This document shows, in pieces, positions 1 through 64,000 of a stretch of 64,000 nucleotides of DNA; within the stretch, counting starts at the first letter, position 1; each line of letters opens with the position of its first letter. Origin of the DNA: Thermoplasmata archaeon (GTDB lineage Archaea > Thermoplasmatota > SW-10-69-26 > JACQPN01 > JAJPHT01); NCBI GenBank assembly GCA_034667685.1, contig JAXDQU010000106.1, forward strand, positions 84,043-148,042. Direction: 5' to 3'. Below the pieces are notes generated by a model. The model did no database searches, was not told where the DNA came from, and saw only the letters and a program-made list of their open reading frames with translations. The position numbers and the translations under genes are program-made.

Positions 1-1952
1 GCGGTGGGATGCCACGAGCGCGGGCCGAGGATCGCGAAGCCCAGGTCGCCCGCGCGCGGCGTGCCGCCCAGGCGGTGCGCGAGCGCGCGGGCGAGCGGCT
101 CGTGCGCGCGCCGGCCGGCGACGCCGTGCACCACGAGCGCGCGGCGGCCGTCGTGGTGAAGGAACGTCTCGGCCGGGACGCCGTCGAGGAAAGCCGGTAG
201 GGAAGCCCGCCAACGCAAGAACGCATTCCAAGCCTCGGCTGTATCGGTACTGACGTAACCCGGTGAGCCGAATAGCATCTGGCGCGTGGCGTCGGCCACG
301 AGCGGCGTCATGCCGAGCCCCTCGCCGCTCCACTCCGGGACCGTGGCCTCCTTCCCGCGCGCGGGCGCCACGTGTAGCGCGCGCCCCACGCGGGCGAGGT
401 ACGTCCAGTTGCGCCCGCCGAGGCGGAAGACGTCGCCCTCGTCGAGGAACGCGGCGAAGTCAGCCTCGATCTCGCCCACGAACCGCTCGCCTTCGAGCAC
501 GCGGACCCGCGCGTCGTCGGGGATCGTCCCCGCCTGCACGTGGTACGTCATGCGCGCGTTGCCGCGGCGCGCGAAGGTGGCGCCCTCGCGCCGCACGTAG
601 GGCTCGCTCGCGAGCGCCCGGTCGTGGGATGCCGCGTCGAGCGCGCGGTAGGGCCACGCGCGGCGCACGAGCGCGCGCTCGGCCTCGACGTCGCGCGGGC
701 CCGCGAGCGCGGCGCCCACGGCGTCCTGCGCGAGCACGTCGAGCGGCGTGGGCGGGATGCGCAGGGGCTCCAGCGCGCGCTGGGCGACGAGCCGCTGGAG
801 CGCGAACGCCTCCGCGAGGTCGGCCGGGTCCTCCACGAGGAGCGTGCCCTCGGGGCGCTCGCCCACGGCGTGGCGGCTGCGGCCGAGGCGCTGCACCGCG
901 CGGGCGCACGAGCGCGGGCTTCCGAGCAGCACGACGTGGTCCACGGACTTGATATCGAGGCCGAGCTCCAGGCTGCTGCTCGCGACGACGCAGCGCAGCT
1001 CGCCCCGCGCGAGGCGCGCCTCCACGCGTTGCCGCTCCTCGCGGCTCATGCTGCCGTGGTGCGTCTCGACCTGCCGGGGCTCGTCCTCCTGGCCCAATGC
1101 CATCGCGATCTCCTCGGCGCGGGCGCGCGTGTTGGTGAAGACGATGGTGGTCGCGTGCGCGGCGACGATCGCGCGGAGCTTCGCCAGCAGCGCGTCCCTG
1201 GTCTCGCCGTCCCGCGCGCGCACCGGGTCCGGGTGGGCCAGCGCGACGTGCAGGAGCGGCGCCTGCGCGGCCGGGACGTGGACGATCCGGCAGGGCCGGC
1301 CGCCCGTGAGGAACGCGGCCGCCTCCTCCAGCGGGGTGACGGTGGCGGAGAGGCCGATGCGCACCGGCGGCGCGGGCGTCATGGCCTCCAGGCGCTCCAG
1401 CGAGAGGGCGAGCTGCGCGCCGCGCTTCTTGGGCGCGAGGTCGTGCACCTCGTCCACGAGGACCCAGCGCACGCCCGCGAGCAGGTCGCGCCAGCGCGGC
1501 GAGACCAGCAGCAGCGCGAGCGACTCCGGCGTCGTCACGAGGACGTGGGGCGGCGCGCGGAGCATGCGGGCGCGCTCGCGGGGCTCGGTGTCGCCGGTGC
1601 GGATCGCCACGCGGACCTCCGGCGCGGGGAGGCCGTGCGCGAGGGCGTGGGCGCGGATGCCCGCGAGCGGCGCCTCCAGGTTGCGCGCCACGTCGTTGAC
1701 GAGCGCTTTCAACGGAGAGACGTAGATCGCCTGCGGGCCCGCGGGGAGCGCGTCGCCCTGGCGTGATAGCTCCGAGAGGAGCCAGAGGAAGCCCGCGAGC
1801 GTCTTGCCGCTGCCGGTGGGGCTCGCGATGAGCAGGTGCTCGCCCGCCGCCAGCGCGGGGATGGCCTGCGCCTGCGCGGGGGTCGGCGTGCCGAACGTCG
1901 CGCGGAACCACGAGGCGACCGGCGCGTGCAGCCGCGCGAGCGGGTCCTCCAT
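1..1952 (-). CDS. lhr: Lhr-like SF2 DEAD/DEAH helicase, 3' end runs off the window
   Basis: Manual translation from ATG at 1952: MEDPLARLHAPVASWFRATFGTPTPAQAQAIP...SPTGSGKT (Walker A), TTPESL, VDEVHD, GLSAT, HHGSMS, SSLELGLD, QRLGRS. The frame stays open to position 1, so it is absent from the ORF track. Confidence 0.9.
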   Translation of the reverse strand, partial: MEDPLARLHAPVASWFRATFGTPTPAQAQAIPALAAGEHLLIASPTGSGKTLAGFLWLLSELSRQGDALPAGPQAIYVSPLKALVNDVARNLEAPLAGIRAHALAHGLPAPEVRVAIRTGDTEPRERARMLRAPPHVLVTTPESLALLLVSPRWRDLLAGVRWVLVDEVHDLAPKKRGAQLALSLERLEAMTPAPPVRIGLSATVTPLEEAAAFLTGGRPCRIVHVPAAQAPLLHVALAHPDPVRARDGETRDALLAKLRAIVAAHATTIVFTNTRARAEEIAMALGQEDEPRQVETHHGSMSREERQRVEARLARGELRCVVASSSLELGLDIKSVDHVVLLGSPRSCARAVQRLGRSRHAVGERPEGTLLVEDPADLAEAFALQRLVAQRALEPLRIPPTPLDVLAQDAVGAALAGPRDVEAERALVRRAWPYRALDAASHDRALASEPYVRREGATFARRGNARMTYHVQAGTIPDDARVRVLEGERFVGEIEADFAAFLDEGDVFRLGGRNWTYLARVGRALHVAPARGKEATVPEWSGEGLGMTPLVADATRQMLFGSPGYVSTDTAEAWNAFLRWRASLPAFLDGVPAETFLHHDGRRALVVHGVAGRRAHEPLARALAHRLGGTPRAGDLGFAILGPRSWHPT

Positions 1953-1976
1953 GCGCCGATCCAGAGCGCTTCCGGG

Positions 1977-4900
1977 CTAAAGCCTTCTCCGGAGGTCGCC
2001 GCGAGTGCCCAGCGCGGCCAGCGCGAGCGCGGCCAGCGGCGCGAGGACGGGCATCGGCGCGTCGTGCGGGCTGGCCGGGGGTGGCGTGCCGTCCGTGCCC
2101 CAGCCCGAGAAGCGCGAGTCGCCCAGCGGGCGCACGATGCGGACGCTCCAGCCGCGGGCTTCGCTCGCCGCGCCCTCGGGGCCCACGGCGCGCAGGGCGA
2201 CGTCGTGGTGCCCGGCCGGCAGGTCGCGGGTGGTGGCGTCGAGGCGCCATTCGCCGCCGCTGGCGTTGAGCGGGGTCCACGTGCCCGCGTCGAGGCGCCA
2301 TTCGACGGTGCCGTTGTCCGCGAGGCGCCCCGCGGCGTGGACGAGGCCGTACGCGATGGGCGCGGGGGGCTCGTCGACGACGAGCGCGGGCGGGGGGCGC
2401 GCGACCTGGATCTCGACGCGCGCCTCCTTCTTGGCGTCGATGCCGTGGTAGGCGTCGACGAGCGCGACGTGGAGGCCGGGCGTCATGCCGCGCAGCGGGA
2501 CGGTGAAGGCGATCGGCTGGCCCACGACGTCCTGCCAGGGTCCCGCGTCGAGGCGCCAGCGGACGGCGGTGACGTTCTGCGGGTGGTAGGCGCTGCCCTG
2601 GAGGTCGTAGTCGGCGCCGACGGGGTCGAGGGGCGCGTTGGCCACGGTCAGGACGAGCGCCTGGTCCTGCGCGCCGTTGGCGATGGTGATCGGGACGCTG
2701 GCGAGGCCTTCGGCGCCGGCTTCGTCGACGACGCGGGCGACGAGCCGGTAGTCGCCGTCGGGGAACGCGGTGCTATCAAGGAGGAGCCGCCAGTTGGCGA
2801 GGCCCTGCGCGGGCATCCAGGGGGAGGGGCCCAGCGCGTAGGTGCGCGTGCCGGAGCGGAGCTGGACCTCCACCCGGGTGAGGTTGCGGGGGCCTTCGGC
2901 GTGGCCCAGGAGGGCGACGGAGCCGCGGAGCGGGTCGCTGGGGAGGGGTTTCCCGATGGCGATCGTGGGGGGCGCGAGGCTGGGCGGGGCGGGGTCGACC
3001 TGGATGGCGAGCTGGGCGGTGGCGGTGGCGCCTTCGTCGTCGAGGACGGTGAGCTTGGCGGCGTAGACGCCCGGCGCGGGGTAGACGAACGTGCAGCGGG
3101 TGGCGGCGCCGTCGCAGTCGGGGAGGCCGTCGCCGTCGGCGTCGAATTGATAGCGCGCGAGGCGGCCGTCGGGGTCGCGGCTCGCGTCGGCGACGAGCGT
3201 GAGGGGCCAGCCGGAGACGCCGGTGGGCGCGGTGAGGTTGGCCTGCGGGGGGACGTTGGCGATGCGCAGCGTGGTGTTGGCCTCCGCGGTGGCGCCGGCG
3301 GCGTTGCGCGCGACGAGGGAGACGACGTAGTCGCCCGCCCTGGCGTAGGCGTGCGTGGGCTCCAGCCCGGTCGCGTTCGTTCCGTCGCCGAAGTCCCACG
3401 CGAGCGAGGCGATCCCGCCCATGGCGTCGTTGCCCACGGCGCGGAACGAGACGGGCTCCAGCGCGCGCGGGTCGGCGGGCGCCGCGAGGATGGCGCGCAC
3501 CTGCGGCGCGGCGTCGCCCACGAGGATTTGGCGGGTCAGGTTGGCGCTCAGGCCCCAGTCGTCGGTGATCGTGAGCGTCACGTCGTACGCGCCGGGGGCG
3601 GGGAAGGCGTGCGCGACGTCGCGCCCCCAGGCGCCGAAGCTCCACGACCAGTTGACGATATCACCGTCGGGCTTGCGCGAGAGGTCGAGGAAGCCCACGG
3701 GCTCGCCGGCGCGCGGGGCCAGGGGCGCCCAGGTGAACGCCGGCGTGGGCGCGACGTCCTGCACGTCGACGAGCTGTGTCGCGGTCGCGGTGGCGCCGGG
3801 CGCGTCCTGCACGGTGAGGGAGACGACGTGCGGCCCGCGCGCGACGAAGCGGTGCGTGGGGCTCGCGTCCGCGCTGGCGGCTCCGTCGCCGAAATCCCAG
3901 TGGCGCGCCACGAGCTGCCCCTCGGGGTCGAACGAGTCGTCCTCGAAGCTCACCTCATCGAGCAGCGTGGGCGCGGCGGGCGCGAGGCGGAGGCGCGCGA
4001 CGGGCGGCGCGTTGGCGATGGCGACGAGCGCGCTGGCGACGGGGCTCGCGGCGCCGCGGTCGTCGTAGACGGTGAGGTTCGCGCGGTAGAGCCCCTCCTG
4101 CGCGTAGCGGTGCGCCACGCTTGGCGAGGCGCCGCTCGCGGTCGCGCCGTCGCCGAACTGCCAGGCGTAGCGGACCACGCGCCCGTCGGCGTCGGAGGCG
4201 TCGGCCCGGAACGAGGTGTCCGCGACCGCGAGCCCCGCGTCGACGTGGAGCGCGGCGATGGGGGCCCGGTTGAGGGCGACGAGCGAGGCGTCGAGCGTGG
4301 CGGCGCGGCCGTGGTCGTCGTGCGCGAGGACGCGCAGCGCGTGGCCGCCAGGCGAGGCGAGCGCGACCTGCGCGGTGGCGCCCCGCGCGACGTCGACGCC
4401 ATCGAGCGTCCAATGCGCGTCGGGATCGGCGGGCGCCAGGGAGAACGACAGCGGCGTCCCGGTGGGGCGCGGCGCCTCGTCGCCCGCGATGCCGGCGGAG
4501 CGGGGCGTCCGCACCGCGAAGGCGGACTCGCGCGGCGCGCCCTGCTGGCCGGCGCCGTCCACGGGCGTCGCGCGGACGACGTGCGTGCCCGAAAGGAGGC
4601 CGTCGACCTGCACCTGCCACGTCCACGCGCCGCCGTGCGCGGGTGCCGAGACGGGGGGCGCATCGTCGAGCGAGACGAGCACGCGCGCCGTGGAGGGGGA
4701 GACGACGCCGCGCGCGAGGATGCACGGCCCGGGGCACGAAGGATCGCCCGCGGAGCCGAACGCGTCGCCAGGTTGGGGCGCCTGGATCGCGAGCGTGGGC
4801 GGCGGGGTCGCGCCCGCGGCGACGTCGGACAGGGCCGGGAGGCTCGTCGCGTCGTCGCGGTGCGCGATCGCCACGAGGCGCGTGAGGCCCGCGGGGAGGT

Positions 4901-5498
4901 CGACGCTCGCGCGCCAGGCGGAGCCCACGAGCGTCGCGGGGATCGTCCGGTCGCCGACGCGCACCTCCACGCTCGTGGCGTTGAGCGCGAGCCCGGCGAC
5001 CTCGGTGGGGCCCGCGGGAAGCCCCGCGCCGTCGGGGGGCGCCGCGATGCGCGCGGTGGGGGGCGCGTCCGGCGCGGCGCGGACGAGGGCGCGCGCGGGC
5101 AGGGAGAACGAGTCGCCGTCCCAGGCACGGACCTCGAGAAGATGGTCGCCCGCGTCGAGGTCGAGCGGCGCGAGGAAGGGGACCTCGGGCGCGCCGCGGA
5201 CGACGTCGGGCAGGCTCTCCCAGCGGCCGCCATCGACGCGCAGCTCGACGTCGTGCACCGTCTGGCCCGGAGCGGCGCGCGCGTCCCCCGCGAGCGTCAC
5301 GTGGAGCGCCACGCCCTCGCCGTCCGCGGGCGCGTCGAGGCGGAGCGTGGGCGGCGCCGGAAGCGCATTGGCCGCGAGCGGATCCACGAGGAACGCCGCG
5401 AGGCGCGAGCCCTGGCCGATCACCAGCGGGATCGACGCGGCGAGGAGGACGCCCAGGACGAGGAGCGCAATCCACCCCGGCCGCTTCAGAGGAGGCAC
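1977..5498 (-). CDS. Large cell-surface protein with multiple PKD and Ig-like domains
   Basis: N-terminal signal/TM; repeated PKD motifs (WQFGDG, WDFGDG, H-x-Y...G-x-Y-x-V-x-LTV-x-D); C-terminal Pro linker, hydrophobic helix and basic tail (RRRL). Confidence 0.85.
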   Translation of the reverse strand: MPPLKRPGWIALLVLGVLLAASIPLVIGQGSRLAAFLVDPLAANALPAPPTLRLDAPADGEGVALHVTLAGDARAAPGQTVHDVELRVDGGRWESLPDVVRGAPEVPFLAPLDLDAGDHLLEVRAWDGDSFSLPARALVRAAPDAPPTARIAAPPDGAGLPAGPTEVAGLALNATSVEVRVGDRTIPATLVGSAWRASVDLPAGLTRLVAIAHRDDATSLPALSDVAAGATPPPTLAIQAPQPGDAFGSAGDPSCPGPCILARGVVSPSTARVLVSLDDAPPVSAPAHGGAWTWQVQVDGLLSGTHVVRATPVDGAGQQGAPRESAFAVRTPRSAGIAGDEAPRPTGTPLSFSLAPADPDAHWTLDGVDVARGATAQVALASPGGHALRVLAHDDHGRAATLDASLVALNRAPIAALHVDAGLAVADTSFRADASDADGRVVRYAWQFGDGATASGASPSVAHRYAQEGLYRANLTVYDDRGAASPVASALVAIANAPPVARLRLAPAAPTLLDEVSFEDDSFDPEGQLVARHWDFGDGAASADASPTHRFVARGPHVVSLTVQDAPGATATATQLVDVQDVAPTPAFTWAPLAPRAGEPVGFLDLSRKPDGDIVNWSWSFGAWGRDVAHAFPAPGAYDVTLTITDDWGLSANLTRQILVGDAAPQVRAILAAPADPRALEPVSFRAVGNDAMGGIASLAWDFGDGTNATGLEPTHAYARAGDYVVSLVARNAAGATAEANTTLRIANVPPQANLTAPTGVSGWPLTLVADASRDPDGRLARYQFDADGDGLPDCDGAATRCTFVYPAPGVYAAKLTVLDDEGATATAQLAIQVDPAPPSLAPPTIAIGKPLPSDPLRGSVALLGHAEGPRNLTRVEVQLRSGTRTYALGPSPWMPAQGLANWRLLLDSTAFPDGDYRLVARVVDEAGAEGLASVPITIANGAQDQALVLTVANAPLDPVGADYDLQGSAYHPQNVTAVRWRLDAGPWQDVVGQPIAFTVPLRGMTPGLHVALVDAYHGIDAKKEARVEIQVARPPPALVVDEPPAPIAYGLVHAAGRLADNGTVEWRLDAGTWTPLNASGGEWRLDATTRDLPAGHHDVALRAVGPEGAASEARGWSVRIVRPLGDSRFSGWGTDGTPPPASPHDAPMPVLAPLAALALAALGTRGDLRRRL

Positions 5499-5929
5499 GC
5501 CCCGTCGCCGCAGCCCGAGGAGAGGTCGGTGATCGTGAACGCCGCGGGCTCCTGGCCGCAGTCGACCTGATGGCCCGCGAGGCGGACCGTGATATCAAAA
5601 CGCGCGCCCGCGATCGGGTCGACGCTCAGCGTCCACGCCCCCTCGTCGAGGATCGCGCCCTGGCCCGGGAGCGGAAGCGGGGAGGAGATCGTGCGCTCGC
5701 CGTGGGTGGCGCGCATCGCGAAGAGCGCCGGGCCCGCCTCGGTGGCATCGACGCAGACCACGACGCCCGCGGGGACCTCGACGCGCCACGACGCGGCGTC
5801 GAGCGGGGTGGGGTCGGCCACGAGACCCCGGACGTGGCGCGTGGCGACCGAGGCGATCTCGCCGCCCGCGAGCGGAACGAGGAGCGCCGCGGCGACCAGG
5901 ATGGGGACAAGCCTCGCGCTGGCTCGCAT
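5486..5929 (-). CDS. Secreted hypothetical protein, upstream of and overlapping the PKD gene
   Basis: MRASARLVPILVAAALLVPLAGG signal peptide; typical codon usage. Confidence 0.65.
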   Translation of the reverse strand: MRASARLVPILVAAALLVPLAGGEIASVATRHVRGLVADPTPLDAASWRVEVPAGVVVCVDATEAGPALFAMRATHGERTISSPLPLPGQGAILDEGAWTLSVDPIAGARFDITVRLAGHQVDCGQEPAAFTITDLSSGCGDGACLL

Positions 5930-6220
5930 GCACGCCTCCACCCTGCCAGGCAGCCCGGACGGGGATACGGTTTCGCGTGTCACGCCGAGGTGCACGCAGC
6001 TTGTACGTGACTTCGGTGACTCAGACCGGCAGAACCGGACTCGCTTAACTCAGGCTCAGGAATGCCCATTTCTTTTTCCTTTTCTCTGGAACCGCCCGAA
6101 GAATGCGCTTCAGGCACCGGCGATCTCGGCCCGGCATTCCTGGCTGGTCGGGGCGAGGGCCTCTGGGCCGCCGGAGGGGCGAAACGAGGCGTATTCTAGT
6201 GCGAAATCCAAACCGGCCAG

Positions 6221-6266
6221 ATTTAACTAGGGAAGCAACTAGACGACCAACTAGGTGAGTCACTAG
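6221..6266 (+). promoter_or_regulatory. TATA-like box (ATTTAA) overlapping four (A/C)ACTAG boxes at 12-bp period
   Basis: AACTAG at 6225, 6237 and 6249, CACTAG at 6261, directly before the ATG at 6267; an extra CTAG at 6196. Confidence 0.7.
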
Positions 6267-6584
6267 ATGGGGCTCGAAACGCGCGTCTGGCGCACCGGAT
6301 TCGAATCCAACCTCCTCACGACCGTGCCGAAGGCCGTCCGCGTCCAGTTGAGCCTCGGGCCGGCGGACCGGCTGCGCTGGAACGTCGAGGGGGGTTACGC
6401 GCGGGTGACCAAGGCCGGGGCGGAGGAGGGGGAGGCCACCACCTACCGGCTCTACAAGCAGACGCGCGGGAACAGCCTCTACACCTCCCTCCCGGCCGCG
6501 GTCGCGGAGCAGCTCCGCATGAACGAGCGCTCCCGCGTCGAATGGGAGCTCCAGGGGACGGCCGCCCATGTCCGCCGCGCTTGA
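6267..6584 (+). CDS. Tandem AbrB/MazE/SpoVT-type (swapped-hairpin) DNA-binding protein
   Basis: Two internal AbrB-like repeats: LLTTVPKAVRVQLSLGPADRLRWNVEG and SLYTSLPAAVAEQLRMNERSRVEWELQG. Confidence 0.75.
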   Translation: MGLETRVWRTGFESNLLTTVPKAVRVQLSLGPADRLRWNVEGGYARVTKAGAEEGEATTYRLYKQTRGNSLYTSLPAAVAEQLRMNERSRVEWELQGTAAHVRRA

Positions 6585-7431
6585 CCGGCTCGGCAACGCC
6601 CCCGCCGTCCTCCTGGTCGAGGCGCCGCCCGACGCGAAGCGCTTCCGCGCGCTCACGCGCATCAGCGACGACAAGCTGCGCAGCATCCCGCAGCAGGCGC
6701 GCGAATGCGCCGCCTACGTCGAGGGCCTCGGCGCGCCCGCCGCGCTCGACGGCGTCTACAACGTCGGCGAGCACAGCGGCTTCAGCATGACCCAGAGCCC
6801 CATCTACCAGCAGCTTCTCGCCGACGCGCGCAACGGCCGGTTCCACGCGCTGGTCGTCCGCGACAGCAGCCGCCTGGGGCGCGACTACTGGGAGAAGATG
6901 GGCACGCTGCGCGACCTGCGCGCCGCCAAGATCGAGTTCCACGTCATCGAGGACGGCGGCGCGTTCGACTTCGAGGACCGCCTCCACAAGGTCAAGAGCT
7001 GGGCGAGCACGTGGGCCGACGAGGAGAAGAAGCGCGAGGAGATCCGCAAGTCGCTGCGCGCCACGCAAGCCTTGCGTGACATGGGCCTTCCCACCGGCCG
7101 CCCGCCCTACGGCTACCGCAGCGCGAAGGACGCCAGGCTGGGCCGGCGCGTCTGGCGGGCGGAGCCGCGCGAGGCCGACGCCGTGCGCGCCCTCTACGCC
7201 GCGCTCCTGGCCGAGCCCGCCGCCAACCTCAGCGCGCTGGGCCGCGAGCACGACCTCACGCCCAGCCAGGTCGACCGGATCCTCGGCAACCCGTGCTACC
7301 AGGGCGGTTTCCTCTGGGAGGGCGCATTCCGCGCCGCGGCGCCGGAGGTCGTGCCGGCGCTGGTGAGCCCGGAAGAGTTCGCGCGCGTCCAGGCCATCCG
7401 GGCCCAGCGTCGCCGCGCGCCGCGCGAGTGA
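6568..7431 (+). CDS. Serine recombinase (resolvase catalytic domain plus short recombinase DNA-binding domain)
   Basis: RIS catalytic motif, SIPQQ, SGF, RLGRD, G-x-P-x-G-x-PPYGY, IL-x-NP-x-Y-x-G, PALVSPEEF. Confidence 0.85.
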   Translation: MSAALDRLGNAPAVLLVEAPPDAKRFRALTRISDDKLRSIPQQARECAAYVEGLGAPAALDGVYNVGEHSGFSMTQSPIYQQLLADARNGRFHALVVRDSSRLGRDYWEKMGTLRDLRAAKIEFHVIEDGGAFDFEDRLHKVKSWASTWADEEKKREEIRKSLRATQALRDMGLPTGRPPYGYRSAKDARLGRRVWRAEPREADAVRALYAALLAEPAANLSALGREHDLTPSQVDRILGNPCYQGGFLWEGAFRAAAPEVVPALVSPEEFARVQAIRAQRRRAPRE

Positions 7432-7443
7432 ACGGCCGCGCCC

Positions 7444-8451
7444 TCACGGCGAGGGCTTCTGCTGCTGGAAGCCCAGGAGGACGTTCATGAGGTCCGGCGA
7501 GCGGATGCGTTGCGTCATCTCGCGGCGCTCCAGGATCTTCTGCACGTTCTCGAAGAGCGTCTCGTCGATGACGGGCGGGATCACGTGCGGCTCGGCGCGG
7601 ACGAACTCGCCCTTCCAGTTGAATCCGCCCGTGTAAGCGCGGTTGCGGAGGATCTTGCGCAGCAATTGCCGCGAGACGCCGAAGCGGCGGCTCAGGCTGC
7701 TGAACTCCTCGTAGGGCTCCTCGACGAGCGAGGCGAAGATGGCGCGCACCTTGGCGGCCTCGGGCGTCTGGCGCCACACCTTCCGCCGGGAGACGGGGTC
7801 GATGGCGGGCTCGTAGCCGTACGGGAGCGAGGTGGTGGGGAAGCGCGCGTCGCGGATCGCCTGGGTGGCGCGCATGCTCTTGCGGATCTCCTCGAGCTTC
7901 TTGCCCTCGTCGCCCCACGTGTTGGCGAACGAGCGCACCTTGCTCATGCTGTCCTCGTAGTCGAAGAAGCCGCCGTCCTCCAGGATGTGCAGCTCGACCT
8001 TGGCGCGGCGCAGGTCGCGGATGGTGCCCATCTTCTCCCAGTAGTCGCGGCCCAGGCGCGCGCCGTCGCGGGCCACGAGCGCGTCGAACTGCCCGGCCTC
8101 CGCGTCGTGGAGGACCTGGCTCATGATGGGGCTCTGGTCGATCTTGAAGCCGCTGTGCTCGCCGAGGCTGTAGACGCGGTCGATGATGCCGCCGATCTCC
8201 TCGGCGTCGGCGCGGCGCGCGCCCGCGACGGCGTCGCCCCAGGCGTAGCGGACGCACTCCTTGACCTGCTGGGGGATCGAGAGCAGCTTGTCGTCGCTGA
8301 TGCGCACGAGGACGCGGAAGACCTTCGAGCCGCGGGCCTTGAGCGCGGCGGTCTCTTCGGGACGGAGGAGGTCGATCACGCGCGGCTCACGGTCGTCGGC
8401 GTCCTTCAGGCGCCGGTCGACCTCCGCAAGAAACGCGTCCAGGGTGTGCAT
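7444..8451 (-). CDS. Serine recombinase, convergent paralog of 6568-7431
   Basis: VRISDDKLLSIPQQ, GEHSGF, RLGRDYWEKMGT, PYGY, ILRNRAYTG, PVIDETLF. Confidence 0.85.
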   Translation of the reverse strand: MHTLDAFLAEVDRRLKDADDREPRVIDLLRPEETAALKARGSKVFRVLVRISDDKLLSIPQQVKECVRYAWGDAVAGARRADAEEIGGIIDRVYSLGEHSGFKIDQSPIMSQVLHDAEAGQFDALVARDGARLGRDYWEKMGTIRDLRRAKVELHILEDGGFFDYEDSMSKVRSFANTWGDEGKKLEEIRKSMRATQAIRDARFPTTSLPYGYEPAIDPVSRRKVWRQTPEAAKVRAIFASLVEEPYEEFSSLSRRFGVSRQLLRKILRNRAYTGGFNWKGEFVRAEPHVIPPVIDETLFENVQKILERREMTQRIRSPDLMNVLLGFQQQKPSP

Positions 8452-8499
8452 CCGAGGCTTAACACCCGGAGCGCGATGAAGAAGGTGCCGATGTTGAAA

Positions 8500-9018
8500 T
8501 CAGGCGACGCTCTCGGGCCGGCCCGCGAAGAGCGCGGCGAGCCCCCAGCCCAGCGGGACGAGGACGTTGCCGAACATGAACGCGAAGACGCCTTCCTGCG
8601 CGTCGCCCACGAGCCAGAGGATGCCGGTGACGCAGGCGATGGCGAGGCCGGCGCGCGCCACGCTCAGCGTCGCCGCGCCGCGCCGGGCGCCGTAGGCCGC
8701 GATCGCGAGGCCGAGCGCGGAGCCGAGGGTGGCGAGGGTCACGGGCCCGACGTTGGTGAGGTGGCCCTGCGCGGCGTAGGCGACGATGTAGCCGACGTGC
8801 GCGGCGGCGGCGACGGCGAGGCCGACCGGGCTGGCGGCGTTCTGGCCCTCGGCGTCGGTGTAGAACCCGAACGCGGCGATGGCGAGGCCGATGCCCGCGA
8901 CGAGGACCATCAACGCGGGAAAGAGGCCGTGGTCCACGCCCAGGAAGGCGATCGCCCATTGGGCTTCGCCCACGCCGGCCAGCGCCAGCGCGATGGCCGT
9001 GAGAAGGCCCGTCCGCAT
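8500..9018 (-). CDS. Multi-pass membrane protein of unknown function
   Basis: About six hydrophobic segments; TTAA box about 25 nt upstream of the start. Confidence 0.7.
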   Translation of the reverse strand: MRTGLLTAIALALAGVGEAQWAIAFLGVDHGLFPALMVLVAGIGLAIAAFGFYTDAEGQNAASPVGLAVAAAAHVGYIVAYAAQGHLTNVGPVTLATLGSALGLAIAAYGARRGAATLSVARAGLAIACVTGILWLVGDAQEGVFAFMFGNVLVPLGWGLAALFAGRPESVA

Positions 9019-9058
9019 GGGGGATATCCTTCTCCAGCCCCGCTTAAGCCAACCGGAA

Positions 9059-10378
9059 TTAGCCGAAGGCCGCGGCGGGGCTCTTCATCGCCTCGCGCAG
9101 CAGGCACGTGGCGTAGCTTCCCTTCAGCAGGAAGAAGCGGAGCAGGAGGCGCTCGCCGGCGTCGTCGGCGCCCGCGTCCCACGAGACGGGGCCCAGGGGA
9201 GCCAGAAGCTCGCGGCGGGTGCCGAAGCTGGCGACCTCCGGGAGGTGCGGGATGCGGAAGTCGCGCTGCCGATAGCCCGCCTCGGCGAGGACGTCGCGCT
9301 CGATCTCGCCCATGCGCCCTTCCGCCAGGCGCGAGCCGGTGCCCGCGATGGCGCCGGTGACGAGCGCCGCGCCCTTCGCGCACAGGCGCGCCACGCGCGC
9401 GTGGTTGAGCGGCGTGACGGCGTGCAGGCGCTCCTTGTCGGGACGCCCCTCCGCGTCGAGCCCCACGACGAGATCGCCGGGGCGCGGCTCGTTGAGGCCG
9501 ATGCCTTCGCCCATGCGGCGGCTCACGATGCGGTTGAACAGGAGGCTCTGCGCGGCGTAGACGAACATGGTGCGCAGGTTGCTGGGCAGCGACAGGAGCG
9601 CGCCCTCGAAGTCGCGCGGGTGGCGCGCGAGGTGCTCCAGCATCGTGCGCTCGAAGCCCGCGTAGCGCGGGAAGCGCGCGAAGCTGGACTCGGCGTCGCG
9701 CGTGGCGTCGTAGTGCGCGCGCGCCTCGCGCAGCTCGTCGGACTCGGCCGGCTGCGGGTTGCCCACGTAGAGGCGCACGGCCTCCTCCAGGTCGCCCCGG
9801 ACGATCTGCTCGCCCACGAGGTGCGTCACGGGGCGCACGACGCCGAAGCGCTGCACGCCGAAGTAGTTGGGGAAGCCCCCCTCGGCCTCGATGCGCGCGA
9901 GGATCGCGTGCAGGCTCTCCGCGGCCTCCTTGAGGGGGACGTCCGTCTCGCGCAGCGCGATGACGAAGCGGTTGCCCACCAGCTCGCCGATCTTGGGCGC
10001 GCGGTCCACGCGGCGCGTCTCCAGCACCTCGACGTCCTTGAGGTCCAGCGCGCGCACGCGCTCCTCGGGGGCGCGGAGGCTGACGTACTGCGTCGTGACG
10101 GCGCGCTTGTCCTTCGTTCCGGCGAAGAAGATCGTCTCGCGCGGCACGTTCAGGACGCGCGCCAGCTCGCCCATGAGGCGGTTGGTCTCCCAGTTGCGCA
10201 CGCGCAGCGCGGCCACCGTGTACTTGCCCTCCGCCACGGGCGCGGGGAAGGCGAGCGGGACCTCCTCGACGACGAAGTCCTCGGGGCGGCTCTTCAGCCG
10301 GCCGCCGGTGCCGGGCAACGCCGCGGTGAGGTAGCGTTCGAGCCCGAGCGCCTTCTCAAAATCGCCGGGCTCGATCAT
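9059..10378 (-). CDS. truD: tRNA pseudouridine(13) synthase TruD/Pus7
   Basis: PEDFVVEE, AGTKDKRAVTTQ, GNRF, PNYFGVQRFG, KGSYATCLLRE. Confidence 0.95.
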   Translation of the reverse strand: MIEPGDFEKALGLERYLTAALPGTGGRLKSRPEDFVVEEVPLAFPAPVAEGKYTVAALRVRNWETNRLMGELARVLNVPRETIFFAGTKDKRAVTTQYVSLRAPEERVRALDLKDVEVLETRRVDRAPKIGELVGNRFVIALRETDVPLKEAAESLHAILARIEAEGGFPNYFGVQRFGVVRPVTHLVGEQIVRGDLEEAVRLYVGNPQPAESDELREARAHYDATRDAESSFARFPRYAGFERTMLEHLARHPRDFEGALLSLPSNLRTMFVYAAQSLLFNRIVSRRMGEGIGLNEPRPGDLVVGLDAEGRPDKERLHAVTPLNHARVARLCAKGAALVTGAIAGTGSRLAEGRMGEIERDVLAEAGYRQRDFRIPHLPEVASFGTRRELLAPLGPVSWDAGADDAGERLLLRFFLLKGSYATCLLREAMKSPAAAFG

Positions 10379-10387
10379 CGCATCGGC

Positions 10388-10666
10388 TCACTGGCCGGAC
10401 GCGCGGACCAGCAGGGTCTCGAGCTCGTCGAACTGGGCGCGCAGCTCCTTGGCCGCGGTCTTGAGGGCCGCATCGGGCTTGCCGTTCTTGGTCTCGACGA
10501 CGAAGAGCGGGTTGTCGAGGTACGGGTGGCCCATGACGTAGGTCGCGGTCTCGACGCTGGGGTCCTGGAGGAGCTTCTGCTTGAGGAGGTTCAGCAGCGT
10601 GTCGTTCTCGCCGATGACCTCGATCTCGAGCTTGTTGGCGGTCTTGTTGCGGAGGCGGAGTTCCAT
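10388..10666 (-). CDS. rpoL: DNA-directed RNA polymerase subunit L (Rpo11)
   Basis: GENDTLLNLL...ATYVMGHP motif, 92 aa, adjacent to csl4. Confidence 0.9.
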   Translation of the reverse strand: MELRLRNKTANKLEIEVIGENDTLLNLLKQKLLQDPSVETATYVMGHPYLDNPLFVVETKNGKPDAALKTAAKELRAQFDELETLLVRASGQ

Positions 10667-10675
10667 GAAGAGACC

Positions 10676-11245
10676 TCAGAGGATGGTGCCGACGCCGAAA
10701 TCCTCGGCGAGCTTCTTGGTGTCCTTCCAGTCGCACTCGGGGCAGACGACGCCGCGGCCCTTCCGGGCCATGACGCTGCCGCAGCGCGGGCAGTAGGACT
10801 TCAGGACCCCGAGGTTCGGGGCCTTGGTGGTGAGCTGGATGGCGGGATCGGACTCGATCACCTTGGCGCGGATGATATCACGGATGCGGAACGCGCTCTC
10901 CATGCTCTCGACGTACTGGTCGCTGCTCTTGGAGACGTGGAGCGTGCCGTTGGTGTCGCCGCCGATGCCGCGGTTGGGGTGGCTGGCCAGCGCCTTGACC
11001 TCGACGATCGCCATGCTGGGGCGCGTGGCGTGCACGACGCCGAGCACGATGTCGCCGGGCTTGACGACGGCGGGCTGCGCGACCAGCGGGTGGACGCGCG
11101 CCACGAAGTCCGAGGTGTCCAGCGTGAGCGTGCCGAACGTCGCGGCGTAGACCTCGCCGTTCTCCTCGTAGGTGCCGGGCCCGGGAACCCATTCCTCGGC
11201 GACGCCGACGGAATCCCCGGGGTAGACGAGACGCCGCTCCGCCAT
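10676..11245 (-). CDS. csl4: Exosome RNA-binding subunit Csl4
   Basis: VYPGD...EEWVPGPGTYE, S1 domain, C-terminal CPRCG...CPEC zinc ribbon; TATA (TTTATA) near 11277-11282. Confidence 0.92.
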   Translation of the reverse strand: MAERRLVYPGDSVGVAEEWVPGPGTYEENGEVYAATFGTLTLDTSDFVARVHPLVAQPAVVKPGDIVLGVVHATRPSMAIVEVKALASHPNRGIGGDTNGTLHVSKSSDQYVESMESAFRIRDIIRAKVIESDPAIQLTTKAPNLGVLKSYCPRCGSVMARKGRGVVCPECDWKDTKKLAEDFGVGTIL

Positions 11246-11319
11246 GAAAACCTGCGGCGAGCAAAGGGGCACCCCTATAAAGCCGCTCCGGGCCAAGACT
11301 TAGGAACGTGAGTACGGGA

Positions 11320-12000
11320 CTACGGTGACAGAGAACCGAAACGCTCGTCTACGGGCTGGACTCCCGTAAGCAAGGATTGGTTCTCCGTAGAAGGCATGAC
11401 TGGCTTACGGGAGAGCCGAAGCGCCACGACGTCGACCTCGTGGACGGCCTTCTCGTGGTGCCGGTACTGATGCCGCAGCGCGAACCGGAGCGCCCAGGCG
11501 TGCGTGGGATGGAACCCCGCCGCCTCGGCGTAGGACTCCACGAAGGCGCGCGTCGCCGCGTTGTGCAGCGTGTAGACGACGGGCGCCGCGCGGAAGGCGG
11601 CGTTGAGGAAGACGCGATCCGCGCCCCGCTGCTGCGCGCCGAAAGGCGGGTTCATCACGATCGTGTCGGCCGCGCCACGCCACGCCGCGACGTCGGCCTC
11701 CACCCACGCGACCCCGGCGCCCAAGCCTTGCGCAGCGCGCCGCGCGACGGCGAGCGCCTCCGGGTCCACGTCGACGCCCACCGTCTCCGCCGCGCCCAGG
11801 AGCGAGGCGCCGATCGCGAGGACGCCCGTGCCGCAGCCCAGATCCGCCACGCGGCGGCCCGTGATATCACCGAGCGCCAGCGCCTCGTGCAGCAGCGGCG
11901 CCGCCAGATCGGCGGGCGTCGCGTACTGCTCCAGGTGCAGCTTCGGCTTCGGATGCGGTGGCACTTTTGATAGTATGCGCTCAAGATCGCGCAAGCGCAA
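11320..12000 (-). CDS. METTL5-family SAM-dependent RNA methyltransferase
   Basis: LEQYATP, DLGCGTG, MNPPFG motifs; usual neighbour of csl4-rpoL. Confidence 0.88.
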   Translation of the reverse strand: MRLRDLERILSKVPPHPKPKLHLEQYATPADLAAPLLHEALALGDITGRRVADLGCGTGVLAIGASLLGAAETVGVDVDPEALAVARRAAQGLGAGVAWVEADVAAWRGAADTIVMNPPFGAQQRGADRVFLNAAFRAAPVVYTLHNAATRAFVESYAEAAGFHPTHAWALRFALRHQYRHHEKAVHEVDVVALRLSRKPVMPSTENQSLLTGVQPVDERFGSLSP

Positions 12001-12047
12001 TCGCTATCACCAAGAAATGATAGCGCGATAGCAATAACAGTTAGCTA

Positions 12048-12482
12048 TCACATGACCTCGGGTCCGTGGATGGCCCCCTTCTGCTGCGCAGGCTGCTGCG
12101 GCGTGAAATTCACCTGCGGAAGCGGGATCGGCGGCGGAAGCTGCAGATCCTTCGCGATCCCCACCGCCTGCGGCACGCAAACGCGCATCACCGTGCTGTG
12201 GATCTCCGTCGCCGCGTCAGGCGCCATCTGGTTCGTCGTGCGCCACGCCGCCTCGAAAGCCTTCGCATCGCACGTGAAGTTCATGTTCCCCTCGATCCGG
12301 ATCACGCCCACCGCCCCATAGGCCGCCGTGTAGCGGAACTCCACGTTGACCTCCTGCGGCGTGACCTCCTTCACAAGCGTCACCGTCGACGAATGGTCGA
12401 TCCGGATGTTGGGCAGCCGCTCGTTGGTCTTCGAGTACCGCTTGGCCTCGATCCCAGTGAGCTCCAGACGCGTGACGGGCAC
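12048..12482 (-). CDS. Conserved archaeal hypothetical protein
   Basis: GTG start at 12482 about 27 nt below a TATAA box (12509-12513); ends in LQLPPPIPLPQV, which I recall from a conserved archaeal family. Confidence 0.75.
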   Translation of the reverse strand: MPVTRLELTGIEAKRYSKTNERLPNIRIDHSSTVTLVKEVTPQEVNVEFRYTAAYGAVGVIRIEGNMNFTCDAKAFEAAWRTTNQMAPDAATEIHSTVMRVCVPQAVGIAKDLQLPPPIPLPQVNFTPQQPAQQKGAIHGPEVM

Positions 12483-12529
12483 GATGCGGGGGACGCGGCG
12501 AGGCCGCCTTATAGGTGACGCCGCCCGAC

Positions 12530-12750
12530 GCGGCACCTGCACGCTCGCCCCGACGCCTGGTCGCGCCAGCCGGCGCCGGGCGCCGCCGCGAAGAACGCTC
12601 TAGAGCATTGTTGGGCAAGGTGGCGCAAGGTAGCGCGAGGCGGCGCCGGGTCGGTGCAGCCAGCGCCGCGTGCCGCATGGCGCCACTTTCGGGCACCTCC
12701 GTTGCGCATTGCCTTCCTCGGGTGCCGTCGTCGGGTGGTTTGGCGCTTCT
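12530..12750. repeat. Non-coding element copy A: CTAG-centred 22-bp pseudo-palindrome with phased GGCGCC-like boxes
   Basis: AAGAACGCTCTAGAGCATTGTT at 12591-12612; GGCGCC-like hexamers at 12532, 12552, 12572, 12622, 12642, 12662; homologous to 20770-20965. Confidence 0.7.
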
Positions 12751-12921
12751 CCCGTGGAGTCCCTGGCGTGCCGTTCTTCGTCGTCGTGTCGCGTGTGTGA
12801 GCATGCGCTGGCGGGTGGGGGGTGCGCGTTGGAGGAGGCGGTGGATGTGGCGCTTGCGCCGCGGCTTCCTGTGGCGGTGCGTGTGGTGGGGCCTTTCGCA
12901 GCTTCGTCTTGATTCAGGGAT

Positions 12922-14037
12922 TTAGCCCAGTTTCTTTTTGATGCTGTCGAAGAGGCCTTTGTTTTTGGGTTCGCGTCCTTCGAGGCGGGCGAGGTCTTCG
13001 AAGAGTTTGCGTTCTTCGGGGCTGAGTTTGGCGGGCGTGTAGAGGCGGGCGTGGGCGAGGAGGTCGCCGCGGCGGTTGCCGTGGAGGCTGGGGAGTCCTT
13101 TGCCGCGGAGGCGGAAGGTTTCGCCGGATTGGGTGCCGGGTGGGATGGTGAGGGTGTCGCGTTTGCCGTCGAGGAGGGGGACTTCGACTTCGTCGCCGAG
13201 GGCGGCTTGGCTGAAGGTGAGGGGGATGGGGACGTGGAGGTCGTCGCCTTCGCGGGTGAAGACGGGGTGGGGTTTGATGCGGACGCGGACGTAGAGGTCG
13301 CCGTCGGGGAATCCGTCGGGGCCGGCTTCGCCTTCGCCGCGGAGTCGGAGGGCGCCTCCGTCGGGGACGCCTTCGGGGAGGTGGATGGTGAGGGTGCGTT
13401 GGCGTTGGAGGCGTCCGGCGCCTTTGCAGGCGGGGTCGGGGGTGGCGACGGTCTCGCCGCGGCCGTTGCATTGGGGGCAGGGGCCGGCGGTCTGGACGAG
13501 GCCGAAGGGGGTGCGCATCTGGCGGGCGACTTGGCCGTGTCCTTTGCAGGTGGGGCAGCGGGTGGGGCGGGTGCCGGGTTTGGCGCCGTTTCCGCCGCAG
13601 GTTTCGCAGCGTTCGAGGCGGGCGATGCGCAGCTCTTTTTCGGCGCCTCGGGCGACTTCTTCGAGCGTCACTTCGACTTGGGTTTGGAGGTCGCGTCCGC
13701 CTTGGGGTCCGCCGAAGCCGCCGCCGAAGAGGTTGCGGAGGATGCTTCCCATGTCGAAGCCCATGTCGCCGAAGTCGGCGCCGCGGAAGATGTCTTCCTG
13801 GGTGTAGCGTTCGTCGAATCCGGCGTGGCCGTATTGGTCGTAGGTGCGGCGCTTCTCGTCGTCGCTGAGGACGGCGTAGGCTTCGCTGATCTCCTTGAAG
13901 CGTTCTTCGGCGCCCGGCTCCTTGTTGCGGTCGGGGTGGTATTGGAGGGCGAGCCTGCGGTAGGCTTTCTTGATGTCGTCGGCGTTGGCGTCCTTCGGCA
14001 CGCCGAGCAATTCGTAGTAGTCGGCCTTCGTCGCCAT
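12922..14037 (-). CDS. dnaJ: Molecular chaperone DnaJ
   Basis: J domain with HPD, G/F region, CxxCxGxG repeats, C-terminal domain. Confidence 0.97.
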
Positions 14038-14113
14038 GGCGCGCGAGCTTCCCAGCGGGGCCCTGCGCTTGAACCTAGCTACCCTTTTGGGCCTGGCGCG
14101 CGTGCCCGGCCGC

Positions 14114-14482
14114 ATGGGTCTCGTCAAGATCGTCCTGACGCTGGTGGGCGTGCTGATCCTCGCCGTCGTGGGGCTGGCCGCTTATCTCTATTTCACGGAC
14201 TATGGCGCGCAGGCCTCGATCACAGGCAAGGGGAGCGACGCGCAGGGCGACTACGTGCTCGTGACGCCGAAGCTTTGGCCGAGCTATCATCTGACGCAGC
14301 GCCTCGACGCCAACACGGCGGCGTTCGTCTGCACGGGCTATCAGGTGACGTTCCACGTGAACACGCACCACACGCTCGTGTATGACGGGGCGGGGACGCT
14401 CGTCTACGACAGCGCGAAGAGCGGCGTCCAGAATCCTGGCGCCGTCGCGCGCTGCGCCGCCTCGAGCGGTGGAGTTCTGTAG
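14114..14482 (+). CDS. Small membrane-anchored hypothetical protein
   Basis: N-terminal TM ([24 protein letters not shown]) followed by a beta-rich domain with two Cys. Confidence 0.7.
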
Positions 14483-14694
14483 CGCCGGAGCCGAGCGCGC
14501 CCCGCGCGCTCGGGCGCAGGCGCCCGCCCGGCGCGGTGTCGCAGGCCCGCGCCGCACGGCGCGGAGCCGGAGACCGCCCGCGCAGCGGGCGATTCGCGCC
14601 GGGCGGAGTTGAGAACTAGAGTTGTCCTCTGTCGCTGCTTGGGTGCACGCAAAAGGCTTTCAATGCCCGGGGCTACGCGGCGGCGGGGAGCGCC

Positions 14695-17600
14695 GTGCGC
14701 CAGCCAGCCGTTTCGAGGATCGCCGTCATCTGGATCTCCGCGCTCACGCTGACGCCCGTCGTGGGCGGCGCTTGGGCCGATGCCCAGCTTCTCCCCGCGC
14801 CGACGGGCTTCTCCGCCGTCGCGCTTTCCCCGAGCGCCATCGCCCTTTCGTGGGACGCCGTGGACGGCGCGCACTCGTACCACGTCGAGCGTTTCGCGGG
14901 CGAGTCGTGGACGCCCGTCGCGGACGTCAACGCGACGAACGTCACCGACGCGGGCCTTGAGGCCAACACGTCCTACACGTACCACGTCTGCGCGTGGGAC
15001 GGCTCCGCCTGCGGCGTCGTCTCGGAGAGCGCGAGCGCGACCACGCTCCCCACTCCGCCGCCCGCCGCGCCCGCCTCCCTCGTCGCCACGCGCGGCTCGG
15101 GCAGCGCCTACGCCGACGTCCACCTGGCATGGAGCGCCGTCGAGGGCGCGACCGGCTACACGCTCTCGCGCGCCGACGCGGCGAACGAGACCACCCTCGT
15201 CTACGCGGGCAACGCCACGGGCTTCGACGACCTCGCGCTCGCCGGCGGCGCGTACGTCTGGAGCGTCGCCGCGACGTCGGACGCCGGGACCAGCGCGCCC
15301 ACGGCGAGCAGCTCCCTCGTGGTCCCCGCGGGTCCGCCCGTCACGGACCTGCGCGCGACGGGGCTCACGAGCACCTCGCTCTCGCTCGTCTGGGACGCGC
15401 CGCAGGGCGCCGCCGGCTTCCTCGTCAACGGCACGCCCGTCGAGGCCGCGCAGCTTGACCTCGCGGACCTCGTGGCGTGCGGCTCGTACTCGTTCGACGT
15501 CGTCGCGCGGTACGAGGGCGGCGTGAGCGACCCCGTCACGCTCCGCGTCGCGCTGCCAGGCTGCATGCTCTGGTACGACGCCGCCTCGCCCGCCAACTCG
15601 GCCACGCAGCTCGCCGACCTGAGTGCCGCGGGCGACGACGGCGCGCTCCTGAACATGGCCGCGGGCCCCGCCAACGGCACGCTCGCCTTCGACGGCGTCG
15701 ACGACCTCGTCGCGGGCGGCGCGCTCTTCCACGCGCCCGACTCCTTCACCGAGGCCGTCCGCTTCCGCACCACGAGCGCCTCCGGCATCCTCGTCTCGTT
15801 CCAGGACTCGCGCGACCTCGCCCCGTCGCGCTTCGACCGGCGCCTCTTCCTCGACGGCCAGGGGCGCGTCGGGTTCGGCGTCTGGGCGGACGGCGCGCCC
15901 GATGACCCGCGCGTGATCCGCAGCGACGCGCGCTTCGACGACGGCCAGTGGCACACCGCGGTCGCCACGATCGGCGCCACCGGCTCCGACGCGGGCGCGA
16001 TGCTCTACGTCGACGGCACGCTCGTCAACCAGACCCCGAGCAACGACAAGCAGGTCTACGACGGCTACTGGGTCGTGGGCGGCAGCCGCAACACGTACTG
16101 GGAGAGCGTCCTCCCGCAGCCCATGTTCCGCGGCGAGATCGCGATGGTGAAGGTCTACGACGGCATCGTCCCGCCCGCGCCCGCCGCGCTGGGCCCCGCC
16201 ACGCACCTCGCCGTCTCGCGCGGCCCCGCGCTGGGCGAGGCGAGCCTGTCCTGGTGGCCCGCGCCCGGCGCCGAGCGCTACGCGGTCAACCTCACCGGCC
16301 CCTCCTTCCCCAACGGCACCGAGGTCGACGCGGGCCCCGCGCGCACGGCCGACTTCCCGGACCTCCTCGCGGGCGACTACGCGTTCACCGTGCTATCGTT
16401 CCAGGGCGACGCCTCGGCCGCGAGCGAGCCCGTCACCGGCCAGCCCGCCACCGCGCCCGGCGCGCCCGCGAGCGTCACCGCCACGCCGGTCTCGCCTGGC
16501 GTGGTCCGCGTCGCGTGGAGCGCGCCCGACGACACGGGCGGCGTGCCCGTCCAGCATTACGAGGTCTCCGCGGACGGCGAGCCGCGCACCACCACGCTGG
16601 GCACCACGTTCGGCGTCAACCTCGCGGTGCCCGAGGACGGCGCCGTCCACGTCTTCGGCGTCCGCGCCAACACCAGCGCCGCGGCGGGCCCGGAAGCGCT
16701 CGCCAACGCCACCGCCGCCTGGGCGCCCAGCCCCGTCGCCTCGCTCTGGAGCGAGCCGGGCGCCGAGGTCGGCGAGGTCAACCTCACGTGGCTGGCGCCC
16801 GCCACGCACGCCGCGCCCCTCGCGGGCTATCACGTCTGGCGCGACGGCGCCATCGTCGCCACCACCAACGCCACGCGCTTCGTCGACGCCAACCGCACGC
16901 CCGGCGCGCGTTCCTCCTACAACGTCACCGCCGCGAGCGACGCGGGCGAGAGCGCCGCGGGCCTCACCGTGACCGAGGTCGCGCGCCCCGCGCTCGTGGG
17001 CTGCCCGACCAGCACGAGCGTCTCGGTCTACGCCTGCCAGCAGGTGCCCTTCGGGCTCTACGCGCTGCCGGCCAACGCCTCCTCGCCCACGAGCATGCGG
17101 TGCGACGACTGCGTCAGCTCGCCGCTCGCGCTCCCCTTCGCGTTCCCGATGTTCGGGCGTCTCTACACGCAGGTCAACGTCACGACCAACGGCCTGCTCC
17201 TTTTCGGGAGCACCGACTACGGATGGAGCTACTCGCCCGTCGGCATCCCCACCGATGGCTCGCCCGCCGGCATGATCGCCGGCTACTGGAGCGACCTCGA
17301 CGGCCGCGCCATCGGCAACGTCCGCTACGCGACGCTCGGCGAGGCGCCCCACCGCCTTTTCGTAGTCTCGTGGGAGCGCATGGGCGAGTACAGCTGTTAC
17401 TACCTTCCCTACTGCGGTCCCGGCAACGCCACGTTCCAGGTCGCGCTCCACGAGGACAGCGGCGCCGTCGAATACCAGATCGCCTTCGCGGCGATGGACC
17501 ACCACTACGCCACCGTCGGCCTCGAGGATGAGACGGGAACCTACGGCCTGACGATCTTCCACGGCACCGCGCCTCTCGCGCGCCAGGGCTTCCTCCTGAT

Positions 17601-20600
17601 CCCGCCCAATGCGCCGCCCGTCGGAGCGCCCACCGGCGTCTCCGTCCACGCGACCGCGCCGCTCACCCTTGATGTCAACTGGACGCCGCCCGCGGACGCG
17701 ACCTCGAGCGCCGTCTTCGGCTACCGCGTCTACCGCGACGGGACGCTGATCGCCACGCCTGATGGCACGAGCTACGCCGACGAGCTCTCCGCGCCCGGCA
17801 ACCACACCTACCAGGTCGCGGCGCTCAACGCGCGCGGTGAAGGTCCGAGCAGCGCGCCCGTCAACGGCACCGCCTACCAGGACGTCGCGCCGCCCACGCT
17901 GACGCTCGACCCCGAGGCGCCCGACGGATTGGGCGGCGTCTACAACCACACGCCCGCCGCCACCGCGATCCCAGGCGGCGCCCCGCCCAACCCCTCCGAG
18001 TCGCCCTGCGATTGCGTCGTCCGCGAGGTCGCCTCCGGGCCCAGCGTGGACGTCCTCGACTCGTTCGACGGCGCCGCGCACGCCTCTCCCTACACGGTGA
18101 CGGGCGAGGGCGAGCACACGCTCACGGCGCGCACGTTGGACGCGAACGGGAACGTCGTCGCGCAATCCGAGCCGCGGACCCTCACGCTCGACACGACGGC
18201 GCCCACCGCCACCGTCTCGACCGGCGCCGAGGGAAGCGCGCTCTCCGTCACGTTCGCGTTCAGCGAGCCCATGTCGCCCGACGCCACGCTCGCCGCGCTC
18301 GCGGCGCCCGCCGGCTGGACCGCCGCGCTCGCCAAGGACGCGCGGAGCCTCGTCGTCTCGGGCACCGGCGCGCCAGGCGCCGCGTACGACGTCACGCTCT
18401 CCTCCGCCGCCACGGACGCGCACGGCACTCCCCTCGCCGCGCCCGCGACGGGCCACGTCGAGGGCCCCGCGCCGCCGCCTCCGCCCCCGCCGCCCGCTCC
18501 GCCGGCGCCGCGCGTGCCCGGCGCGCCCGGCGCGCCCAGCGTCTCGTTCCACGACGGCCGCGTCGACGTCGCGTGGTCCGCCCCCTCCGACGCGGGCACC
18601 TCGCCCGTCTTCCGCTACACGCTGCTGCGCAACGGCCAGGCGATCTCCACGCAGCCCGGCACGAGCTACCAGGACGCGGCCGTGACGCCCGGCGCGACGT
18701 ACGCCTACAGCGTCGCCGCCACCAACACGCAGGGCACCGGCCCCGCGAGCGGCGCCACGAGCGTCACGATCCCCGGCGCCGCGCCCACGAGCGTCCTCGC
18801 GCTCAGCGGCGCGCCCCAGGATGGCTGGTACGGCGCGAGCCCGACCGCGAGCTTCAGCGCCACGCCCGCCGACGCGCAGGTGAGCTATCAATTGGACGGC
18901 GGCCCCGCCGCGACGTACGCCTCGCCCTTCGCCATCCCTGCCGGCCGCCACACGCTGAGCTGGCACGCCACGCGCCCCGGCTCGCCCGACGAGGCCGCGC
19001 GCTCGCAGACGATCGACGTGGACCCTGACGCGCCAATCATCGCTGGCGCGGGGCTCTCGGGCTCCAGCGTGCACGCCCGCGTCACCGACGCGCTCTCCGG
19101 CGTCGCCAGCGTCGCGGCGCTGCTGCCCGACGGCACGAGCGTCCCCCTCGCCGCGAGCGGCGACGACTACGCCGGCACGCTCTCGCCCACCGCGCCCGGC
19201 GTCCATGCGATCTCGATCATTGCGCGCGACCACGCGGGCCACGAGTCGCGCGCCTCGGCCGGCACGCTCACGATCGCCGCGCCGCCCGCCGCGGACAACG
19301 CGACGACCAACGGCACCGCCACCAACGCGACGACGTCCGGCCCCACGCCCAGCTCGCCCACGCCGCCCACGGGCGGCGGCAGCGGCACCAGCGGCGGGAG
19401 CAGCGGCGGCAGCGGTTCCGGCGGCGCGCCCCTGGAGCAGGCCAGCGTCACCCCCTCGTCGAGCACGCCGGCCCCCGGCGCCCCCTCGCCCACGCCGGCG
19501 CTCACCGTCACGCAGGACCCCAACGAGACGGCCCCGCTGGACGCCGGCGCGCGTGGTCAGGTGCGCCTGCACGTGAGCAACGTGGACGACCCCTCGCTCG
19601 TGCGCCTCGTCGTCGTCGACGAGAACGGCCACGAGACGCCGCTGGGCTCGGGCACCGACGCGACGTGGGACACCACGCGCAGCGACGACGGGTACTACAC
19701 CGTCGAGGCGCGCGAGGGCAACGTCACGCTCGCCAGCACGCGCGTCCTCGTGCGCAACGCCTTCCTCAGCGGCGCCGAAGCCGCGGGCGGCGTCGCGCTG
19801 GGCGTGGGCGCGGCCGCACTCACCAGCGTCGCGAGCAACGCGCTCACCTCGAGCGCCCTGGGCGCGGCCTCCGCGACGGCCAGCAGCGCCACGAGCGCGG
19901 CCTCCGGCGCCGCCACCAGCACCGGCGGAAGCCAAGGCTTCAGCCTCTCGCAGTACCTCAAGGACCTCTTCACCGACGCGGGCAGCGACGCGCTGCGCGA
20001 CAAGACGAAGAACGTCGCCTCCATCGAGCGCCGCCGCCGCATCGCCAGCAGCATCGCGCTGGTCGCCACGGTCTCGCTCATCGCCGTGTTCTACAGCGTC
20101 GCCGAATCGAGCGCCTACACGTGGCGCGCGTTCCTCGGCGTGCTCCCCCTCGTGGGCGCGGCCGCCGTCATCCTCGCGCTCCAGAAGTACGGCAGCGAGT
20201 CGCTCATCGCCCACCTCTCAGGCGCGCGCGTCCGCTTCCGCATCTGGATCGCCGGCGTCGCCTCGCTCCTCGTCTCCACGCTCGCGTTCCACCAGCCCTT
20301 CGGCTACCCCGGCTACGTCGACAACGGCGTCGAGACCACCGAAGCCGAGAAGCGCCTCGCGGGCCACCGCGCCCTCGCCATCCTGGGCATCACGAGCGCG
20401 TGGAGCCTCGTCTTCGTCCTCGCCGGCCACCTCGGCCTCTACGGCTTCGGCAGCATCGGCGTCGCGATGGCCGTAAGCGCCCTCGCCACCGCCGCGATGC
20501 CCTTCGGCCCCCTCCCCGGCAAGGAGGTCTGGCGCTGGAGCAAGCTCGCCTCCCTCGCGGCGGCCGTGGGCGCCCTCGCGCTCTACGTCACCTACGAGAT

Positions 20601-20769
20601 GGCGCTCCTCCCCGAGTGGGCGCTCATCACGGTTGGCCTCGTGGGCGCCACCGGCTACGCCGCGACCGCCGTGAGCTTCCGTCGCCGCGAGCCCCCCGCC
20701 CGCAGCGTGCCCGTCCAGGACATGGACGCGGAGCGCCGAACGAAACGCGAGGCGGAACGCGAGGCGTGA
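14695..20769 (+). CDS. Giant surface glycoprotein: FN3 repeats, LamG/ConA-like domain, Ig-like domains, C-terminal M50/S2P-like membrane domain
   Basis: Signal peptide; many FN3 motifs (L-x-W...Y-x-Y-x-V-x-A); LamG motif DDGQWHTAVAT...LYVDG; many NxT/S sequons; about seven C-terminal TMs. Confidence 0.88.
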   Translation: MRQPAVSRIAVIWISALTLTPVVGGAWADAQLLPAPTGFSAVALSPSAIALSWDAVDGAHSYHVERFAGESWTPVADVNATNVTDAGLEANTSYTYHVCAWDGSACGVVSESASATTLPTPPPAAPASLVATRGSGSAYADVHLAWSAVEGATGYTLSRADAANETTLVYAGNATGFDDLALAGGAYVWSVAATSDAGTSAPTASSSLVVPAGPPVTDLRATGLTSTSLSLVWDAPQGAAGFLVNGTPVEAAQLDLADLVACGSYSFDVVARYEGGVSDPVTLRVALPGCMLWYDAASPANSATQLADLSAAGDDGALLNMAAGPANGTLAFDGVDDLVAGGALFHAPDSFTEAVRFRTTSASGILVSFQDSRDLAPSRFDRRLFLDGQGRVGFGVWADGAPDDPRVIRSDARFDDGQWHTAVATIGATGSDAGAMLYVDGTLVNQTPSNDKQVYDGYWVVGGSRNTYWESVLPQPMFRGEIAMVKVYDGIVPPAPAALGPATHLAVSRGPALGEASLSWWPAPGAERYAVNLTGPSFPNGTEVDAGPARTADFPDLLAGDYAFTVLSFQGDASAASEPVTGQPATAPGAPASVTATPVSPGVVRVAWSAPDDTGGVPVQHYEVSADGEPRTTTLGTTFGVNLAVPEDGAVHVFGVRANTSAAAGPEALANATAAWAPSPVASLWSEPGAEVGEVNLTWLAPATHAAPLAGYHVWRDGAIVATTNATRFVDANRTPGARSSYNVTAASDAGESAAGLTVTEVARPALVGCPTSTSVSVYACQQVPFGLYALPANASSPTSMRCDDCVSSPLALPFAFPMFGRLYTQVNVTTNGLLLFGSTDYGWSYSPVGIPTDGSPAGMIAGYWSDLDGRAIGNVRYATLGEAPHRLFVVSWERMGEYSCYYLPYCGPGNATFQVALHEDSGAVEYQIAFAAMDHHYATVGLEDETGTYGLTIFHGTAPLARQGFLLIPPNAPPVGAPTGVSVHATAPLTLDVNWTPPADATSSAVFGYRVYRDGTLIATPDGTSYADELSAPGNHTYQVAALNARGEGPSSAPVNGTAYQDVAPPTLTLDPEAPDGLGGVYNHTPAATAIPGGAPPNPSESPCDCVVREVASGPSVDVLDSFDGAAHASPYTVTGEGEHTLTARTLDANGNVVAQSEPRTLTLDTTAPTATVSTGAEGSALSVTFAFSEPMSPDATLAALAAPAGWTAALAKDARSLVVSGTGAPGAAYDVTLSSAATDAHGTPLAAPATGHVEGPAPPPPPPPPAPPAPRVPGAPGAPSVSFHDGRVDVAWSAPSDAGTSPVFRYTLLRNGQAISTQPGTSYQDAAVTPGATYAYSVAATNTQGTGPASGATSVTIPGAAPTSVLALSGAPQDGWYGASPTASFSATPADAQVSYQLDGGPAATYASPFAIPAGRHTLSWHATRPGSPDEAARSQTIDVDPDAPIIAGAGLSGSSVHARVTDALSGVASVAALLPDGTSVPLAASGDDYAGTLSPTAPGVHAISIIARDHAGHESRASAGTLTIAAPPAADNATTNGTATNATTSGPTPSSPTPPTGGGSGTSGGSSGGSGSGGAPLEQASVTPSSSTPAPGAPSPTPALTVTQDPNETAPLDAGARGQVRLHVSNVDDPSLVRLVVVDENGHETPLGSGTDATWDTTRSDDGYYTVEAREGNVTLASTRVLVRNAFLSGAEAAGGVALGVGAAALTSVASNALTSSALGAASATASSATSAASGAATSTGGSQGFSLSQYLKDLFTDAGSDALRDKTKNVASIERRRRIASSIALVATVSLIAVFYSVAESSAYTWRAFLGVLPLVGAAAVILALQKYGSESLIAHLSGARVRFRIWIAGVASLLVSTLAFHQPFGYPGYVDNGVETTEAEKRLAGHRALAILGITSAWSLVFVLAGHLGLYGFGSIGVAMAVSALATAAMPFGPLPGKEVWRWSKLASLAAAVGALALYVTYEMALLPEWALITVGLVGATGYAATAVSFRRREPPARSVPVQDMDAERRTKREAEREA

Positions 20770-20965
20770 GGCGCCTGGACGAGCGACCCGGCGCCGGCCC
20801 GAAGAAGGAGGCGCCGCGTAGGCCCAACCGGCGCCGCGTGCCTGCGCCAGGCACCACGTCGATGCACCAGGCGCCGGGTCGCGCAACGGGGCGCCGGGTG
20901 GCGCGACCTTGCCGCACCTTCACCATCGACGCTCTAGAGGATTGTTGCATTCGCGCGGCGCCTGG
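20770..20965. repeat. Non-coding element copy B (inverted relative to copy A)
   Basis: GGCGCC at 20770, 20790, 20810, 20830, 20870, 20890 and GGCACC at 20850 (exact 20-bp period); ATCGACGCTCTAGAGGATTGTT at 20925-20946. Confidence 0.75.
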
Positions 20966-21033
20966 CGCGAGCGCTTCGTGATATCAGAATCGGGCGTCGC
21001 TGGATTGTTCTCGCGTTCGCTCGGGCGGAGGAG

Positions 21034-21106
21034 TGCGGCGTGGGGGATTCGAACCCCCGGAGGGCAGCTTGGGAAGCTGCTGCGATAACCGCTACGCGAA
21101 CGCCGC
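21034..21106 (-). tRNA. tRNA-Gly(CCC)
   Basis: Cloverleaf: acceptor GCGGCGT/ACGCCGC, anticodon arm GCAGC-TTCCCAA-GCTGC, T arm GGGGG-TTCGAAT-CCCCC; CCA not encoded. Confidence 0.92.
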
Positions 21107-21254
21107 GGACGAGGCGGACGAGACGGCTTCTCCCGGATAAGCCCTGCGCCGGTCCGGCCGTCGCGGGGCTCGGCGCGAGCCGTAGTCCGGGCGCGTTCGG
21201 CTTCGTTGGCCGAACCAACAACTCTTAACTATGGGGGCGCTGACGGGAGGCTGG

Positions 21255-21356
21255 ATGCAAGAGGAGACGACGTTCCTGACGCTGTGCAAGTCGTGCGGCA
21301 CCGAGTTCCTCGCTCCTGGCAATTGCCCCGAGTGCGGCGCCGCGTTCCACTTCTAG
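21255..21356 (+). CDS. 33-aa CPxCG-type zinc-finger microprotein
   Basis: MQEETTFLTLCKSCGTEFLAPGNCPECGAAFHF; GGAGG at 21246-21250; TTAA box upstream. Confidence 0.7.
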   Translation: MQEETTFLTLCKSCGTEFLAPGNCPECGAAFHF

Positions 21357-21394
21357 GCGAACGTCTTTTCCTGCTGCTGGCGTTTCGCGCCGGC

Positions 21395-22108
21395 ATGGAC
21401 ATCCGCTGGCACGGCCACTCGTTCTTCTCGCTGACGTGCAAGGATGGCACGAAGGTGCTCGTCGATCCGTTCGTGGAGAACGGCATGACGCGCAGGCGCG
21501 TCGCGGACTTCCAGCCCGACTTCATCCTTGTCTCGCACGCGCATGCCGACCACGTGGGGAGCGCGCCCGAGTGGGGCGTGCCGTGCATCGCGACCTACGA
21601 GCTGGCCGGGATCCTGGAGGCGCGGGGGGCGCGCGGCAGCGTCGGGCTCAACACGGGTGGATTCTGGCGCCACGGCAAGCTCAAGGTCTGGTGCGCGCCC
21701 GCGCTCCACAGCAGCGGCTTCCACCGTGAGGGCGACCACTTCCAGGGCTATGGCGGGGTCGCGTGCGGCTTTGTGGTGGACGACGGCGAGACGCGCTTCT
21801 ACCACGCGGGCGACACGGGGCTCTTCGGCGACATGCGGACGGTGATCCGCGACCTGCTCCAGCCGCACGTCGCGGCGGTGCCCATCGGCGACCTCTTCAC
21901 CATGGGACCGGAGCACGCGGCGCGCGCGGTCGAGTGGCTCGGCGTCAACCTCGCGATCCCGATGCACTACGACACCTTCCCGCCGATCCACGCGGATCCG
22001 CACGAGTTCGCCAAGCGCGTGGGGACCGCGGCGCGCGTGCTGGTTCCGCCGGTGGATGGCGGCATCGAGGTCCACGGCCCGAAGGTCGGCCGCGAGCTGG
22101 CGCCCTGA
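21395..22108 (+). CDS. Metallo-beta-lactamase-fold metal-dependent hydrolase (UPF0173-like)
   Basis: WHGHS, SHAHADH, YHAGDT, PIGDLFTMG, PMHYDTFP. Confidence 0.9.
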   Translation: MDIRWHGHSFFSLTCKDGTKVLVDPFVENGMTRRRVADFQPDFILVSHAHADHVGSAPEWGVPCIATYELAGILEARGARGSVGLNTGGFWRHGKLKVWCAPALHSSGFHREGDHFQGYGGVACGFVVDDGETRFYHAGDTGLFGDMRTVIRDLLQPHVAAVPIGDLFTMGPEHAARAVEWLGVNLAIPMHYDTFPPIHADPHEFAKRVGTAARVLVPPVDGGIEVHGPKVGRELAP

Positions 22109-22153
22109 GCACCAAAGCTATTTCATCCCGCCCCCCGTGGCGCAGCGCAGCCG

Positions 22154-22933
22154 ATGCACGAGATCAAGGACCGCGTCGGCGACGCCGTCGCGAAGACCGT
22201 GGAGGCGACGCTGATGCGCGAGGTGCGCGCCGACCCCGTCCCGCGCCACGTCGGCATCATCATGGACGGCAACCGTCGCTTCGCGGAGGCCTTGGGCGAG
22301 CCCGCGCTGAAGGGGCACGAGTACGGCCGCGACACGCTGGAGAACGTGCTCGACTGGTGCCTGGAGCTGGAGGTCAAGCACCTCACCGTCTACGCCTTCT
22401 CCAGCGAGAACTTCAACCGCAACCCCATCGAGGTCAAGCGCCTCATGGAGCTCTTCGAGGAGAACTTCCTCAAGATGGCGGCGGACGACCGCGTGCACAA
22501 GAATCGCATCCACATCCGCGCCATCGGCCAGCTCGACCGGCTCCCCAAGCGCGTGCGCGAGGCCATCCGCTTCGCCGAGGAGCGCACGCGCGACTATGAC
22601 CAGTACTTCTACACCATCGCCGTCGCGTACGGCGGCCGCCAGGAGATCCTCGACGCGATCAAGGGCATCGCCGAGGACGTGAAGGCCGGGCGCGTGAAGC
22701 CCGCCGACATCGACGAGGCGCTCGTCGCCAAGCACCTCTACACCGCGCACCTGCCCGACCCCGACCTGATCTTGCGCACCAGCGGCGAGGAGCGCATCAG
22801 CAACTTCCTCCTCTGGCAGATGGCGTACAGCGAGCTCTACTTCACCGACGTCTACTGGCCGGGCTTCCGGCGCGTCGACTTCCTGCGCGCGATCCGGACC
22901 TACCAGCTCCGGCAGCGGCGGTATGGAAAGTAG
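22154..22933 (+). CDS. uppS: Polyprenyl diphosphate synthase (cis-prenyltransferase)
   Basis: HVGIIMDGNRR, YAFSSENF, YGGRQEI, RTSGEERISNFLLWQ. Confidence 0.95.
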   Translation: MHEIKDRVGDAVAKTVEATLMREVRADPVPRHVGIIMDGNRRFAEALGEPALKGHEYGRDTLENVLDWCLELEVKHLTVYAFSSENFNRNPIEVKRLMELFEENFLKMAADDRVHKNRIHIRAIGQLDRLPKRVREAIRFAEERTRDYDQYFYTIAVAYGGRQEILDAIKGIAEDVKAGRVKPADIDEALVAKHLYTAHLPDPDLILRTSGEERISNFLLWQMAYSELYFTDVYWPGFRRVDFLRAIRTYQLRQRRYGK

Positions 22934-23394
22934 GGGAAGAAAGGCCGAGGACCCGACGCTTCTTGAGGGTCTCTCTCCGACAACGATAGCCCGGGTCTCG
23001 TCACCGTCGCCACGCATGGCGCGGTCCGACGTTCTGCTCGGTCTTCGCGGCTCTCGGCGAAGGGCGATTTGGGGGCTCGCTCAGTTGAGAGAGGCTCGCG
23101 TCCTCCGGCGTTCCAGAGGTTCTCGCGTGGGTCCTCGCACCATCCTTGGCGCGCGGAATGCTTACCTCTTTCGCCGCGCCGGAAACTCAACCGTGCAAGC
23201 GGAGCCGTCCTCGACGCGGCTTTTGGAGGGTTCCCTGTCGGGGGCGCGCAGGCGAGCGCCGCAGCGCGAGCCAAAGCGCCCCCGGTAGGGCAGCAACCAA
23301 AAGGCGCGGCGAGGACGGCTCTCCAGGGCCCCGAAGGGGCCCTTTCCGGAGAGCTCGGACGCGCGAAGCGCGAGTGCCTGAAGGACGAAGTCCT

Positions 23395-24144
23395 TCAGCC
23401 GTACATGTTCGGCACTTCGTCGCCGTGCGCGGCCTGGGCCGGCGCCGCCTGCTTCTGCATCATGCGGAGCGTCTTCTCGATGTTCTCCGCCTCGGTGTAG
23501 AGCGGCTTGACGTCGATCTTCAGGTGGGGAAGCAGCTTGTCGATGGCCTCGATGACCTTGGCCGCGGCGCGCGCGTCGGGGTAGTTCGGGTTGGCCTCGG
23601 CGAGGATGCTGATCGCGTCGAGGTTCTCCTTCTTGCCGAGGTTCAGCAGGACGCCGCTGACGCCCGTGATGATGCCGTTGCCGAACTGCTCGATCTTGTG
23701 GTGCGAGAGCATCTCGCGCGTGCCCGACGTGGAGCCCAGCGCGTAGACCTGCACCTCCTGCTCGCCCTCGCCTTCCTGGTCGAGGACGAGGCCTTCGGGG
23801 CTGATGATGGTCTTGGCGCCCTTGCGCTTGGCGAAGGCGAGGATCGCCTCCGCGATGGGGCGGATGAGCTTGGGCGCGGGCTGGAACTCGCTGATGAAGA
23901 CGCAGACGCCCTTGCCCGCGTAGATGCGGACGGGGTAGAGCGGCACGCCGTTCCGCACGATGCTGACCGTGGGGAAGAACTTCGAGTCCATGATGCCAAT
24001 CTGCTGGAGCTCGAGCACGTCGATGAGGTAGTTCGCCGTGATGGTGCTCACGAGGCCGACGCTGGGGAAGCCGTCGATGATGGTGGCGCCCTTGAGGTCC
24101 ACGTCCTCGAACTCGTGCACCTGAAGCTCGGACTCGTCCGCCAT
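23395..24144 (-). CDS. Proteasome assembly chaperone (PAC2 family)
   Basis: DGFPSVGLVSTI, PVRIY, GVSGVLL, PDARAAA; C-terminal MYG (HbYX) tail. Confidence 0.9.
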   Translation of the reverse strand: MADESELQVHEFEDVDLKGATIIDGFPSVGLVSTITANYLIDVLELQQIGIMDSKFFPTVSIVRNGVPLYPVRIYAGKGVCVFISEFQPAPKLIRPIAEAILAFAKRKGAKTIISPEGLVLDQEGEGEQEVQVYALGSTSGTREMLSHHKIEQFGNGIITGVSGVLLNLGKKENLDAISILAEANPNYPDARAAAKVIEAIDKLLPHLKIDVKPLYTEAENIEKTLRMMQKQAAPAQAAHGDEVPNMYG

Positions 24145-24252
24145 GGTGGTCGGGCTGGCCTAAGCCGCGCCCCGTTTACATAGCTTGGGACTTGGGGCTC
24201 CGGGACGGCCTGCACCGATACGGGCTTAAGCCTGGGGCGCAGAGCATCCAAG

Positions 24253-24483
24253 GTGGCTTCCACCACGGAGAAGGTCGTCGCGGCCGCGGGCGGCTTCACC
24301 GGCCTCTGGGCGCTCACCTGGCTGGGCACGAGCGCCGTCGACCCCAGCTCCGCCGTCACGGGCGGGTTCGCGGTGGGCGGCGTGATGGCGAGCTCCGGCC
24401 TGACCGCGCTCTGGTGGAAGGCGCAGCGGATGCGGCACCTCAGCGAGCAGGCGGACGCCGCGGAAGCGCGCGAGCGGGCCTAG
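24253..24483 (+). CDS. Small two-TM membrane protein
   Basis: Two hydrophobic segments; CTTAAG box about 25 nt upstream. Confidence 0.55.
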   Translation: MASTTEKVVAAAGGFTGLWALTWLGTSAVDPSSAVTGGFAVGGVMASSGLTALWWKAQRMRHLSEQADAAEARERA

Positions 24484-24513
24484 CGCTTTGCCCCCGCGCC
24501 GGCATCCGGCCGC

Positions 24514-24897
24514 GTGCGCCTCGACCACTGCTGCCTCAACGTGCGCGACCTGGACGCCGCGGTCCGCTTCTACGAGCGGTCGTTCGGGATGAAGCTCCTC
24601 AGCCGCCGCGAGATCCGCGAGACGAACGCCGAGATCGCCTTCGTGGGCTACGGCGACGACCAGATGAAGCTGGAGCTCACGCACTGGCGCGGCTGGAAGC
24701 CCGAGGATTACGTCGAGGGCTCGACCTTCGACCACGTGGCGCTCGTGGTCGAGGACGTGCGCGGCCTGGTGGAGACGCTGCGCGCCCAAGGCGTCCGCGT
24801 CGCCAAGGAGCCCTACTCGCTCTCGGGCTCCACGAGCGCCATCGCGTTCGTCCACGATCCGGATGGGAACTGGGTCGAGCTCATCCAGCGGGCTTGA
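24514..24897 (+). CDS. VOC family / lactoylglutathione lyase-like protein
   Basis: LDHCCLNVRDL, LELTH, DHVALVVED, DPDGNWVELIQ. Confidence 0.9.
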   Translation: MRLDHCCLNVRDLDAAVRFYERSFGMKLLSRREIRETNAEIAFVGYGDDQMKLELTHWRGWKPEDYVEGSTFDHVALVVEDVRGLVETLRAQGVRVAKEPYSLSGSTSAIAFVHDPDGNWVELIQRA

Positions 24898-24922
24898 AGA
24901 GCAGCCCGCGGCATGCGCGCGC

Positions 24923-25921
24923 GTGCACGGCCCGCTGGCGTACCTGCGCGAGCACCGCGTGGCGGTGGAGTCCGCCCTGGCGGCGCGCGACCTGGCGCCG
25001 CGCATCCTGACGCGCTCCGCGGAGAGCATGCCCGAGGTCGCGGACGCGAGCGTGCACCTGGTCGTCACCTCGCCCCCCTATCCGATGATCGAGATGTGGG
25101 ACGCGCAGCTGGCCGCGCAGACCGGCGTGGCGCCCACGGCCCAGGGCGGCTTCGCGGCGAGCCACGCGATGCTCGCGCGCGTCTGGGCCGAGTGCTGGCG
25201 CGTGCTATCACCGGGCGGGATGCTCGCGATCAACGTGGGGGACGCGACGCGCTCGGTCGAGGGCGACTTCCGCTGCGCGCTCAACCACGTGCAGGTGGCG
25301 CGCGACTGCGAGGCGCTGGGCTTCGCGAGCCTCGTGCCGATCCTCTGGAAGAAGCCGACCAACAAGCCCAACGCGTTCCTGGGCAGCGGCTTCCTCCCGA
25401 CGAACGCCTACGTGACGCTCGACTGCGAGTTCATCCTGCTCTTCCGCAAGGGCTCCGCGCGCGCCTTCCCCGCGAAGGACCCGCTGCGCTACGCGAGCCA
25501 GATGAGCAAGGCGGAGCGCGACGTCTGGTTCAGCCAGCTCTGGGACGTGCGCGGCGCGGCGCAGGACGCGGAAGGCACGGCGCCCTTCCCGCCGGAGATC
25601 CCCTACCGGCTCGTGCGCATGTTCTCCTGCCTGGGCGACACGGTCCTCGACCCCTTCGCCGGCACCGGCACGACGCTCGCCATCGCCCGCGCGCTGGGGC
25701 GCAAGGCCATCGGCTGCGAGATCAACCCGGACCTCGCGCTCGCGAAGCGCATCCCGGCCGAGGCGCCCTTGGCGTCCGCCGTGCTCGACGCGCTCGACGC
25801 GCACTATGCGGCCACGAGCGGCGCGGCGGAGAAGCCCAACGACGCGCCGGCGCGCTTCCTCACGTGGGCCGGTGCAGCCGCTTCCGGTACTCGTCCACCA
25901 GGCAGTGCGCCTGCTGCGTGA
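24923..25921 (+). CDS. Beta-class N4-cytosine DNA methyltransferase, Zim/M.MthZI-like
   Basis: Motif IV TSPPY precedes motif I DPFAGTGT; TSPPYPMIEMWD, NVGDATR and WKKPTN...GSGFLP.NAYVTL resemble the archaeal CTAG methylases as I recall them. Start uncertain. Confidence 0.85.
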   Translation: MHGPLAYLREHRVAVESALAARDLAPRILTRSAESMPEVADASVHLVVTSPPYPMIEMWDAQLAAQTGVAPTAQGGFAASHAMLARVWAECWRVLSPGGMLAINVGDATRSVEGDFRCALNHVQVARDCEALGFASLVPILWKKPTNKPNAFLGSGFLPTNAYVTLDCEFILLFRKGSARAFPAKDPLRYASQMSKAERDVWFSQLWDVRGAAQDAEGTAPFPPEIPYRLVRMFSCLGDTVLDPFAGTGTTLAIARALGRKAIGCEINPDLALAKRIPAEAPLASAVLDALDAHYAATSGAAEKPNDAPARFLTWAGAAASGTRPPGSAPAA

Positions 25922-26564
25922 GCTGGCCGTAGACGAAGCGCGCCTCCTGCAGCGAGGCGGGCCGCTCGGGCTCCACGCGCCAGAGGTGGATGCGCTTGCC
26001 GCGATAGCTTTCCGGCAGCCGCGGCACGTCGCCCACCTGCACGACGACCTCGGCGCACGCGGCTTCCGCGATGCTCCGCGGCGGCTCGTCGGGCACGGAG
26101 ACGCCGTGCGCCCTGAGCGTCTCGTCGAGCAGCGGCGGCGCCTGGCGCTGGGGCGTCTCGGCGGCGCGCGCCACTTCCATGGCGCGGGGGACGGCGGCGC
26201 GGAGCACGGCCTGCGCGAGGCGCGGCGCCAGGCCATCGGTGCGGGAGACGACGGCGACGCCCACCTTGGGATGGCCCGGGGGCAGCTCGAGGTCCGGCGC
26301 GTGCGCGGGGCGCGAGGGCATGGGCGCGCCCAGGAGCGCGTGGGGCGCGAGGTCGCGGCGCTGGAGCCACCACGAGGCCTTGCGCTGGGAGGCAAGCTCC
26401 ACGAGCGCGGGGCCATGCTGGGGCAGGCGGCCGTGGGCCGCGCGTTGCAGGAGCTCCGCGGGCGGGAGCCCGAAGTGCATCGCCAGGCGGTGGAGCGCCT
26501 CGCGCCGGATCGCCAGCGCGGCGCGGACCTCGCCTTGGGTGCCCTCCAGAGGGACGGGCTGCAT
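25860..26564 (-). CDS. Hypothetical protein with a degenerate LMW-PTP/ArsC-like C-terminal domain
   Basis: Pattern similar to ArsC (L...HGV...PRSI...VVVQVG...HLWRV) but the P-loop reads VVSRTDGLAP. Confidence 0.5.
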   Translation of the reverse strand: MQPVPLEGTQGEVRAALAIRREALHRLAMHFGLPPAELLQRAAHGRLPQHGPALVELASQRKASWWLQRRDLAPHALLGAPMPSRPAHAPDLELPPGHPKVGVAVVSRTDGLAPRLAQAVLRAAVPRAMEVARAAETPQRQAPPLLDETLRAHGVSVPDEPPRSIAEAACAEVVVQVGDVPRLPESYRGKRIHLWRVEPERPASLQEARFVYGQLTQQAHCLVDEYRKRLHRPT

Positions 26565-26618
26565 GGCGCCAACATGCGGCACGGCGGGAGAGCCATGAAG
26601 CTTTCGCGCCACGCCGGG

Positions 26619-27506
26619 TTACGCACGCACCAAATGTGCGCCTTCGCGCCGCCATCCCGGCCGCCCCGGCGCGAGGTGGACGCCGCCGATCCAGCGCTCG
26701 CGCGCCGGCGCCGCCCCCTCGCCTCCCGCCACGCGGACGCCCTCCGGCGTCAGCGCGATGCGGCCCTCCGCGAGCTTGACCAGCGCGGGCATGGCGCGCA
26801 GCGCCGCCTCGACCTGCGCGTCGCCGAAGCCGCACGCGCCTCCAAGCTCGGTCTGCGCCCAGGCGGGGAAAAGCTCCGCCATCTCGGTGGGCCCGCGCGA
26901 TAGCAATCCGAGGAGCGTCGACTCCACGCCGCTCAGGTCCCGCGCGTCGGGGAAGCGCTGGACCTGCGCGCGCAGCCCGCGGGCCAGGCCCGGCCACGCG
27001 GAAAGGTCGGCCGCGAGCAGGCGCGTCAGGCCGGAGGCGTCCGGGCTCGCGATCGCGTTCCAGAACGCCCGCGCCAGCGCGCGCCGCGGCGGCGTGACGG
27101 GCTCGCGCTCGGCGAGCAATTCCTTGAGCCCGCCCACGGGCGCGGTCCCCGCGTCGAGCACGAGCGACACCCCCGCGTCGGGCGCCGCGCGGGCGAGCCA
27201 ATCCAAAAGATGGCAGCAGTTGGCCTGGCAGAACAGCTCGTCGTCGAACCAGAGCACGATCGCGTGGCTTGCGGCCGCCGCCTCGATGCGCTGGAGCCGT
27301 TGCGCCGCGTCCGCGACGTACGCGTCCGCGTCGAGGGCGTAGACCTGCGCCAGCCACGCGGCGCGGGCGCGCCAGTCCGCTTCGTCCCGCAGCGCGTTGG
27401 GGATCGGGCCCTCGCAGAGCATGTCGCGCCAGGGCAGGATCTCGCCCTCGATCCGGGCCTCGCGCAGCGACATGGCCTGCGCGTCGCCGCTGGTGACGTG
27501 GAGCAT
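26619..27506 (-). CDS. DUF1835-domain protein
   Basis: LHVTSGD...LPWRDMLCEGP...VLWFDDELFCQ...RWIGGVHL; start uncertain. Confidence 0.75.
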   Translation of the reverse strand: MLHVTSGDAQAMSLREARIEGEILPWRDMLCEGPIPNALRDEADWRARAAWLAQVYALDADAYVADAAQRLQRIEAAAASHAIVLWFDDELFCQANCCHLLDWLARAAPDAGVSLVLDAGTAPVGGLKELLAEREPVTPPRRALARAFWNAIASPDASGLTRLLAADLSAWPGLARGLRAQVQRFPDARDLSGVESTLLGLLSRGPTEMAELFPAWAQTELGGACGFGDAQVEAALRAMPALVKLAEGRIALTPEGVRVAGGEGAAPARERWIGGVHLAPGRPGWRREGAHLVRA

Positions 27507-27551
27507 GAGCATCGGGAGCAGGCGCGCCCGGATCATCATTGCGCGGGGACC

Positions 27552-27638
27552 GGCCGCCTCCGGCGGGGAAAATCCCGAATCACGTCCCGCCGGGATTCGG
27601 AGATTCGTGATTCGGGTTTTTCCCCGCCGGAGGCGGCC
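27552..27638. repeat. Long intergenic inverted repeat (33-bp arms)
   Basis: GGCCGCCTCCGGCGGGGAAAATCCCGAATCACG ... CGTGATTCGGGTTTTTCCCCGCCGGAGGCGGCC, downstream of maeB. Confidence 0.85.
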
Positions 27639-27652
27639 AGAATCGGGAGGCC

Positions 27653-29914
27653 TTACTGCTGCGCCTCCACGACCGCAATCGCCGCCATATTCACAACGTC
27701 CCGCACGTCGTCGCCGCGCTGGAGGATGTGGACCGGCTTCGCCATGCCCGCGAGGATCGGCCCGGTCATCTCGGCCTCGGAGAGGCGCTGGAGCAGCTTG
27801 TAGGCGATGTTCGCGCTCTGGAGGTCGGGGAAGACCAGCACGTTGGCGGGCTCGCGCAGCTTGCTGAAGGAGTATTCCGCGAGCAGCTCCGGGACCACGG
27901 CGGTGTCGGCCTGCATCTCGCCATCCACCTCGAGGTCGGGCGCCTTCTGCTTCACGATCTCGACGGCGCGCGCGACCTTCTCCGCGAAGGGGTGGCGCGT
28001 GCTGCCGAAGTTGCTGAACGAGAGCATGGCGACGCGCGGGGCGACGTCGAACTGGCGCGCGACCTTGGCCGTCTCGATCGCGATGTCGGCCAGGTCCTCC
28101 GCCGTGGGGTCGATGTTGACCGTCGCGTCGGCCAGGAAGAAGACGCGGTTCTTGAGCGTCATCATGTACATGCCCACCGCGCGGCGCGCGCCCTTCCTGG
28201 TGCCGATGATCTGGAGCGCGGGCCGGAGCGCGTCGGGGTAGTGCGTGGTCAGGCCGCCCACGAGCGCGTCGGCCTCGCCCAGGCGCACCATCATGGCGCC
28301 CCAGGCGTGGCGCGTGCGCAGGGTGATATCAGCTTCCGAGCGCGTGACGCCCTTGCGCCCGCGCATCTTCCAGAGCTCCTCGACGTAGCGCGCGCGGTCG
28401 GGGCTCGTGCGCACGTCCACGACCTGCGCCGGGAAGTCGAGGTGCAGCTCCTTCTTCTTGGCCTCGACGAGGACGGGATCGCCCAGGAGGATCGGGATCG
28501 CCACGCCCTCGTCGTGGAGGATCTGGCAGGCGCGCAGGATCTTCTCGTCCTGGCCTTCAGGGAAGACGACGCGCTTGGGCTGGCGCTTCGCCTTGTTGAG
28601 CACGATGCGCATCATCTCGCGCGCCTTGCCCAGCCGCGCCTCCAATTCCTCGGTGTACTTCACGAGGTCGATCTGCTTGCGCGCGACGCCCGATTCCATG
28701 GCCGCGCGGGCGACGGCCGGCGCCACGTGGAGCAGCACGCGCGGATCGAACGGCTTGGGGATCACGTAGTCGGGCCCGAACGCGATCGGATCGCCGCCGT
28801 ACGCGCGGATCACCTCGTCGGGCACGTCGGTCTTCGCGAGGTCGGCGAGCGCCTTGGCCGCCGCGACCTTCATCGCCTCGTTGATCGCCTTCGCGCGGAC
28901 GTCCAGCGCGCCGCGGAAGATGTACGGGTAGCCCAGCACGTTGTTGACCTGGTTGGGGAAGTCGCTCCGGCCCGTGCCCACGATGGCGTCGGGCCGCGCG
29001 CGCTTCGCGTCGTCGTACGGGATCTCCGGGTCGGGGTTCGCCAGCGCGAAGATCACCGGGCGGGGCGCCATGCCCTTGAGCATCTCGGGCGTCACGAGCC
29101 CCTTCACCGAGAGGCCCACGAAGACGTCGGCGCCCTGGAGCGCGTCCGCGATCGTGCGGCGCCCGTCGTCGGCCTGCGCGAACTCCTCCTTGTAGGGGTT
29201 CATGCCCTCCTTGCGCCCGCGGTACACGACGCCCTTGGAGTCCACGAGCGTGATGCGCTCGCGCCTGCACCCCAGCTCGACGTAGAAGCGCGCGCACGCG
29301 ATGCTCGCCGCCCCCGCGCCGCTCACGACGATGCGCACCTGGTCGAGCCGCTTGCCGGTGATGCCCATCGCGTTGACGATGCCCGCACCGCTGATGATGG
29401 CCGTGCCGTGCTGGTCGTCGTGGAAGATCGGGATCTCGCAGATGCCGCGCAGCTTCTCCTCGATGTAGAAGCACTCGGGCGCTTTGATATCTTCGAGGTT
29501 CACGGCGCCGAAGGTGGGCGTGAGGTTCTTCACGACGTTGACGAACTCGTCGGGGTCCTGCGTGCTGACCTCGATGTCGAAGACGTCGATGTCGGCGAAC
29601 TTCTTCATCAGCACGCCCTTCCCCTCCATCACGGGCTTGCCGGCCGCCGCGCCGATGTTGCCCAGCCCGAGCACCGCCGTGCCGTTGCTGATGACGGCCA
29701 CGAGGTTGCCCTTCGCCGTGTAGCGGTACGCGAGGTCCGCGTCCTTCGCGATCTCCAGGCAAGGAATGGCAACGCCCGGCGAGTACGCGATCGAGAGGTC
29801 GCGCTGCGTCGCGGTGGGCTTGGTGGGCACGACGCTGATCTTGCCGCGCGGCTCGCGGCTGTGATAGTCGAGGACTTCCTGGTCGGTGAACCGGCGCGGG
29901 CCGTGCTCGGTCAT
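27653..29914 (-). CDS. maeB: NADP-dependent malic enzyme fused to a phosphotransacetylase-like domain
   Basis: [41 protein letters not shown], then the PTA-like domain (DGEMQAD, ANIAYKL). Confidence 0.95.
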
Positions 29915-29995
29915 GGGGAACGCTGCGGCACTCGCCGCCGCGGGAAAATAGGTGTTGGGTGCTCCCGCGCTCCGCATGCGGAGCCAAAAGGGGGG

Positions 29996-30715
29996 CTATT
30001 CCTCCCCCTCGTACTTCATCAGCTCGCGCCACTCGGACGAGCGCCCCTCGCCCTGGCCCCAGCCCAGCCAGTATTGCAGCTCGCTGTCGTTGCGCTCGGC
30101 CTCGACGAACGGGTTCCAGAGGAGCGTGGTCAGGCCGTTGGGCAGCAGGAGCAGGATGCCCATGAGACGCGCGAAGGCCTCCTCGCGCAGGAGGAGCCCC
30201 TGGTGCTCGTCGAGGACGACCAGCGAGCGGCCCGGCAGCAGGTTGTGCTCCTTGAGCGTCTTGGCCCAGCCGCGCTCGCGGGCGGCGTCGACGCGCGTGT
30301 CGGCGCTCTCGGGGACGGGCGTTCGGTGCTCGAAGAGCGTGACGCGCCCGTAGATCGCGTGCACGATGTCGAACTCGCGCAGGCCCGTGGCGCGCGCGTC
30401 GACCGCGAGCAGCACGTGCCCGGTGGCGGCGCGGGAGAGGTGCGCGCGCAGCACGCCTGCGAGGTCGTCCCCCGGCTGCATCCTCACGTAGGCGACGCGC
30501 ATCGTGATCTTGGCGTCGGCCGCGAGGAACGCCGGATCGTCCCACGTGAACGCGGGGAACGAGACGCGCTTGCGGTGCTCCGCCACGAAGAGGGCGAAGT
30601 CCAGCAGGCCCTGGAGGCTCGCGGGATCGCCCTCGCGCGGCGCGTCCTCGACGCCCTGCTCGGCCAGGGAGGCGAGAAGCTCGTCGGGCGGGGGAAGGGC
30701 GCGCTGGCGGACCAC
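29996..30715 (-). CDS. Hypothetical protein
   Basis: Long ORF with typical codon usage, divergent from truA. Confidence 0.65.
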   Translation of the reverse strand: MVRQRALPPPDELLASLAEQGVEDAPREGDPASLQGLLDFALFVAEHRKRVSFPAFTWDDPAFLAADAKITMRVAYVRMQPGDDLAGVLRAHLSRAATGHVLLAVDARATGLREFDIVHAIYGRVTLFEHRTPVPESADTRVDAARERGWAKTLKEHNLLPGRSLVVLDEHQGLLLREEAFARLMGILLLLPNGLTTLLWNPFVEAERNDSELQYWLGWGQGEGRSSEWRELMKYEGEE

Positions 30716-30771
30716 GGCGCGGGCAGGACGGCCAGGCTCCTATTTGTTGCGGGAGCCCGCTCCGGGCGCGC

Positions 30772-31548
30772 TTGCGGTACGCGGTCAGGGTGGCCTACGA
30801 CGGGACACGCTTCGCCGGCAGCCAGGTCCAGCCGGGTATGCGCACGGTCCACGGCGAGGTCGCCCGCGCGCTGCGCGAGATCGACCCGGAGGCGCCGCTC
30901 GGGCTGCGCTGGGCCGGCCGCACCGACGCGGGCGTCTCCGCGCGCGGCAACGTCGTCGCGTTCGAGACGACCCACCCGGCGGAGTCGCTCTGCGCGGCGC
31001 TCACCTTCCGCATGGAGGACGCATGGTGCTGGGCCCTCGCGCCCGTGGACGCCGCGTTCGAGCCGCGCCACGCCAGGCTGCGCCTCTACCGCTACTTCCT
31101 GCGCAGCGGCGCCGACGCGGCCGCGGTCGGGAAGGCGCTGCGCCCGTTCGTGGGCACGCACGACTTCACCGCGTTCTGCCGCCTCGAAGAGGGCGTCAAC
31201 CCGACGCGCACCGTGCGCGAGGTCGCCGCGTGGCGCGACGGCCCCTTCCTCGTGCTGGACATCGCGGGCGAGTCCTTCCTCTGGAACCAGGTGCGCCGCA
31301 TGGTGGAGGCCGCGCGCCGCGAAGCCGCGGGCGAGATCGCACCCGGAAGGATCGCGGACGCCTTGGCCGCGGGGAAGCCCGCGGACCTCGGCACCGCCGC
31401 GCCCGAAGGCCTCGTCCTGCTCGACGTGCGGTACGACGGCCTCGCATGGACGCCGGCGCCCGCGAAGGTCACGGCGCGCATGGCGGCGCACTTCGAGCCC
31501 GCTGAGCTGGCGGTGGCGCGCGGCCGCGCGATGCGGGAGGGCGCCTGA
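30772..31548 (+). CDS. truA: tRNA pseudouridine(38-40) synthase
   Basis: YDGTRFAGSQVQP, AGRTDAGVSA, GTHDFTAF, SFLWNQVRRMV. Confidence 0.93.
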   Translation: MRYAVRVAYDGTRFAGSQVQPGMRTVHGEVARALREIDPEAPLGLRWAGRTDAGVSARGNVVAFETTHPAESLCAALTFRMEDAWCWALAPVDAAFEPRHARLRLYRYFLRSGADAAAVGKALRPFVGTHDFTAFCRLEEGVNPTRTVREVAAWRDGPFLVLDIAGESFLWNQVRRMVEAARREAAGEIAPGRIADALAAGKPADLGTAAPEGLVLLDVRYDGLAWTPAPAKVTARMAAHFEPAELAVARGRAMREGA

Positions 31549-32021
31549 TGCGCGTCGGCCTCATCTCGGACACCCATGACAACGCCCCGGCGGTGCGCCA
31601 CGCGGCGCGCTTCTTCCTGGAGCAGGGCGTGGACCTCGTGCTGCACCTGGGCGACGTGTGCGAGCCCGAGACGTTCGCGCTCCTCGAAGGGCTCCCCGTG
31701 CAGGCCGTGCGCGGCAACAACGACGTCGCCCTCGCGCGCCTCCCCGACTCGTGGCAATCCAACCTCGCGGGCATCGACGTCTTCGCGACGCACGGCCACA
31801 TCCCCGGCATGATCCGCGGCGCCGTCGGGCGCGTCGACCTGATCCTGCACGGCCACACGCACAAGCGCCGCCTCACGAGATTCGACCGCTCGCTCGTCGT
31901 CAACCCGGGCGCGTTGTGGCGCTGCAAGGAAAGGACCATCGCGATCCTGACGCTGCCTAGCCTGGAGGTCGCGTTCTTCCCCGTGGGGGAGGACGGCGTC
32001 CGCCCCGCGCTGGCTGAGTAA
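31548..32021 (+). CDS. YfcE/MJ0936-type metallophosphoesterase
   Basis: SDTHDN, HLGD, GNND, HGH, HGHTH, NPG; stop/start overlap with truA. Confidence 0.9.
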   Translation: MRVGLISDTHDNAPAVRHAARFFLEQGVDLVLHLGDVCEPETFALLEGLPVQAVRGNNDVALARLPDSWQSNLAGIDVFATHGHIPGMIRGAVGRVDLILHGHTHKRRLTRFDRSLVVNPGALWRCKERTIAILTLPSLEVAFFPVGEDGVRPALAE

Positions 32022-32052
32022 CATTCAGGACCCCTCGTGCCTACCCGCCCGC

Positions 32053-33549
32053 GTGCGAAGGCTTCTCCCGACCCTTCTCGTCGCGATCCTGGCCGGGTGC
32101 GTGCACGCCGCCGCCCCGCCCGCCACGCCGAGCCCCGAACCCCTCGCGGCCGCCGTGACCCCCGCCGCGCCCGACGCGGTCGTGACGTGCTGGCTCCTCG
32201 ACGCGAACGAGACGCCGCTGGACGAGGGCACGTGCGGCTTCGGCTGGGACGGCCAGGAGCGCGAGCTGCGCGTCGACGCGCGGGGCGAGGCCAACGTCTC
32301 CCTCGCGCCTGGCACCAGGCTGGCCCTCACGGGACGGGCCCCGGGCTACGCGGAGCTGCGCCTCGCGTTCGTGGCCAACGCCAGCCGCGTCGTGCCGCTC
32401 CACCTCGTCCGCAACCTCACCGGGGCGCCGGTCGCCGCGCCGCCCCCGTCCGTGCCCGCCCTCGACCCGCGCGCATGGCTTCCCCCGGTCGTCGTGGCTG
32501 AAGGCGTCAACGAGCCTTTCCTCGCGGTCGCGCCCGACGGCACCCTCTACGACGCGCCGCTGAACAGCCTCTACGCGAGCCGCGACGGGGGCGCGACGTG
32601 GCGCGACGTGAGCCCCTCCACGGCGCTCCCCACCCTGGCGAGCGACGCGAGCTTCAGCGTCGCGCCCGACGGCACGCTCTGGTACGCGCGGCTCTGGGGC
32701 TACGCCGGAGGCACGCTCGCGTGCGCGAGCCACGACGCGGCGGCGAGCTGGTCCTGCAACAACCTCGCGCTGCCGGGCCTGACCGACCGGATGGCCATCC
32801 TGGGCCTCGGGGGCGATGCCGCCGACCTCCAGAGCAACGAGGGCACGGAGCAGGCCGTCTGGGCCCAGACCACCAACGGCGGCCTCACCTTCGTCCCCTA
32901 CGCCACCGACGCGGGGGGCGTCGAGAGCACGAGGCTGGGCAACATGGCCTACGACGCGACGCACCGCGCAGCCTGGCAAGTCGGGTACGCCTCCACGGGC
33001 GTCGTGCTCGTGCCGCTGGGCCAGGGGCCCCTCGTCACCGCGGCGTGCGCGACGGGCGTCCCCGCCGGCCTCGCCCTGCCGAGCCTCGCGGAGAGCCGTG
33101 GAGTCCTCTGGGTCGCCGAGGAATCGGACGCGGGCCTCCAGATCGCCAGGAGCGGGGACGGCTGCGCGCGCTGGGACCACTGGACCGTCCCCGTGCAGCC
33201 CGCGCGGACCGCCCTGGCCGCCGTCGCCGCGCGCGGTCCCGACGTCGCCGTGGCGTTCTATGGGAGCGACGGGGCCACCTGGAGCGTCTACGTCGTGCGC
33301 ACGCAGGACGCACTCGACGCCTCCCCCACGTGGGTCGAGGAGCGGGTGGTCCGCGGCGTCCACTCGGGCGACCTCTGTATCGCGCTCAACTGCGATCCCA
33401 CCGGCGCGACGGGCGACCGCTTCGCGGGCGACTTCATGGGCGTCGCCATCGCCAGGGACGGCAGCGCGCTGGTGGCCTACAACGACGACCTCTCGCGGCC
33501 CGGCCACGATCCCACGATGTTCGTGCGCGAGGCGCCGCGCGGCCGATAG
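32053..33549 (+). CDS. Lipoprotein with BNR/Asp-box (sialidase-like) beta-propeller
   Basis: Lipobox LAGC; SRDGGATW and TTNGGLTF Asp-boxes; C-terminal GDFMGVA. Confidence 0.8.
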   Translation: MRRLLPTLLVAILAGCVHAAAPPATPSPEPLAAAVTPAAPDAVVTCWLLDANETPLDEGTCGFGWDGQERELRVDARGEANVSLAPGTRLALTGRAPGYAELRLAFVANASRVVPLHLVRNLTGAPVAAPPPSVPALDPRAWLPPVVVAEGVNEPFLAVAPDGTLYDAPLNSLYASRDGGATWRDVSPSTALPTLASDASFSVAPDGTLWYARLWGYAGGTLACASHDAAASWSCNNLALPGLTDRMAILGLGGDAADLQSNEGTEQAVWAQTTNGGLTFVPYATDAGGVESTRLGNMAYDATHRAAWQVGYASTGVVLVPLGQGPLVTAACATGVPAGLALPSLAESRGVLWVAEESDAGLQIARSGDGCARWDHWTVPVQPARTALAAVAARGPDVAVAFYGSDGATWSVYVVRTQDALDASPTWVEERVVRGVHSGDLCIALNCDPTGATGDRFAGDFMGVAIARDGSALVAYNDDLSRPGHDPTMFVREAPRGR

Positions 33550-33579
33550 CGCCATCCACCGCGGCCACGATCCCCGCGC

Positions 33580-34041
33580 ATGGACCTGGAGAACCCGCCC
33601 GAGAACCCCTGCTTCGGCTGCGGTCCGCAGCACGCGCGGGGCCTGCGCCTCGCCTTCCGCCGCGAAGGGGACGAGCTCGTCACGACGCACGCCCCGCAGC
33701 CCGACGAGGTCGGGTGGCCCGGCCTCTTCCACACCGGGCTGCACTTCACGCTGCTCTACGAGGTCAGCTACTGGGCCGCGCTGGAGCTGACGGGCAAGGT
33801 CATGACCAGCTTCGGCCCCGCGACGTTCGACCAGGAGCGCCTTCCGCGGGTGGGCGCGGCCACGACGGCCCGCGCGCGCATCGTGGCGACCGATCCGCTC
33901 ACCGTCGAAGCCCGCACCACGAGCGCCGAAGGCAAGACGCAAGCCACGCTGCGGACGACGTGGCGGGCGGCGAGCCGCGCGAGGACCGAACGCGCCGGCA
34001 TCGCGCTGCCGGGTTATCTGACTGATAGCATGGAGCCGTGA
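33580..34041 (+). CDS. Hot-dog fold thioesterase (PaaI-like)
   Basis: CFGCGPQHARGLRL...GWPGLFHTG. Confidence 0.8.
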   Translation: MDLENPPENPCFGCGPQHARGLRLAFRREGDELVTTHAPQPDEVGWPGLFHTGLHFTLLYEVSYWAALELTGKVMTSFGPATFDQERLPRVGAATTARARIVATDPLTVEARTTSAEGKTQATLRTTWRAASRARTERAGIALPGYLTDSMEP

Positions 34042-34248
34042 TCAGCGGGGCGGCTCCGGCAGGAACCAGTGGATGAATCCGCACCTGGCGCAGACGTAGC
34101 ACGTGCCGCTCGCGTTCGCCCAGTCGAAGCCGAAGAAGGTCGCCGTGGAGGTGTTGAGCTGCGCCTCGCGGTCCCAGAACTCGTCGTGCCCGCAGTGGTG
34201 GCACAGGAGGGGCTTCCCGATCGTGACTTTCCGGGCAAGCGGGGGCAT
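34042..34248 (-). CDS. Small zinc-ribbon protein
   Basis: CHHCGHDEF...LNTSTATFFGFDWAN...CARCGFIHWF. Confidence 0.8.
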   Translation of the reverse strand: MPPLARKVTIGKPLLCHHCGHDEFWDREAQLNTSTATFFGFDWANASGTCYVCARCGFIHWFLPEPPR

Positions 34249-34286
34249 GCGCTCCGATGCGCAGGATCCTGCTTCAGCGTTGGCGG

Positions 34287-36284
34287 TCACCCGAACGCGA
34301 CCTTCTTCTCCTTCTCCGCGCGCGCCGCCGCGTCCTCCGCGAGCAGCCGCGCGATCTCGCCACGGTTGAACACGTTGCTCTCTTCGGCGAGGACGAGGTT
34401 CTGGTCCGCCTCCTTCCTGAGCAGGATCTTCACCATGCGCTCGTCGATCGTCTCGGGCGTGACGAAGAATTCCACCTGCACGGGGCGGTCCTGGCCGATG
34501 CGGTGGACGCGGTCCATGGCCTGCGCGTGCACGGCGGGCGTCCAACCCAGGTGGACGAAGAGGACGAAGCGCGCCGCGGTGAAGTTGAGGCCGATGCCGC
34601 CGGCCTCCATCTGCGCGAGGAGGATCTTCGGGCCGTGCTCGCTGCCGAAGGTCGTCGCCAATTCCTGGCGCTTGCGCGGGGGCGTGGAGCCATCGAGCAT
34701 CGCGGCGACCTCCGGAAAGGCGTCCTTCAATTGGCGCAGCGGCTCCAGGTAGTGGCTGTAGACGACGACGCTCTCGCCCGCGTCCAGAAGCTCCTGGACG
34801 CGCTCCTTGACGGGCTCGACGCGCGTGAGGGCGAGGTGCTGGCGGAGGCTGTGGATGGCGGCGAAGACGGCGACGTCGCTCTGCGCCTTGCGCATCGTCT
34901 CGGCGGCCTGCGCCTCGAGCTGACGGTACGCGCTCGCGTCGCGCGGCGCCATCTCGTGCTTGGTGATCGTGATCGTGCGCGGCGGAAGCTCGGCGAGCAC
35001 CTCGTCCTTGCGCCGGCGCAGGAGCACGTCGCGCGTGGCGCGCTGGAGGAAATCCGCCGCGAGGTTGCGGACGGCGCCGTAGCGGTTGAAGAGGCTCGCG
35101 TCGACCTTCCACGTGCGGCTGAACTCGGCGCGGCTCTGGAAGCGGCGCGGGTCGACCTGCTCCAGCAATTCGTAGTAGTCCTCGATGCCGTTGACGAGCG
35201 GCGTGCCGGTGAGCAGGAGGCGGCGCTTCTGGGGGAGCGCCTTGACGAGCTTGGCGCGCTGCGTCTCGGGGTTGCGGATGTAGTGCGCCTCGTCGAGGAT
35301 CAGCACGTCGCGGTGCGCCACGTGCGGGTCGCCGGCGTCGAGGTTGCGCAGCGCGTCGTACGTCGTGAGCAGGAATCGCCCGTGCGGGTTGCCGATCCAG
35401 CGCTGCTGGTGGTAGACGAGCGGCGCCTCGTCGGTGAAGCGCGACACCTCGTCGGCCCAGTTGTAGAGCACGTTGGCGGGCCCGACGACCAGGGCGCGCG
35501 CGTCCGCCGCCAGCACGGCCGCGATGGTCATGACGGTCTTGCCCAGGCCCATCTCGTCGGCGAGGATCGCGTCCAGGCCGCGGCCCACGAGGAAGCGCAC
35601 GCCCTCCTCCTGGTAGTGGCGCAGCTTGCCCTGGAAGTGCGGGATCGGGTCGGGCAGCACGGCCTCCTTGATATCACGGTGCTCGAAGGCGTCGGCGCGC
35701 TGCTTGAGCGCGGTGAGCTCCTTCTGCGCCTTCCAGAGGTCGTCCGCGCCGATGCCGCGCAGCGCGGCGCTGATCTCGCGCGCCTCGTCGCGCTGCTGCG
35801 CCTTGGCGGCCTCGCGCTCGCGCTGCTTGAGGCGGTCGAGCGCCTCGTCGAGCGCGATCAGGTCCTTGCGCGACTCGACGGCGAACTCGGGGCGATCGCG
35901 CGCCCAGACGGCCAGCTCGGTGCGCCCCGCGCGCAGCGCCGCGAGCGCTTCGGCCGGCTCCGCGTCGAGGAGCTTCAGCAGCGCGGGCACGTCGACCGGG
36001 CGCGCCTTGGCGTACGCCTCGCCCGCGCGGCCCAGCGTCACGGGCGCCTCGCCCGGCTCCGGCTCCAGCGTGGCGCGCAGGAGCATCGCGGCCTTCTGGA
36101 GCCTGGCGAAGGCCGGCTCGCGCACGAAGCGCGACCAGGAGAGCGCGCGCGGGTCGCGGTCCACCTCGATGGGCGCGCCCATCATGGCGAGCGACTTCCA
36201 GACGCGTGACTCGTCGGCCACGTCGTCCACGATGCGGACGTAGTAGCGGTCGGCCACCTTGCGGTAGCGCAGCTTCACGGGCAC
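34287..36284 (-). CDS. SNF2-family helicase/ATPase
   Basis: LADEMGLGKT, LDEAH, LTGTP, GIGLN, QAMDRVHRIGQ; start placed at GTG 36284 because a small divergent ORF occupies 36373-36510. Confidence 0.92.
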   Translation of the reverse strand: MPVKLRYRKVADRYYVRIVDDVADESRVWKSLAMMGAPIEVDRDPRALSWSRFVREPAFARLQKAAMLLRATLEPEPGEAPVTLGRAGEAYAKARPVDVPALLKLLDAEPAEALAALRAGRTELAVWARDRPEFAVESRKDLIALDEALDRLKQREREAAKAQQRDEAREISAALRGIGADDLWKAQKELTALKQRADAFEHRDIKEAVLPDPIPHFQGKLRHYQEEGVRFLVGRGLDAILADEMGLGKTVMTIAAVLAADARALVVGPANVLYNWADEVSRFTDEAPLVYHQQRWIGNPHGRFLLTTYDALRNLDAGDPHVAHRDVLILDEAHYIRNPETQRAKLVKALPQKRRLLLTGTPLVNGIEDYYELLEQVDPRRFQSRAEFSRTWKVDASLFNRYGAVRNLAADFLQRATRDVLLRRRKDEVLAELPPRTITITKHEMAPRDASAYRQLEAQAAETMRKAQSDVAVFAAIHSLRQHLALTRVEPVKERVQELLDAGESVVVYSHYLEPLRQLKDAFPEVAAMLDGSTPPRKRQELATTFGSEHGPKILLAQMEAGGIGLNFTAARFVLFVHLGWTPAVHAQAMDRVHRIGQDRPVQVEFFVTPETIDERMVKILLRKEADQNLVLAEESNVFNRGEIARLLAEDAAARAEKEKKVAFG

Positions 36285-36372
36285 CCGACTTTCGGCGCCG
36301 GCTTCAACGTTTGTCCCAGGAGGAATCTTCTTGGACCCCCGCGGGCCTGGCGCCGCCGGAGGCGCGGCCCCC

Positions 36373-36510
36373 ATGCTGAAGACCACCCTCGTCACCCTCT
36401 CGCTCGCCTTGGGCACGCTCACGTTCGCCGGCATCGCCCTCGCTCAGGACCCGCTGCATGGCGCCTGGACCTGCGGCGAGTGCGAGGCCTGCGGCAACCC
36501 GATCGTGTGA
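36373..36510 (+). CDS. 45-aa secreted Cys-rich peptide
   Basis: MLKTTLVTLSLALGTLTFAGIALA-QDPLHGAWTCGECEACGNPIV; signal peptide with ALA cleavage site; typical codons. Confidence 0.6.
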   Translation: MLKTTLVTLSLALGTLTFAGIALAQDPLHGAWTCGECEACGNPIV

Positions 36511-36517
36511 TCCCGCG

Positions 36518-37018
36518 ATGGCCGACCTCGGCTTCGATCTTCTCGCGCAGCCCAGCGTCGCGACGCTCCCCCCGTTTCGCTTCGCGCACCACCGCGTCCG
36601 GGGGCCCTACGTGCCGTGGGCGCGCGTGGCGACGCTCGACGCCCTCGCCGAGGCGCTGGAGCGCGCCGGCGTCGACCGCGTGGGGCCCGCCTTCGGTGTC
36701 TACCACGACATGCCCTACAGCCCGCGCGAGGCGACGCACTGGACCGCCGACCTGGGCTACCCCATCGCGGACGACGCCACGCTCCCCCCGCAGCCCGCCC
36801 TGCGCGTGCGCGACCTGCCCGCCGCGCGCGTCGTGGGCCTGCGCTACCGCGGCGACCTGGGCAGCTTCCCCGAGGCGTTGCAATACCTGCTCGAATGGAG
36901 CATGACGCGCGGCATCCCGCTGGAGGGTCCGTTGATGGAGCGCTTCCACGTCTCGAACGCGCTCACCGGCGAGGAGGAGCGCGACGTGTACGTGGCGCTC
37001 GCGCCGCTCGACGCCTAG
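36518..37018 (+). CDS. GyrI-like small-molecule-binding protein
   Basis: GPAFGVYHD, RDLPAARV...YRG...LLEWSMTRG...GPLMERF. Confidence 0.8.
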   Translation: MADLGFDLLAQPSVATLPPFRFAHHRVRGPYVPWARVATLDALAEALERAGVDRVGPAFGVYHDMPYSPREATHWTADLGYPIADDATLPPQPALRVRDLPAARVVGLRYRGDLGSFPEALQYLLEWSMTRGIPLEGPLMERFHVSNALTGEEERDVYVALAPLDA

Positions 37019-37620
37019 CCACTATTCGCAGCGCGATAGAACACACGTTCAGCGTCCTGGACGATCGAAGCGAGGTCATGCGCTTCAGAAACCGATGCGT
37101 GATAAAGAATGGGATCCTCGGAGACGGGGGAATGTTTCAGGTAGTACCACTGGGTCGTCGTCCTCTCAAGACCTGGATCCGAGTATGTGACGTTCAGTAC
37201 GTAGTAGATTGGTAGAGTGGTGTAGGTGACACCAAAGTCAACGTGGCCGCTGATTGGGGTCCCCGCGGGAATCTCATTGGCGTCCTCAAAACTGCCCGGA
37301 GTTTCCAAATTCGCTTTCTGAACGGAATCTATGGAAAGAACAGTCACCGTGAAATTGCCTGCGGCTCGCCCCCCGGTGTTCATGACCGAATAGTCGAGCC
37401 CGCGCGGACCGTTTGCAGTTGCGTTCCCTAGCAGATCAGACTGGAGTGAAAAGTACGGGCGCTGTTGGGCAAAGGCGCTGGCTTGGGTCTCCGCATTCTG
37501 CTTAATCGCGTCCTTGGCCACCGAAGCAGCTTGCCACGCGAATACTGCTGCCGCGACCGTAGCGGCGGCGACTGCGAGGTTCAGAACGACTTTGAGGCCA
37601 TGTTCCCAGCGTGAAGCCAT
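37015..37620 (-). CDS. Membrane-anchored hypothetical protein with atypical (lower GC) composition
   Basis: N-terminal TM then QQRPYF beta-rich domain; many A/T-ending codons. Confidence 0.65.
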   Translation of the reverse strand: MASRWEHGLKVVLNLAVAAATVAAAVFAWQAASVAKDAIKQNAETQASAFAQQRPYFSLQSDLLGNATANGPRGLDYSVMNTGGRAAGNFTVTVLSIDSVQKANLETPGSFEDANEIPAGTPISGHVDFGVTYTTLPIYYVLNVTYSDPGLERTTTQWYYLKHSPVSEDPILYHASVSEAHDLASIVQDAERVFYRAANSG

Positions 37621-37824
37621 TCGGCAGCGAAACCCCCATGCCGCCATAGTCTCTGCGCAAATCTCGCTGATGTTGCCACTGTTTCGAATGGAACTAAAAG
37701 AGAAATTGACCGCCACCGCCCTCGCGACCCGAGCATGCGGCGTACACCCCGCGGCGTCCGAACGCCGCCATGCGTAGCGCGGCTCCCACAACGCTTATCG
37801 CCGGAGGCGGGCGCTCGCCGCCCC

Positions 37825-39336
37825 ATGCGCCTGTTGCCGCTCGTCCTCCTCACGGCCCTCGTGGTCGGCTGCGTCTCGCCCTCGGCCACGACGCCCTCCC
37901 CGGGCGCGGCCGCGGCGCAGACGATGGGCGGCTGGACCCTCGACTGCGCGCCCAGCGCCGCCGAGCAGGCGCGCAACCCCTCCTGGCCGCAGGCGTGCGA
38001 GGCGCGCGCGAGCCACACGGCGGGCGCCAAGCAGGAGATCTGGACCGCGATCAACCCGAAGAACCCCGACAACGTCGTCATCGCGGCGAAGGACGACGAC
38101 CCCGAGTCGTCGGCGAGCTGCGTCTGGAACGGCGTGTTCGTGACGCTGGACGGCGGCAAGACGTGGAAGGACGTCGTGATCGGCGGCAAGTACGCCGACC
38201 GCGATCCGACCTCGCCCTACTACGGCTACGCGTGCAACACCGACCCGGACTTCCGCTTCACGAGCGACGGGCTGCTCCACTACGGCGTCGAGATGTACAA
38301 CCTCGCCGCGCAGAGCGCATGGGGCCCCGGCCCTGACAACCCGGTCTACCACATGCTGCCCGGGGGCGAAGGCATCCCGATGGACGGCTACAAGATCCTC
38401 CTCGCCACGAGCGCCGATGGCGGGCTCACGTGGCCCACGGTCATCACGTTCCAGCCCGACGAGTTCGTGACCACCGACTTCAGCCGCATGACGGTGAACC
38501 CGGTGGACGATGCGATCCTCGAGGCCATCGGCTCCGACGGCGGGCAGGGGTGCCACGTGCTCCGCTCGCTGGACGACGGCAAGAGCGCGCAGCCCCCCGT
38601 CGAGGTCGTGACGCCGCTGGGCCTGCCGTGCAACTCCGGCGCGCAGACGGCCATCGCGGCCTCGCCCAAGGGCACCATCGTCCTGATGGGCGGGAGCGTG
38701 ACGGACCCCACGTCGAGCAGCGCGAACGACACGCCCATCGTCGTGCGCTCCACCGACGACGGCGCGACGTGGATGGACTACAACGCCGGGTTCGGCTTCG
38801 CGCAGATCCCGCAGTTCAAGGAGAGCCAGGCGCGCGACGAGTCGCTGGTCGAGATCGCCTATGACCTCTCCAACGGCACGCGCCGCGGCACGCTCTACGC
38901 CGTCTACGCCGCGCAGGATGGCAAGGACGAGTCCGACATCCTCCTGCGCGCCTCGCCCGACGACGGCAAGACGTGGACGCCCGCGGTGCGCGTCAACCAG
39001 GACGGCACGGAGGCCCACCACTGGATGCCCAACCTCGCCGTCGCGGGCGACGGGAGCGTCCACGTCTTCTTCCTCGACAAGACGTACGACCCCGCGCGCA
39101 AGCTCATCGACGTCACGCACGCCGTGAGCCTCGACGGGGGCAAGACGTGGCAGACGCAGCGCGTCTCCAGCGTCCCCTTCGACGGTGACCTGGGCGTCCA
39201 CCAGAACGGCTTCCCGTTCGTCGGCGACTACCTGGGCGTCGCATGCGGTGCCACCGACTGCTGGGCCGGGTTCCCCGACGCCAGCAACGGACAGGTCACG
39301 GTCGTCGCCGCGGCCCACGTCACGAAGACGGGCTGA
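37825..39336 (+). CDS. Lipoprotein with BNR/Asp-box repeats (sialidase family)
   Basis: Lipobox VVGC; TLDGGKTW, SADGGLTW, STDDGATW, SPDDGKTW, SLDGGKTW; FVGDYLG. Confidence 0.88.
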   Translation: MRLLPLVLLTALVVGCVSPSATTPSPGAAAAQTMGGWTLDCAPSAAEQARNPSWPQACEARASHTAGAKQEIWTAINPKNPDNVVIAAKDDDPESSASCVWNGVFVTLDGGKTWKDVVIGGKYADRDPTSPYYGYACNTDPDFRFTSDGLLHYGVEMYNLAAQSAWGPGPDNPVYHMLPGGEGIPMDGYKILLATSADGGLTWPTVITFQPDEFVTTDFSRMTVNPVDDAILEAIGSDGGQGCHVLRSLDDGKSAQPPVEVVTPLGLPCNSGAQTAIAASPKGTIVLMGGSVTDPTSSSANDTPIVVRSTDDGATWMDYNAGFGFAQIPQFKESQARDESLVEIAYDLSNGTRRGTLYAVYAAQDGKDESDILLRASPDDGKTWTPAVRVNQDGTEAHHWMPNLAVAGDGSVHVFFLDKTYDPARKLIDVTHAVSLDGGKTWQTQRVSSVPFDGDLGVHQNGFPFVGDYLGVACGATDCWAGFPDASNGQVTVVAAAHVTKTG

Positions 39337-39357
39337 GGGCTGCCGCGCTTCTTCCGA

Positions 39358-39463
39358 GTGACCCCGAGAGGAAACCCGACGAACCCGAGGACCCGGGAAC
39401 CCGCGTTCTTGCGCCTCGGGTATGCGGGGTCCTCGGGTTCATCGGGTTTCCTCTCGGGGTCAC
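39358..39463. repeat. Long intergenic inverted repeat built from (G)AACCCGA-like units
   Basis: GTGACCCCGAGAGGAAACCCGACGAACCCGAGGACCC ... GGGTCCTCGGGTTCATCGGGTTTCCTCTCGGGGTCAC, between convergent genes. Confidence 0.85.
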
Positions 39464-39597
39464 GCACGGAGCCCAGCGCCAGGGCTGGAGCAGAGCACGT
39501 GGAAAAAGGAAAGGAGCGCGCCGCGGCGCGCCCAAGGGCGAGCTTACAGCTGCGCTTCGACACGGCCGGGCTGCGGCCCGGCCTGTCTCGACTCAGC

Positions 39598-40227
39598 TTA
39601 CAGCTGAGCCTCGAAGTCGTCGACGGTCAGCGTGAAGTCGCTGTCCGAGGCGAGCTTGCCCTGCGCCTTGAGGACCTCGCGGGTGAGGATCCAGTAGACG
39701 AGCGCGAGGCTGCGGCGACCCTTGTTGTTCGTGGGGATCACGACGTCGACGTTGCGCGTCTCGTTGTTCGTGTCCGCCAGCGCGATGATCGGGATGCCGA
39801 TGTTGAGCGCCTCGCGCATCGACTGCGCGTCGCCCGCGGGGTCCGTGAGCACGATGAGCTCGGGCTCGATGAACTGCGAGGTCTGCGGGTTCGTGAGCGT
39901 GCCGGGCATGAAGCGGCCCGCGATCGCCACGGCGCCCACCTGCTTGGCGAGCATGCGGATCGGCTTCTGGCCGTACTGGCGCGCGGAGACGAAGAGGACC
40001 TTGCCCGGGTCGTAGCGCGCGATCATCTTGGCGGCGGCGCGGAGGCGCTCGTCGGTCTTCTTGACGTCGAGGACGAAGAGGCCGTCGTTGCGGACGCGGT
40101 AGATGAACTCCTCCATGTCCGCGTTCTTCTGCTGCGTGCCGATGTGGACGCCGCACGAGAGGTACTGGTCCTCCGGGACGAGGCTCTCGTAGCCGGCGAG
40201 GCTCTGCTCGATCTCCTGCTGGGGCAT
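39598..40227 (-). CDS. rps2: 30S ribosomal protein S2 (uS2)
   Basis: GVHIGTQQK, GRFMPGTLTNP, IPTNNKGRRSLAL; GAGGTGA Shine-Dalgarno upstream. Confidence 0.96.
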   Translation of the reverse strand: MPQQEIEQSLAGYESLVPEDQYLSCGVHIGTQQKNADMEEFIYRVRNDGLFVLDVKKTDERLRAAAKMIARYDPGKVLFVSARQYGQKPIRMLAKQVGAVAIAGRFMPGTLTNPQTSQFIEPELIVLTDPAGDAQSMREALNIGIPIIALADTNNETRNVDVVIPTNNKGRRSLALVYWILTREVLKAQGKLASDSDFTLTVDDFEAQL

Positions 40228-40342
40228 TCTGGGTCTCACCTCAATGCGCCACGGGCGCAGCCCGCAGCGGGTATCGCCCGGGGACCGGGCTGGAATGCTG
40301 CGGCGATGCGAGGCGCCCTATTTAACGGCTGGGGCCACCGGC

Positions 40343-40733
40343 TCAGACCAGGTCCTGGATCCTCTCGCGCATCTCCTGCGCGCCGGGCCTTGCGCGGCCC
40401 GCCCCCCTCACGCACCAACAATGCCTTCCGGCCGCGCGAGGTCGTGCTGCTCCAGGCGCTTGACGCCCCAGCGGTCGCGCCACCCGTGGGGACGAGCAGG
40501 CCAGCGTCAGCCCCGCGATGGCAAGGATGGCGACCGCGAGCCCCACGAACGGCCCCAGCCCGCTGCCCGTCGCGGCCGCGGAGGCCAGCGAGGCGCCGAA
40601 CCACGCGAGGATGCTGCCCGAGACGAACGCCACGCGCCAGCGCCGCGAGGGATCGCGGACGCGCGTAGGTGAGCACCGCCACGAAGAGGGGCGCGTCGAC
40701 GTTGAGCGTGAACGACTGCCCGCCCGTGGGCAT
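40343..40733 (-). pseudogene. Probable frameshifted membrane-protein remnant
   Basis: MPTGGQSFTLNVDAPLFVAVLTYA continues in another frame as VRDPSRRWRVAFVSGSILAWF...; no single intact plausible ORF. Confidence 0.35.
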
Positions 40734-40904
40734 CGGGCCGGGCTTCTCCGGGAAAGCCCACAAGCCCATTTCGGGTTTCCGCGCGGACAACGCCCGTCCT
40801 AGGCCTCGTCGTCCAAACTCGATTCCGGATGCGAAACGCGATGTCCCCCGCGGCCACCCAACGTCTCGTGCCCCGCCACGCGCGGAGCACGAGAGTGCTG
40901 AGAC

Positions 40905-41114
40905 ATGAAGACCATCCTCCTGACGCTCGCCGCCCTGCTCGCGATCTCCGGCTCCGCCGCCGCCGACATCCAGGCCCACGCGGTCGCGACCCTGCCCGAC
41001 GGCTCCACGCACACCCTCGACGCGACGATCGGCGACGACGGCACCGCCACCGTCCTCGTCGACGGAGCGCCCGTCGGCGCGCCTGCCGTGCCGGCCCTCC
41101 CCGTCCTTCCCTGA
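40905..41114 (+). CDS. Small secreted protein
   Basis: MKTILLTLAALLAISGSAAA signal peptide; 69 aa. Confidence 0.7.
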   Translation: MKTILLTLAALLAISGSAAADIQAHAVATLPDGSTHTLDATIGDDGTATVLVDGAPVGAPAVPALPVLP

Positions 41115-41191
41115 AGCCAAGGACACAGACAGCATAGCTCCCGCTGCGGGCGCAGGCTTGGGTGCCGGCCCGCGGCTTCGGGGCAGCGGCG

Positions 41192-42553
41192 TCAGACGCC
41201 GACGCAGCTGCCGATGCCCCGCACGAAGCTGCCTACGCACGACCCAGCGTGGACCGCCCCCGCCTCGTCCCGCGTCAGGCTCGCCGATTCCTGGGTCCAG
41301 CCGGTGTTGTGGTAGATCGAGGCCCCGGTGGCGTCACCCGTCGCGACGGAGACGTCTTCGCAGGTGAAGATCGCGACGCCCGAGGCGCAGTTCCATGCGT
41401 CGGAGCCGCGAGCGCCCAACGCGGAGTACCCATCTGTCGGGCCGATCCGGTCGTGCCCCTCGCTGACCCCGCCCGTGTCGAAGCTGTGGAAGCCGCCTCC
41501 CACCGGGTACTCGGCGAACCAGGCCCAGCCCGTGACCCGACCGTCGGACGAGCGGTCCACGTGGCCCATCTGGTACCAGACGAGGGGAGCGGCGCTGCCC
41601 CCGTCGAGGCTGCCGCTCGTGTCGTCGCGCAGCGTCAGCCATTCGTATGCCGCGAGCGTGCCAGCGCCGGCGGTCGTCGCCCCCTGCCCCCGGTGGACGT
41701 AGGTCGATCCGGCCACGAGATACGCGTAGGCTCCGGCGCCCCCGCCGCCGTAGGAGGTGCTCACGAGGAGGGCGTTGGCGTTGAGCAGGTCGACCCCCAC
41801 GGGCGCTGCGACGACGTGATCCACGTCGAGGGAGAGGGCGTCGTCGCTCGTGTCCAGGTCGTCGCCGATCCTCGCCCAGAGCGTGGACCCGCCGACCTCG
41901 CCGGTGGAATCCCATGGAATCGTGAACGTCCGGGTCTCGCCGACCCCAAGGGCGAACGCGGAGGAGAAGAGATCGCGGTAGCCGTTGGAGACCTTCGCGC
42001 TCACGTAGACGTCGAGGCGCGCTTGCGCCGCCGCGGCCGTGCCGTGGTTGTCCACGACGAGCGTGACGTTGCGGACTTCCGTGGCCGTCGTGCCCGTCGG
42101 GGCGCTCACGTCCAGCGAGACGACCCTCAGGTCGGGTACCGCGAGCTCCGCTGCGGAGAAGGCGTAGGAGCCCGCCTCGCCTCCGGGGCTGAAGACGCCG
42201 AGCCGGATCGCCCCCGTCTGGCTCTCCACGGTGGTGCGCGGACTCTCGCCGAGGTACGCTCCATCCGAGTCATAGAAGGCGAGCACGAAGTCCGCGTGGG
42301 TTTGGAACTCCACGCGCAGGGCCATGCCCGGATGGGGGAAGACCTGGTACCAATCCTGCGCATCGCCGTGGGCCGGGTCGAGCGCGCCCGAATCATTTCC
42401 GAAGGTGAGGTTGAGCGGAGCCTCGGCCGTCTCGGGCGCGTCGCCCCCCGTGCCGGCATCGTTCGCCGGAGCCGCGGCCGCGAGCCCCAAGAACGGCGTC
42501 AGCGAGAGCGCAAGGGCCGCAAGGACACAGCGCGTGCCAAAGGATCGGCGCAT
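41192..42553 (-). CDS. Secreted protein with PPC-like and CARDB/Ig-like domains
   Basis: Signal peptide, NDAGTGGDAP, DWYQV, PDLRVVSL...VVDNHG. Confidence 0.75.
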   Translation of the reverse strand: MRRSFGTRCVLAALALSLTPFLGLAAAAPANDAGTGGDAPETAEAPLNLTFGNDSGALDPAHGDAQDWYQVFPHPGMALRVEFQTHADFVLAFYDSDGAYLGESPRTTVESQTGAIRLGVFSPGGEAGSYAFSAAELAVPDLRVVSLDVSAPTGTTATEVRNVTLVVDNHGTAAAAQARLDVYVSAKVSNGYRDLFSSAFALGVGETRTFTIPWDSTGEVGGSTLWARIGDDLDTSDDALSLDVDHVVAAPVGVDLLNANALLVSTSYGGGGAGAYAYLVAGSTYVHRGQGATTAGAGTLAAYEWLTLRDDTSGSLDGGSAAPLVWYQMGHVDRSSDGRVTGWAWFAEYPVGGGFHSFDTGGVSEGHDRIGPTDGYSALGARGSDAWNCASGVAIFTCEDVSVATGDATGASIYHNTGWTQESASLTRDEAGAVHAGSCVGSFVRGIGSCVGV

Positions 42554-42614
42554 GGCGCTGGCATAAGACGCCCCACCATAAGCATTCGGGACGCCAACTC
42601 CAGAGGCCTTTGGC

Positions 42615-43814
42615 TTACAGCTCCTCTTCGATCCGGATCAGCTCATTCAGCTTCGCGATGCGCTCGCCTCCGACCGCGCCCGTCTTGATCCCGAAGCATC
42701 CGAACGCGGCGCCGATGTGCGCGATGGCGTCGTCGGTCGTCTCGCCGCTGCGGTGGCTGATGATCGTCTTGTAGCCGTTGTCGTGGGCGAGCTGGATCGT
42801 CTCGACGGTGCGCGAGAGCGTGCCGATCTGGTTGGGCTTCACGAGGATGGCGTTGGCGGCGCCCAGGTCGATGCCCTTGCGGAGGCGCTCGGGGCTGGTG
42901 GTGAAGAGGTCGTCGCCCACGAGGAGCGTCTTGGCGCCGATCTTCTTGGTGATCGCGACCCAGCCGTCCCAGTCGTCTTCGGCGAGGCCGTCCTCGATGC
43001 TCACGATGTTGAAGCGTTTGGCGAGGTCGGCGAGGTACTCGACCTGGTCCGCGCTCGTCTTCTTGCCGTCCTTGTAGCCGTAGGCCTTGCCGTCCCACAG
43101 CTCGGTGGCGGCGACGTCGAGCGCGAGGCGCACCTCGAAGCCGAACTTGTCCTGCGCGAGGCCGCAGGCATGGTGGACGAGCTCCGCCGCGTCGGTGTTG
43201 CCGATGGGCGCGGTCCAGGCGCCCTCGTCCCCCTTGCCCAGGCTCTGGCCGGGGTACTTCTCCTTGAGAAGGCGCTTGACCTCCTTGTGGACGAACGCAT
43301 TGGCGAAGACGCTCTCTTCGACCGTGGGCCCGAGCGCGACCGCCATGTACTCCTGGATGTCGGTGCCGCCCACGGCGTGCGCGCCGCCGCCGAGCACGTT
43401 GCCGAACGGCCGGGGCAGCTTGCCCACGAACGCGCCGCCCAGGTACGCGTAGAGCGGGAGGTCGAGCGAGTGCGCGGCGCAGCGCGCGACGGCCAGGCTG
43501 GTCGCGACGGCGAGGTTGCCGCCGATCCGCGCGAAGTTGTCCGTCCCGTCGAGCTCCACGAGCACGTCGTCGATCTCGCGCTGGAGGAGCACGTCGACGC
43601 CGACCAGCTCCGCCGTGACCTGCTCGCTCCCCAGGCGGACGCTCTCCTCGACGCCGCCGGGCGCCCACGCCGCGACCTCGTGCGCGCCCGTGGAGGCGCC
43701 GCTGGGCGCGGCCGCGCGGCCGAAGCCGTCCTCCGCCACGACGTCGACCTCGACGGTGGCGTTGCCGCGCGAGTCCAGGATCCTGCGGAAGAATACCTCT
43801 TGGATGGCGCCCAT
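42615..43814 (-). CDS. eno: Enolase
   Basis: ILDSRGNATVEV, PSGASTG, VGDDLF, KPNQIG, SHRSGET, RIAKLNEL. Confidence 0.97.
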   Translation of the reverse strand: MGAIQEVFFRRILDSRGNATVEVDVVAEDGFGRAAAPSGASTGAHEVAAWAPGGVEESVRLGSEQVTAELVGVDVLLQREIDDVLVELDGTDNFARIGGNLAVATSLAVARCAAHSLDLPLYAYLGGAFVGKLPRPFGNVLGGGAHAVGGTDIQEYMAVALGPTVEESVFANAFVHKEVKRLLKEKYPGQSLGKGDEGAWTAPIGNTDAAELVHHACGLAQDKFGFEVRLALDVAATELWDGKAYGYKDGKKTSADQVEYLADLAKRFNIVSIEDGLAEDDWDGWVAITKKIGAKTLLVGDDLFTTSPERLRKGIDLGAANAILVKPNQIGTLSRTVETIQLAHDNGYKTIISHRSGETTDDAIAHIGAAFGCFGIKTGAVGGERIAKLNELIRIEEEL

Positions 43815-43887
43815 GCGATTCGACCTACGGCGCGGCGAGCGCCACGAGGCGCATAATCCTGACGCCGAGACGCGAGGATCCATGTGA

Positions 43888-43985
43888 CGTCGGGAGGCCG
43901 GAAGAGGGGAAGGGAGGAAGAGAGGAACCGGACGACCCGCCCGGTTTCCTCTCTTCCTCCCTTCCCCTCTTCCGGCCTCCCGACG
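43888..43985. repeat. Long inverted repeat with purine-rich and pyrimidine-rich arms
   Basis: CGTCGGGAGGCCGGAAGAGGGGAAGGGAGGAAGAGAGGAA ... TTCCTCTCTTCCTCCCTTCCCCTCTTCCGGCCTCCCGACG. Confidence 0.85.
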
Positions 43986-44313
43986 CGCGCGTCTCGCCCG
44001 TCCGGCTCTGTTCCCGAATTCCGCCGTTCTGGAACGGGGAGGAGATTTGGGAACAGCCCGAGGCTGCTCGCGGCGGACTCTTCCTGGCCCGAAGGGGATG
44101 CGGGTTGCGTGCAGTCTTGCAGGTGGGCCGGGGTCAGGATGCGCAGCGTCAGCTCCTAGGCCGAAGCGGTGAAAGGCACGAGGAGCGCCAAGCGGAGTTT
44201 CGATGCTCATGTCAGAACTCCTTCATCCGAGAAGGCTCGCAACGGCCGCTCGGCCTGGGCTTCCGGGGAATGGCTTCTCCGGGATGGCACGGGCGGATGT
44301 GGAGCGAAGCAAG

Positions 44314-44649
44314 ATGCCTGAGAACGAAGAGAACGAGCAGGGCAGCGAACGCGGATTCGCGAGCATGCCCAAGGAGGAAGTGCGTGAGATCGCCAAGAAG
44401 GGCGGCGAGGCGAGCGGAGGGCGCCCCGAGAACCTCGAAGGCGTGGACCGCAGCGAAGCCGGCCGCAAGGGCGGCGAGGCCGTCGCGGAGAAGTACGGCC
44501 CCGAGCACATGGCCGAGATCGGCAAGAAAGGCGGCGAAGAGAGCGGCGGGAGCCGCCAAGGCGGCAATCAGCAGGGCGGACGCGGCTCGAACCTGAGCGA
44601 GGAGGGCCGCGAGGAGGGCGGCGAGAACAGCCAAGGCGGAAACCGCTGA
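44314..44649 (+). CDS. KGG-repeat general stress protein (GsiB/YciG/Con-10-like)
   Basis: RGFASMPKEEVREIAKKGG, EAGRKGG, EIGKKGG. Confidence 0.88.
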   Translation: MPENEENEQGSERGFASMPKEEVREIAKKGGEASGGRPENLEGVDRSEAGRKGGEAVAEKYGPEHMAEIGKKGGEESGGSRQGGNQQGGRGSNLSEEGREEGGENSQGGNR

Positions 44650-44829
44650 GCCGTCCCGTTCCCGCGCAGGGCGCATCACCCTTCGGGGCTGGGAGGCCCT
44701 TCAAAGTAGACGTCAGCGCATTTCTTGCGATGAGGAGATTGGGCGCGGCCGAGACCTTCGCTCACGCCCGTCCCAGCTTTCAAATAGGGAAACCCCGCTT
44801 GCGGCGTCGTTCCCGAGCATCGAATCCCC

Positions 44830-44902
44830 GGGTCCGTGGGGTAGCTTGGTATCCTTGGTGGTTCGGGACCACTTGACCGCGGTTCAAATCCGCGCGGACC
44901 CA
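44830..44902 (+). tRNA. tRNA-Pro(CGG)
   Basis: Acceptor GGGTCCG/CGGACCC, anticodon arm GGTGG-TTCGGGA-CCACT, T loop TTCAAAT; TTTCAAATA promoter upstream. Confidence 0.93.
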
Positions 44903-44999
44903 CTCGCCCGCGACGCTTGTCGCGGCGCCTCTTCTGGACCAGCGTGCGGTCCGCATCGAGCGAAACGCTAAGGCGCGACCCCTTGCTCACGCGGCGTCC

Positions 45000-45455
45000 A
45001 TGACGCGAAGCTTCGAGCAGGACGTCGAGGTCCCGCACCCCGTCGAGCAGGTCTGGCGCGCCCTCACCGAGCCCGGGCTGATGGGCCTGTGGATCATGAA
45101 CTTCGACCAGACCCCCGGCGAGATGAAGACGGACTTCCGGCCCGTCGTGGGGACCGCGTACCGGATGGATGCGCTGCCGAAGGGTTGGCGCGGCTACGTC
45201 GTGGGGAACGTGCTCGAGGTCGTGCCGAACCGGCGCCTCGTCTACACGTGGGCGCACAGCCCGTTCCAGGACGCGAACCCCGCGCACGTGGCGTTCACGC
45301 TGGAGCCCACCCCGAAGGGCACGCGCGTCCGGATGGTGCAGACCGGGTTCCCCGGCGTGAAGGGCTGGTTCGTCCTCCAGGGCGCGCGGATGGGCTGGAG
45401 GAAGATGCTCGGCTCGGGCTTGCGGGCCGTGCTCGACCGGCCTACGCCCGCCTGA
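45000..45455 (+). CDS. SRPBCC/AHSA1-domain protein
   Basis: PVEQVWRALTEP...VLEVVPNRRLVYTW...GTRV. Confidence 0.88.
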   Translation: MTRSFEQDVEVPHPVEQVWRALTEPGLMGLWIMNFDQTPGEMKTDFRPVVGTAYRMDALPKGWRGYVVGNVLEVVPNRRLVYTWAHSPFQDANPAHVAFTLEPTPKGTRVRMVQTGFPGVKGWFVLQGARMGWRKMLGSGLRAVLDRPTPA

Positions 45456-45789
45456 CGATGTCGACCGAGATCTCGACGGCGGGGACCGTCCCGCGGTTCT
45501 CGAGCCAGTGCAGGGTGTTCCGGTCCTCGGGCCAGCCGACGCCCGGCCCGTAGTCCGTGGCGACGCCGTTCCGGTGGTCCGTGATCGTCCCCTCCAGGAC
45601 GTAGACCGTGCCGGGCCTGTCCTTGTGGTCGTGCACCGGACCGAAGACGGCGCCAGGCTCGAACGTCACCCTTCGCGTGCGGAGCTGGCGCCCGGCCATG
45701 CCCTCGATCTCGGGGCCGAGGTCCACCACGGCCAGCAATTCCACCCGAACGCCCTTCGTCTCGCGCGCCGCCCGCTCGTCGTCGCCCAT
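45442..45789 (-). CDS. Cupin-domain protein
   Basis: EPGAVFGPVHDHKDRPGTVYVLEG...HWLENRG. Confidence 0.85.
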   Translation of the reverse strand: MGDDERAARETKGVRVELLAVVDLGPEIEGMAGRQLRTRRVTFEPGAVFGPVHDHKDRPGTVYVLEGTITDHRNGVATDYGPGVGWPEDRNTLHWLENRGTVPAVEISVDIVRRA

Positions 45790-45833
45790 CGTGCTCGCCG
45801 CAGCGCGGATGCGCGGGCGGGAAGAAAAAGGGC

Positions 45834-46397
45834 TCACGGGCCCTCGCGGCGCGCCGGCAAGGCCGCCGACAGCAGGGCCGCGATCGCCATCAGCGCGGGC
45901 GCTCCCACGTAGAACGAGCGCGACGGCTCGCTCGCGAGAAGTGCGAGGCCGAAGAGCGCCACCGCGGCCGCGCTGGCCCATCGCCATGGCGCGAGCAGCG
46001 TGAGCGACCCCGCGGCGAGCAGCGTCCATGCCATCAGAGTAAGCGCGGGCGGCGGAGGGATGTGCGGCCCCAGGTCGAGGGGATGCAGCGGTCCGAAGGC
46101 CATCCCCGCGAGGACGACGAGCCCGAGCGCCCCGCCCGCGGGGGCGACGAAGCGCCAACCGTCCCGCGGCGCGGCCGCCACGCCCAGCAGCAGGAGCCCG
46201 ACCGCGAAGGGCAGCTCCGCGATGCTGGGGTCCTGCCGGGCCGCGAACGCGCCTATGCCCAGGCCGACCGCGGCCGCGATGGCGAGGGGCGCGCGGGCGC
46301 GGGGGGCCGGCGCCGCGGCGCGGCGGAGCCGGAGCCACGCGAAGGGCGCGAAGAAGGCGAGCGCGTCCAGCGCCGCGGCGGCAAGCCCCGGGAGCAC
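45834..46397 (-). CDS. Multi-pass membrane protein
   Basis: Very hydrophobic ORF; start uncertain. Confidence 0.6.
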   Translation of the reverse strand: MLPGLAAAALDALAFFAPFAWLRLRRAAAPAPRARAPLAIAAAVGLGIGAFAARQDPSIAELPFAVGLLLLGVAAAPRDGWRFVAPAGGALGLVVLAGMAFGPLHPLDLGPHIPPPPALTLMAWTLLAAGSLTLLAPWRWASAAAVALFGLALLASEPSRSFYVGAPALMAIAALLSAALPARREGP

Positions 46398-46478
46398 GCG
46401 CCGAGGTTGGCGCGCGGCGTGCTTGGCGCTGTCGCCAGGGAAGAAGAAAGGGTGGGCCGCGAGGCCCACGAGAAGACC

Positions 46479-46949
46479 TTACTCGGTGACCCACTTCGCC
46501 GAGGACGGGGTCCAGTCGACCAGCTCGTCCTTGTTGAAGTAGATGGCCAGCTCGCGCTTCGCGGCGTCGACGCTGTCGGAGCCGTGGACCACGTTCCGGC
46601 CAATGTCCAGGGCGAGGTCGCCGCGGATGCTGCCGGGCGCCGCGTCCCAGGGCTTCGTGGCGCCGTTCATGGCGCGCACGACCGCGACCGCGTTCTTGCC
46701 TTCGAGGCAGAGCGCGACGACGGGGCCGCTGGTGATGTAGTCGACGAGGCCGTTGTAGAACGGCTTGCCCTTGTGCTCGGCGTAGTGCTCCTCCGCCTTG
46801 CTGCGCGGGACCTGCATGAGCTTGAGGCCCACGACCTTCAGGCCGCGCGCCTCGTAGCGGCGCACGATCTCGCCCGTGAGGCCGCGCTGGACCCCATCGG
46901 GCTTGACCATCGCGAAGGTGCGCTCCCCAGCGGCAGCTTGCGCGTGCAT
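46479..46949 (-). CDS. ndk: Nucleoside diphosphate kinase
   Basis: ERTFAMVKPDGVQRGL, PGSIRGD, RNVVHGSDS. Confidence 0.97.
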   Translation of the reverse strand: MHAQAAAGERTFAMVKPDGVQRGLTGEIVRRYEARGLKVVGLKLMQVPRSKAEEHYAEHKGKPFYNGLVDYITSGPVVALCLEGKNAVAVVRAMNGATKPWDAAPGSIRGDLALDIGRNVVHGSDSVDAAKRELAIYFNKDELVDWTPSSAKWVTE

Positions 46950-46955
46950 CGTGGA

Positions 46956-47207
46956 TCACTCCGCCTTGGGGGCGGCCGCCTTCTTCGCCGACTTCTTCTT
47001 GTTGGCGTTGGGCGGCGTGGGGCCGGGCTGCTTCTCGAACGCCGCGGTCCACTTCACGTTGCGGTTCACGCGCTTCAGGCCGATCTGGTTCTTCTGGCAC
47101 TTGTTGGAGCAGAAGTTGTACTTCGTGCCGTCCTTCTTGATGTAGAGCTTCCCGGTGCCGGGCTCGATGTCCGTCCCGCAGAAGCTGCAAGCGTGTCGGT
47201 CGACCAT
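46956..47207 (-). CDS. rpl24e: 50S ribosomal protein L24e
   Basis: CSFCGTDIEPGTG...FCSNKC...VKWT. Confidence 0.96.
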   Translation of the reverse strand: MVDRHACSFCGTDIEPGTGKLYIKKDGTKYNFCSNKCQKNQIGLKRVNRNVKWTAAFEKQPGPTPPNANKKKSAKKAAAPKAE

Positions 47208-47211
47208 GATA

Positions 47212-47433
47212 TCAACGCATCCCGAGCTTCTTGGCTTCGCGGGCCGTCTCGCGCAGCATCAGGATGTCGCCCATCTGGATGGGGCCCATGGCGTTGCGCG
47301 TGATGATGCGGCCCTTGTCGCGCCCGTCGAGGACGCGGACCTTGACCTGCGTGGCTTCGCCGGTCATCCCCGTGCGGCCGATGATCTCGACGACCTCGGC
47401 GGGGATGCCCTGCTCGTTGTCTTCTTCCGCCAT
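47212..47433 (-). CDS. rps28e: 30S ribosomal protein S28e
   Basis: [17 protein letters not shown]...RETAREA. Confidence 0.96.
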
Positions 47434-47444
47434 GTGATATCACC

Positions 47445-47810
47445 TTACTTGCGGAGGGAGGCGACGGCCTCGGCGATCTCGCCGATGATCTGCTGGCCGC
47501 GGCCCGCGTCGACGATCGCGACGCTGGCGGTCGGGACCTCGAGACCGGCGGCGGTGCCCAGCTCGGCCTTGGAGGGGACGTAGGTGTAGGGGATACCCTT
47601 CTCCTCGCAGAGGAGAGGGATGTGCGCGAGGACCTCCTCGGGCTGGATGTCCTGGGCCATCACGATGAGCTTGGCCTGGCCGCGCTCGATGAGCTTCGTG
47701 ACCTCGTTCGTGCCCTTCTTCACGGACCCGCTGTCGCGGGCCGCTTCGACGGCCTCGTAGGCCTTGTCCTGGAGCTCCTTGGGCGCTTCGAATCGGACGT
47801 ACATCGGCAT
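47445..47810 (-). CDS. rpl7ae: 50S ribosomal protein L7Ae
   Basis: [27 protein letters not shown]; first gene of the rpl7ae-rps28e-rpl24e-ndk cluster. Confidence 0.96.
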
Positions 47811-47987
47811 GGGTGTCTTCACCTTCGAGTCGCAGCCGGGCGGACGCGAAGGAGGGAGGTTGCCGGAGCAACACCTCCGCCCACGGTCCAGGCCGGGAAT
47901 CCCGGGGGGACGCGGGGCGTCACAGGCTGCGAATGGCGCTGCAAGCGCGGACCCCTATTTAGCGATTTGCGGGGTCCCGCGGCCGCC

Positions 47988-48099
47988 GACGAAGGGAAGC
48001 CGGGGAAGAGGGGAAGCAAGGGAAGAGGGGAACTGGGGAACAAGGGCCCCCTTCTTCCCCTCTTCCCGTCTTCCCTCGCTTCCCCGGCTTCCCTTCGTC
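47988..48099. repeat. Long inverted repeat of GGGAAG-rich units
   Basis: GACGAAGGGAAGCCGGGGAAG... / ...CTTCCCCGGCTTCCCTTCGTC. Confidence 0.8.
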
Positions 48100-48682
48100 A
48101 AGTCGTGAACGTCGCCATCGTCCCGCGCCAGGCGTCGAGCAGCGCTTCGGCGGAGCGCGTGTCCGCCGTCTTCGCCGCCGGGTCGTCGCTGGCGTAGGGT
48201 GGAACGTAGATGCGCGCCGCGTGGCCGTCGCGCCAGAGGGTGAGCCCATCGCCGCCGCAGTCCGCGCAGCCGGCGCCCTTCGTGGGCGGGGTGGCATCGC
48301 GCGCGTCGCGGATCGCATCGCGCAGGCGGGCGAGCGCGGCGGGGTCGACGCGACCCGTCTGGAACCGCGTGGCGTTGTCGGGGCCCATGCCTTCCGCGCG
48401 GATGGCCTCGTCCCAGCCCGGCGCATGATATCGTCGGGCGGCGGCCTGCGCGGCCGGGTCGTGCGCGCCGTGCGGATCGGCCGAGTAGGCGACGGCCTGG
48501 CCGTCGGCGAAGACGAGGGCGATGAAGCCGCCGGGCATGCACGTGCCACTGCAGATGGCGCCGACGTGCATCGCGAGCGGGGCGCCCGGCGCGGCGGGGT
48601 CGGGCGCGTGGACGCAGCCGGCGAGCAGGAGGGTGAGAAGGAGGGCGCCTCGCACGCCGCGCACGTGGGACGGGGCGGGCAT
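48098..48682 (-). CDS. Putative lipoprotein
   Basis: LLLAGC lipobox; CSGTC and CADC motifs. Confidence 0.7.
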   Translation of the reverse strand: MPAPSHVRGVRGALLLTLLLAGCVHAPDPAAPGAPLAMHVGAICSGTCMPGGFIALVFADGQAVAYSADPHGAHDPAAQAAARRYHAPGWDEAIRAEGMGPDNATRFQTGRVDPAALARLRDAIRDARDATPPTKGAGCADCGGDGLTLWRDGHAARIYVPPYASDDPAAKTADTRSAEALLDAWRGTMATFTT

Positions 48683-48715
48683 CAAAGCGCGGAAGGGGTT
48701 CGGCCGCGGCCCACC

Positions 48716-49576
48716 TCACTCCGTCTTGCTGAACGACACGATGGCGGCGCTCAGGAACACCACCGCGAACACGGCGACCGCAGCGATCTCCTCCACGACC
48801 GAGAGCGTGTAGCTGCCGATGCTGACGCCGCCTCCGCCGAACGCGTTGATCGCCGCGCTCGGGACGTCCTGCGCGCCCAGCACGATGCGCCGCAGCGGGT
48901 CCACGGCGTAGGTGAGCGGGTCGAGGCGCGTGACGACCGTGAGCCAACCGGGGAGGTTGCGCAGGGGAAACTGCGCGCCCGAGAGGAAGATCATCGGGAA
49001 GAGCAGGAACTGCATGACGGCCTGGAATCCTTCCATCTTTTTCATGCGGCTCGCGATGAAGACGCCGAAGCTCGTCAGCGCGAAGGCGATGAGGAAGCAG
49101 AGCAGCAGCGCCTCGACCACGAGGATCGGCGTCAGCTTCAGGCCCACGAGCGGCGCGAAGAGCAGCATCACGATGCCTTGGAACGTGGCGACGGTGGCGC
49201 CGCCCAGCGTCTTGCCCAGGAGGATGCTCGCGCGGCTCACGGGGGCGACGAGCATCTCGCGGAGGAAGCCGAACTCGCGGTCCCAGACGATGCTGATGGC
49301 GCCGAAGATGCTCGTGGTGACGACGCTCATGGCGAGCGAGCCGGGGAAGATGAACATCTTGTAGTCCAGCCCGCCGTTCGCCGGGATCAGCGAGCCGAGG
49401 CCGTAGCCGAACACGAAGAGGAAGAGGAGCGGCTGCACGAGGCCGCCGATCATGCGCGTCTTGTTGCGCCAGAAGCGGATCAGCTCGCGCTTGGCCACCA
49501 TGCCGGCGGTGCGCATCTCGCTGCTGAGGTGGACGCGGTCGCCGTAGGACTCGCGCGTCATGGTGAGGGTGGTCAT
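48716..49576 (-). CDS. ABC-2 type transporter permease (DrrB-like)
   Basis: WDREFGFLREMLVAPVSR, FLSGAQFP, DPLTYAVD. Confidence 0.93.
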   Translation of the reverse strand: MTTLTMTRESYGDRVHLSSEMRTAGMVAKRELIRFWRNKTRMIGGLVQPLLFLFVFGYGLGSLIPANGGLDYKMFIFPGSLAMSVVTTSIFGAISIVWDREFGFLREMLVAPVSRASILLGKTLGGATVATFQGIVMLLFAPLVGLKLTPILVVEALLLCFLIAFALTSFGVFIASRMKKMEGFQAVMQFLLFPMIFLSGAQFPLRNLPGWLTVVTRLDPLTYAVDPLRRIVLGAQDVPSAAINAFGGGGVSIGSYTLSVVEEIAAVAVFAVVFLSAAIVSFSKTE

Positions 49577-50559
49577 CAGCGTCCCCCCATGCGCGCGCCC
49601 ATCCAGGCGCGCATCATCTGCGAGCCCTGCGCCTCGTCGGGGCGGATCTCGTGGCCCGTGAAGTGGAGGAACACGTCGTCGAGGCTGGGGCGGTGCACGT
49701 TCACGTTGCGGATCGCGACGCCGGCCTTTCCGACGATGTCCGCGACCGCGCCCTCGCCGTCCTGGACGCGCAGCACGACGCCGCCCTTCTCGCCGACCTT
49801 GGCGTCGTAGCCGGCGCTGGCGAGGTTCTTCGCGGCCTGCGCGTCGTCGCTCGTGGCGAGCTTCACGGTGTCCGCGCCGACGCGGGCCTTCAGCGCGGTG
49901 GGCGTGTCGATCGCGACGATCTTGCCGTGGTCGATGATCGCGATGCGGTCCGCGTACTCGGCCTCGTCCATGTAGTGCGTCGTCATGAAGATGGTCACAC
50001 CCTCCTCGTCGCGCAGGCGCATGACGTCCTTCCACATTTTTGCGCGCGTTTGCGGATCGAGCCCGACGGTGGGCTCGTCGAGGAAGAGCACCTCGGGCGC
50101 GTGGAGGAGCGCGCGGGCCACCTCCAGCCGCCGCGCCATCCCGCCGCTGAACGTGCTCACGAGGTCCTTGCGCCGCTCCGCGAGGTCCACGAGCTTGAGC
50201 ACGCGGTCGATGCGCGCGTCGAGCTCGGCCGCGGGCACGCCGTAGAGGACCGCGTGGAAGCGCAGGTTCTCCTCCGCGGTCAGCTGGTCGTCGAGCGTGC
50301 GCTCCTGGAAGACGAGACCGATGCTGCGGCGCACCGCGCGGGGCTCCTCGCGCACGTCGTGCCCGCCCACCTTCGCGCTCCCGCCCGTGGGGCGCAGCAG
50401 CGTGCAGAGCATCTTGATCGTCGTGCTCTTGCCCGCGCCGTTGGGCCCGAGGAACGCGAAGACCTCGCCCTTCTCGACCTCGAAGCGCACGTCCTGGACG
50501 GCCTTCAGGTCCCCGAACTGCTTGCTGAGGCCTTCGACCTCGATGGCGTGCTCGGCCAC
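49576..50559 (-). CDS. ABC transporter ATP-binding protein (DrrA-like)
   Basis: GPNGAGKST, FSGGM, LDEPT, TTHYM. Confidence 0.95.
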   Translation of the reverse strand: MAEHAIEVEGLSKQFGDLKAVQDVRFEVEKGEVFAFLGPNGAGKSTTIKMLCTLLRPTGGSAKVGGHDVREEPRAVRRSIGLVFQERTLDDQLTAEENLRFHAVLYGVPAAELDARIDRVLKLVDLAERRKDLVSTFSGGMARRLEVARALLHAPEVLFLDEPTVGLDPQTRAKMWKDVMRLRDEEGVTIFMTTHYMDEAEYADRIAIIDHGKIVAIDTPTALKARVGADTVKLATSDDAQAAKNLASAGYDAKVGEKGGVVLRVQDGEGAVADIVGKAGVAIRNVNVHRPSLDDVFLHFTGHEIRPDEAQGSQMMRAWMGARMGGR

Positions 50560-50561
50560 GT

Positions 50562-50990
50562 TCAGGCCTCCGCGAGCTTGGCGAGGCGGGCGGCGAGCGC
50601 GGCGATGCGCGGCTTGACGTCCTGGATCTCGCGGGGGCGCGACTGCGCGACCTCCTCGAAGTAGGAGGCATAGCCCTCCATCTCGCGGAGCATCTCGCCC
50701 ATGCCGCGCGGCTCGCCGGCCGGGTGGCCCCAGGGCCACGAGAACTCCTGGCGCGCCTCGGGCGTGAGCTCGTAGCGCCCGTCCTCGCGCTTGCGCACGA
50801 CCTTGCCCTCGGTCAGATCCTCCAGCATCGGGTAGACCGAGCCGGGCGAGGGGCGCCAGCGGCCGTGCGTCATCTCCTCGATGGCGTCCATGACCTCGAC
50901 GCCGTTCTTGGGCGCGTCGTAGAGGACGCGCAGGGTGAAGGGGCGCAGCACGCGCCGCCCGCGGGGCTGGGACCAGGGACCACCGAACAT
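50562..50990 (-). CDS. PadR-family transcriptional regulator
   Basis: WRPSPGSVYPML...YELT. Confidence 0.9.
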   Translation of the reverse strand: MFGGPWSQPRGRRVLRPFTLRVLYDAPKNGVEVMDAIEEMTHGRWRPSPGSVYPMLEDLTEGKVVRKREDGRYELTPEARQEFSWPWGHPAGEPRGMGEMLREMEGYASYFEEVAQSRPREIQDVKPRIAALAARLAKLAEA

Positions 50991-51000
50991 GAGGCTCGAC

Positions 51001-51045
51001 TTTCCGATATCGAGATCCCGATACGGGGCATGAAGCTATCGGAAA
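51001..51045. promoter_or_regulatory. Probable PadR operator
   Basis: TTTCCGATA(51001)...TATCGGAAA(51037-51045) inverted repeat plus a CGATATCG palindrome just upstream of padR. Confidence 0.55.
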
Positions 51046-51121
51046 TCCGATTTCCGCTCGGCGCCGCCGCAAGCATGGACGGCCCGAGCGTACTTGCGGC
51101 GTGCTGGCGTTCGCGGCACAG

Positions 51122-51886
51122 TCACCACGAGGACGCCGCACCGGTCGCTTCGCGCACGGCCCGCGCCACCGCCACGAGCCCCTCCGGCTCCCGCGCGCCG
51201 TACCACGTGAGCGCCTCGCCGTCGACCAGGCCGATGCGCTCCGCGGCAAAGCCCGCCTCGACCAGCTCCGCGCGCGCGGCGTCGAGCTTCTCGTGGAACG
51301 GGTAGGGCTCGGTGGGCAGGAGCGCGACCTGCGCGCCGGCCTCGCGCGCCTGGGCTGGCGTGCGCTCCGGGTAACGCCCATCCTCGTGGGCGAACACGTT
51401 GCGCGCGCCCGCGGCCGCCAGGACGTGATGGGTGTACGTGTCGCGCGTGGGCGTCATCCACGGGCGGCGCCAGATCGGGCAGTAGACGGGGACCGGCTCC
51501 CGCGGTGGCATGGCGTCGAGGGTCTTGCCGATCCGCGCCACGAGCGCCGCGGCCTCCGCCTCGCGCCCGGCGGCCCGGCCCAGCGAGGCGATCTCGCGGA
51601 GGCTGTCGTCCACGCTGCGCACGTCGCTCACCCAGACGCGCAGCCCGGCCGCGCGCAGCGCCTCGACGTCCTCCCTGCGCTGCTCCTCGTGGTCGCAGAC
51701 GACGAGGTCGGGCCGGAGCGCCGCGATGCGCGCGACGTCCGGGTCCTTCGTGCCGCCCACCTTCTCGACGTGGGCCACGACCTCCCGGGGGTGGACGCAG
51801 TAGCGCGTGATGCCCACGAGCGCGCCCGCCAGGCCGAAGGCGCAGAGCGTCTCGGTCCAGCTGGGCACCAAGGAGACGACGCGCAC
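51122..51886 (-). CDS. BtuF/TroA-like helical-backbone metal or cobalamin-binding protein
   Basis: RVVSLVPSWTETL, VGITRYCVHP, VGGTKDP, EPYPF, VDGEALTWYG. Confidence 0.85.
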   Translation of the reverse strand: MRVVSLVPSWTETLCAFGLAGALVGITRYCVHPREVVAHVEKVGGTKDPDVARIAALRPDLVVCDHEEQRREDVEALRAAGLRVWVSDVRSVDDSLREIASLGRAAGREAEAAALVARIGKTLDAMPPREPVPVYCPIWRRPWMTPTRDTYTHHVLAAAGARNVFAHEDGRYPERTPAQAREAGAQVALLPTEPYPFHEKLDAARAELVEAGFAAERIGLVDGEALTWYGAREPEGLVAVARAVREATGAASSW

Positions 51887-51968
51887 GGGCGACCAGCGCC
51901 GGGCCCGCGCAAAAACCCCTGGTCCGGTCTCGTCACGTTCAAGAGGGGCAACCACGAGACGTGAGTTC

Positions 51969-53078
51969 GTGCCGAACGCGCGTCGGTGGCGGTACGTCGA
52001 CGAAGGTCGCACGCACCAGGTCGACGCGTGGACCGACGTCGACAACGAGGGCACCTCGCGCTACGTCGTCCAGGAGTCGCAGTTCGGCAGCACCGACCGC
52101 GCCGACGCGTACGTCGAGCGCCACACGCTCAAGGCGCCCTGGGAGACGACCATGCACCAGGCCGACCTGGAGACGCGCCTGGCGCTGCTGGGCGCGTACC
52201 AGGCGCAGGACACCGCGCGCGGCGCCGGCTGGTTCCGGCTGCGCCCTCCGCTCGCCGCCATGAGCAAGAACCTCGACCTCGACGCGATGCGCGTCCCGGG
52301 CGGCTCCGAGACCGTCGAGTTCCACCACTACCAGCGCATGGACGGCGCGCGGGCCGTGACGCTCCTGGGCGTCGCGCAGGACCTCGCCGCGGGGCGCCGC
52401 TACCTGCTGGGGCGTCTCGACTACCGTTACCCCGACGTGGACGGGGGCAACCTCCGCGTCGTCCACGCGCGCCTCCCGCAGCCCGTGTACCGGAGCCTCC
52501 TGGCGCAGCAGCACCTGGAGCTCCACGAGCTGGAGTTCCGCAAGACGGGCGAGGGCATCCGCGCCGACTCGCAGAGCTGGGCCGCGCTGCGCGCCTGCCT
52601 CGACGCGATCCTCTCGCGCCTGCTGGCCGGAAGCGCCGGCGACAAGTCGCGCCCCGTCCGCCTGCCCGACGAGCTGACCCTCGCCCTGCGCGCCAGCGCC
52701 GGAGCCAGCAAGGCGCCCCGGCAGTTCGGCGTCGAGGACGAAGGGCTCGGCCCCTCCAGCGCCGTCAAGGCGAAGGCGATGGGCAAGTTCGACGAGCTCG
52801 ACCCCGACATCCTGGGCGCGCTGAAGAATCCCAAGCTGCTCGCGCTCCACGCGCGCTGGCTCGCCCCCGGCGAGGACGCCAAGCTCCAGCAGGAAGGCGA
52901 GCTCGCCATCCGCGAGCGCATCGTCAAGCTGCGCGCCGGCGTCGCGCCCGACCAGCAGCACATCGTGAGCCTCCTGGAGGCGAGCCTCCTCGTGCGCGCC
53001 GCGCTCTTCCACCACGGCCGCATCGACAGCGAGACGCTGCGGCGCGTCAAGACGGCGGGCGCGTGGCTCGGGACGTGA
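51969..53078 (+). CDS. Hypothetical protein
   Basis: Long ORF with strong typical codon bias; start uncertain. Confidence 0.7.
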   Translation: MPNARRWRYVDEGRTHQVDAWTDVDNEGTSRYVVQESQFGSTDRADAYVERHTLKAPWETTMHQADLETRLALLGAYQAQDTARGAGWFRLRPPLAAMSKNLDLDAMRVPGGSETVEFHHYQRMDGARAVTLLGVAQDLAAGRRYLLGRLDYRYPDVDGGNLRVVHARLPQPVYRSLLAQQHLELHELEFRKTGEGIRADSQSWAALRACLDAILSRLLAGSAGDKSRPVRLPDELTLALRASAGASKAPRQFGVEDEGLGPSSAVKAKAMGKFDELDPDILGALKNPKLLALHARWLAPGEDAKLQQEGELAIRERIVKLRAGVAPDQQHIVSLLEASLLVRAALFHHGRIDSETLRRVKTAGAWLGT

Positions 53079-53149
53079 TTCCGCGATCGCCCCCGCGCAA
53101 GCAACTTCCTGCAAAACCGGTTGGCCACGAGGCGCGTTTCCGGTGACGC

Positions 53150-53542
53150 ATGATCCGAACGATGCTCATGGCTTGTTTGATTCTCGGGACCTTCGCACCC
53201 TTCGTCCACGCCTCCGGACCGGAGCCCACCTGCGTGACGGAGGGTCCCGCCGTCTTCACGCTCCTGTCGCTGAAGACGGAGGGCTCCGCGAACGCGTGCG
53301 CCGAGAGCACCGGTGGCTCCACGTACGACGTCCAGGCCTGCCTGGCGGAGACGACGCTCGTTCTCCCGAACGGTGGCGTGGTGGCGAATTGCGCCGATGG
53401 CCAGGGCGCCAACGGACTCAGCGACGGCGACACCGGCAAGGACTGCAGCCACCACGGCTGGTCCACGGTCTGCTGCGAATGGGACGCCAACGGTCACTGG
53501 AATTGCTGGGAGATTTGGGGCGGCGAGCAGCCTCTTCCGTAG
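53150..53542 (+). CDS. Secreted Cys-rich small protein
   Basis: Signal peptide ending FVHA; eight Cys in the mature part. Confidence 0.6.
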   Translation: MIRTMLMACLILGTFAPFVHASGPEPTCVTEGPAVFTLLSLKTEGSANACAESTGGSTYDVQACLAETTLVLPNGGVVANCADGQGANGLSDGDTGKDCSHHGWSTVCCEWDANGHWNCWEIWGGEQPLP

Positions 53543-53674
53543 GCGGAACCCTCGTCATCCACGTGGGTCAGCCTAGAGGCCGTTTCACAACCTCTGTCGC
53601 AGCCGCGTAGAATTCTTCCCCGTGGTCATGCCCGGCGTCCGCCCTTCGCGGCGGGAAGGCCTGCTTGGGCCACT

Positions 53675-53751
53675 GCTTCGCTTCCCGCCATCACGCCAAG
53701 ACGCCAACACGCGGCGTGTTGGCGTCTTGGCGGGATGGCGGAAAGCGAAGC
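53675..53751. repeat. Long intergenic hairpin (CGCCAA-like units)
   Basis: GCTTCGCTTCCCGCCATCACGCCAAGACGCCAACACGC-G-GCGTGTTGGCGTCTTGGCGGGATGGCGGAAAGCGAAGC. Confidence 0.85.
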
Positions 53752-53809
53752 GCCACGCGTAGTTAAAAAGAAAAACCTCGCGGCAACTGTGGAGGTTATG
53801 AAACAGGTT

Positions 53810-54292
53810 CTAGAGCCGCCCCGTGAGCTGCAGGAAGCGCGGGTGGTCGCCCAGGCTGCGGAACGCGGGGTCGCGCGCGGCGCCTTCGACGAGCGACTCG
53901 TCGGCCTGGAACGCGGCGCCCAGGAGGTCCATCGCCTCGGCGTGGCTCCCCTCCTTGGCGAGCATGCGCGCGAGGTGCATCGTGACCTCGCCGTCCTGGT
54001 CGGGGGCGGCCAGCGCGTCGAGCAGCGCTTCGGCGGCCTCGGCCTCCTCGCCCAATTCCACGAGGCAGAGCGCGCGGCCCAGGTGCGCGAGGGCGAGCTG
54101 GGGCGCGAGGTGGATGGCCTCGTCGAAGCACGCCAGCGCGAGGCGCGTCTCGTGGCGCGCGAGGGCCGCGCGGGCGTTCTCGAGCCGGACGTGGGCCGGA
54201 TCGGAGGCGCGGGGCGGGCGCGTCACGGGGGGCGCCGTGCCGAGCGCGGCGGCCGGACCTGCATACCAGAGCGAAAAGGCGGTTCTCGTCAT
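53810..54292 (-). CDS. TPR-repeat protein
   Basis: ALACFDEAIHLAP...AHLGRALCL; C-terminal DPAFRSLGDHPRF. Confidence 0.8.
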   Translation of the reverse strand: MTRTAFSLWYAGPAAALGTAPPVTRPPRASDPAHVRLENARAALARHETRLALACFDEAIHLAPQLALAHLGRALCLVELGEEAEAAEALLDALAAPDQDGEVTMHLARMLAKEGSHAEAMDLLGAAFQADESLVEGAARDPAFRSLGDHPRFLQLTGRL

Positions 54293-54416
54293 GCCTGGAT
54301 CCCGGACGCGACGTTGGCGAGGCGCCCGTAGAGGCCACGGGGCGGACCGAACGGGACCCGGCGGTGGATTCAAGAGGGTCGAAAGACCCAAGAGCGGGAC
54401 CCGCCTAGGCGCGGAC

Positions 54417-55280
54417 GTGAGCCCGCTGCGCGCCGCCGCGATCCAGATGCGGATGCACGAGGACGTCGGCACGAACGTGAAGCGCTGCGTCGAGCTCGTC
54501 CACAAGGCCGCCGACGCCGGCGCCAAGCTCGTCGTCACGCCCGAGCTCTTCGGCAGCCTCTACTTCTGCCAGCGCGAGGACGCGGCCTTCTTCGACCTCG
54601 CGGAACCCATTCCAGGACCGACGACCCGCACGCTCGCGGCGCTGGCGAAGGAGCGCGGCGTCACGCTGGTGGGCTCGCTCTTCGAGAAGCGCGCGCCGGG
54701 GCTCTTCCACAACACGAGCGTCGTCTTCGACAAGTCGGGCGAGATGGTGGGCAAGTACCGGAAGATGCACATCCCGGACGACCCCAACTACTACGAGAAG
54801 TTCTACTTCACGCCCGGCGACCTGGGCTTCCAGGCGTTCGACACCAGCGTCGCCAAGGTCGGCACGCTCGTCTGCTGGGACCAGTGGTACCCGGAAGGGG
54901 CGCGCCTCACCGCGATGAAGGGGGCGCAGGTGCTCACGTACCCCACGGCCATCGGCGCGCACGCGCGCGAGCCGGCCGGCATCCCCGAGAAGCAGCGCGA
55001 CGCGTGGACGACCATCCAGCGCGCGCACGCGATCGCCAACGGCGTCTTCGTCGTCGTCGCCAACCGCGTCGGCCAGGAGGAGGAGATGCGCTTCTGGGGC
55101 AGCAGCTTCATCGCGGGTCCGCTGGGCGAGGTCCTCGCGCGCGGCTCGCAGGACAAGGAGGAGGTCGTCGTCGCGGACCTCGACCTCGCCGACCTCGACG
55201 TGGTGCGCGAGGGCTGGCCGTTCTTCCGCGACCGGCGCATCGACGCGTACGACGGGCTGACGCGGCGGTGGGCCGACTAG
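54417..55280 (+). CDS. aguB: Carbon-nitrogen hydrolase, N-carbamoylputrescine amidase
   Basis: PELFGSLYFCQ, YRKMHIPDDPNYYEKFYFTPGD, VCWDQWYPE; agmatine deiminase nearby. Confidence 0.88.
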   Translation: MSPLRAAAIQMRMHEDVGTNVKRCVELVHKAADAGAKLVVTPELFGSLYFCQREDAAFFDLAEPIPGPTTRTLAALAKERGVTLVGSLFEKRAPGLFHNTSVVFDKSGEMVGKYRKMHIPDDPNYYEKFYFTPGDLGFQAFDTSVAKVGTLVCWDQWYPEGARLTAMKGAQVLTYPTAIGAHAREPAGIPEKQRDAWTTIQRAHAIANGVFVVVANRVGQEEEMRFWGSSFIAGPLGEVLARGSQDKEEVVVADLDLADLDVVREGWPFFRDRRIDAYDGLTRRWAD

Positions 55281-55333
55281 ACCGCCAGGCGACCAAGCGC
55301 AGCTCTAACCGTTGGACGCACGCAGGCGGGGCG

Positions 55334-56098
55334 ATGCAACCCTTCGACAGGTTCGCTCAGCGGTGGGACACGTGGGACGCGCAGGTCCACGACGGCGAGG
55401 ACGTGCGGACCTTCCTCGACGCGGCGAAGGACGAGGAGCTCCTCGAGCTGCTTGCCGCGGAATCCCCCAAGAAGCGCAAGTACGAGCGCGACATCGTGAT
55501 GACGGAGCTGCAGAACCGCATGACAGGACGCAACCTCGAACAGCCGCAGGGGGCGGCCGATGTCCTGGTCGCCGCCGAGCTGGCGTACGAGGCCGCCGCC
55601 AACGGGCAGATGGCGATCCACACGGCGGAGGCCATCCTGAAGGCGAGCGGCTCCACCGAGCTGGGCTCGTCCGTCTCGAGCGCCGCCTACCTCAGCCTGG
55701 ACACGAGCAGGGTGGCCCTGGACGCGGCGCGCGCGCACTCCGCGGAGCTGCAAGCGGCGCTCGCGCAGTCGCGGGTCGCGGAGCGGCTCATCGAAGACGC
55801 CGCCGAGGCCGCGCGCCTGGTGGTCGAGCGCGCCGCCGCCGGGGCGAAGCGCATCGAGGAGCTCGGCCACCGCGAGGAGGCCGACGCCGCGCGCGAGGCG
55901 GCGGCCTTGATCCAGACGGCCGTCGAGGTCGCGGCAAAGAAGCTCCGCCTGAGCCGAGGACTTGAGACGCCGACCCAGAACGCCGAGTCGCGCAGGCTCG
56001 ACGAAGCCAAGGCCGCGGCCGAGGCCACCGAGCTCATCCGGGGGGCGGCCGACCTGGCGCTGCGGAAGCTGGACGCGGGCCGCAGACCGCAGGCTTAG
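55334..56098 (+). CDS. Ala/Glu-rich helical hypothetical protein
   Basis: Long ORF with coiled-coil-like composition. Confidence 0.65.
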   Translation: MQPFDRFAQRWDTWDAQVHDGEDVRTFLDAAKDEELLELLAAESPKKRKYERDIVMTELQNRMTGRNLEQPQGAADVLVAAELAYEAAANGQMAIHTAEAILKASGSTELGSSVSSAAYLSLDTSRVALDAARAHSAELQAALAQSRVAERLIEDAAEAARLVVERAAAGAKRIEELGHREEADAAREAAALIQTAVEVAAKKLRLSRGLETPTQNAESRRLDEAKAAAEATELIRGAADLALRKLDAGRRPQA

Positions 56099-56661
56099 TA
56101 CACGTACGGGACGAGGCTCTTCACGTCGCGTCGGTACGCGTCGAACTCCACGCCGAAGGCCTCGCGCAGCAGCTTCTCCTCCGCACGGATCTTGAAGAGG
56201 AACGTCACGAGGAGCGCGAGCGCCCAAAGCAGGACGGAGAGCTCGCCCAGGACGAGGACGCTGCCGAACGCCATCGCCAGGATCCCCGTGTAGATGGGGT
56301 TGCGCACGATGGCGTAGGGCCCATGCCGGACAAGCTGGTGGCCCTCCTTCAGCGTCACCATGCCCGACCAGAAGCGCCCCAGCGTGACGCGCGCCCACAC
56401 CGCGAAGGCGACGCCCGCATAGAGGAGCGCGACGCCCAGCGCCTCGAGGAGCGGCGGCTCGTCGATCGTGGCGCTCCGCAGCGGGGGACCCACGAGCCCG
56501 CCGCGCCAGGCGAGGATGCCCAGCACGACCGCCAGCGCCAGCAGCAGCCGGTCCCAGCCGGGGGCGCTGCGCACGGTGCGCGCGTTGCCGAAGGCGCCCG
56601 CGAGCCAGACGACCCAGAAGGTCACCCACGCGGGGAGCACGAGCGGCGCGGGGATCGGCAC
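56095..56661 (-). CDS. Isoprenylcysteine carboxyl methyltransferase (ICMT/Ste14) family membrane protein
   Basis: LVRHGPYAIVRNPIYTG, EEKLL...FG...Y. Confidence 0.9.
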   Translation of the reverse strand: MPIPAPLVLPAWVTFWVVWLAGAFGNARTVRSAPGWDRLLLALAVVLGILAWRGGLVGPPLRSATIDEPPLLEALGVALLYAGVAFAVWARVTLGRFWSGMVTLKEGHQLVRHGPYAIVRNPIYTGILAMAFGSVLVLGELSVLLWALALLVTFLFKIRAEEKLLREAFGVEFDAYRRDVKSLVPYVY

Positions 56662-56766
56662 GCCGGGACGACGCGGTGGGGCGCGGATGAGGCCTATGCT
56701 CGACGGGCGGACGCCGCGTCCTGCCCTCGCCGTCGCTGGGAAAAGCTCAAGCGGGTGGAGTTTAAT

Positions 56767-56781
56767 CCATGTTTAACATGG
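56767..56781. promoter_or_regulatory. Probable vapBC operator palindrome
   Basis: CCATGTT-T-AACATGG overlapping the antitoxin start, next to TTTAAT. Confidence 0.6.
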
Positions 56782-56990
56782 TGGAGACGAAGGTGACGCG
56801 CATCGGCGGCACGCTCTACGCGCGCATCCCCGCCGAGGAGGCGCGTCGGCTCGGCATCCGCGAGGGCTCGCCCGTCGACCTCAAGGTCAAGCCCCTGGGC
56901 CACTTCGTCGAGGACGTGCTCCGCCTGAAGGGCAAGTACAAGGGCCGATTCATCCGCGCCGCCGACGACCTCTGGGGCGAGATCGACTGA
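56778..56990 (+). CDS. vapB: AbrB/MazE-type antitoxin (VapB)
   Basis: KVTRIGGTLYARIPAEEARRLGIREG; directly upstream of a PIN gene. Confidence 0.85.
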   Translation: MVETKVTRIGGTLYARIPAEEARRLGIREGSPVDLKVKPLGHFVEDVLRLKGKYKGRFIRAADDLWGEID

Positions 56991-57004
56991 CCTACGCCAG
57001 CGCG

Positions 57005-57412
57005 ATGCTCGACACGAGCGTCTGGGTCCGCGTCCTCGAAGGAGACGAAGCGACCGCGCGGGACCTGGCCGCGGCGCAAGGCGTCCTCTCCACGGCCACC
57101 TCCCCGATCGTGCTCGCGGAGCTGGCAAGCATCCTCGCGCGCGGCAGGCTCCAGGTCGACCGCCCGCTGGAGGCCGTGCTCGGCGCGTGCGTCGTGGAGG
57201 ACCTGACGCCCGAGGACGCCCTCGCCGCCGGCAAGCTCCACGGCTCCCTGCGCGCCGCGGGCCACGAGAAGGTGGGCCTGGGCGACTGCCTCATCTACGC
57301 CACCGCGCAGCGCGTCGGCGCTCTCCTCGTCACTTGCGACGCCGATCTCGCGGCCCAGAAGGGCGTGGCCCTCCTGGGCGCGCCGCGCGCCCCCCGGAGA
57401 CGAGCCCCTTGA
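57005..57412 (+). CDS. vapC: PIN-domain toxin (VapC)
   Basis: LDTSVW, VLAEL, LGDCLIYATA, LVTCDADL. Confidence 0.9.
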   Translation: MLDTSVWVRVLEGDEATARDLAAAQGVLSTATSPIVLAELASILARGRLQVDRPLEAVLGACVVEDLTPEDALAAGKLHGSLRAAGHEKVGLGDCLIYATAQRVGALLVTCDADLAAQKGVALLGAPRAPRRRAP

Positions 57413-58464
57413 CGACGCCCGCCAGCCTCGGCTACCGCATGCCCGCCGAATGGGAGCCCCACGCCGCGACGTGGCTCTCGTGGCCGCACGACCCCGTCAC
57501 GTTCCCCGGCCGCGTTGAGGCCGCGGAGGATTGCTATCGCCAGATGATCCGCGCCCTCAGCGTGGGCGAGCGCGTCAACCTGCTCGTCAAGGACCAGGAC
57601 GCGCACGAGCGCGTCGCGCGCTGGCTCGCCCACGAGGGCCTCAAGAACGTCGTGCTCTGGGACGTCCCCACCGCCGACGTGTGGTTCCGCGACTACGGCC
57701 CCATCTTCGTGAAGCGCGAGGTCGCCGGCGGGCGCGCGGAGCTGGCCATGACGAAGTGGCGCTTCAACGCCTGGGGCGACAAGTACGAGACGCTCCTCCC
57801 CGACAACGCGATCCCGCACCACCTCCAGGCGCACCTCGGCCTCCCCTTCTTCGACGCGGGCATCGTCATGGAAGGCGGCTCGCTGGAGGTCAACGGCGCG
57901 GGCACGCTGCTGACCACCGAGCAGTGCCTCCTCAACAAGAACCGCAACCCCACGCTATCGAAATCCGACATCGAGCGGAAGCTGAAGGACTTCCTCGGCG
58001 TGCGCCACGTCCTCTGGCTCAAGGAAGGCATCGAGGGCGACGACACCGACGGCCACGTCGACGACATCGCGCGCTTCGTCGCCAAGGACACCGTCGTCAT
58101 CGCGCAGGAGGAGGACGAGGAGGACGAGAACTTCCGCGCGCTGCGCGAGAACGCCGCGCTCCTGCGCCAGATGAAGGACCAGGACGGCCGCCCGCTCCAG
58201 GTCGTCGAGCTCCCCATGCCCGGCTTCGTGGGCGACGAGGAAGGACGCCTCCCCGCGAGCTACGCCAACTTCTACGTCGGCAACCGCTGCGTGCTGCTGC
58301 CCGTCTTCCACCACGAGAACGACGCGCGCGCCACGGCCGTCCTCCAGAAGCTCTTCCCCACGCGCGCCGTCGTCCCGATCTACGCGGGCGACCTCGTCTA
58401 CGGCATGGGCACGTTCCACTGCGTCACGCAGCAGCAGCCGCTCGCCGTGCCGAGCCAGCCGTAG
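57409..58464 (+). CDS. aguA: Agmatine deiminase
   Basis: MPAEWEPH, WFRDYGP, EGGSLEVNG, DDTDGHVD, ASYANF, GTFHCVTQQQP. Confidence 0.93.
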   Translation: MTTPASLGYRMPAEWEPHAATWLSWPHDPVTFPGRVEAAEDCYRQMIRALSVGERVNLLVKDQDAHERVARWLAHEGLKNVVLWDVPTADVWFRDYGPIFVKREVAGGRAELAMTKWRFNAWGDKYETLLPDNAIPHHLQAHLGLPFFDAGIVMEGGSLEVNGAGTLLTTEQCLLNKNRNPTLSKSDIERKLKDFLGVRHVLWLKEGIEGDDTDGHVDDIARFVAKDTVVIAQEEDEEDENFRALRENAALLRQMKDQDGRPLQVVELPMPGFVGDEEGRLPASYANFYVGNRCVLLPVFHHENDARATAVLQKLFPTRAVVPIYAGDLVYGMGTFHCVTQQQPLAVPSQP

Positions 58465-58467
58465 GCA

Positions 58468-58539
58468 CGGTTTCCCCCCTTCCCATCCTCCTCCCTTCCC
58501 CTCTTCCGGAAGAAGGGAAGAGAGGAAGGGAGGAACCGG
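58468..58539. repeat. Imperfect pyrimidine/purine inverted repeat downstream of aguA
   Basis: CGGTTTCCCCCTTCCC...CTTCCGGAAG...GGAAGGGAGGAACCG. Confidence 0.6.
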
Positions 58540-58545
58540 CGCGGG

Positions 58546-58662
58546 CTACTCGGTCCCCCGCGCGCTGTCGGCGTCGTCCTCCCCCTTCATCGCCTCGGGG
58601 ATGTTGGTGCCGATCTCCTTCTCGTCCTTCCTGAGATCGTCCTTCGTGCGCTCCTTGGGCAT
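58546..58662 (-). CDS. Possible small charged protein
   Basis: MPKERTKDDLRKDEKEIGTNIPEAMKGEDDADSARGTE with typical codons. Confidence 0.35.
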   Translation of the reverse strand: MPKERTKDDLRKDEKEIGTNIPEAMKGEDDADSARGTE

Positions 58663-58804
58663 CACCCGCCCGTTGTAGCGCTCCGGCAAGACGGGTTCTG
58701 GCCGCATGGTCGATCCAGGTCCGAGTCCGATTCCTCTTCCCATTCCGATTCCGGACTCGGAAGAGGAATCGGATGCGGAAGCGGGGTGAAACGATGAGCT
58801 TCAA

Positions 58805-61800
58805 GTGGGACCTGCGTCATCGTTCCAGGAATTGCCCCCCGCAGAATCGAACGAAACGTGGTCGTGGGAACGCCTCGCCCGCCACGCGCCCCCGGCCGCG
58901 CTCCGCCGCGCGCTGGACCACCTCAGCCTGGGCGACGTGGACCTCCACGAACGCGGACCGCGGCCGGCGGGCCGGGTCGGGATCTTCGACGCCTCGGTGG
59001 ACCTCGCCACGGGTGAGGGGTCGTGCGCCTGCGCCCAGGGTCATGTGTGCGCGCACCTGACCTCGTTGCTGGCGGCGGCGAGCGGCCTCGATCCGGCCCG
59101 CGCGCCCCCGCACGTCCGCGAGGCGCCGCGGCCCGCCTTCGCGCCGGGCGATCCTCCGGTGCCGGTGCCCGCCTTCCCGGAGACGGCGACGGACTACGAG
59201 ATCCCCGCCGACGCGCTCTCGGAGGCGCAGCGCGGGGCGGTGGAGGCCGCGACGGGCATCGCGCGCAAGTCGGCGAGCGCCTACACGCTTCCCCGCGCGG
59301 AGGCCGCCGCGCTCGCCGCGATGCTCGAGGCGCTGGGCACGACGCTCGTGACGTTCTCGCGGCGGCCGTTCGTGCGCCTGCGCGCGAGCGTGCGCCGCGG
59401 GGAGAGCGTCGCGCGGCTCATGTCGCACGAGACGCCGGGCCTGGGCGTGCGGACGATCCTGGAGGACCACGGCTTTCGTCCCCTCAAGCGCCCCAAGAGC
59501 CTCGTCCACGAGTTCGAGGGGCCCCTGGCGGCGCTTCATCTCGCGGCGGAGACGATCTCGCGCGCCGGCACGGGCGTCGTCCTCGCGGAGGGGACGCCGC
59601 CCAGCTTCGAGCCGCTCGCCCCGCCGCCACGCGCCCGCACGCCGCTGATGCCCGTCGTGTTCAGCCGGCGGCGCTTCGAGTGGTGGACGCCGCGCGAGGG
59701 CGTGCCGCCGCTCCAGCTCGCGATCCTCACGCGCCACTGCGCCGGCCAGGACAAGGGGCTCCGCTTCCACAACGAGGGGCTGCGCGCCGCCGAGCGCGAG
59801 CTGCTCGCCGCCGGGATCCACGCGCTGCGCGTCGAGGACGCCGCGCCGCTGCTGGCGCACGCGGAGGCCGCGGGCGAAGGTGTTACCCGAGTGAAGCTCG
59901 AAGGCCGCTTGCCCGGCGTGGCCGTGGCGAGGGCGTTCGCCGACCAGGGCTATCAATCCGACGACGAGCCGTGGCGTCTCGTGGGACCCACCGCGAACCT
60001 CCCCGCGCTGGCCGCCTCGCTCGCGGGGGCGGGCGTGCACCTGGTGCCAGGCGGCGGGGGCTGGCCTCCGCTCCCTGAGGCGCCCGCGGCGGCGAGCCCC
60101 GTCTTCGCCGACGACCCGCGCCTGCCGCTCGCCCGCGAAGGGACGCTCGTGCGCGAGGGCCCGCGCGTGCGGCTGGAGACGTCGCCCGCGGGCGCGGTGC
60201 TCGCGCGCTCGCTGCGCATCGAGCTCTACCGCATGGGCTGGCTGGGCGAGGCGGGGCGCGCGGAGGCCGACGCGCAGGACGCGGGCCGGCTCGTGGCGCT
60301 CCTGCGCGAGGGGGGCTTCGACGTGCGCTGGCCCCGGCCCACGACCGGCGAGTGGCGCCTCGCGAGCGTCCGCTACAACGAGCGAACGCGCAAGGAGGGC
60401 GGCGGCACGCTCCTGCACCTGAAGGGGCCGATCCCGCTGGGCCGCCTGGGCGGCGTCGATCCGGGCGAGGAGGCGCAGCGCATCGCGGCGATCCTGCGCG
60501 GCATGGAGGAGGCGCTCAAACGATATCATCCCGACGCACGCCAGCTCGCCCACGGCGCGTTGCCCGGCATCTGGAGCGTGCCCGGCGGCGCGGGCGAGTT
60601 CCTCCTGGAGGCGGCCTCGCGCGGCGCCTCCGTCACCACGGCCGCCGGCCTCAACCCGATCCCCCTGGGCCGCGGGGTCGTCCTCGTGGACCAGGCCTCG
60701 CTCCCGCCGCGCCTCGTGGAGTTCAAGCGCGGGCGGGCCGAGGACGAGACCGACCGCCCCGTCGTCTCGCCCGAGATCGAGGCCGTCGTGCGCCGCATCG
60801 TGCCCGAAGGGCTGGAGATCGACCGCGAGCGCGGCCACTACCTCGTTCCCTCGACGAAGATGGGCGACCTCGTGCACGCGCTGCGCGAGCTTGGCGCCAA
60901 GGTGCTCGAACGGCGCCTCGCGCCGCGCGGCCAGCGCTACGCGCGCTGGGAGCCCCAGCTTCCCGAGGACGCCACCGGCGCGCGCCCGAAGCTTCGCGAG
61001 CCGTGGACGGCGCGCCCCTTCGAGGGCGACGTGCCCGGCCTGCGCAAGGAGACGAAGCTCGACCCGCACCAGCGCGTCGGCCTGCAGTTCATCCTGGATC
61101 AGCAGTACGCGTGCCTCCTGGCCGACGAGATGGGCCTGGGCAAGACGCTCACCGCCATCGCCGCCGCGCAGTTCCTCCCCGGGCGCGTGCTCGTGGTCTG
61201 CCCCGCCAGCGCGCGCGACGTCTGGAAGCAGGAGGTGCACGGCTGGACGCGCGAGGCGTGCCGCGTATTGCTCCCCGCCGCGGGCATCGAGGAGGCCGCG
61301 GGCCCCGAGAAGTACACCGTGGTCGCGTACAGCGGCCTGGCGCGGTTCGGCGACGCGCTCGCCAAGCAGCCCTTCGACCTCGTGATCCTCGACGAGAGCC
61401 ATTACGTCAAGAGCCGCAGCGCGCAGCGCACGCGCCTCGTCGAGGAGAAGCTGCGCAAGATCCCGCGCCGCCTGATCCTCTCGGGGACGCCCGTGATGAA
61501 CGAGCCCAAGGAGATCCGCACGCAGCTCGCCTTCCTGGCGCCCGACGAGTGGAGCGACACGGCGTGGTTCAACCGGCGGTTCCAGAACCCGTGGAAGCAG
61601 GGCACGGCCGACGTCAAGGAGCAGGTGCTATCACGCTTGCGCCAGTACCTCGAAGGCGTCATGCTGCGCCGCGAGAAGCGCGAGGCGCTGCCCGACCTGC
61701 CCGAGAAGCAGCTTCACGTCGCGCGCCTCGCGCTGCCGCCCGCCTCGCGCCGCGCCTACGACGCGGAGGAGGACGGGTTCCGCGACTACATGCACGACGC

Positions 61801-62449
61801 CGAGGCCACCGCGCTGACAAGCGGCATGGCGACCACCGCGGGACACCTGGAGCGCCTCAAGCAGGCCGCGCTCGTGGGCAAGCTGCCGCTGATCCTGGCC
61901 GCGCTGCGCCGCATGCTCGACGAGGGCCCCACCGAGAAGGTCGTCGTCTTCTGCCACTACCGCGAGCCGATCCGCGCCATCGCGCAAGACCTGGACGCCT
62001 TCGGCGTGGTGACGCTAACAGGAAGCACCGACCCCGAGGAGCGCGGCGCGGTCGTGCGTCGCTTCCAGAAGGACCCCGCGGTGCGCGTGTTCGTCGGTCA
62101 GACCGTCGCGGCCGGCGTCGCCATCACGCTCACCGCCGCGCGGCGCGCCGTCTTCTGCGACCTCGAATGGAACCCCGCGCTCCACCGCCAGGCGATGGAC
62201 CGCATCCACCGCAAGACGCAGACGCGCGACGTGGACGTCCACTTCTTCCTGGCCGAGGACACCGTCGAGGAGGACATCGCCGAGGTGCTGGAGGAGAAGA
62301 CCGCCATGATGGACCAGCTCCTCGAAGGGCGCACGGGCGGTGCGTTCGGCCTGCGCGACAAGGAGGCCGCCCAGCGCGAGGTGGCGCTCCGGATCCTCTC
62401 GCGGCGCCGCAGGGCGATGGCGGGGGCGGACGACGAGGACGACGGCTGA
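58805..62449 (+). CDS. SWIM zinc finger plus SNF2-family helicase
   Basis: CACAQGHVCAH (SWIM); LADEMGLGKT, LDESH, LSGTP, QAMDRIHR. Confidence 0.9.
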   Translation: MGPASSFQELPPAESNETWSWERLARHAPPAALRRALDHLSLGDVDLHERGPRPAGRVGIFDASVDLATGEGSCACAQGHVCAHLTSLLAAASGLDPARAPPHVREAPRPAFAPGDPPVPVPAFPETATDYEIPADALSEAQRGAVEAATGIARKSASAYTLPRAEAAALAAMLEALGTTLVTFSRRPFVRLRASVRRGESVARLMSHETPGLGVRTILEDHGFRPLKRPKSLVHEFEGPLAALHLAAETISRAGTGVVLAEGTPPSFEPLAPPPRARTPLMPVVFSRRRFEWWTPREGVPPLQLAILTRHCAGQDKGLRFHNEGLRAAERELLAAGIHALRVEDAAPLLAHAEAAGEGVTRVKLEGRLPGVAVARAFADQGYQSDDEPWRLVGPTANLPALAASLAGAGVHLVPGGGGWPPLPEAPAAASPVFADDPRLPLAREGTLVREGPRVRLETSPAGAVLARSLRIELYRMGWLGEAGRAEADAQDAGRLVALLREGGFDVRWPRPTTGEWRLASVRYNERTRKEGGGTLLHLKGPIPLGRLGGVDPGEEAQRIAAILRGMEEALKRYHPDARQLAHGALPGIWSVPGGAGEFLLEAASRGASVTTAAGLNPIPLGRGVVLVDQASLPPRLVEFKRGRAEDETDRPVVSPEIEAVVRRIVPEGLEIDRERGHYLVPSTKMGDLVHALRELGAKVLERRLAPRGQRYARWEPQLPEDATGARPKLREPWTARPFEGDVPGLRKETKLDPHQRVGLQFILDQQYACLLADEMGLGKTLTAIAAAQFLPGRVLVVCPASARDVWKQEVHGWTREACRVLLPAAGIEEAAGPEKYTVVAYSGLARFGDALAKQPFDLVILDESHYVKSRSAQRTRLVEEKLRKIPRRLILSGTPVMNEPKEIRTQLAFLAPDEWSDTAWFNRRFQNPWKQGTADVKEQVLSRLRQYLEGVMLRREKREALPDLPEKQLHVARLALPPASRRAYDAEEDGFRDYMHDAEATALTSGMATTAGHLERLKQAALVGKLPLILAALRRMLDEGPTEKVVVFCHYREPIRAIAQDLDAFGVVTLTGSTDPEERGAVVRRFQKDPAVRVFVGQTVAAGVAITLTAARRAVFCDLEWNPALHRQAMDRIHRKTQTRDVDVHFFLAEDTVEEDIAEVLEEKTAMMDQLLEGRTGGAFGLRDKEAAQREVALRILSRRRRAMAGADDEDDG

Positions 62450-62450
62450 C

Positions 62451-62515
62451 GGGACTCTGGGCTCTGGACTCAAGGCTCAGGGCTCCGGAGCCCCGAGTCC
62501 AGAGCCCCGAGCCCG
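62451..62515. repeat. Inverted repeat of GG(A/G)CTC(T/A) heptamer units
   Basis: GGACTCTGGGCTCTGGACTC ... GAGTCCAGAGCCCCGAGCCC. Confidence 0.65.
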
Positions 62516-62539
62516 CGTCAGCAAACCGTTTATCCGTCC

Positions 62540-63730
62540 ATGTCCGTCCGGAGGCTCGTGGAGCTGCAGTGGGACGCGCTGGGGGCCATCGGCCTGGTGG
62601 CCGCGCTCCTGGCGCTGGGGATGGCGCTCTTCCTCCTCCGCATCGGCCACGGCAACGAGAACAATCGCCGCCTCGCGCTCGTCCTGGCCGCGGAGGGCAT
62701 CCACATCGGCGTGTTCAACGGGATGCTCGCGTTCGTCGTCAACGGCGCCGACGCGCTGCCCATGCTGCGCCTCGGCCTGGCCGCGCTGGCCGTGCTCCCC
62801 TTCGCGTACCTCGCGTTCCTCGCGGGGCTCGACTCGCCCCTCGTGAAGCCGCTGCGCGCGCGCCCCGCGCAGCTGGGCCTCCTGGCGCTGGGCCTGGCCG
62901 CGGGCGCCGCGGTCGCGTTCCGCGCGGACCTCTTCTTCCAGCCCCAAGACCTGGTCGACCCCGCCAGCGGCGCCACCGTCACGGTGGTCGTCCCCACGCT
63001 GAAGTTCTTCATGCTGGAGGCCGTGGCGTACGTCATCGACCTCTTCGCGCTCGTCGCCAGCCTGGAGGCGTACCTGCGCGCGCCCACGGGCGTCTCGCGC
63101 GGCCGGGCCCGCGCCTTCGCCATCGCGTTCGGCGTGCGCGACGCCGTCTCGGCGGCCTTCCTCGTCTACGTCACCCTCGTCGCGCAGCACGTGCCCACGC
63201 TGACCAGCGCCGCGGACCGTCTCGTGCACGGCTACGACTTCGTGTCGTTCATCGTGCTCCTCTACGTCCCGCTCATCGCGTACGGGATCGTCAAGTACCA
63301 GCTCTTCGACATCGACCTCAAGATCAAGCGCGGCGTGCGCGTCTCGGCCATCGCGGGCATCTTCCTGGCGGTCTTCTTCGTGGTCGCGCAGATCGCGCAG
63401 AACTACCTCCAGCAGTACGGCGTCGTGGCCGGCGGCGCGGCGGCGGGGCTCCTCCTCTTCGCCCTGAACCCGCTCCAGAAGGCCGCCGAGCGCGTGGCCG
63501 ACAAGGCCATGCCGCAGACCCGCGCCACGCCCGAGTATCTGGCGTTCAAGAAGCTGGAGGTCTACCGCGCGGCCTTCGAGGGCGTGCTGGAGGACGGCCG
63601 CGTCTCGGCCAAGGAGCGCGCCATGCTCATCGGCCTGCGCGGGAAGCTCGGCATCAGCGAGGTGGACGCCTCGGCGCTCGAAGAGGACGTGCGCGGCATG
63701 GTCTTCGGCGGGCAGCCGATGGCGGCGTGA
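62540..63730 (+). CDS. Polytopic membrane protein with a short cytoplasmic C-terminal domain
   Basis: About nine TMs; YGIVKYQLFDIDLKIK sensor-like motif; C-terminal DGRVSAKER...LR.KLGIS. Confidence 0.75.
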   Translation: MSVRRLVELQWDALGAIGLVAALLALGMALFLLRIGHGNENNRRLALVLAAEGIHIGVFNGMLAFVVNGADALPMLRLGLAALAVLPFAYLAFLAGLDSPLVKPLRARPAQLGLLALGLAAGAAVAFRADLFFQPQDLVDPASGATVTVVVPTLKFFMLEAVAYVIDLFALVASLEAYLRAPTGVSRGRARAFAIAFGVRDAVSAAFLVYVTLVAQHVPTLTSAADRLVHGYDFVSFIVLLYVPLIAYGIVKYQLFDIDLKIKRGVRVSAIAGIFLAVFFVVAQIAQNYLQQYGVVAGGAAAGLLLFALNPLQKAAERVADKAMPQTRATPEYLAFKKLEVYRAAFEGVLEDGRVSAKERAMLIGLRGKLGISEVDASALEEDVRGMVFGGQPMAA

Positions 63731-63734
63731 CCCC

Positions 63735-64000
63735 AGCCTTAGCCTCAGCCTCAGCCTACCATCCCCACCTTCTCCAGCCCGAACGAAACACGAAGGCACG
63801 AAGCCACGAAGAGCACGAAGATTCGCGGAGGCTTCGTGCTCTTCGTGGCTTCGTGCTCTTCGTGTTCCAGGGGCCCGAGGCTGAGGCTGAGGCTGAGGCT
63901 GAGGCTGAGGCTGAGGCTGAGGCTGAGGCTGAGGCTGAGGCTGAGGCTGAGGCTGAGGCTGAGGCTGAGGCTGAGGCTGAGGCTGAGGCTGAGGCTGAGG
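63735..64000. repeat. Nested inverted repeat ending in a (GAGGCT)n microsatellite that runs off the window
   Basis: AGCCT(C/T) x4 at 63735-63757; CACGAAG/CTTCGTG hairpin at 63787-63866; 20 full GAGGCT copies from 63877. Confidence 0.92.

Follow-up and report, generated by a model that had tools for sequence, protein, structure and literature searches.

How do an AbrB-like regulator and two paralogous serine recombinases come to stand side by side on an archaeal chromosome with no mobile element in sight, and what might they do there? The locus lies in the window, a 64,000-nt stretch of DNA to which all coordinates below refer, taken from a 3.48-Mb source genome (G000). Its open reading frames are arranged as the initial annotation had described them, with the 3′ end of abrB overlapping the start of rec1 by 17 nt and rec2 facing rec1 convergently, 12 bp separating the two stop codons:

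1977–5995, minus strand: PKD-domain surface protein (1173 aa; five Pfam PKD matches) and secreted-looking protein (169 aa), divergent from abrB
6181–6189, plus strand: box A, GAAACGAGG, upstream of abrB; candidate protein-binding half-site
6222–6266, plus strand: putative core promoter and operator of abrB, comprising TATA-like TTTAAC and, after it, four ACTAG repeats
6267–6584, plus strand: abrB (double SpoVT/AbrB-like), 105 aa; single-chain pseudo-dimer
6568–7431, plus strand: rec1, short serine recombinase, 287 aa
7444–8451, minus strand: rec2, short serine recombinase, 335 aa
8475–8504, minus strand: putative promoter region of rec2, with TATA-like CCTTCTTCATC at 8475–8485 (plus-strand letters)
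8496–8504, upstream of rec2: degenerate inverted box A, GAAATCAGG, overlapping the stop codon of the next gene
8500–9018, minus strand: membrane protein gene, 172 aa; lineage-specific insert between rec2 and truD
9059–10378, minus strand: truD (Pfam TruD, 8e-131), which opens the housekeeping block truD-rpoL-csl4-methyltransferase

The housekeeping block, kept across the order, anchors the locus, and rec1 and rec2 are the only copies of their family in the genome. No description of such an abrB-rec1-rec2 module was found in the literature by title and abstract and, to our knowledge, there has been little study of serine recombinases in archaea. What sets the module apart is that it does not sit on a transposon, has been retained under selection in three or more genera and has a minimal two-domain recombinase form. 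We regard it as rather probable, taking in the whole course of events proposed below, that the three genes constitute a host-fixed, vertically inherited site-specific recombination module and not an active mobile element. The module holds a fixed position, its divergence tracks that of its neighbours, its three genes are under purifying selection, its catalytic motifs are intact and its cis-elements are specific to the locus.

The lack of a visible mobile element, already remarked on in the initial annotation, held up: the closest tRNA is at 21033, no convincing direct repeats flank the module, and its G+C content (0.65–0.74) is like that of its surroundings (0.66–0.80). The 172-aa membrane protein belongs to no Pfam family, and PADLOC defence-system models gave no match for any of five proteins. 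Contigs assembled from four runs give the reference arrangement, contigs being blind to rare inversions or circles, and the convergent rec1/rec2 junction is bridged by contigs of three runs, one of them from a separate study. Joints listed in the contig data look spurious, their sides comprising only 20–24 letters.

Two short recombinases and a double-AbrB protein

The two recombinases are indeed paralogues, sharing 51% identity over 279 columns (E 6e-95). Both exceed the Pfam cut-offs for the two families that had been named as worth searching, Resolvase (PF00239; 43.3 bits for rec1, E 5e-11, and 35.6 bits for rec2, cut-off 23.3) and Recombinase (PF07508; 25.6 and 28.0 bits for the two recombinases, cut-off 21.1, with E 1.5e-5 for rec1). 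The Pfam model Zn_ribbon_recom matches neither protein, an AF2 model of rec2 (pLDDT 86.9) terminates after the recombinase domain (residues 213–315) plus one helix, with about 20 residues remaining to the protein end, and the phage integrase profile phrog_95 is covered only over 86–372 of 651. Pfam, model and profile coverage thus bear out the earlier description of a short recombinase domain from which zinc ribbon and coiled coil are absent. The fold consists of a catalytic domain, a long E-helix and the recombinase domain, and Foldseek places it closest, among PDB structures, to the integrases of SPbeta, phiC31 and Bxb1 (E 1e-10 to 1e-8); the best PDB matches by sequence are large serine recombinases (E about 2e-3). 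The columns R-x-S-D-D-K-L and R-D-x-x-R-L-G-R-D are invariant in the 25 sequences of the rec2 alignment and in 23 rec1-type sequences, as are R50, S52, R128, D129, R132, G134 and R135 of rec2 and their rec1-type equivalents, to which we presume catalytic roles from their positions in the motifs.

Several known classes can be set beside these proteins. Small resolvases and invertases (Tn3, Hin, Gin) have about 180–210 aa and carry a short C-terminal helix-turn-helix directly after the E-helix, whereas rec1 and rec2, with 287 and 335 aa, carry a recombinase domain of about 100 residues after theirs. Large serine recombinases (SPbeta SprA, phiC31, Bxb1, A118, TP901-1) have the catalytic domain, E-helix and PF07508 domain in common with rec1 and rec2, which differ from them in being only 287–335 aa long, in missing the zinc ribbon and coiled coil, and in being fixed on the chromosome with no att repeats, not carried by a phage or conjugative element; a serine integrase in the strict sense, located on a phage, ICE or island with attL and attR, is therefore not what is found here. 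The two proteins are a natural minimal form of large serine recombinase, comprising a catalytic and a recombinase domain only, and their activity is putative. Characterised large serine recombinases cannot bind their sites without the zinc-ribbon domain, so that the short form can be called only a candidate enzyme. If it is active on short sites unique to the locus, it would amount to a compact recombinase with a simple site, of interest as a tool and for the study of how sites are recognised, and would show how a pair of paralogues may divide a formerly palindromic site.

In a quick tree, which omitted 4 of 76 matches (three below 250 aa, plus P0031), rec2 groups with the lineage common to the single-copy genera; rec1 is the faster-evolving paralogue. 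A heteromer of rec1 and rec2, as the initial annotation envisaged, is putative, a single circumstance pointing to it, namely the long joint retention of two intact paralogues.

The regulator had been described as a tandem AbrB, and both halves are recognisable as such. Residues 68–96 match Pfam MazE_antitoxin/SpoVT-AbrB (PF04014; 28.3 bits, cut-off 24.7), with NCBIfam matches besides, residues 18–55 match PrlF models below the cut-off, and profile-profile comparison of the N and C halves with hhalign gives a probability of 96.6% (E 4.7e-10); BLASTP between the halves gives no alignment. The structural model (pLDDT 68) contains two beta-beta-alpha-beta-beta units and retrieves nothing from the PDB with Foldseek at E ≤ 0.001. 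All 97 homologues are at least 59% identical, the family being confined to the clade. Like the swapped-hairpin proteins of the SpoVT/AbrB, MazE and PrlF families, abrB is matched by sequence in each half, precedes and overlaps its probable target of regulation, and has a repeated putative operator in its own promoter; unlike them, it carries two domains per chain instead of forming a homodimer, its partner gene encodes a recombinase and not a toxin, and its family does not extend beyond the clade. No toxin family was found among the neighbours of abrB, the overlapping downstream gene being a recombinase, and a type II toxin-antitoxin pair (MazEF, PrlF-YhaV) would have a cognate toxin gene beside it. 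The double-AbrB protein is a putative autorepressor; a predicted AbrB-rec1 complex scored 0.00, which gives no verdict for or against binding.

Conservation of the locus among relatives

The abrB-rec1-rec2 trio lies between the PKD operon and truD-rpoL-csl4 in G000–G004, L028 and L030, occupying the same locus in four of four same-genus genomes. Another genus (G007) has abrB and one rec2-like gene at the same place, and in G006 the recombinase is convergent with truD, with no abrB within 346 bp upstream of it. The locus is fixed in three genera, and this fixed chromosomal spot, common to relatives, makes the module look like a long-kept host tool rather than a jumping element. The presence of the trio in its own genus and of abrB with one recombinase in another lends support to the domestication that had been proposed, and the same-locus synteny, together with the missing flanking repeats, argues against an ordinary integrated element bounded by att sites. 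Host retention itself has precedents in SpoIVCA and XisF, which are also large-type serine recombinases kept by their hosts, in their case for programmed rearrangement; these are still located within a gene-interrupting element that can be excised, whereas here there is neither an interrupted gene nor a delimited element.

The PKD surface-protein operon adjoins abrB divergently in all seven loci in which the flank is present (G000, G001, G003, G004, L028, L032 and G007), at 26–61% identity, so that this neighbour is fast-evolving though always beside abrB. Convergence of the recombinases, by contrast, did not stand as a feature of the system: five of seven distinct loci have the tandem order abrB>rec1>rec2, and the two convergent ones belong to sister species. 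The convergent layout is derived, with rec2 inverted relative to the five tandem loci.

Of 15 genomes examined from the order, 7 contain the recombinase family, and these 7 belong to a single family-level group. Among 1.84 billion representatives only four clusters match at E ≤ 1e-30, the next match lying at 1e-28, and all 76 close homologues that bear a name are from Thermoplasmatota, one clade of the family being 62–67% identical to rec2; no relatives were found on viral contigs or plasmids, with phage matches reaching only 23–28% identity. G008 belongs to the same family but is without the module, its truD flank being occupied by an HNH-AP2 gene and a tyrosine integrase, and in other families the genes that follow truD are unrelated ones. 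Because G006 has no abrB there and G008 has the HNH-AP2 gene and tyrosine integrase instead, the Lhr–truD slot acts like a site for islands, and its variability across the family, with a tyrosine-integrase element in one genus, makes an ancient-island origin likely.

Purifying selection on the module was gauged against truD and rpoL; csl4, which has a bad alignment segment in G003, and the methyltransferase were left out. Median omega is 0.19 for abrB (range 0.13–0.28), 0.23 for rec2 (0.07–0.34) and 0.38 for rec1 (0.27–0.58), compared with 0.35 for truD and 0.29 for rpoL, and pairwise dN correlates with that of truD at r 0.85 for rec2, 0.82 for rec1 and 0.82 for rpoL. By these values rec2 and abrB are constrained no less strongly than truD, and rec1 about equally, so neither recombinase is decaying. 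Neither paralogue is thus relaxed relative to truD and rpoL, as a decaying duplicate would be, and the module genes contain no stop codons or frameshifts across seven loci.

Candidate sites and gene turnover at the locus

No other non-coding block upstream of abrB is as well conserved as box A, GAAACGAGG, which is exact in six of seven aligned regions and has one mismatch in the seventh (G007). As the 9-mer has 14 copies in the genome, about the number expected by chance, it is not a dispersed genome-wide site. The ACTAG repeats start at 6226, 6238, 6250 and 6262, with a 12-bp period, and the array ends at the abrB ATG. The pattern ACTAG-N7-ACTAG has three matches in the window against none in 100 shuffles, these three are the only ones in the whole genome, and the fourfold array is conserved in seven loci; the TATA and operator roles of this segment are predicted. 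Upstream of rec2, the eight aligned regions conserve CTTCTTAAT and CGTTTC, and the inverted box A is perfect in four of the eight and degenerate in G000 and G003; the rec2 mRNA is predicted to be leaderless.

In the single-copy genus (G007), box A forms two palindromes flanking abrB, each made of inverted copies of the 9-bp motif, with spacings of 6 and 5 bp. The palindromic form occurs exactly twice in this 3.1-Mb genome, both times beside abrB, and a control pattern has no matches. The second palindrome lies directly before the recombinase start and could be an RNA hairpin rather than a recombinase site. Judging from symmetry, ACTAG may be bound by AbrB and GAAACGAGG by the recombinases. This arrangement is reminiscent of the Tn3/gamma-delta resolvases and their res sites, in which the sites are likewise inverted 9-bp copies with differing spacings in a divergent intergenic region, and by comparison with resolvases the G007 layout, with its sites directly before the recombinase operon, suggests that recombination and autoregulation go together; those resolvases differ in having a small C-terminal helix-turn-helix and in being transposon genes, and the sites proposed for rec1 and rec2 are predictions.

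The genus backbone is collinear, yet the DNA adjoining rec2 has at least five different contents among eight loci, the two rec2 junctions holding different genes:

G001: a wHTH gene and an orf196-orf83-PolB block
G002: the same PolB block as in G001
L030: a 618-aa secreted hydrolase
L031: a glyoxalase-like gene
G000 and G003: the 172-aa membrane protein
G004 and L028: nothing

The membrane protein occurs at this place in G000 and G003 only; G002 has a copy of 40% identity on a different contig, and none was found in G001, G004 or G007. Five genomes each have one copy of the PolB block, which follows rec2 in G001 and G002 and lies elsewhere in G000, G003 and G007; in G000 and G003 it is placed between two genes that adjoin each other in G001, G002 and G004. 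The DNA beside rec2 is a hot spot of rearrangement, which could be ordinary turnover. Direct repeats of 22 bp around the G001 inserts were considered as att sites and rejected, the repeat being dispersed genome-wide (23 matches, 12 on the same contig).

Origin, action and alternative readings

The host-fixed module that we favour would have begun with a gene of the large-serine-recombinase type that had no zinc-ribbon and coiled-coil part, and may have arisen in the ancestor of one soil Thermoplasmatota family, probably within an old island. Its ancestral state would be abrB and one recombinase beside the truD 3′ end, the recombinase then having duplicated in this genus to give rec1 and rec2. 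The single-chain double-AbrB protein is proposed to repress its own operon through the four ACTAG repeats, between the TATA-like box and the start codon, and the recombinases to bind GAAACGAGG sites upstream of abrB and rec2, which resemble a res site beside a resolvase gene. These sites are full palindromes in the single-copy genus and in this genus have one conserved and one diverged arm, as would follow from each of the two recombinases now binding an arm of its own. Binding there might both regulate the genes and support conservative recombination at the locus, and over evolutionary time the outcome would have been repeated rearrangement next to rec2, including the inversion of rec2 and the gain and loss of blocks.

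The changing contents of the rec2 junction within one genus, and the single-copy PolB block found beside rec2 in some genomes and elsewhere in others, also invite a reading in which rec1 and rec2 insert and excise blocks beside rec2 at the truD 3′ flank, as a chromosome-fixed functional analogue of the integron or of CcrAB/SCC at rlmH. CcrA and CcrB of staphylococcal SCC, whose site is the 3′ end of rlmH, are likewise two paralogous serine recombinases kept together, co-oriented as in the ancestral layout here, adjoining the 3′ end of a gene for RNA modification (truD in our case) and with variable blocks nearby; they are, however, full-length with a zinc ribbon and travel on a mobile island that direct repeats delimit, whereas rec1 and rec2 are host-fixed, and neither locus-specific bounding repeats nor a mobile island was found around them. 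Against gene capture, the block borders have no common att-like sequence, the repeats around the G001 blocks belong to the dispersed family described above, the non-coding DNA of the locus is not repeated elsewhere in G000 (only 14–24-bp GC-rich chance matches), block size and direction vary widely, and at least two moves of one block are a small sample that ordinary rearrangement could explain; we consider gene capture unlikely. Unlikelier still, to our mind, is its extended form, in which an AbrB-governed, fixed pair of short recombinases would act as a platform for gene capture and rearrangement through dimers on locus-unique GAAACGAGG sites, rec2-type homodimers in the single-copy genus and rec1/rec2 heterodimers here, that move, invert or excise blocks beside rec2, the host PolB block included. 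Were it true, the locus would be a serine-recombinase counterpart of the integron or of SCC/CcrAB absorbed into the host genome.

The functions suggested in the initial annotation, an inversion switch, dimer resolution or programmed rearrangement, are conjectural for this module. The remaining readings deny the module a role or give it a different one. It might be a stranded, functionless remnant of an old element (surface-protein operon, abrB and integrase) that persists by chance or addiction, as the variable Lhr-to-truD slot, the G008 element with its tyrosine integrase and HNH gene, the unrelated genes of other families and the frequency of AbrB-type genes on archaeal plasmids and viruses would allow; selection at least as strong on abrB and rec2 as on truD, and comparable on rec1, across genus- and family-level divergence, along with the invariant catalytic residues and uninterrupted reading frames in seven loci, makes this quite improbable. 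Invertase genes usually lie beside the surface genes that they switch, and the constant PKD neighbour could accordingly be taken for the target of a phase-variation switch that inverts a promoter-bearing segment, but the intergenic orientation is identical in seven of seven loci, no inverted repeats bracket the segment and the contigs contain no alternative junction, so that we give such a switch very little credence. The least credible role is that of resolving dimers of the chromosome or of a replicon at one site beside the recombinase gene, in the manner of XerS/difSL with serine recombinases, although Xer/dif systems proper use Xer-type tyrosine recombinases. The locus is single-copy, with candidate sites unique to it, searches of G007 (97% complete) and G001 (86% complete) turned up no tyrosine recombinase, and XerA exceeds its curated cut-off in 6 of 41 genomes of the phylum, none of them in this class; set against this, G000 has a Xer-like gene among housekeeping genes on contig C34 (XerA 185 bits, XerC 206), and GC skew over the window and the 148-kb contig has a maximum that is broad and weak and mostly reflects gene direction, with no clear terminus. 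Since other families of the order have neither XerA nor the module, the two are not complementary in their presence and absence, and the module was rejected as a replacement for XerA.

Two further fragments of the window, 12530–12750 and 20770–20965, had been put forward in the initial annotation as candidate recombination substrates alongside 6190–6266. They have nothing in common with the latter, containing neither an ACTAG array nor box A, and instead share CGCTCTAGAG-N-ATTGTTG and GGCGCCGGG repeats with each other.

Gene content and recombinase architecture

Open reading frames, Pfam matches and sequence identity bore out, in all parts, the initial annotation's observation of an AbrB-like gene beside two convergent paralogous recombinases, in a window with a G+C content of 65–80%:

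6267–6584, + strand: abrB, 105 aa
6568–7431, + strand: rec1, 287 aa, overlapping abrB by 17 nt
7444–8451, − strand: rec2, 335 aa, its stop codon 12 bp from that of rec1

Both recombinases exceeded the Pfam cut-offs for Resolvase (PF00239) and Recombinase (PF07508), share 51% identity (E 6e-95) and are the sole members of their family across the 3.48-Mb genome. The C-terminal half of the abrB protein matched SpoVT/AbrB-MazE (PF04014) above cut-off and the N-terminal half matched PrlF below cut-off, with Pfam and NCBIfam in agreement. The two halves are related to one another according to hhalign (96.6%, E 4.7e-10, 38 columns), a relation that BLASTP did not detect, and the mediocre model of this protein (pLDDT 68) had no PDB match.

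The AF2 model of rec2 (pLDDT 86.9) comprises an N-terminal extension (residues 1–40), a catalytic domain (43–160), a long helix (165–201) and a recombinase domain (213–315) followed by one more helix. Foldseek ranked the SPbeta, phiC31 and Bxb1 integrases at the top (E 1.4e-10 to 3e-8), with small resolvases below; by sequence, the closest solved relatives were weak (E about 2e-3), and the phage integrase family phrog_95 aligned over positions 86–372 of 651 only. On the basis of this domain model, structural ranking and partial family match, rec1 and rec2 are of the large-serine-recombinase type, their sequences stopping short of the zinc ribbon and coiled coil. The short form is not unique per se, since bacterial clusters of 259–326 aa with the same two domains are present in the ESM Atlas. 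Across 25 mixed sequences and 23 of rec1 type, the motif columns R-x-S-D-D-K-L and R-D-x-x-R-L-G-R-D did not vary. An insertion that rec2 carries at residues 70–90 is absent from rec1, as is most of the N-terminal extension.

Distribution, orientation and descent of the module

The abrB–rec1–rec2 module is fixed in its host, in agreement with the earlier proposal of a domesticated system: it was found in all four same-genus genomes (G001–G004), and a single-recombinase form occupies the same flanks in G007, from another genus of the family. Searches with rec2 gave matches at E<=0.001 in 10 of 41 related genomes, with two matches in each same-genus genome and one each in two genomes of other genera of the family; three weak matches (26–32% identity) proved to be other recombinases. 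At E<=1e-20, the family was present in 7 of the 15 genomes of the order, all within one family-level group. The order PKD surface-protein operon, abrB–rec1–rec2, truD–rpoL–csl4–methyltransferase is shared by the genome of the window (G000), G001, G003, G004 and a metagenome contig (L028), and in G007 these flanks enclose abrB and one recombinase. In G006, a contig of 2 kb has a recombinase gene facing truD convergently, with no abrB found within 346 bp upstream, and G005 is uninformative because its contig ends inside truD. The public entry that contains the locus of G003 (L020) bears the title of a Proteobacteria MAG; the locus is collinear with, and its proteins 76–92% identical to, those of Thermoplasmatota relatives.

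Against 1.84 billion representatives, a profile search returned four clusters at E<=1e-30, the next lying at 1e-28 and below, and a word-indexed search returned 76 recombinases and 97 AbrB proteins, all source-named ones being from Thermoplasmatota. No relatives were found on the viral contigs or plasmids searched, phage integrases reaching just 23–28% identity, and a full-text literature search, judged by title and abstract, found no description of such a module. Where PMC8371274 touches on archaeal serine recombinases, it places them in transposons and describes them as never fully investigated.

Among seven distinct loci (L025 and L027 being repeats of G003 and G004, with identical match values), rec1 and rec2 are convergent in G000 and G003 and in tandem, abrB>rec1>rec2, in G001, G002, G004, L028 and L030. 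The convergent layout is derived: the inverted segment consists of the rec2 gene and about 55 bp upstream, and since G000 and G003 are mutually closest relatives, one event accounts for it. The convergent junction is spanned by contigs of three runs, one of which belongs to a separate study, so it is no assembly error.

The initial annotation had considered that one copy might be decaying under relaxed selection; neither rec1 nor rec2 is a decaying duplicate, their omega values being comparable to those of truD and rpoL, where omega is meaningful only as a between-gene comparison because the extreme G+C compresses dS.

Pairwise Nei–Gojobori omega of module and flanking genes
abrB: range 0.13–0.28, median 0.19
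rec2: range 0.07–0.34, median 0.23
rec1: range 0.27–0.58, median 0.38
truD: range 0.26–0.47, median 0.35
rpoL: range 0.18–0.46, median 0.29

Pairwise dN tracked that of truD for rec2 (r 0.85), rec1 (r 0.82) and rpoL (r 0.82) and did not for the short abrB (r 0.02), the pairs being non-independent. In a quick maximum-likelihood phylogeny (79 rows), the single-copy recombinases of other genera were placed inside the rec2 clade (support 100) with the rec1 sequences as the remainder outside, which makes rec2 the lineage also present in the single-copy genera; rec1 is the faster paralogue.

Conserved sites around abrB and rec2

The abrB upstream region has a TATA-like TTTAAC and, after it, an array of four ACTAG copies with a 12-bp period, the last ending at the ATG. 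This spacing pattern matched three times in the window versus none in 100 shuffles, and these are its only matches in the whole genome, where CTAG totals just 768; the array, kept in seven loci including G007, is a putative operator for the AbrB protein. Farther upstream, the best-conserved block is GAAACGAGG (box A, 6181–6189), exact in six loci and with one mismatch in G007, its 9-mer alone being about as common in G000 as chance predicts (14 copies). The region upstream of rec2 is also conserved and places CCTTCTTAATC some 25 nt ahead of the start codon, a distance suggesting that the rec2 mRNA is leaderless. Ten nucleotides upstream of CCTTCTTAATC, box A recurs as its reverse complement, CCTCGTTTC. 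Four of eight loci have a perfect copy; that of G000 and G003 is degenerate and overlaps there with the stop codon of an inserted membrane-protein gene.

In G007, full palindromes occur at both of these positions, upstream of abrB (GGAACGAGG-AGGGGG-CCTCGTTTC) and between abrB and the recombinase (GAAACGAGG-ACGCC-CCTCGTTCC), and a pattern search found exactly those two sites in the 3.1-Mb genome, zero control matches and no match in four other genomes searched. A resolvase res site is built of subsites, which the G007 palindromes resemble in having two 9-bp arms at differing spacings beside a recombinase gene; the second could instead be an RNA hairpin. In the genus of the window, one arm remains conserved, and another sequence, itself conserved in part, now stands in place of the second arm, as expected if rec1 and rec2 were now each to bind one arm of a diverged palindrome.

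Other elements were observed in the window. Just upstream of the 169-aa surface-protein-operon gene (5996–6060), a conserved TGTACG has a CGTGA/CGTTA partner 7–10 nt apart; the motif lies at the same place in G001, G003, G004 and G007, duplicated in the latter two. Intergenic regions 12560–12700 and 20770–20950 have several GGCGCCGGG-type repeats in common, followed by CGCTCTAGAG-N-ATTGTTG (12596–12615 and 20930–20950), a pattern suggestive of a promoter-like element that recurs in the genome and is unrelated to the recombinase locus.

Rearrangement beside rec2 and possible roles

The two junctions of rec2 differ among close relatives:

G001: small wHTH-like gene between rec1 and rec2; orf196–orf83–PolB between rec2 and truD
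G002: the same orf196–orf83–PolB genes after rec2
L030 (locus): 618-aa secreted hydrolase between rec1 and rec2
L031 (locus): glyoxalase-like gene after rec2
G000, G003: 172-aa membrane protein beside rec2
G004, L028: no extra gene at the rec2 junctions

For the 172-aa membrane protein, a 40% relative is encoded on a different G002 contig; G001, G004 and G007 yielded none. PolB is single-copy in each of five genomes, and in G000 and G003 its block separates a pair of genes that lie next to each other in G001, G002 and G004; these differing positions imply no fewer than two moves of the block, with the rec2 junction as one end. It encodes a 196–233-aa protein, an 83-aa protein and a divergent family-B DNA polymerase:

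L014 6290–9413: PolB block of G001
L018 1–1533: PolB block of G002
Contig C21 49442–52745 (L070 5317–8752): PolB block of G000

Just upstream of orf196–PolB, long perfect or near-perfect palindromes with stems of about 30 bp or more were seen in both G000 (L070 about 5140–5225, C21) and G003 (L071 about 9480–9560, C40). Repeats of 22 bp (GCCACACGGGACGACGCCTGGC type) around the G001 blocks (for example L014 4652, 5125, 9415 and 9502) were rejected as borders, being dispersed over that genome (23 matches, 20 on one strand, 12 on the recombinase contig) with 0–2 matches in four sister genomes; they are a species-specific dispersed intergenic repeat of G001.

The whole slot between an Lhr helicase gene and truD is variable across the family, and this variability suggests that the module probably came in with the surface-protein operon on an island and was then kept. 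G008, a family member that lacks the module, carries genes for an HNH-AP2 endonuclease and for a tyrosine recombinase of 422 aa directly after truD (L060 3104–5030), so this flank hosts a different integrative element there; other families have unrelated genes after truD.

The reading that we favour, with some reserve, is a host-kept, self-regulated recombination module, putatively acting at its own locus. That the recombinases take up gene blocks beside rec2 would fit the moved PolB block, and no common border sequence was found at the moved blocks; we regard such capture, the boldest of the readings compatible with the data, as improbable. The data do not support recombinational switching of the surface-protein operon, as the intergenic region has an identical orientation in all seven loci and no inverted repeats bracket it. 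Dimer resolution by rec1 and rec2 is weakened by an Xer-like gene among the housekeeping genes of G000 and by the lack of a complementary presence/absence pattern with XerA, which exceeded its curated cut-off in 6 of 41 phylum genomes, none in this class; G007 (97% complete) had no PF00589 match whatsoever. PMC8371274, in its mention of XerA, describes it as present in most archaea. Defence-system models gave no match for any of five proteins searched.

Elsewhere, G000 encodes a third serine recombinase of 267 aa, unrelated and with weak XisF/IS607-like matches; some 13 kb separate it from a tyrosine integrase (contig C25 35611–36108 and 49333–49707, L041), and the region may be an integrated element.

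What the first reader, a model, noticed from the sequence alone, without database searches (positions are those of the whole stretch)
20770..20990. Second, inverted copy of the element with seven GGC(G/A)CC boxes at exact 20-bp period
Seen: GGCGCC at 20770, 20790, 20810, 20830, 20870, 20890 and GGCACC at 20850, with variable 14-bp spacers, then GCGCGACCTTGCCGCACCTTCACCATCGACGCTCTAGAGGATTGTT. This aligns without gaps to the reverse complement of copy A (GCGCTACCTTGCGCCACCTTGCCCAACAATGCTCTAGAGCGTTCTT). In both copies a GGCGCC is centred 43 bp from the palindrome centre on the ACCTT side. It lies about 90 bp past the 3' end of tRNA-Gly. Inference: two-helical-turn phasing suggests iterons or a wrapped nucleoprotein complex. 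The skew flip looks similar but weaker here.
Basis: seen in the sequence. Interest (0 to 1): 0.72.

Follow-up and report, generated by a model that had tools for sequence, protein, structure and literature searches.

The report
Phased palindrome-box repeat in soil archaeon
Between two genes of an uncultured soil archaeon lies one of five scattered copies of a short DNA element made of evenly spaced mirror-symmetric boxes around a small core, which most likely serves as a docking array for an unknown DNA-binding protein and is not a replication origin or an RNA gene.

Summary
Seven GGC(G/A)CC boxes sit at an exact 20-bp period (20770-20895). 0 of 20,000 dinucleotide shuffles gave a chain of even 3 boxes. 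The adjoining core aligns, inverted, with copy A at 12.6 kb.

The genome holds five such loci: A and B here, plus three on other contigs. Each has a left array of 2-7 boxes, an asymmetric core (CACCTTgCCCA...GCTCTAGAGC) and a right array of 1-3 boxes.

The full box is a 14-bp palindrome, cACC(C/A)GGCGCCG(G/C)GT. Its hexamer and outer A/T are conserved across 29 units, while the 6-nt linkers are near random.

The element was not found at any orthologous intergenic region I could read in same-genus genomes. The neighbouring genes are unrelated, and copy B lies between convergent genes.

RNA folding, covariation and Rfam give no support for an RNA. No orc1/cdc6 gene lies on an element contig. The nearby twin serine recombinases are conserved in relatives that lack the element.

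Best reading: a lineage-specific, insertion-derived intergenic repeat that forms a helically phased binding array for a dimeric DNA-binding protein. The binding protein and the role are unknown.

"Wrapped nucleoprotein complex" stays plausible; "iterons" is not supported. The scan has noted similar phased palindrome-box repeats on other DNA.

The parts
20766..20899 (+). Copy B, left array: seven 14-bp boxes starting at 20766, 20786, 20806, 20826, 20846, 20866 and 20886. The GGCRCC hexamer sits 4 nt into each box. Centre-to-centre spacing is exactly 20 bp. Box 1 overlaps the stop codon of the upstream gene.
20900..20949 (+). Copy B, asymmetric core: GGCGCG, two ACCTT(G/C) decamers (20906-20925), the near-palindrome GCTCTAGAGg (20931-20940) and GATTGTT. 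GC falls to about 0.60 here.
20953..20966 (+). Copy B, right arm: a single box GCGCGGCGCCTGGC, 67 bp after the start of the last left box.
12528..12671 (-). Copy A, inverted relative to B. Left boxes are at 12658-12671 and 12638-12651. The core carries GCTCTAGAGC at 12597-12606. Right boxes are at 12568-12581, 12548-12561 and 12528-12541. It lies between the dnaJ stop (12922) and the TATA-like CACCTATAAGG of the next operon.
20767..20769 (+). Boundary marker, not part of the element: stop codon of the 2024-aa fn3/LamG surface-protein gene (14695-20769).
21034..21106 (-). Boundary marker, not part of the element: tRNA-Gly(CCC), convergent with the surface-protein gene. Copy B therefore has no promoter-bearing gene start on either side.

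Best explanation
Copy B is one member of a five-copy, lineage-specific intergenic repeat family. Each copy has a left array of 2-7 boxes, a roughly 50-bp asymmetric core with a second short palindrome, and a right array of 1-3 boxes.

The box is a 14-bp palindrome, cACC(C/A)GGCGCCG(G/C)GT. It repeats every 20 bp, just under two helical turns.

The most likely mechanism works at the DNA level. A homodimeric sequence-specific DNA-binding protein occupies each palindrome, and neighbouring dimers touch. The array would then nucleate a cooperative filament or gently superhelical nucleoprotein complex over 60-140 bp, with the core as a distinct central site.

The elements entered, or were built in, variable intergenic spots, often directly behind a stop codon, in this species' lineage only.

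Shown: the periodicity, the palindromic symmetry, selective conservation of boxes against random linkers, dispersal to five loci, and failure to find the element in congeners.

Inferred: protein binding, cooperativity and wrapping, and the benefit. That benefit could be a barrier or roadblock between transcription units for the host, or recognition sites for the enzyme that spreads the element.
For: Significance of the phasing:
- 0 of 20,000 shuffles reach a chain of 3 boxes; the observed chain is 7.
- Chains of at least 4 boxes occur only at period 20 (2 loci) and its double, 40 (1 locus), and at none of nine control periods.
- A three-tooth comb scan gives 17 windows in 5 clusters at period 20, against 2-5 windows at each of six control periods.

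Family membership:
- An nhmmer profile built from three copies recovers copy D at E=1.8e-9 and copy E at E=2.7e-4.
- All five copies align with boxes, core and right boxes in register.

Conservation pattern over 29 units:
- The hexamer positions are kept in 27-29 of 29 units.
- A at position 0 is kept in 20 of 29 and T at position 13 in 23 of 29. The genome is only about 14.5% A and 14.5% T.
- Linker identity is 0.39, against 0.29 expected at random.

Spacing:
- Within arms the spacing is 20 bp, or a multiple where a degenerate box intervenes.
- Across the core it is 60, 67, 70, 70 and 80 bp.

Not an ordinary minisatellite: in 80 arrays of four or more GGCGCC at 20 bp from other genomes, the median adjacent identity outside the hexamer is 0.88. 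None is at or below 0.50; copy B is 0.44.

Orientation: copy D is inverted relative to local transcription and copy B lies between convergent genes. The element therefore acts independently of orientation and of promoters.

Gain in this lineage:
- Loci A, B, C and E lack the element in G003, and locus D lacks it in G001-G004.
- Locus E shows a clean difference of about 150 bp next to a conserved native motif.
Against: - No protein was identified and no binding was tested.
- The family has only five copies in one metagenome-assembled genome.
- No copy turned up in 40 relatives by strict pattern, in 20 other genomes of the class by profile (only 150 of thousands of candidates per genome were scored), or in the metagenome collection (8 of 8 hits unrelated). 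Conservation between strains therefore could not be measured.
- The 14-bp palindrome alone is not over-represented in the genome: 8 sites with at most 1 mismatch, which falls within the range of 40 composition-matched control palindromes.
- Two box-like sites in copy A (-79 and -92 from the palindrome) are out of register.
- Relatives and this genome carry other 10- and 20-bp periodic GC-rich arrays with different units. A sequence-independent cause of such periodicity is therefore not excluded.
Confidence: 0.5

Rival explanations
1. It is a decayed 20-bp minisatellite with no function. A tandem repeat arose by slippage and is drifting apart, and the boxes are merely its slowest-decaying part.
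For: Relatives carry 10- and 20-bp unit arrays at other intergenic sites.
Against: Neutral decay would erode boxes and linkers alike. Here the linkers are near random (0.39 against 0.29) while the hexamer is kept in 27-29 of 29 units, and the rare outer A and T are kept in 20 and 23 of 29.

The same box, spacing and core recur at five unlinked loci. None of 80 real minisatellites has spacer identity at or below 0.50.
Confidence: 0.12
2. It is a non-autonomous mobile element, and the phased boxes are binding sites for the transposase or recombinase that moves it. This would resemble the helically phased subterminal motifs of IS607-family ends. On this reading the boxes are conserved for the element's own spread, not for the host.
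For: - The element is present here but not found at the orthologous loci read in congeners.
- 3 of 5 copies abut a stop codon within 8 nt.
- At locus E each congener carries a different filler at the same spot.
- IS1535 TnpA dimers bind four helically phased motifs and form a filament (PMC6188088, passages read).
- An earlier scan note describes this lineage as rich in small insertion-type repeats (e1-1409598).
Against: - The copies are only about 70% alike, so none is a recent transposition.
- No clear terminal inverted repeats or target duplication were seen at the one readable junction, locus E.
- No Y1 (RAYT/IS200) transposase was found in the 99%-complete genome.
- Only 3 serine-recombinase hits exist, none beside an element other than the conserved pair 4 kb from copy A.
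- That pair is present in all 4 congeners, where the element was not found.
Confidence: 0.2
3. It is an RNA-level element: a 3'-UTR structure, a terminator hairpin series or a small RNA gene.
For: 4 of 5 copies are co-oriented with the upstream gene. Because the boxes are palindromes, any two boxes can pair with each other.
Against: - Fold z-scores are -0.55 on the plus strand and -1.60 on the minus strand.
- The RNAalifold covariation term is positive, +3.72. The predicted pairs simply join identical boxes.
- Apart from 9 of 14 matches in one outer pair (half of them box flank), the spacers of copy B do not pair: 4 of 14 matches in each of the two inner spacer pairs (read, pair I18).
- No Rfam match was found even at E up to 1.
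- The symmetric A...T conservation points to double-stranded recognition.
- Copy D is in the opposite orientation to local transcription.
Confidence: 0.06
4. It is a replication-origin iteron set or a partition centromere.
For: Two-turn phasing and two arrays flanking a core resemble parC of plasmid R1 and the 20-bp repeats bound by pSK41 ParR (PMC9426499 and PMC3074162, passages read).
Against: - There are five dispersed chromosomal copies.
- The four Orc1/Cdc6 hits lie on contigs C64, C103, C42 and C23, none of which is an element contig.
- No AT-rich stretch is present.
- No partition genes appear among the neighbours scanned.
- The element was not found at syntenic sites in congeners.
- The boxes are palindromes, not direct repeats.
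Confidence: 0.04
5. Copies A and B are recombination sites for the twin serine recombinases at 6568-8451, making the 8.3-kb dnaJ / surface-protein segment invertible.
For: A and B are inverted repeats 8.3 kb apart, with a short palindrome that has a central TA.
Against: - The recombinase pair is conserved in all 4 congeners, whereas G003 lacks both elements at the syntenic sites.
- Gene order and orientation across the segment are the same in G003.
- The cores are only about 76% alike.
- Three further copies sit alone on other contigs.
Confidence: 0.04
6. It is an ordinary operator array of a gene-specific regulator controlling the adjacent genes as a regulon.
For: In A and C the right array ends just upstream of a TATA-like box. 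Locus E precedes a membrane-anchored winged-helix gene.
Against: - The neighbouring genes are functionally unrelated: dnaJ and an RNA-processing operon, a surface protein and a tRNA, an aconitase-family gene, pheT and a small unknown gene, and an HTH protein.
- Copy B has no promoter on either side.
- In copy D the promoter lies on the opposite arm.
- The orthologous promoters work without the element in congeners.
Confidence: 0.04

Closest known systems
REP/BIME clusters of enterobacteria, especially BIME-2 tandem clusters (properties recalled, not read here)
   Same: They are dispersed, lineage-specific and strictly intergenic, and often lie directly behind stop codons. They consist of palindromic units at regular spacing separated by non-conserved linkers, and host DNA-binding proteins dock on them.
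   Different: The units here are 14 bp, too short for the stable stem-loops that define REPs. There are five copies rather than hundreds. An asymmetric core separates two arms. No Y1/RAYT transposase was found in the genome.
Type II plasmid partition centromeres: parC of R1 (11-bp repeats), pB171 (10-bp) and pSK41 (20-bp repeats bound by ribbon-helix-helix ParR, forming a superhelical complex). Sources: PMC9426499 and PMC3074162, passages read
   Same: Helically phased short repeats bound cooperatively by dimers, with a 20-bp period in pSK41. Two repeat clusters flank a core in R1 (that detail is recalled). The outcome is a wrapped nucleoprotein complex.
   Different: This element is chromosomal, has five dispersed copies and has no parM/parR-like genes among the neighbours scanned. 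The boxes are palindromic rather than direct repeats. The element was not found in the congeners searched.
IS607-family transposon ends (IS1535 left end; PMC6188088, abstract and passages read)
   Same: Several short motifs in helical phase nucleate a filament of recombinase dimers over 60-80 bp. This is the nearest documented mechanism for the question 'what would bind such an array'.
   Different: There the motifs are 9-bp direct repeats about one turn apart, and they lie at the ends of a gene-carrying element. Here the boxes are 14-bp palindromes two turns apart, no transposase gene is attached, and the only nearby serine recombinases are conserved in genomes where the element was not found.
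Archaeal Lrp/FFRP-type operator arrays such as the three regularly spaced boxes of Ss-LrpB (recalled, not read here)
   Same: Regularly spaced palindromic boxes in an archaeon, with cooperative binding and DNA wrapping.
   Different: Those boxes are AT-rich at the centre, sit in the regulator's own control region and are conserved with the gene. Here the boxes are GC-rich, occur at five unrelated loci and have no adjacent Lrp gene.
Ordinary 20-bp-unit minisatellites of GC-rich prokaryotes, for example the GAGTGGCGCCTCCCGCACCT arrays of Agrococcus
   Same: GGCGCC recurs every 20 bp in intergenic DNA.
   Different: In those arrays the whole unit is repeated: median spacer identity is 0.88 and none of 80 is at or below 0.50. 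In copy B the spacer identity is 0.44.

Membership tests
Replication-origin iterons / archaeal origin | Lies next to the initiator gene (rep, or orc1/cdc6) | tested here: not met
   The four Cdc6_C hits are on C64, C103, C42 and C23. The elements are on C106, C85, C21 and C9. Contigs are short, so linkage beyond a contig cannot be excluded.
Replication-origin iterons / archaeal origin | An AT-rich unwinding element beside direct repeats | tested here: not met
   The lowest GC in 50-bp windows is 0.56-0.60. The boxes are palindromes, not direct repeats.
Simple tandem repeat (minisatellite) | The whole unit, spacer included, is repeated | tested here: not met
   Adjacent identity outside the hexamer is 0.44 in copy B, and 6-nt linker identity is 0.39 against 0.29 at random. 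80 true arrays have a median of 0.88 and a minimum of 0.55. Tandem Repeats Finder reports only a weak 10-bp row at 20870-20904.
REP/BIME (REPIN) | Palindromic units that form stable stem-loops, and a RAYT (Y1) transposase in the genome | tested here: not met
   No PF01797 hit in the 99%-complete genome. Fold z-scores are -0.55 and -1.60.
REP/BIME (REPIN) | Intergenic, often just past stop codons, lineage-specific | tested here: met
   All 5 copies are intergenic and 3 of 5 lie within 8 nt of a stop codon. The element was not found at the orthologous sites read in congeners.
MITE / non-autonomous transposon | Terminal inverted repeats plus a target-site duplication at the junctions | tested here: inconclusive
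   Only locus E has alignable flanks. The ends are box-like on both sides, and a 9-nt CGCGCACCC recurs at the left edge and 10 nt beyond the right edge, but this is explained equally well by box sequence.
MITE / non-autonomous transposon | Near-identical copies from recent transposition | tested here: not met
   Mean column identity among the five copies is 70%.
Type II partition centromere (parC) | Adjacent parM/parR genes, with direct repeats bound by ParR | tested here: not met
   Pfam scans of the neighbours show dnaJ, a methyltransferase, a surface protein, an MBL-fold protein, pheT, an ABC1 kinase, an aconitase-family protein and an HTH protein, and no partition genes. Binding itself cannot be tested with these tools.
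Described structured RNA families (Rfam 15) | A match to a covariance model | tested here: not met
   Only tRNA matches were found.
Site-specific inversion system (serine invertase with inverted sites) | Recombinase and sites occur together; the segment is found in both orientations | tested here: not met
   The recombinase pair is present in 4 of 4 congeners, but the sites are absent from G003 at both positions. Orientation is the same in G003. Alternative junctions in reads were not tested.

The most novel reading that the evidence does not exclude
These are a new class of archaeal insertion element that spreads as a ready-made nucleoprotein cassette. On this reading, phased 14-bp palindromes recruit a still unidentified dimeric protein into a filament around a central crossover or anchor site. 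The element would thus be defined by helically phased boxes rather than by terminal repeats or hairpins. Once inserted behind a gene, it would act as a protein barrier between transcription units.
Probability: 0.12. Interest if true: 0.7.

Novelty: new variant of a known kind. Interest (0 to 1): 0.45.

Why it matters
If the boxes do bind a protein, this would be a compact, sequence-defined example of a cooperative nucleoprotein array in an uncultured soil archaeon of the Thermoplasmata type, a group whose chromatin and gene-boundary biology is almost unknown.

The family also shows something about how intergenic DNA in this lineage turns over. Species-specific GC-rich periodic elements are inserted at the same spots, directly behind stop codons.

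The element is short and its rules are explicit: a 14-bp palindrome, a 20-bp period and a central core. It can therefore be synthesised and used directly as bait to find the binding protein.

Its reach is limited at present. There are five copies in one assembled genome, with no relatives to compare.

Tried and rejected
Searches for further copies:
- The strict core pattern, with up to 2 mismatches, found no match in 40 relatives outside G000.
- The sequence-only covariance model R1 was run over 21 genomes of the class. Only G000 gave full matches. The weak hits in G004 and G019 are other 10/20-bp arrays or noise. Only 150 of thousands of first-look candidates per genome were scored.
- The metagenome scan with CACCTTNNCCANNNNNGCTCTAGAG gave 8 loci, all unrelated sequence at 40-67% GC. 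Six are one integrase-like coding motif.
- A GTDB-wide scan for four GGCGCC at 20 bp returned more than 121 loci, of which I examined 80. All 80 have much higher spacer identity than copy B, and most are plain tandem repeats, so they are not relatives.

Sequencing runs: contigs from three soil DNA runs with a partial match stop at 20744 or 20751, the edge of the array. One metatranscriptome contig covers only 21057-21280. Nothing can be concluded about strain variation or transcription of the element.

tRNA-linked integration: no second copy of the tRNA-Gly 3' end exists in the window with up to 3 mismatches.

Long-hairpin reading of copy B: the inverted-repeat pair I18 rests mainly on the boxes. 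The outer spacer pair matches 9 of 14, half of it box flank, and the two inner spacer pairs match 4 of 14 each.

CCTTGCCCAA as a general operator: there are 8 sites in the genome. Two sit in element cores and two lie next to one another's look-alike intergenic sites. The rest lie inside predicted genes or are of uncertain context. I did not pursue this further.

The 14-bp palindrome as a genome-wide over-represented word: it is not.

Chromatin lead: the genome has an HU-type gene and one weak histone-fold hit. I found no way to connect them to the arrays.

Literature: a search for GGCGCC + archaea + palindrome + binding site found 0 papers. A search for Thermoplasmatota + intergenic repeats + soil listed nothing on such repeats among the 10 shown of 644. 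Subscription journals are not covered.

Full report
**The observation**

The window lies in contig C106 of a 3.48-Mb, 71% GC draft genome of 124 contigs. The organism is an archaeon: it has TATA-binding-protein genes. Earlier notes of this scan call it a soil Thermoplasmata archaeon; I did not verify the taxon.

GGCGCC occurs at 20770, 20790, 20810, 20830, 20870 and 20890, and GGCACC at 20850. The first box begins one base after the TGA of a 2024-aa fn3/LamG surface-protein gene.

The sequence ACCTTGCCGCACCTTCACCATCGACGCTCTAGAG follows at 20906-20939. Its only other match in the window is 12598-12631 on the minus strand, which is copy A. In both copies a GGCGCC is centred 43 bp from the centre of CTCTAGAG. 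tRNA-Gly(CCC) lies at 21034-21106 on the minus strand.

The phasing is far beyond chance. In 20,000 dinucleotide-preserving shuffles of 20700-21032, the mean number of GGCRCC was 0.92 against 8 observed. No shuffle gave a chain of 3 at period 20, against 7 observed. Across the genome, chains of at least 4 boxes exist only at period 20 (2 loci) and its double, 40 (1 locus). None exist at nine control periods.

**A family of five**

A profile built from A, B and a third copy on C85 found two more copies: C21:102436-102600 at E=1.8e-9 and C9:7872-8006 at E=2.7e-4. A three-tooth comb scan at period 20 recovers exactly these five clusters. That is 17 windows, against 2-5 windows at each of six control periods.

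All five align with boxes and core in register. Each has three parts:
- a left array of 2-7 boxes;
- an asymmetric core, CACCTTgCCCA followed by GCTCTAGAGC;
- a right array of 1-3 boxes.

The core palindrome varies: it is GCTATAGAGC in copy D, and in copy E it is replaced by CAACATGgcttCATGTTG.

Spacing within arms is 20 bp. Across the core it is 60, 67, 70, 70 and 80 bp.

Over 29 units the box is a 14-bp palindrome, cACC(C/A)GGCGCCG(G/C)GT. The hexamer is kept in 27-29 of 29 units, A at the first position in 20 of 29, and T at the last in 23 of 29. A and T are each only about 14.5% of this genome. The 6-nt linkers are 39% identical between neighbours, against 29% at random.

**What it is not**

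*A simple tandem repeat.* A scan of one genome per prokaryotic species for four GGCGCC at 20 bp gave more than 121 loci before the scan stopped. I examined 80. Their median spacer identity is 0.88 and none is at or below 0.50. Copy B is 0.44.

*An RNA, as far as can be seen.*
- Fold z-scores are -0.55 and -1.60.
- The alignment fold only pairs identical boxes and has a positive covariation term.
- Rfam gives nothing even at E up to 1.

*An origin.*
- The four Orc1/Cdc6 hits lie on other contigs.
- GC never falls below 0.56.

*A REP element in the strict sense.* No Y1 transposase was found in the genome.

*A conserved target of the nearby recombinases.* Twin serine recombinases lie 4 kb from copy A. 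They are conserved in all four congeners, whereas G003 has neither copy A nor copy B at the syntenic sites and has the same gene order.

**Context and history**

| Copy | One side | Other side |
|---|---|---|
| A | dnaJ 3' end | promoter of an operon: unknown protein, methyltransferase, Rrp4-like, RpoL, TruD |
| B | surface-protein gene 3' end | tRNA-Gly 3' end (convergent) |
| C | small conserved ORF | promoter of an aconitase-family gene |
| D | pheT 3' end | 147-aa gene, with its promoter on the left-array side |
| E | 498-aa gene 3' end | membrane-anchored winged-helix gene |

The neighbours share no function, and the orientation of the element is not tied to transcription.

In same-genus genomes the coding flanks align at 72-86% identity, but the element was not found. 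Loci A, B, C and E lack it in G003, and locus D lacks it in G001-G004.

At locus E, G003 has 5 bp where G000 has the roughly 150-bp element, next to a conserved native motif. G001 and G004 each have a different GC-rich filler at the same spot. The elements are therefore gains in this lineage at fast-changing intergenic positions.

Relatives carry other 10- or 20-bp periodic arrays with different units.

**Interpretation**

Three features together are what selection for binding of a two-fold symmetric protein to double-stranded DNA would leave:
- symmetric conservation of a palindrome, including its rare outer A and T;
- random linkers;
- exact two-turn spacing at five unlinked loci.

Neutral decay of a repeat would not leave this pattern. 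With 20 bp per step, successive dimers would be offset by roughly -34 degrees if the helix has 10.5 bp per turn (inference). That favours a gently superhelical filament.

Two documented analogues work this way. ParR on the 20-bp repeats of pSK41 forms a superhelical complex (PMC9426499 and PMC3074162, passages read). IS607-family TnpA forms a filament on helically phased motifs (PMC6188088, abstract and passages read).

The data do not show whether the array serves the host, for instance as a barrier between transcription units, or the element's own spread. No binding protein was identified.

**Limits**

- The family is known from one assembled genome only.
- Contigs of related strains break at the array edge, and the single RNA contig does not reach the array.
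- The profile search of relatives scored only 150 candidates per genome.
- Properties of REP/BIME, Lrp operators and R1 parC architecture are recalled, not read here.
- The scan has noted comparable phased palindrome-box repeats on other DNA (e1-3234917, e1-1465416). I did not re-test those.

Noticed in passing
window 6267-8451: An AbrB/MazE-type gene (6267-6584) is followed by two convergent Resolvase+Recombinase genes (6568-7431 on the plus strand, 7444-8451 on the minus strand). Both recombinases have close matches in all four same-genus genomes, and one has a match in a second genus.
   Followed up: partly
window 39373-39448, 43900-43973, 47994-48094, 53686-53740, 58508-58535, 58720-58784, 62452-62514, 63789-63864, 63877-64000: Many intergenic arrays of 6-9-bp units occur, most of them as head-to-head inverted pairs, for example (GGAAGAGA)n facing (TTCCTCTC)n. 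A perfect (GAGGCT)x20.7 run continues off the window end.
   Followed up: no
G000 contigs C24:1133, C124:62453, C34:92149, C89:38283, C43:2570, C52:7630, C54:28568, C95:9, C97:34 and others: A second, larger family of phased boxes: GGGAGGC (or its complement GCCTCCC) every 10 bp with variable 3-nt spacers. It often forms inverted arrays. The box contains the Shine-Dalgarno-like GGAGG.
   Followed up: no
whole genome G000: CTAG is about 12-fold under-represented: 768 sites against about 9190 expected from base composition. 3 of the 9 CTCTAGAG sites lie in this element family.
   Followed up: partly
G000:C85:30690-30992 (L009): A roughly 300-bp stretch upstream of the aconitase-family gene is well conserved with G003. 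It has a TATA-like GGCTTAAGCC, a strongly conserved segment and a 30-codon ORF. This is a possible small gene or non-coding RNA.
   Followed up: no
L010, L013, L015 (genome G007, another genus of the family): Arrays of 200-300 bp built from CCCGG-type 6/7-nt sub-repeats, three per 20 bp, sit directly upstream of TATA-like boxes and gene starts.
   Followed up: no
L033 (G004:C211), L036 (G004:C64): Arrays of a 20-bp unit made of two decamers, CCACCTGGCT and CGGCCTGGCT. One lies just past a tRNA gene and a partial duplicate of that tRNA's 3' end, which may be a trace of an integration.
   Followed up: no
L011 (G003:C40:124718-124767) and G003:C46:170303-170332: G003 has a perfect 30-bp palindrome, GTGGCGCCAGGCGTGCACGCCTGGCGCCAC, at two loci. 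At one locus a third GGCGCC box lies 20 bp further on.
   Followed up: partly
L082, L091, L092, L101, L103, L117, L124, L136, L137, L144, L146, L148, L150, L154, L156-L158 (Agrococcus species): Agrococcus genomes carry many dispersed arrays, up to 18 units long, of a 20-bp unit close to GAGTGGCGCCTCCCGCACCT. Some switch to the reverse-complement unit midway, giving head-to-head arrays.
   Followed up: no
window 44830-44903: The whole-window Rfam run at gathering threshold missed tRNA-Pro(CGG). A local run found it at 52.7 bits, so the miss was a filter effect and the gene is not doubtful.
   Followed up: yes
G000:C9:8010-8030 and G000:C124:49480-49520: A motif TTGGGCAAGGCGCGCACC followed by CCCGAAAGG occurs in two intergenic regions. 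It is conserved at the first of them in G003, G001 and G004 (as AAGGCGCG(T/C)(A/G)CC). Its reverse complement resembles the element core CACCTTGCCCAA.
   Followed up: partly
G000:C36:184-243 and G000:C76:30689-30779: Homopolymer runs of about 60 C and more than 70 G, the latter at a contig end. These are probably assembly artefacts.
   Followed up: no
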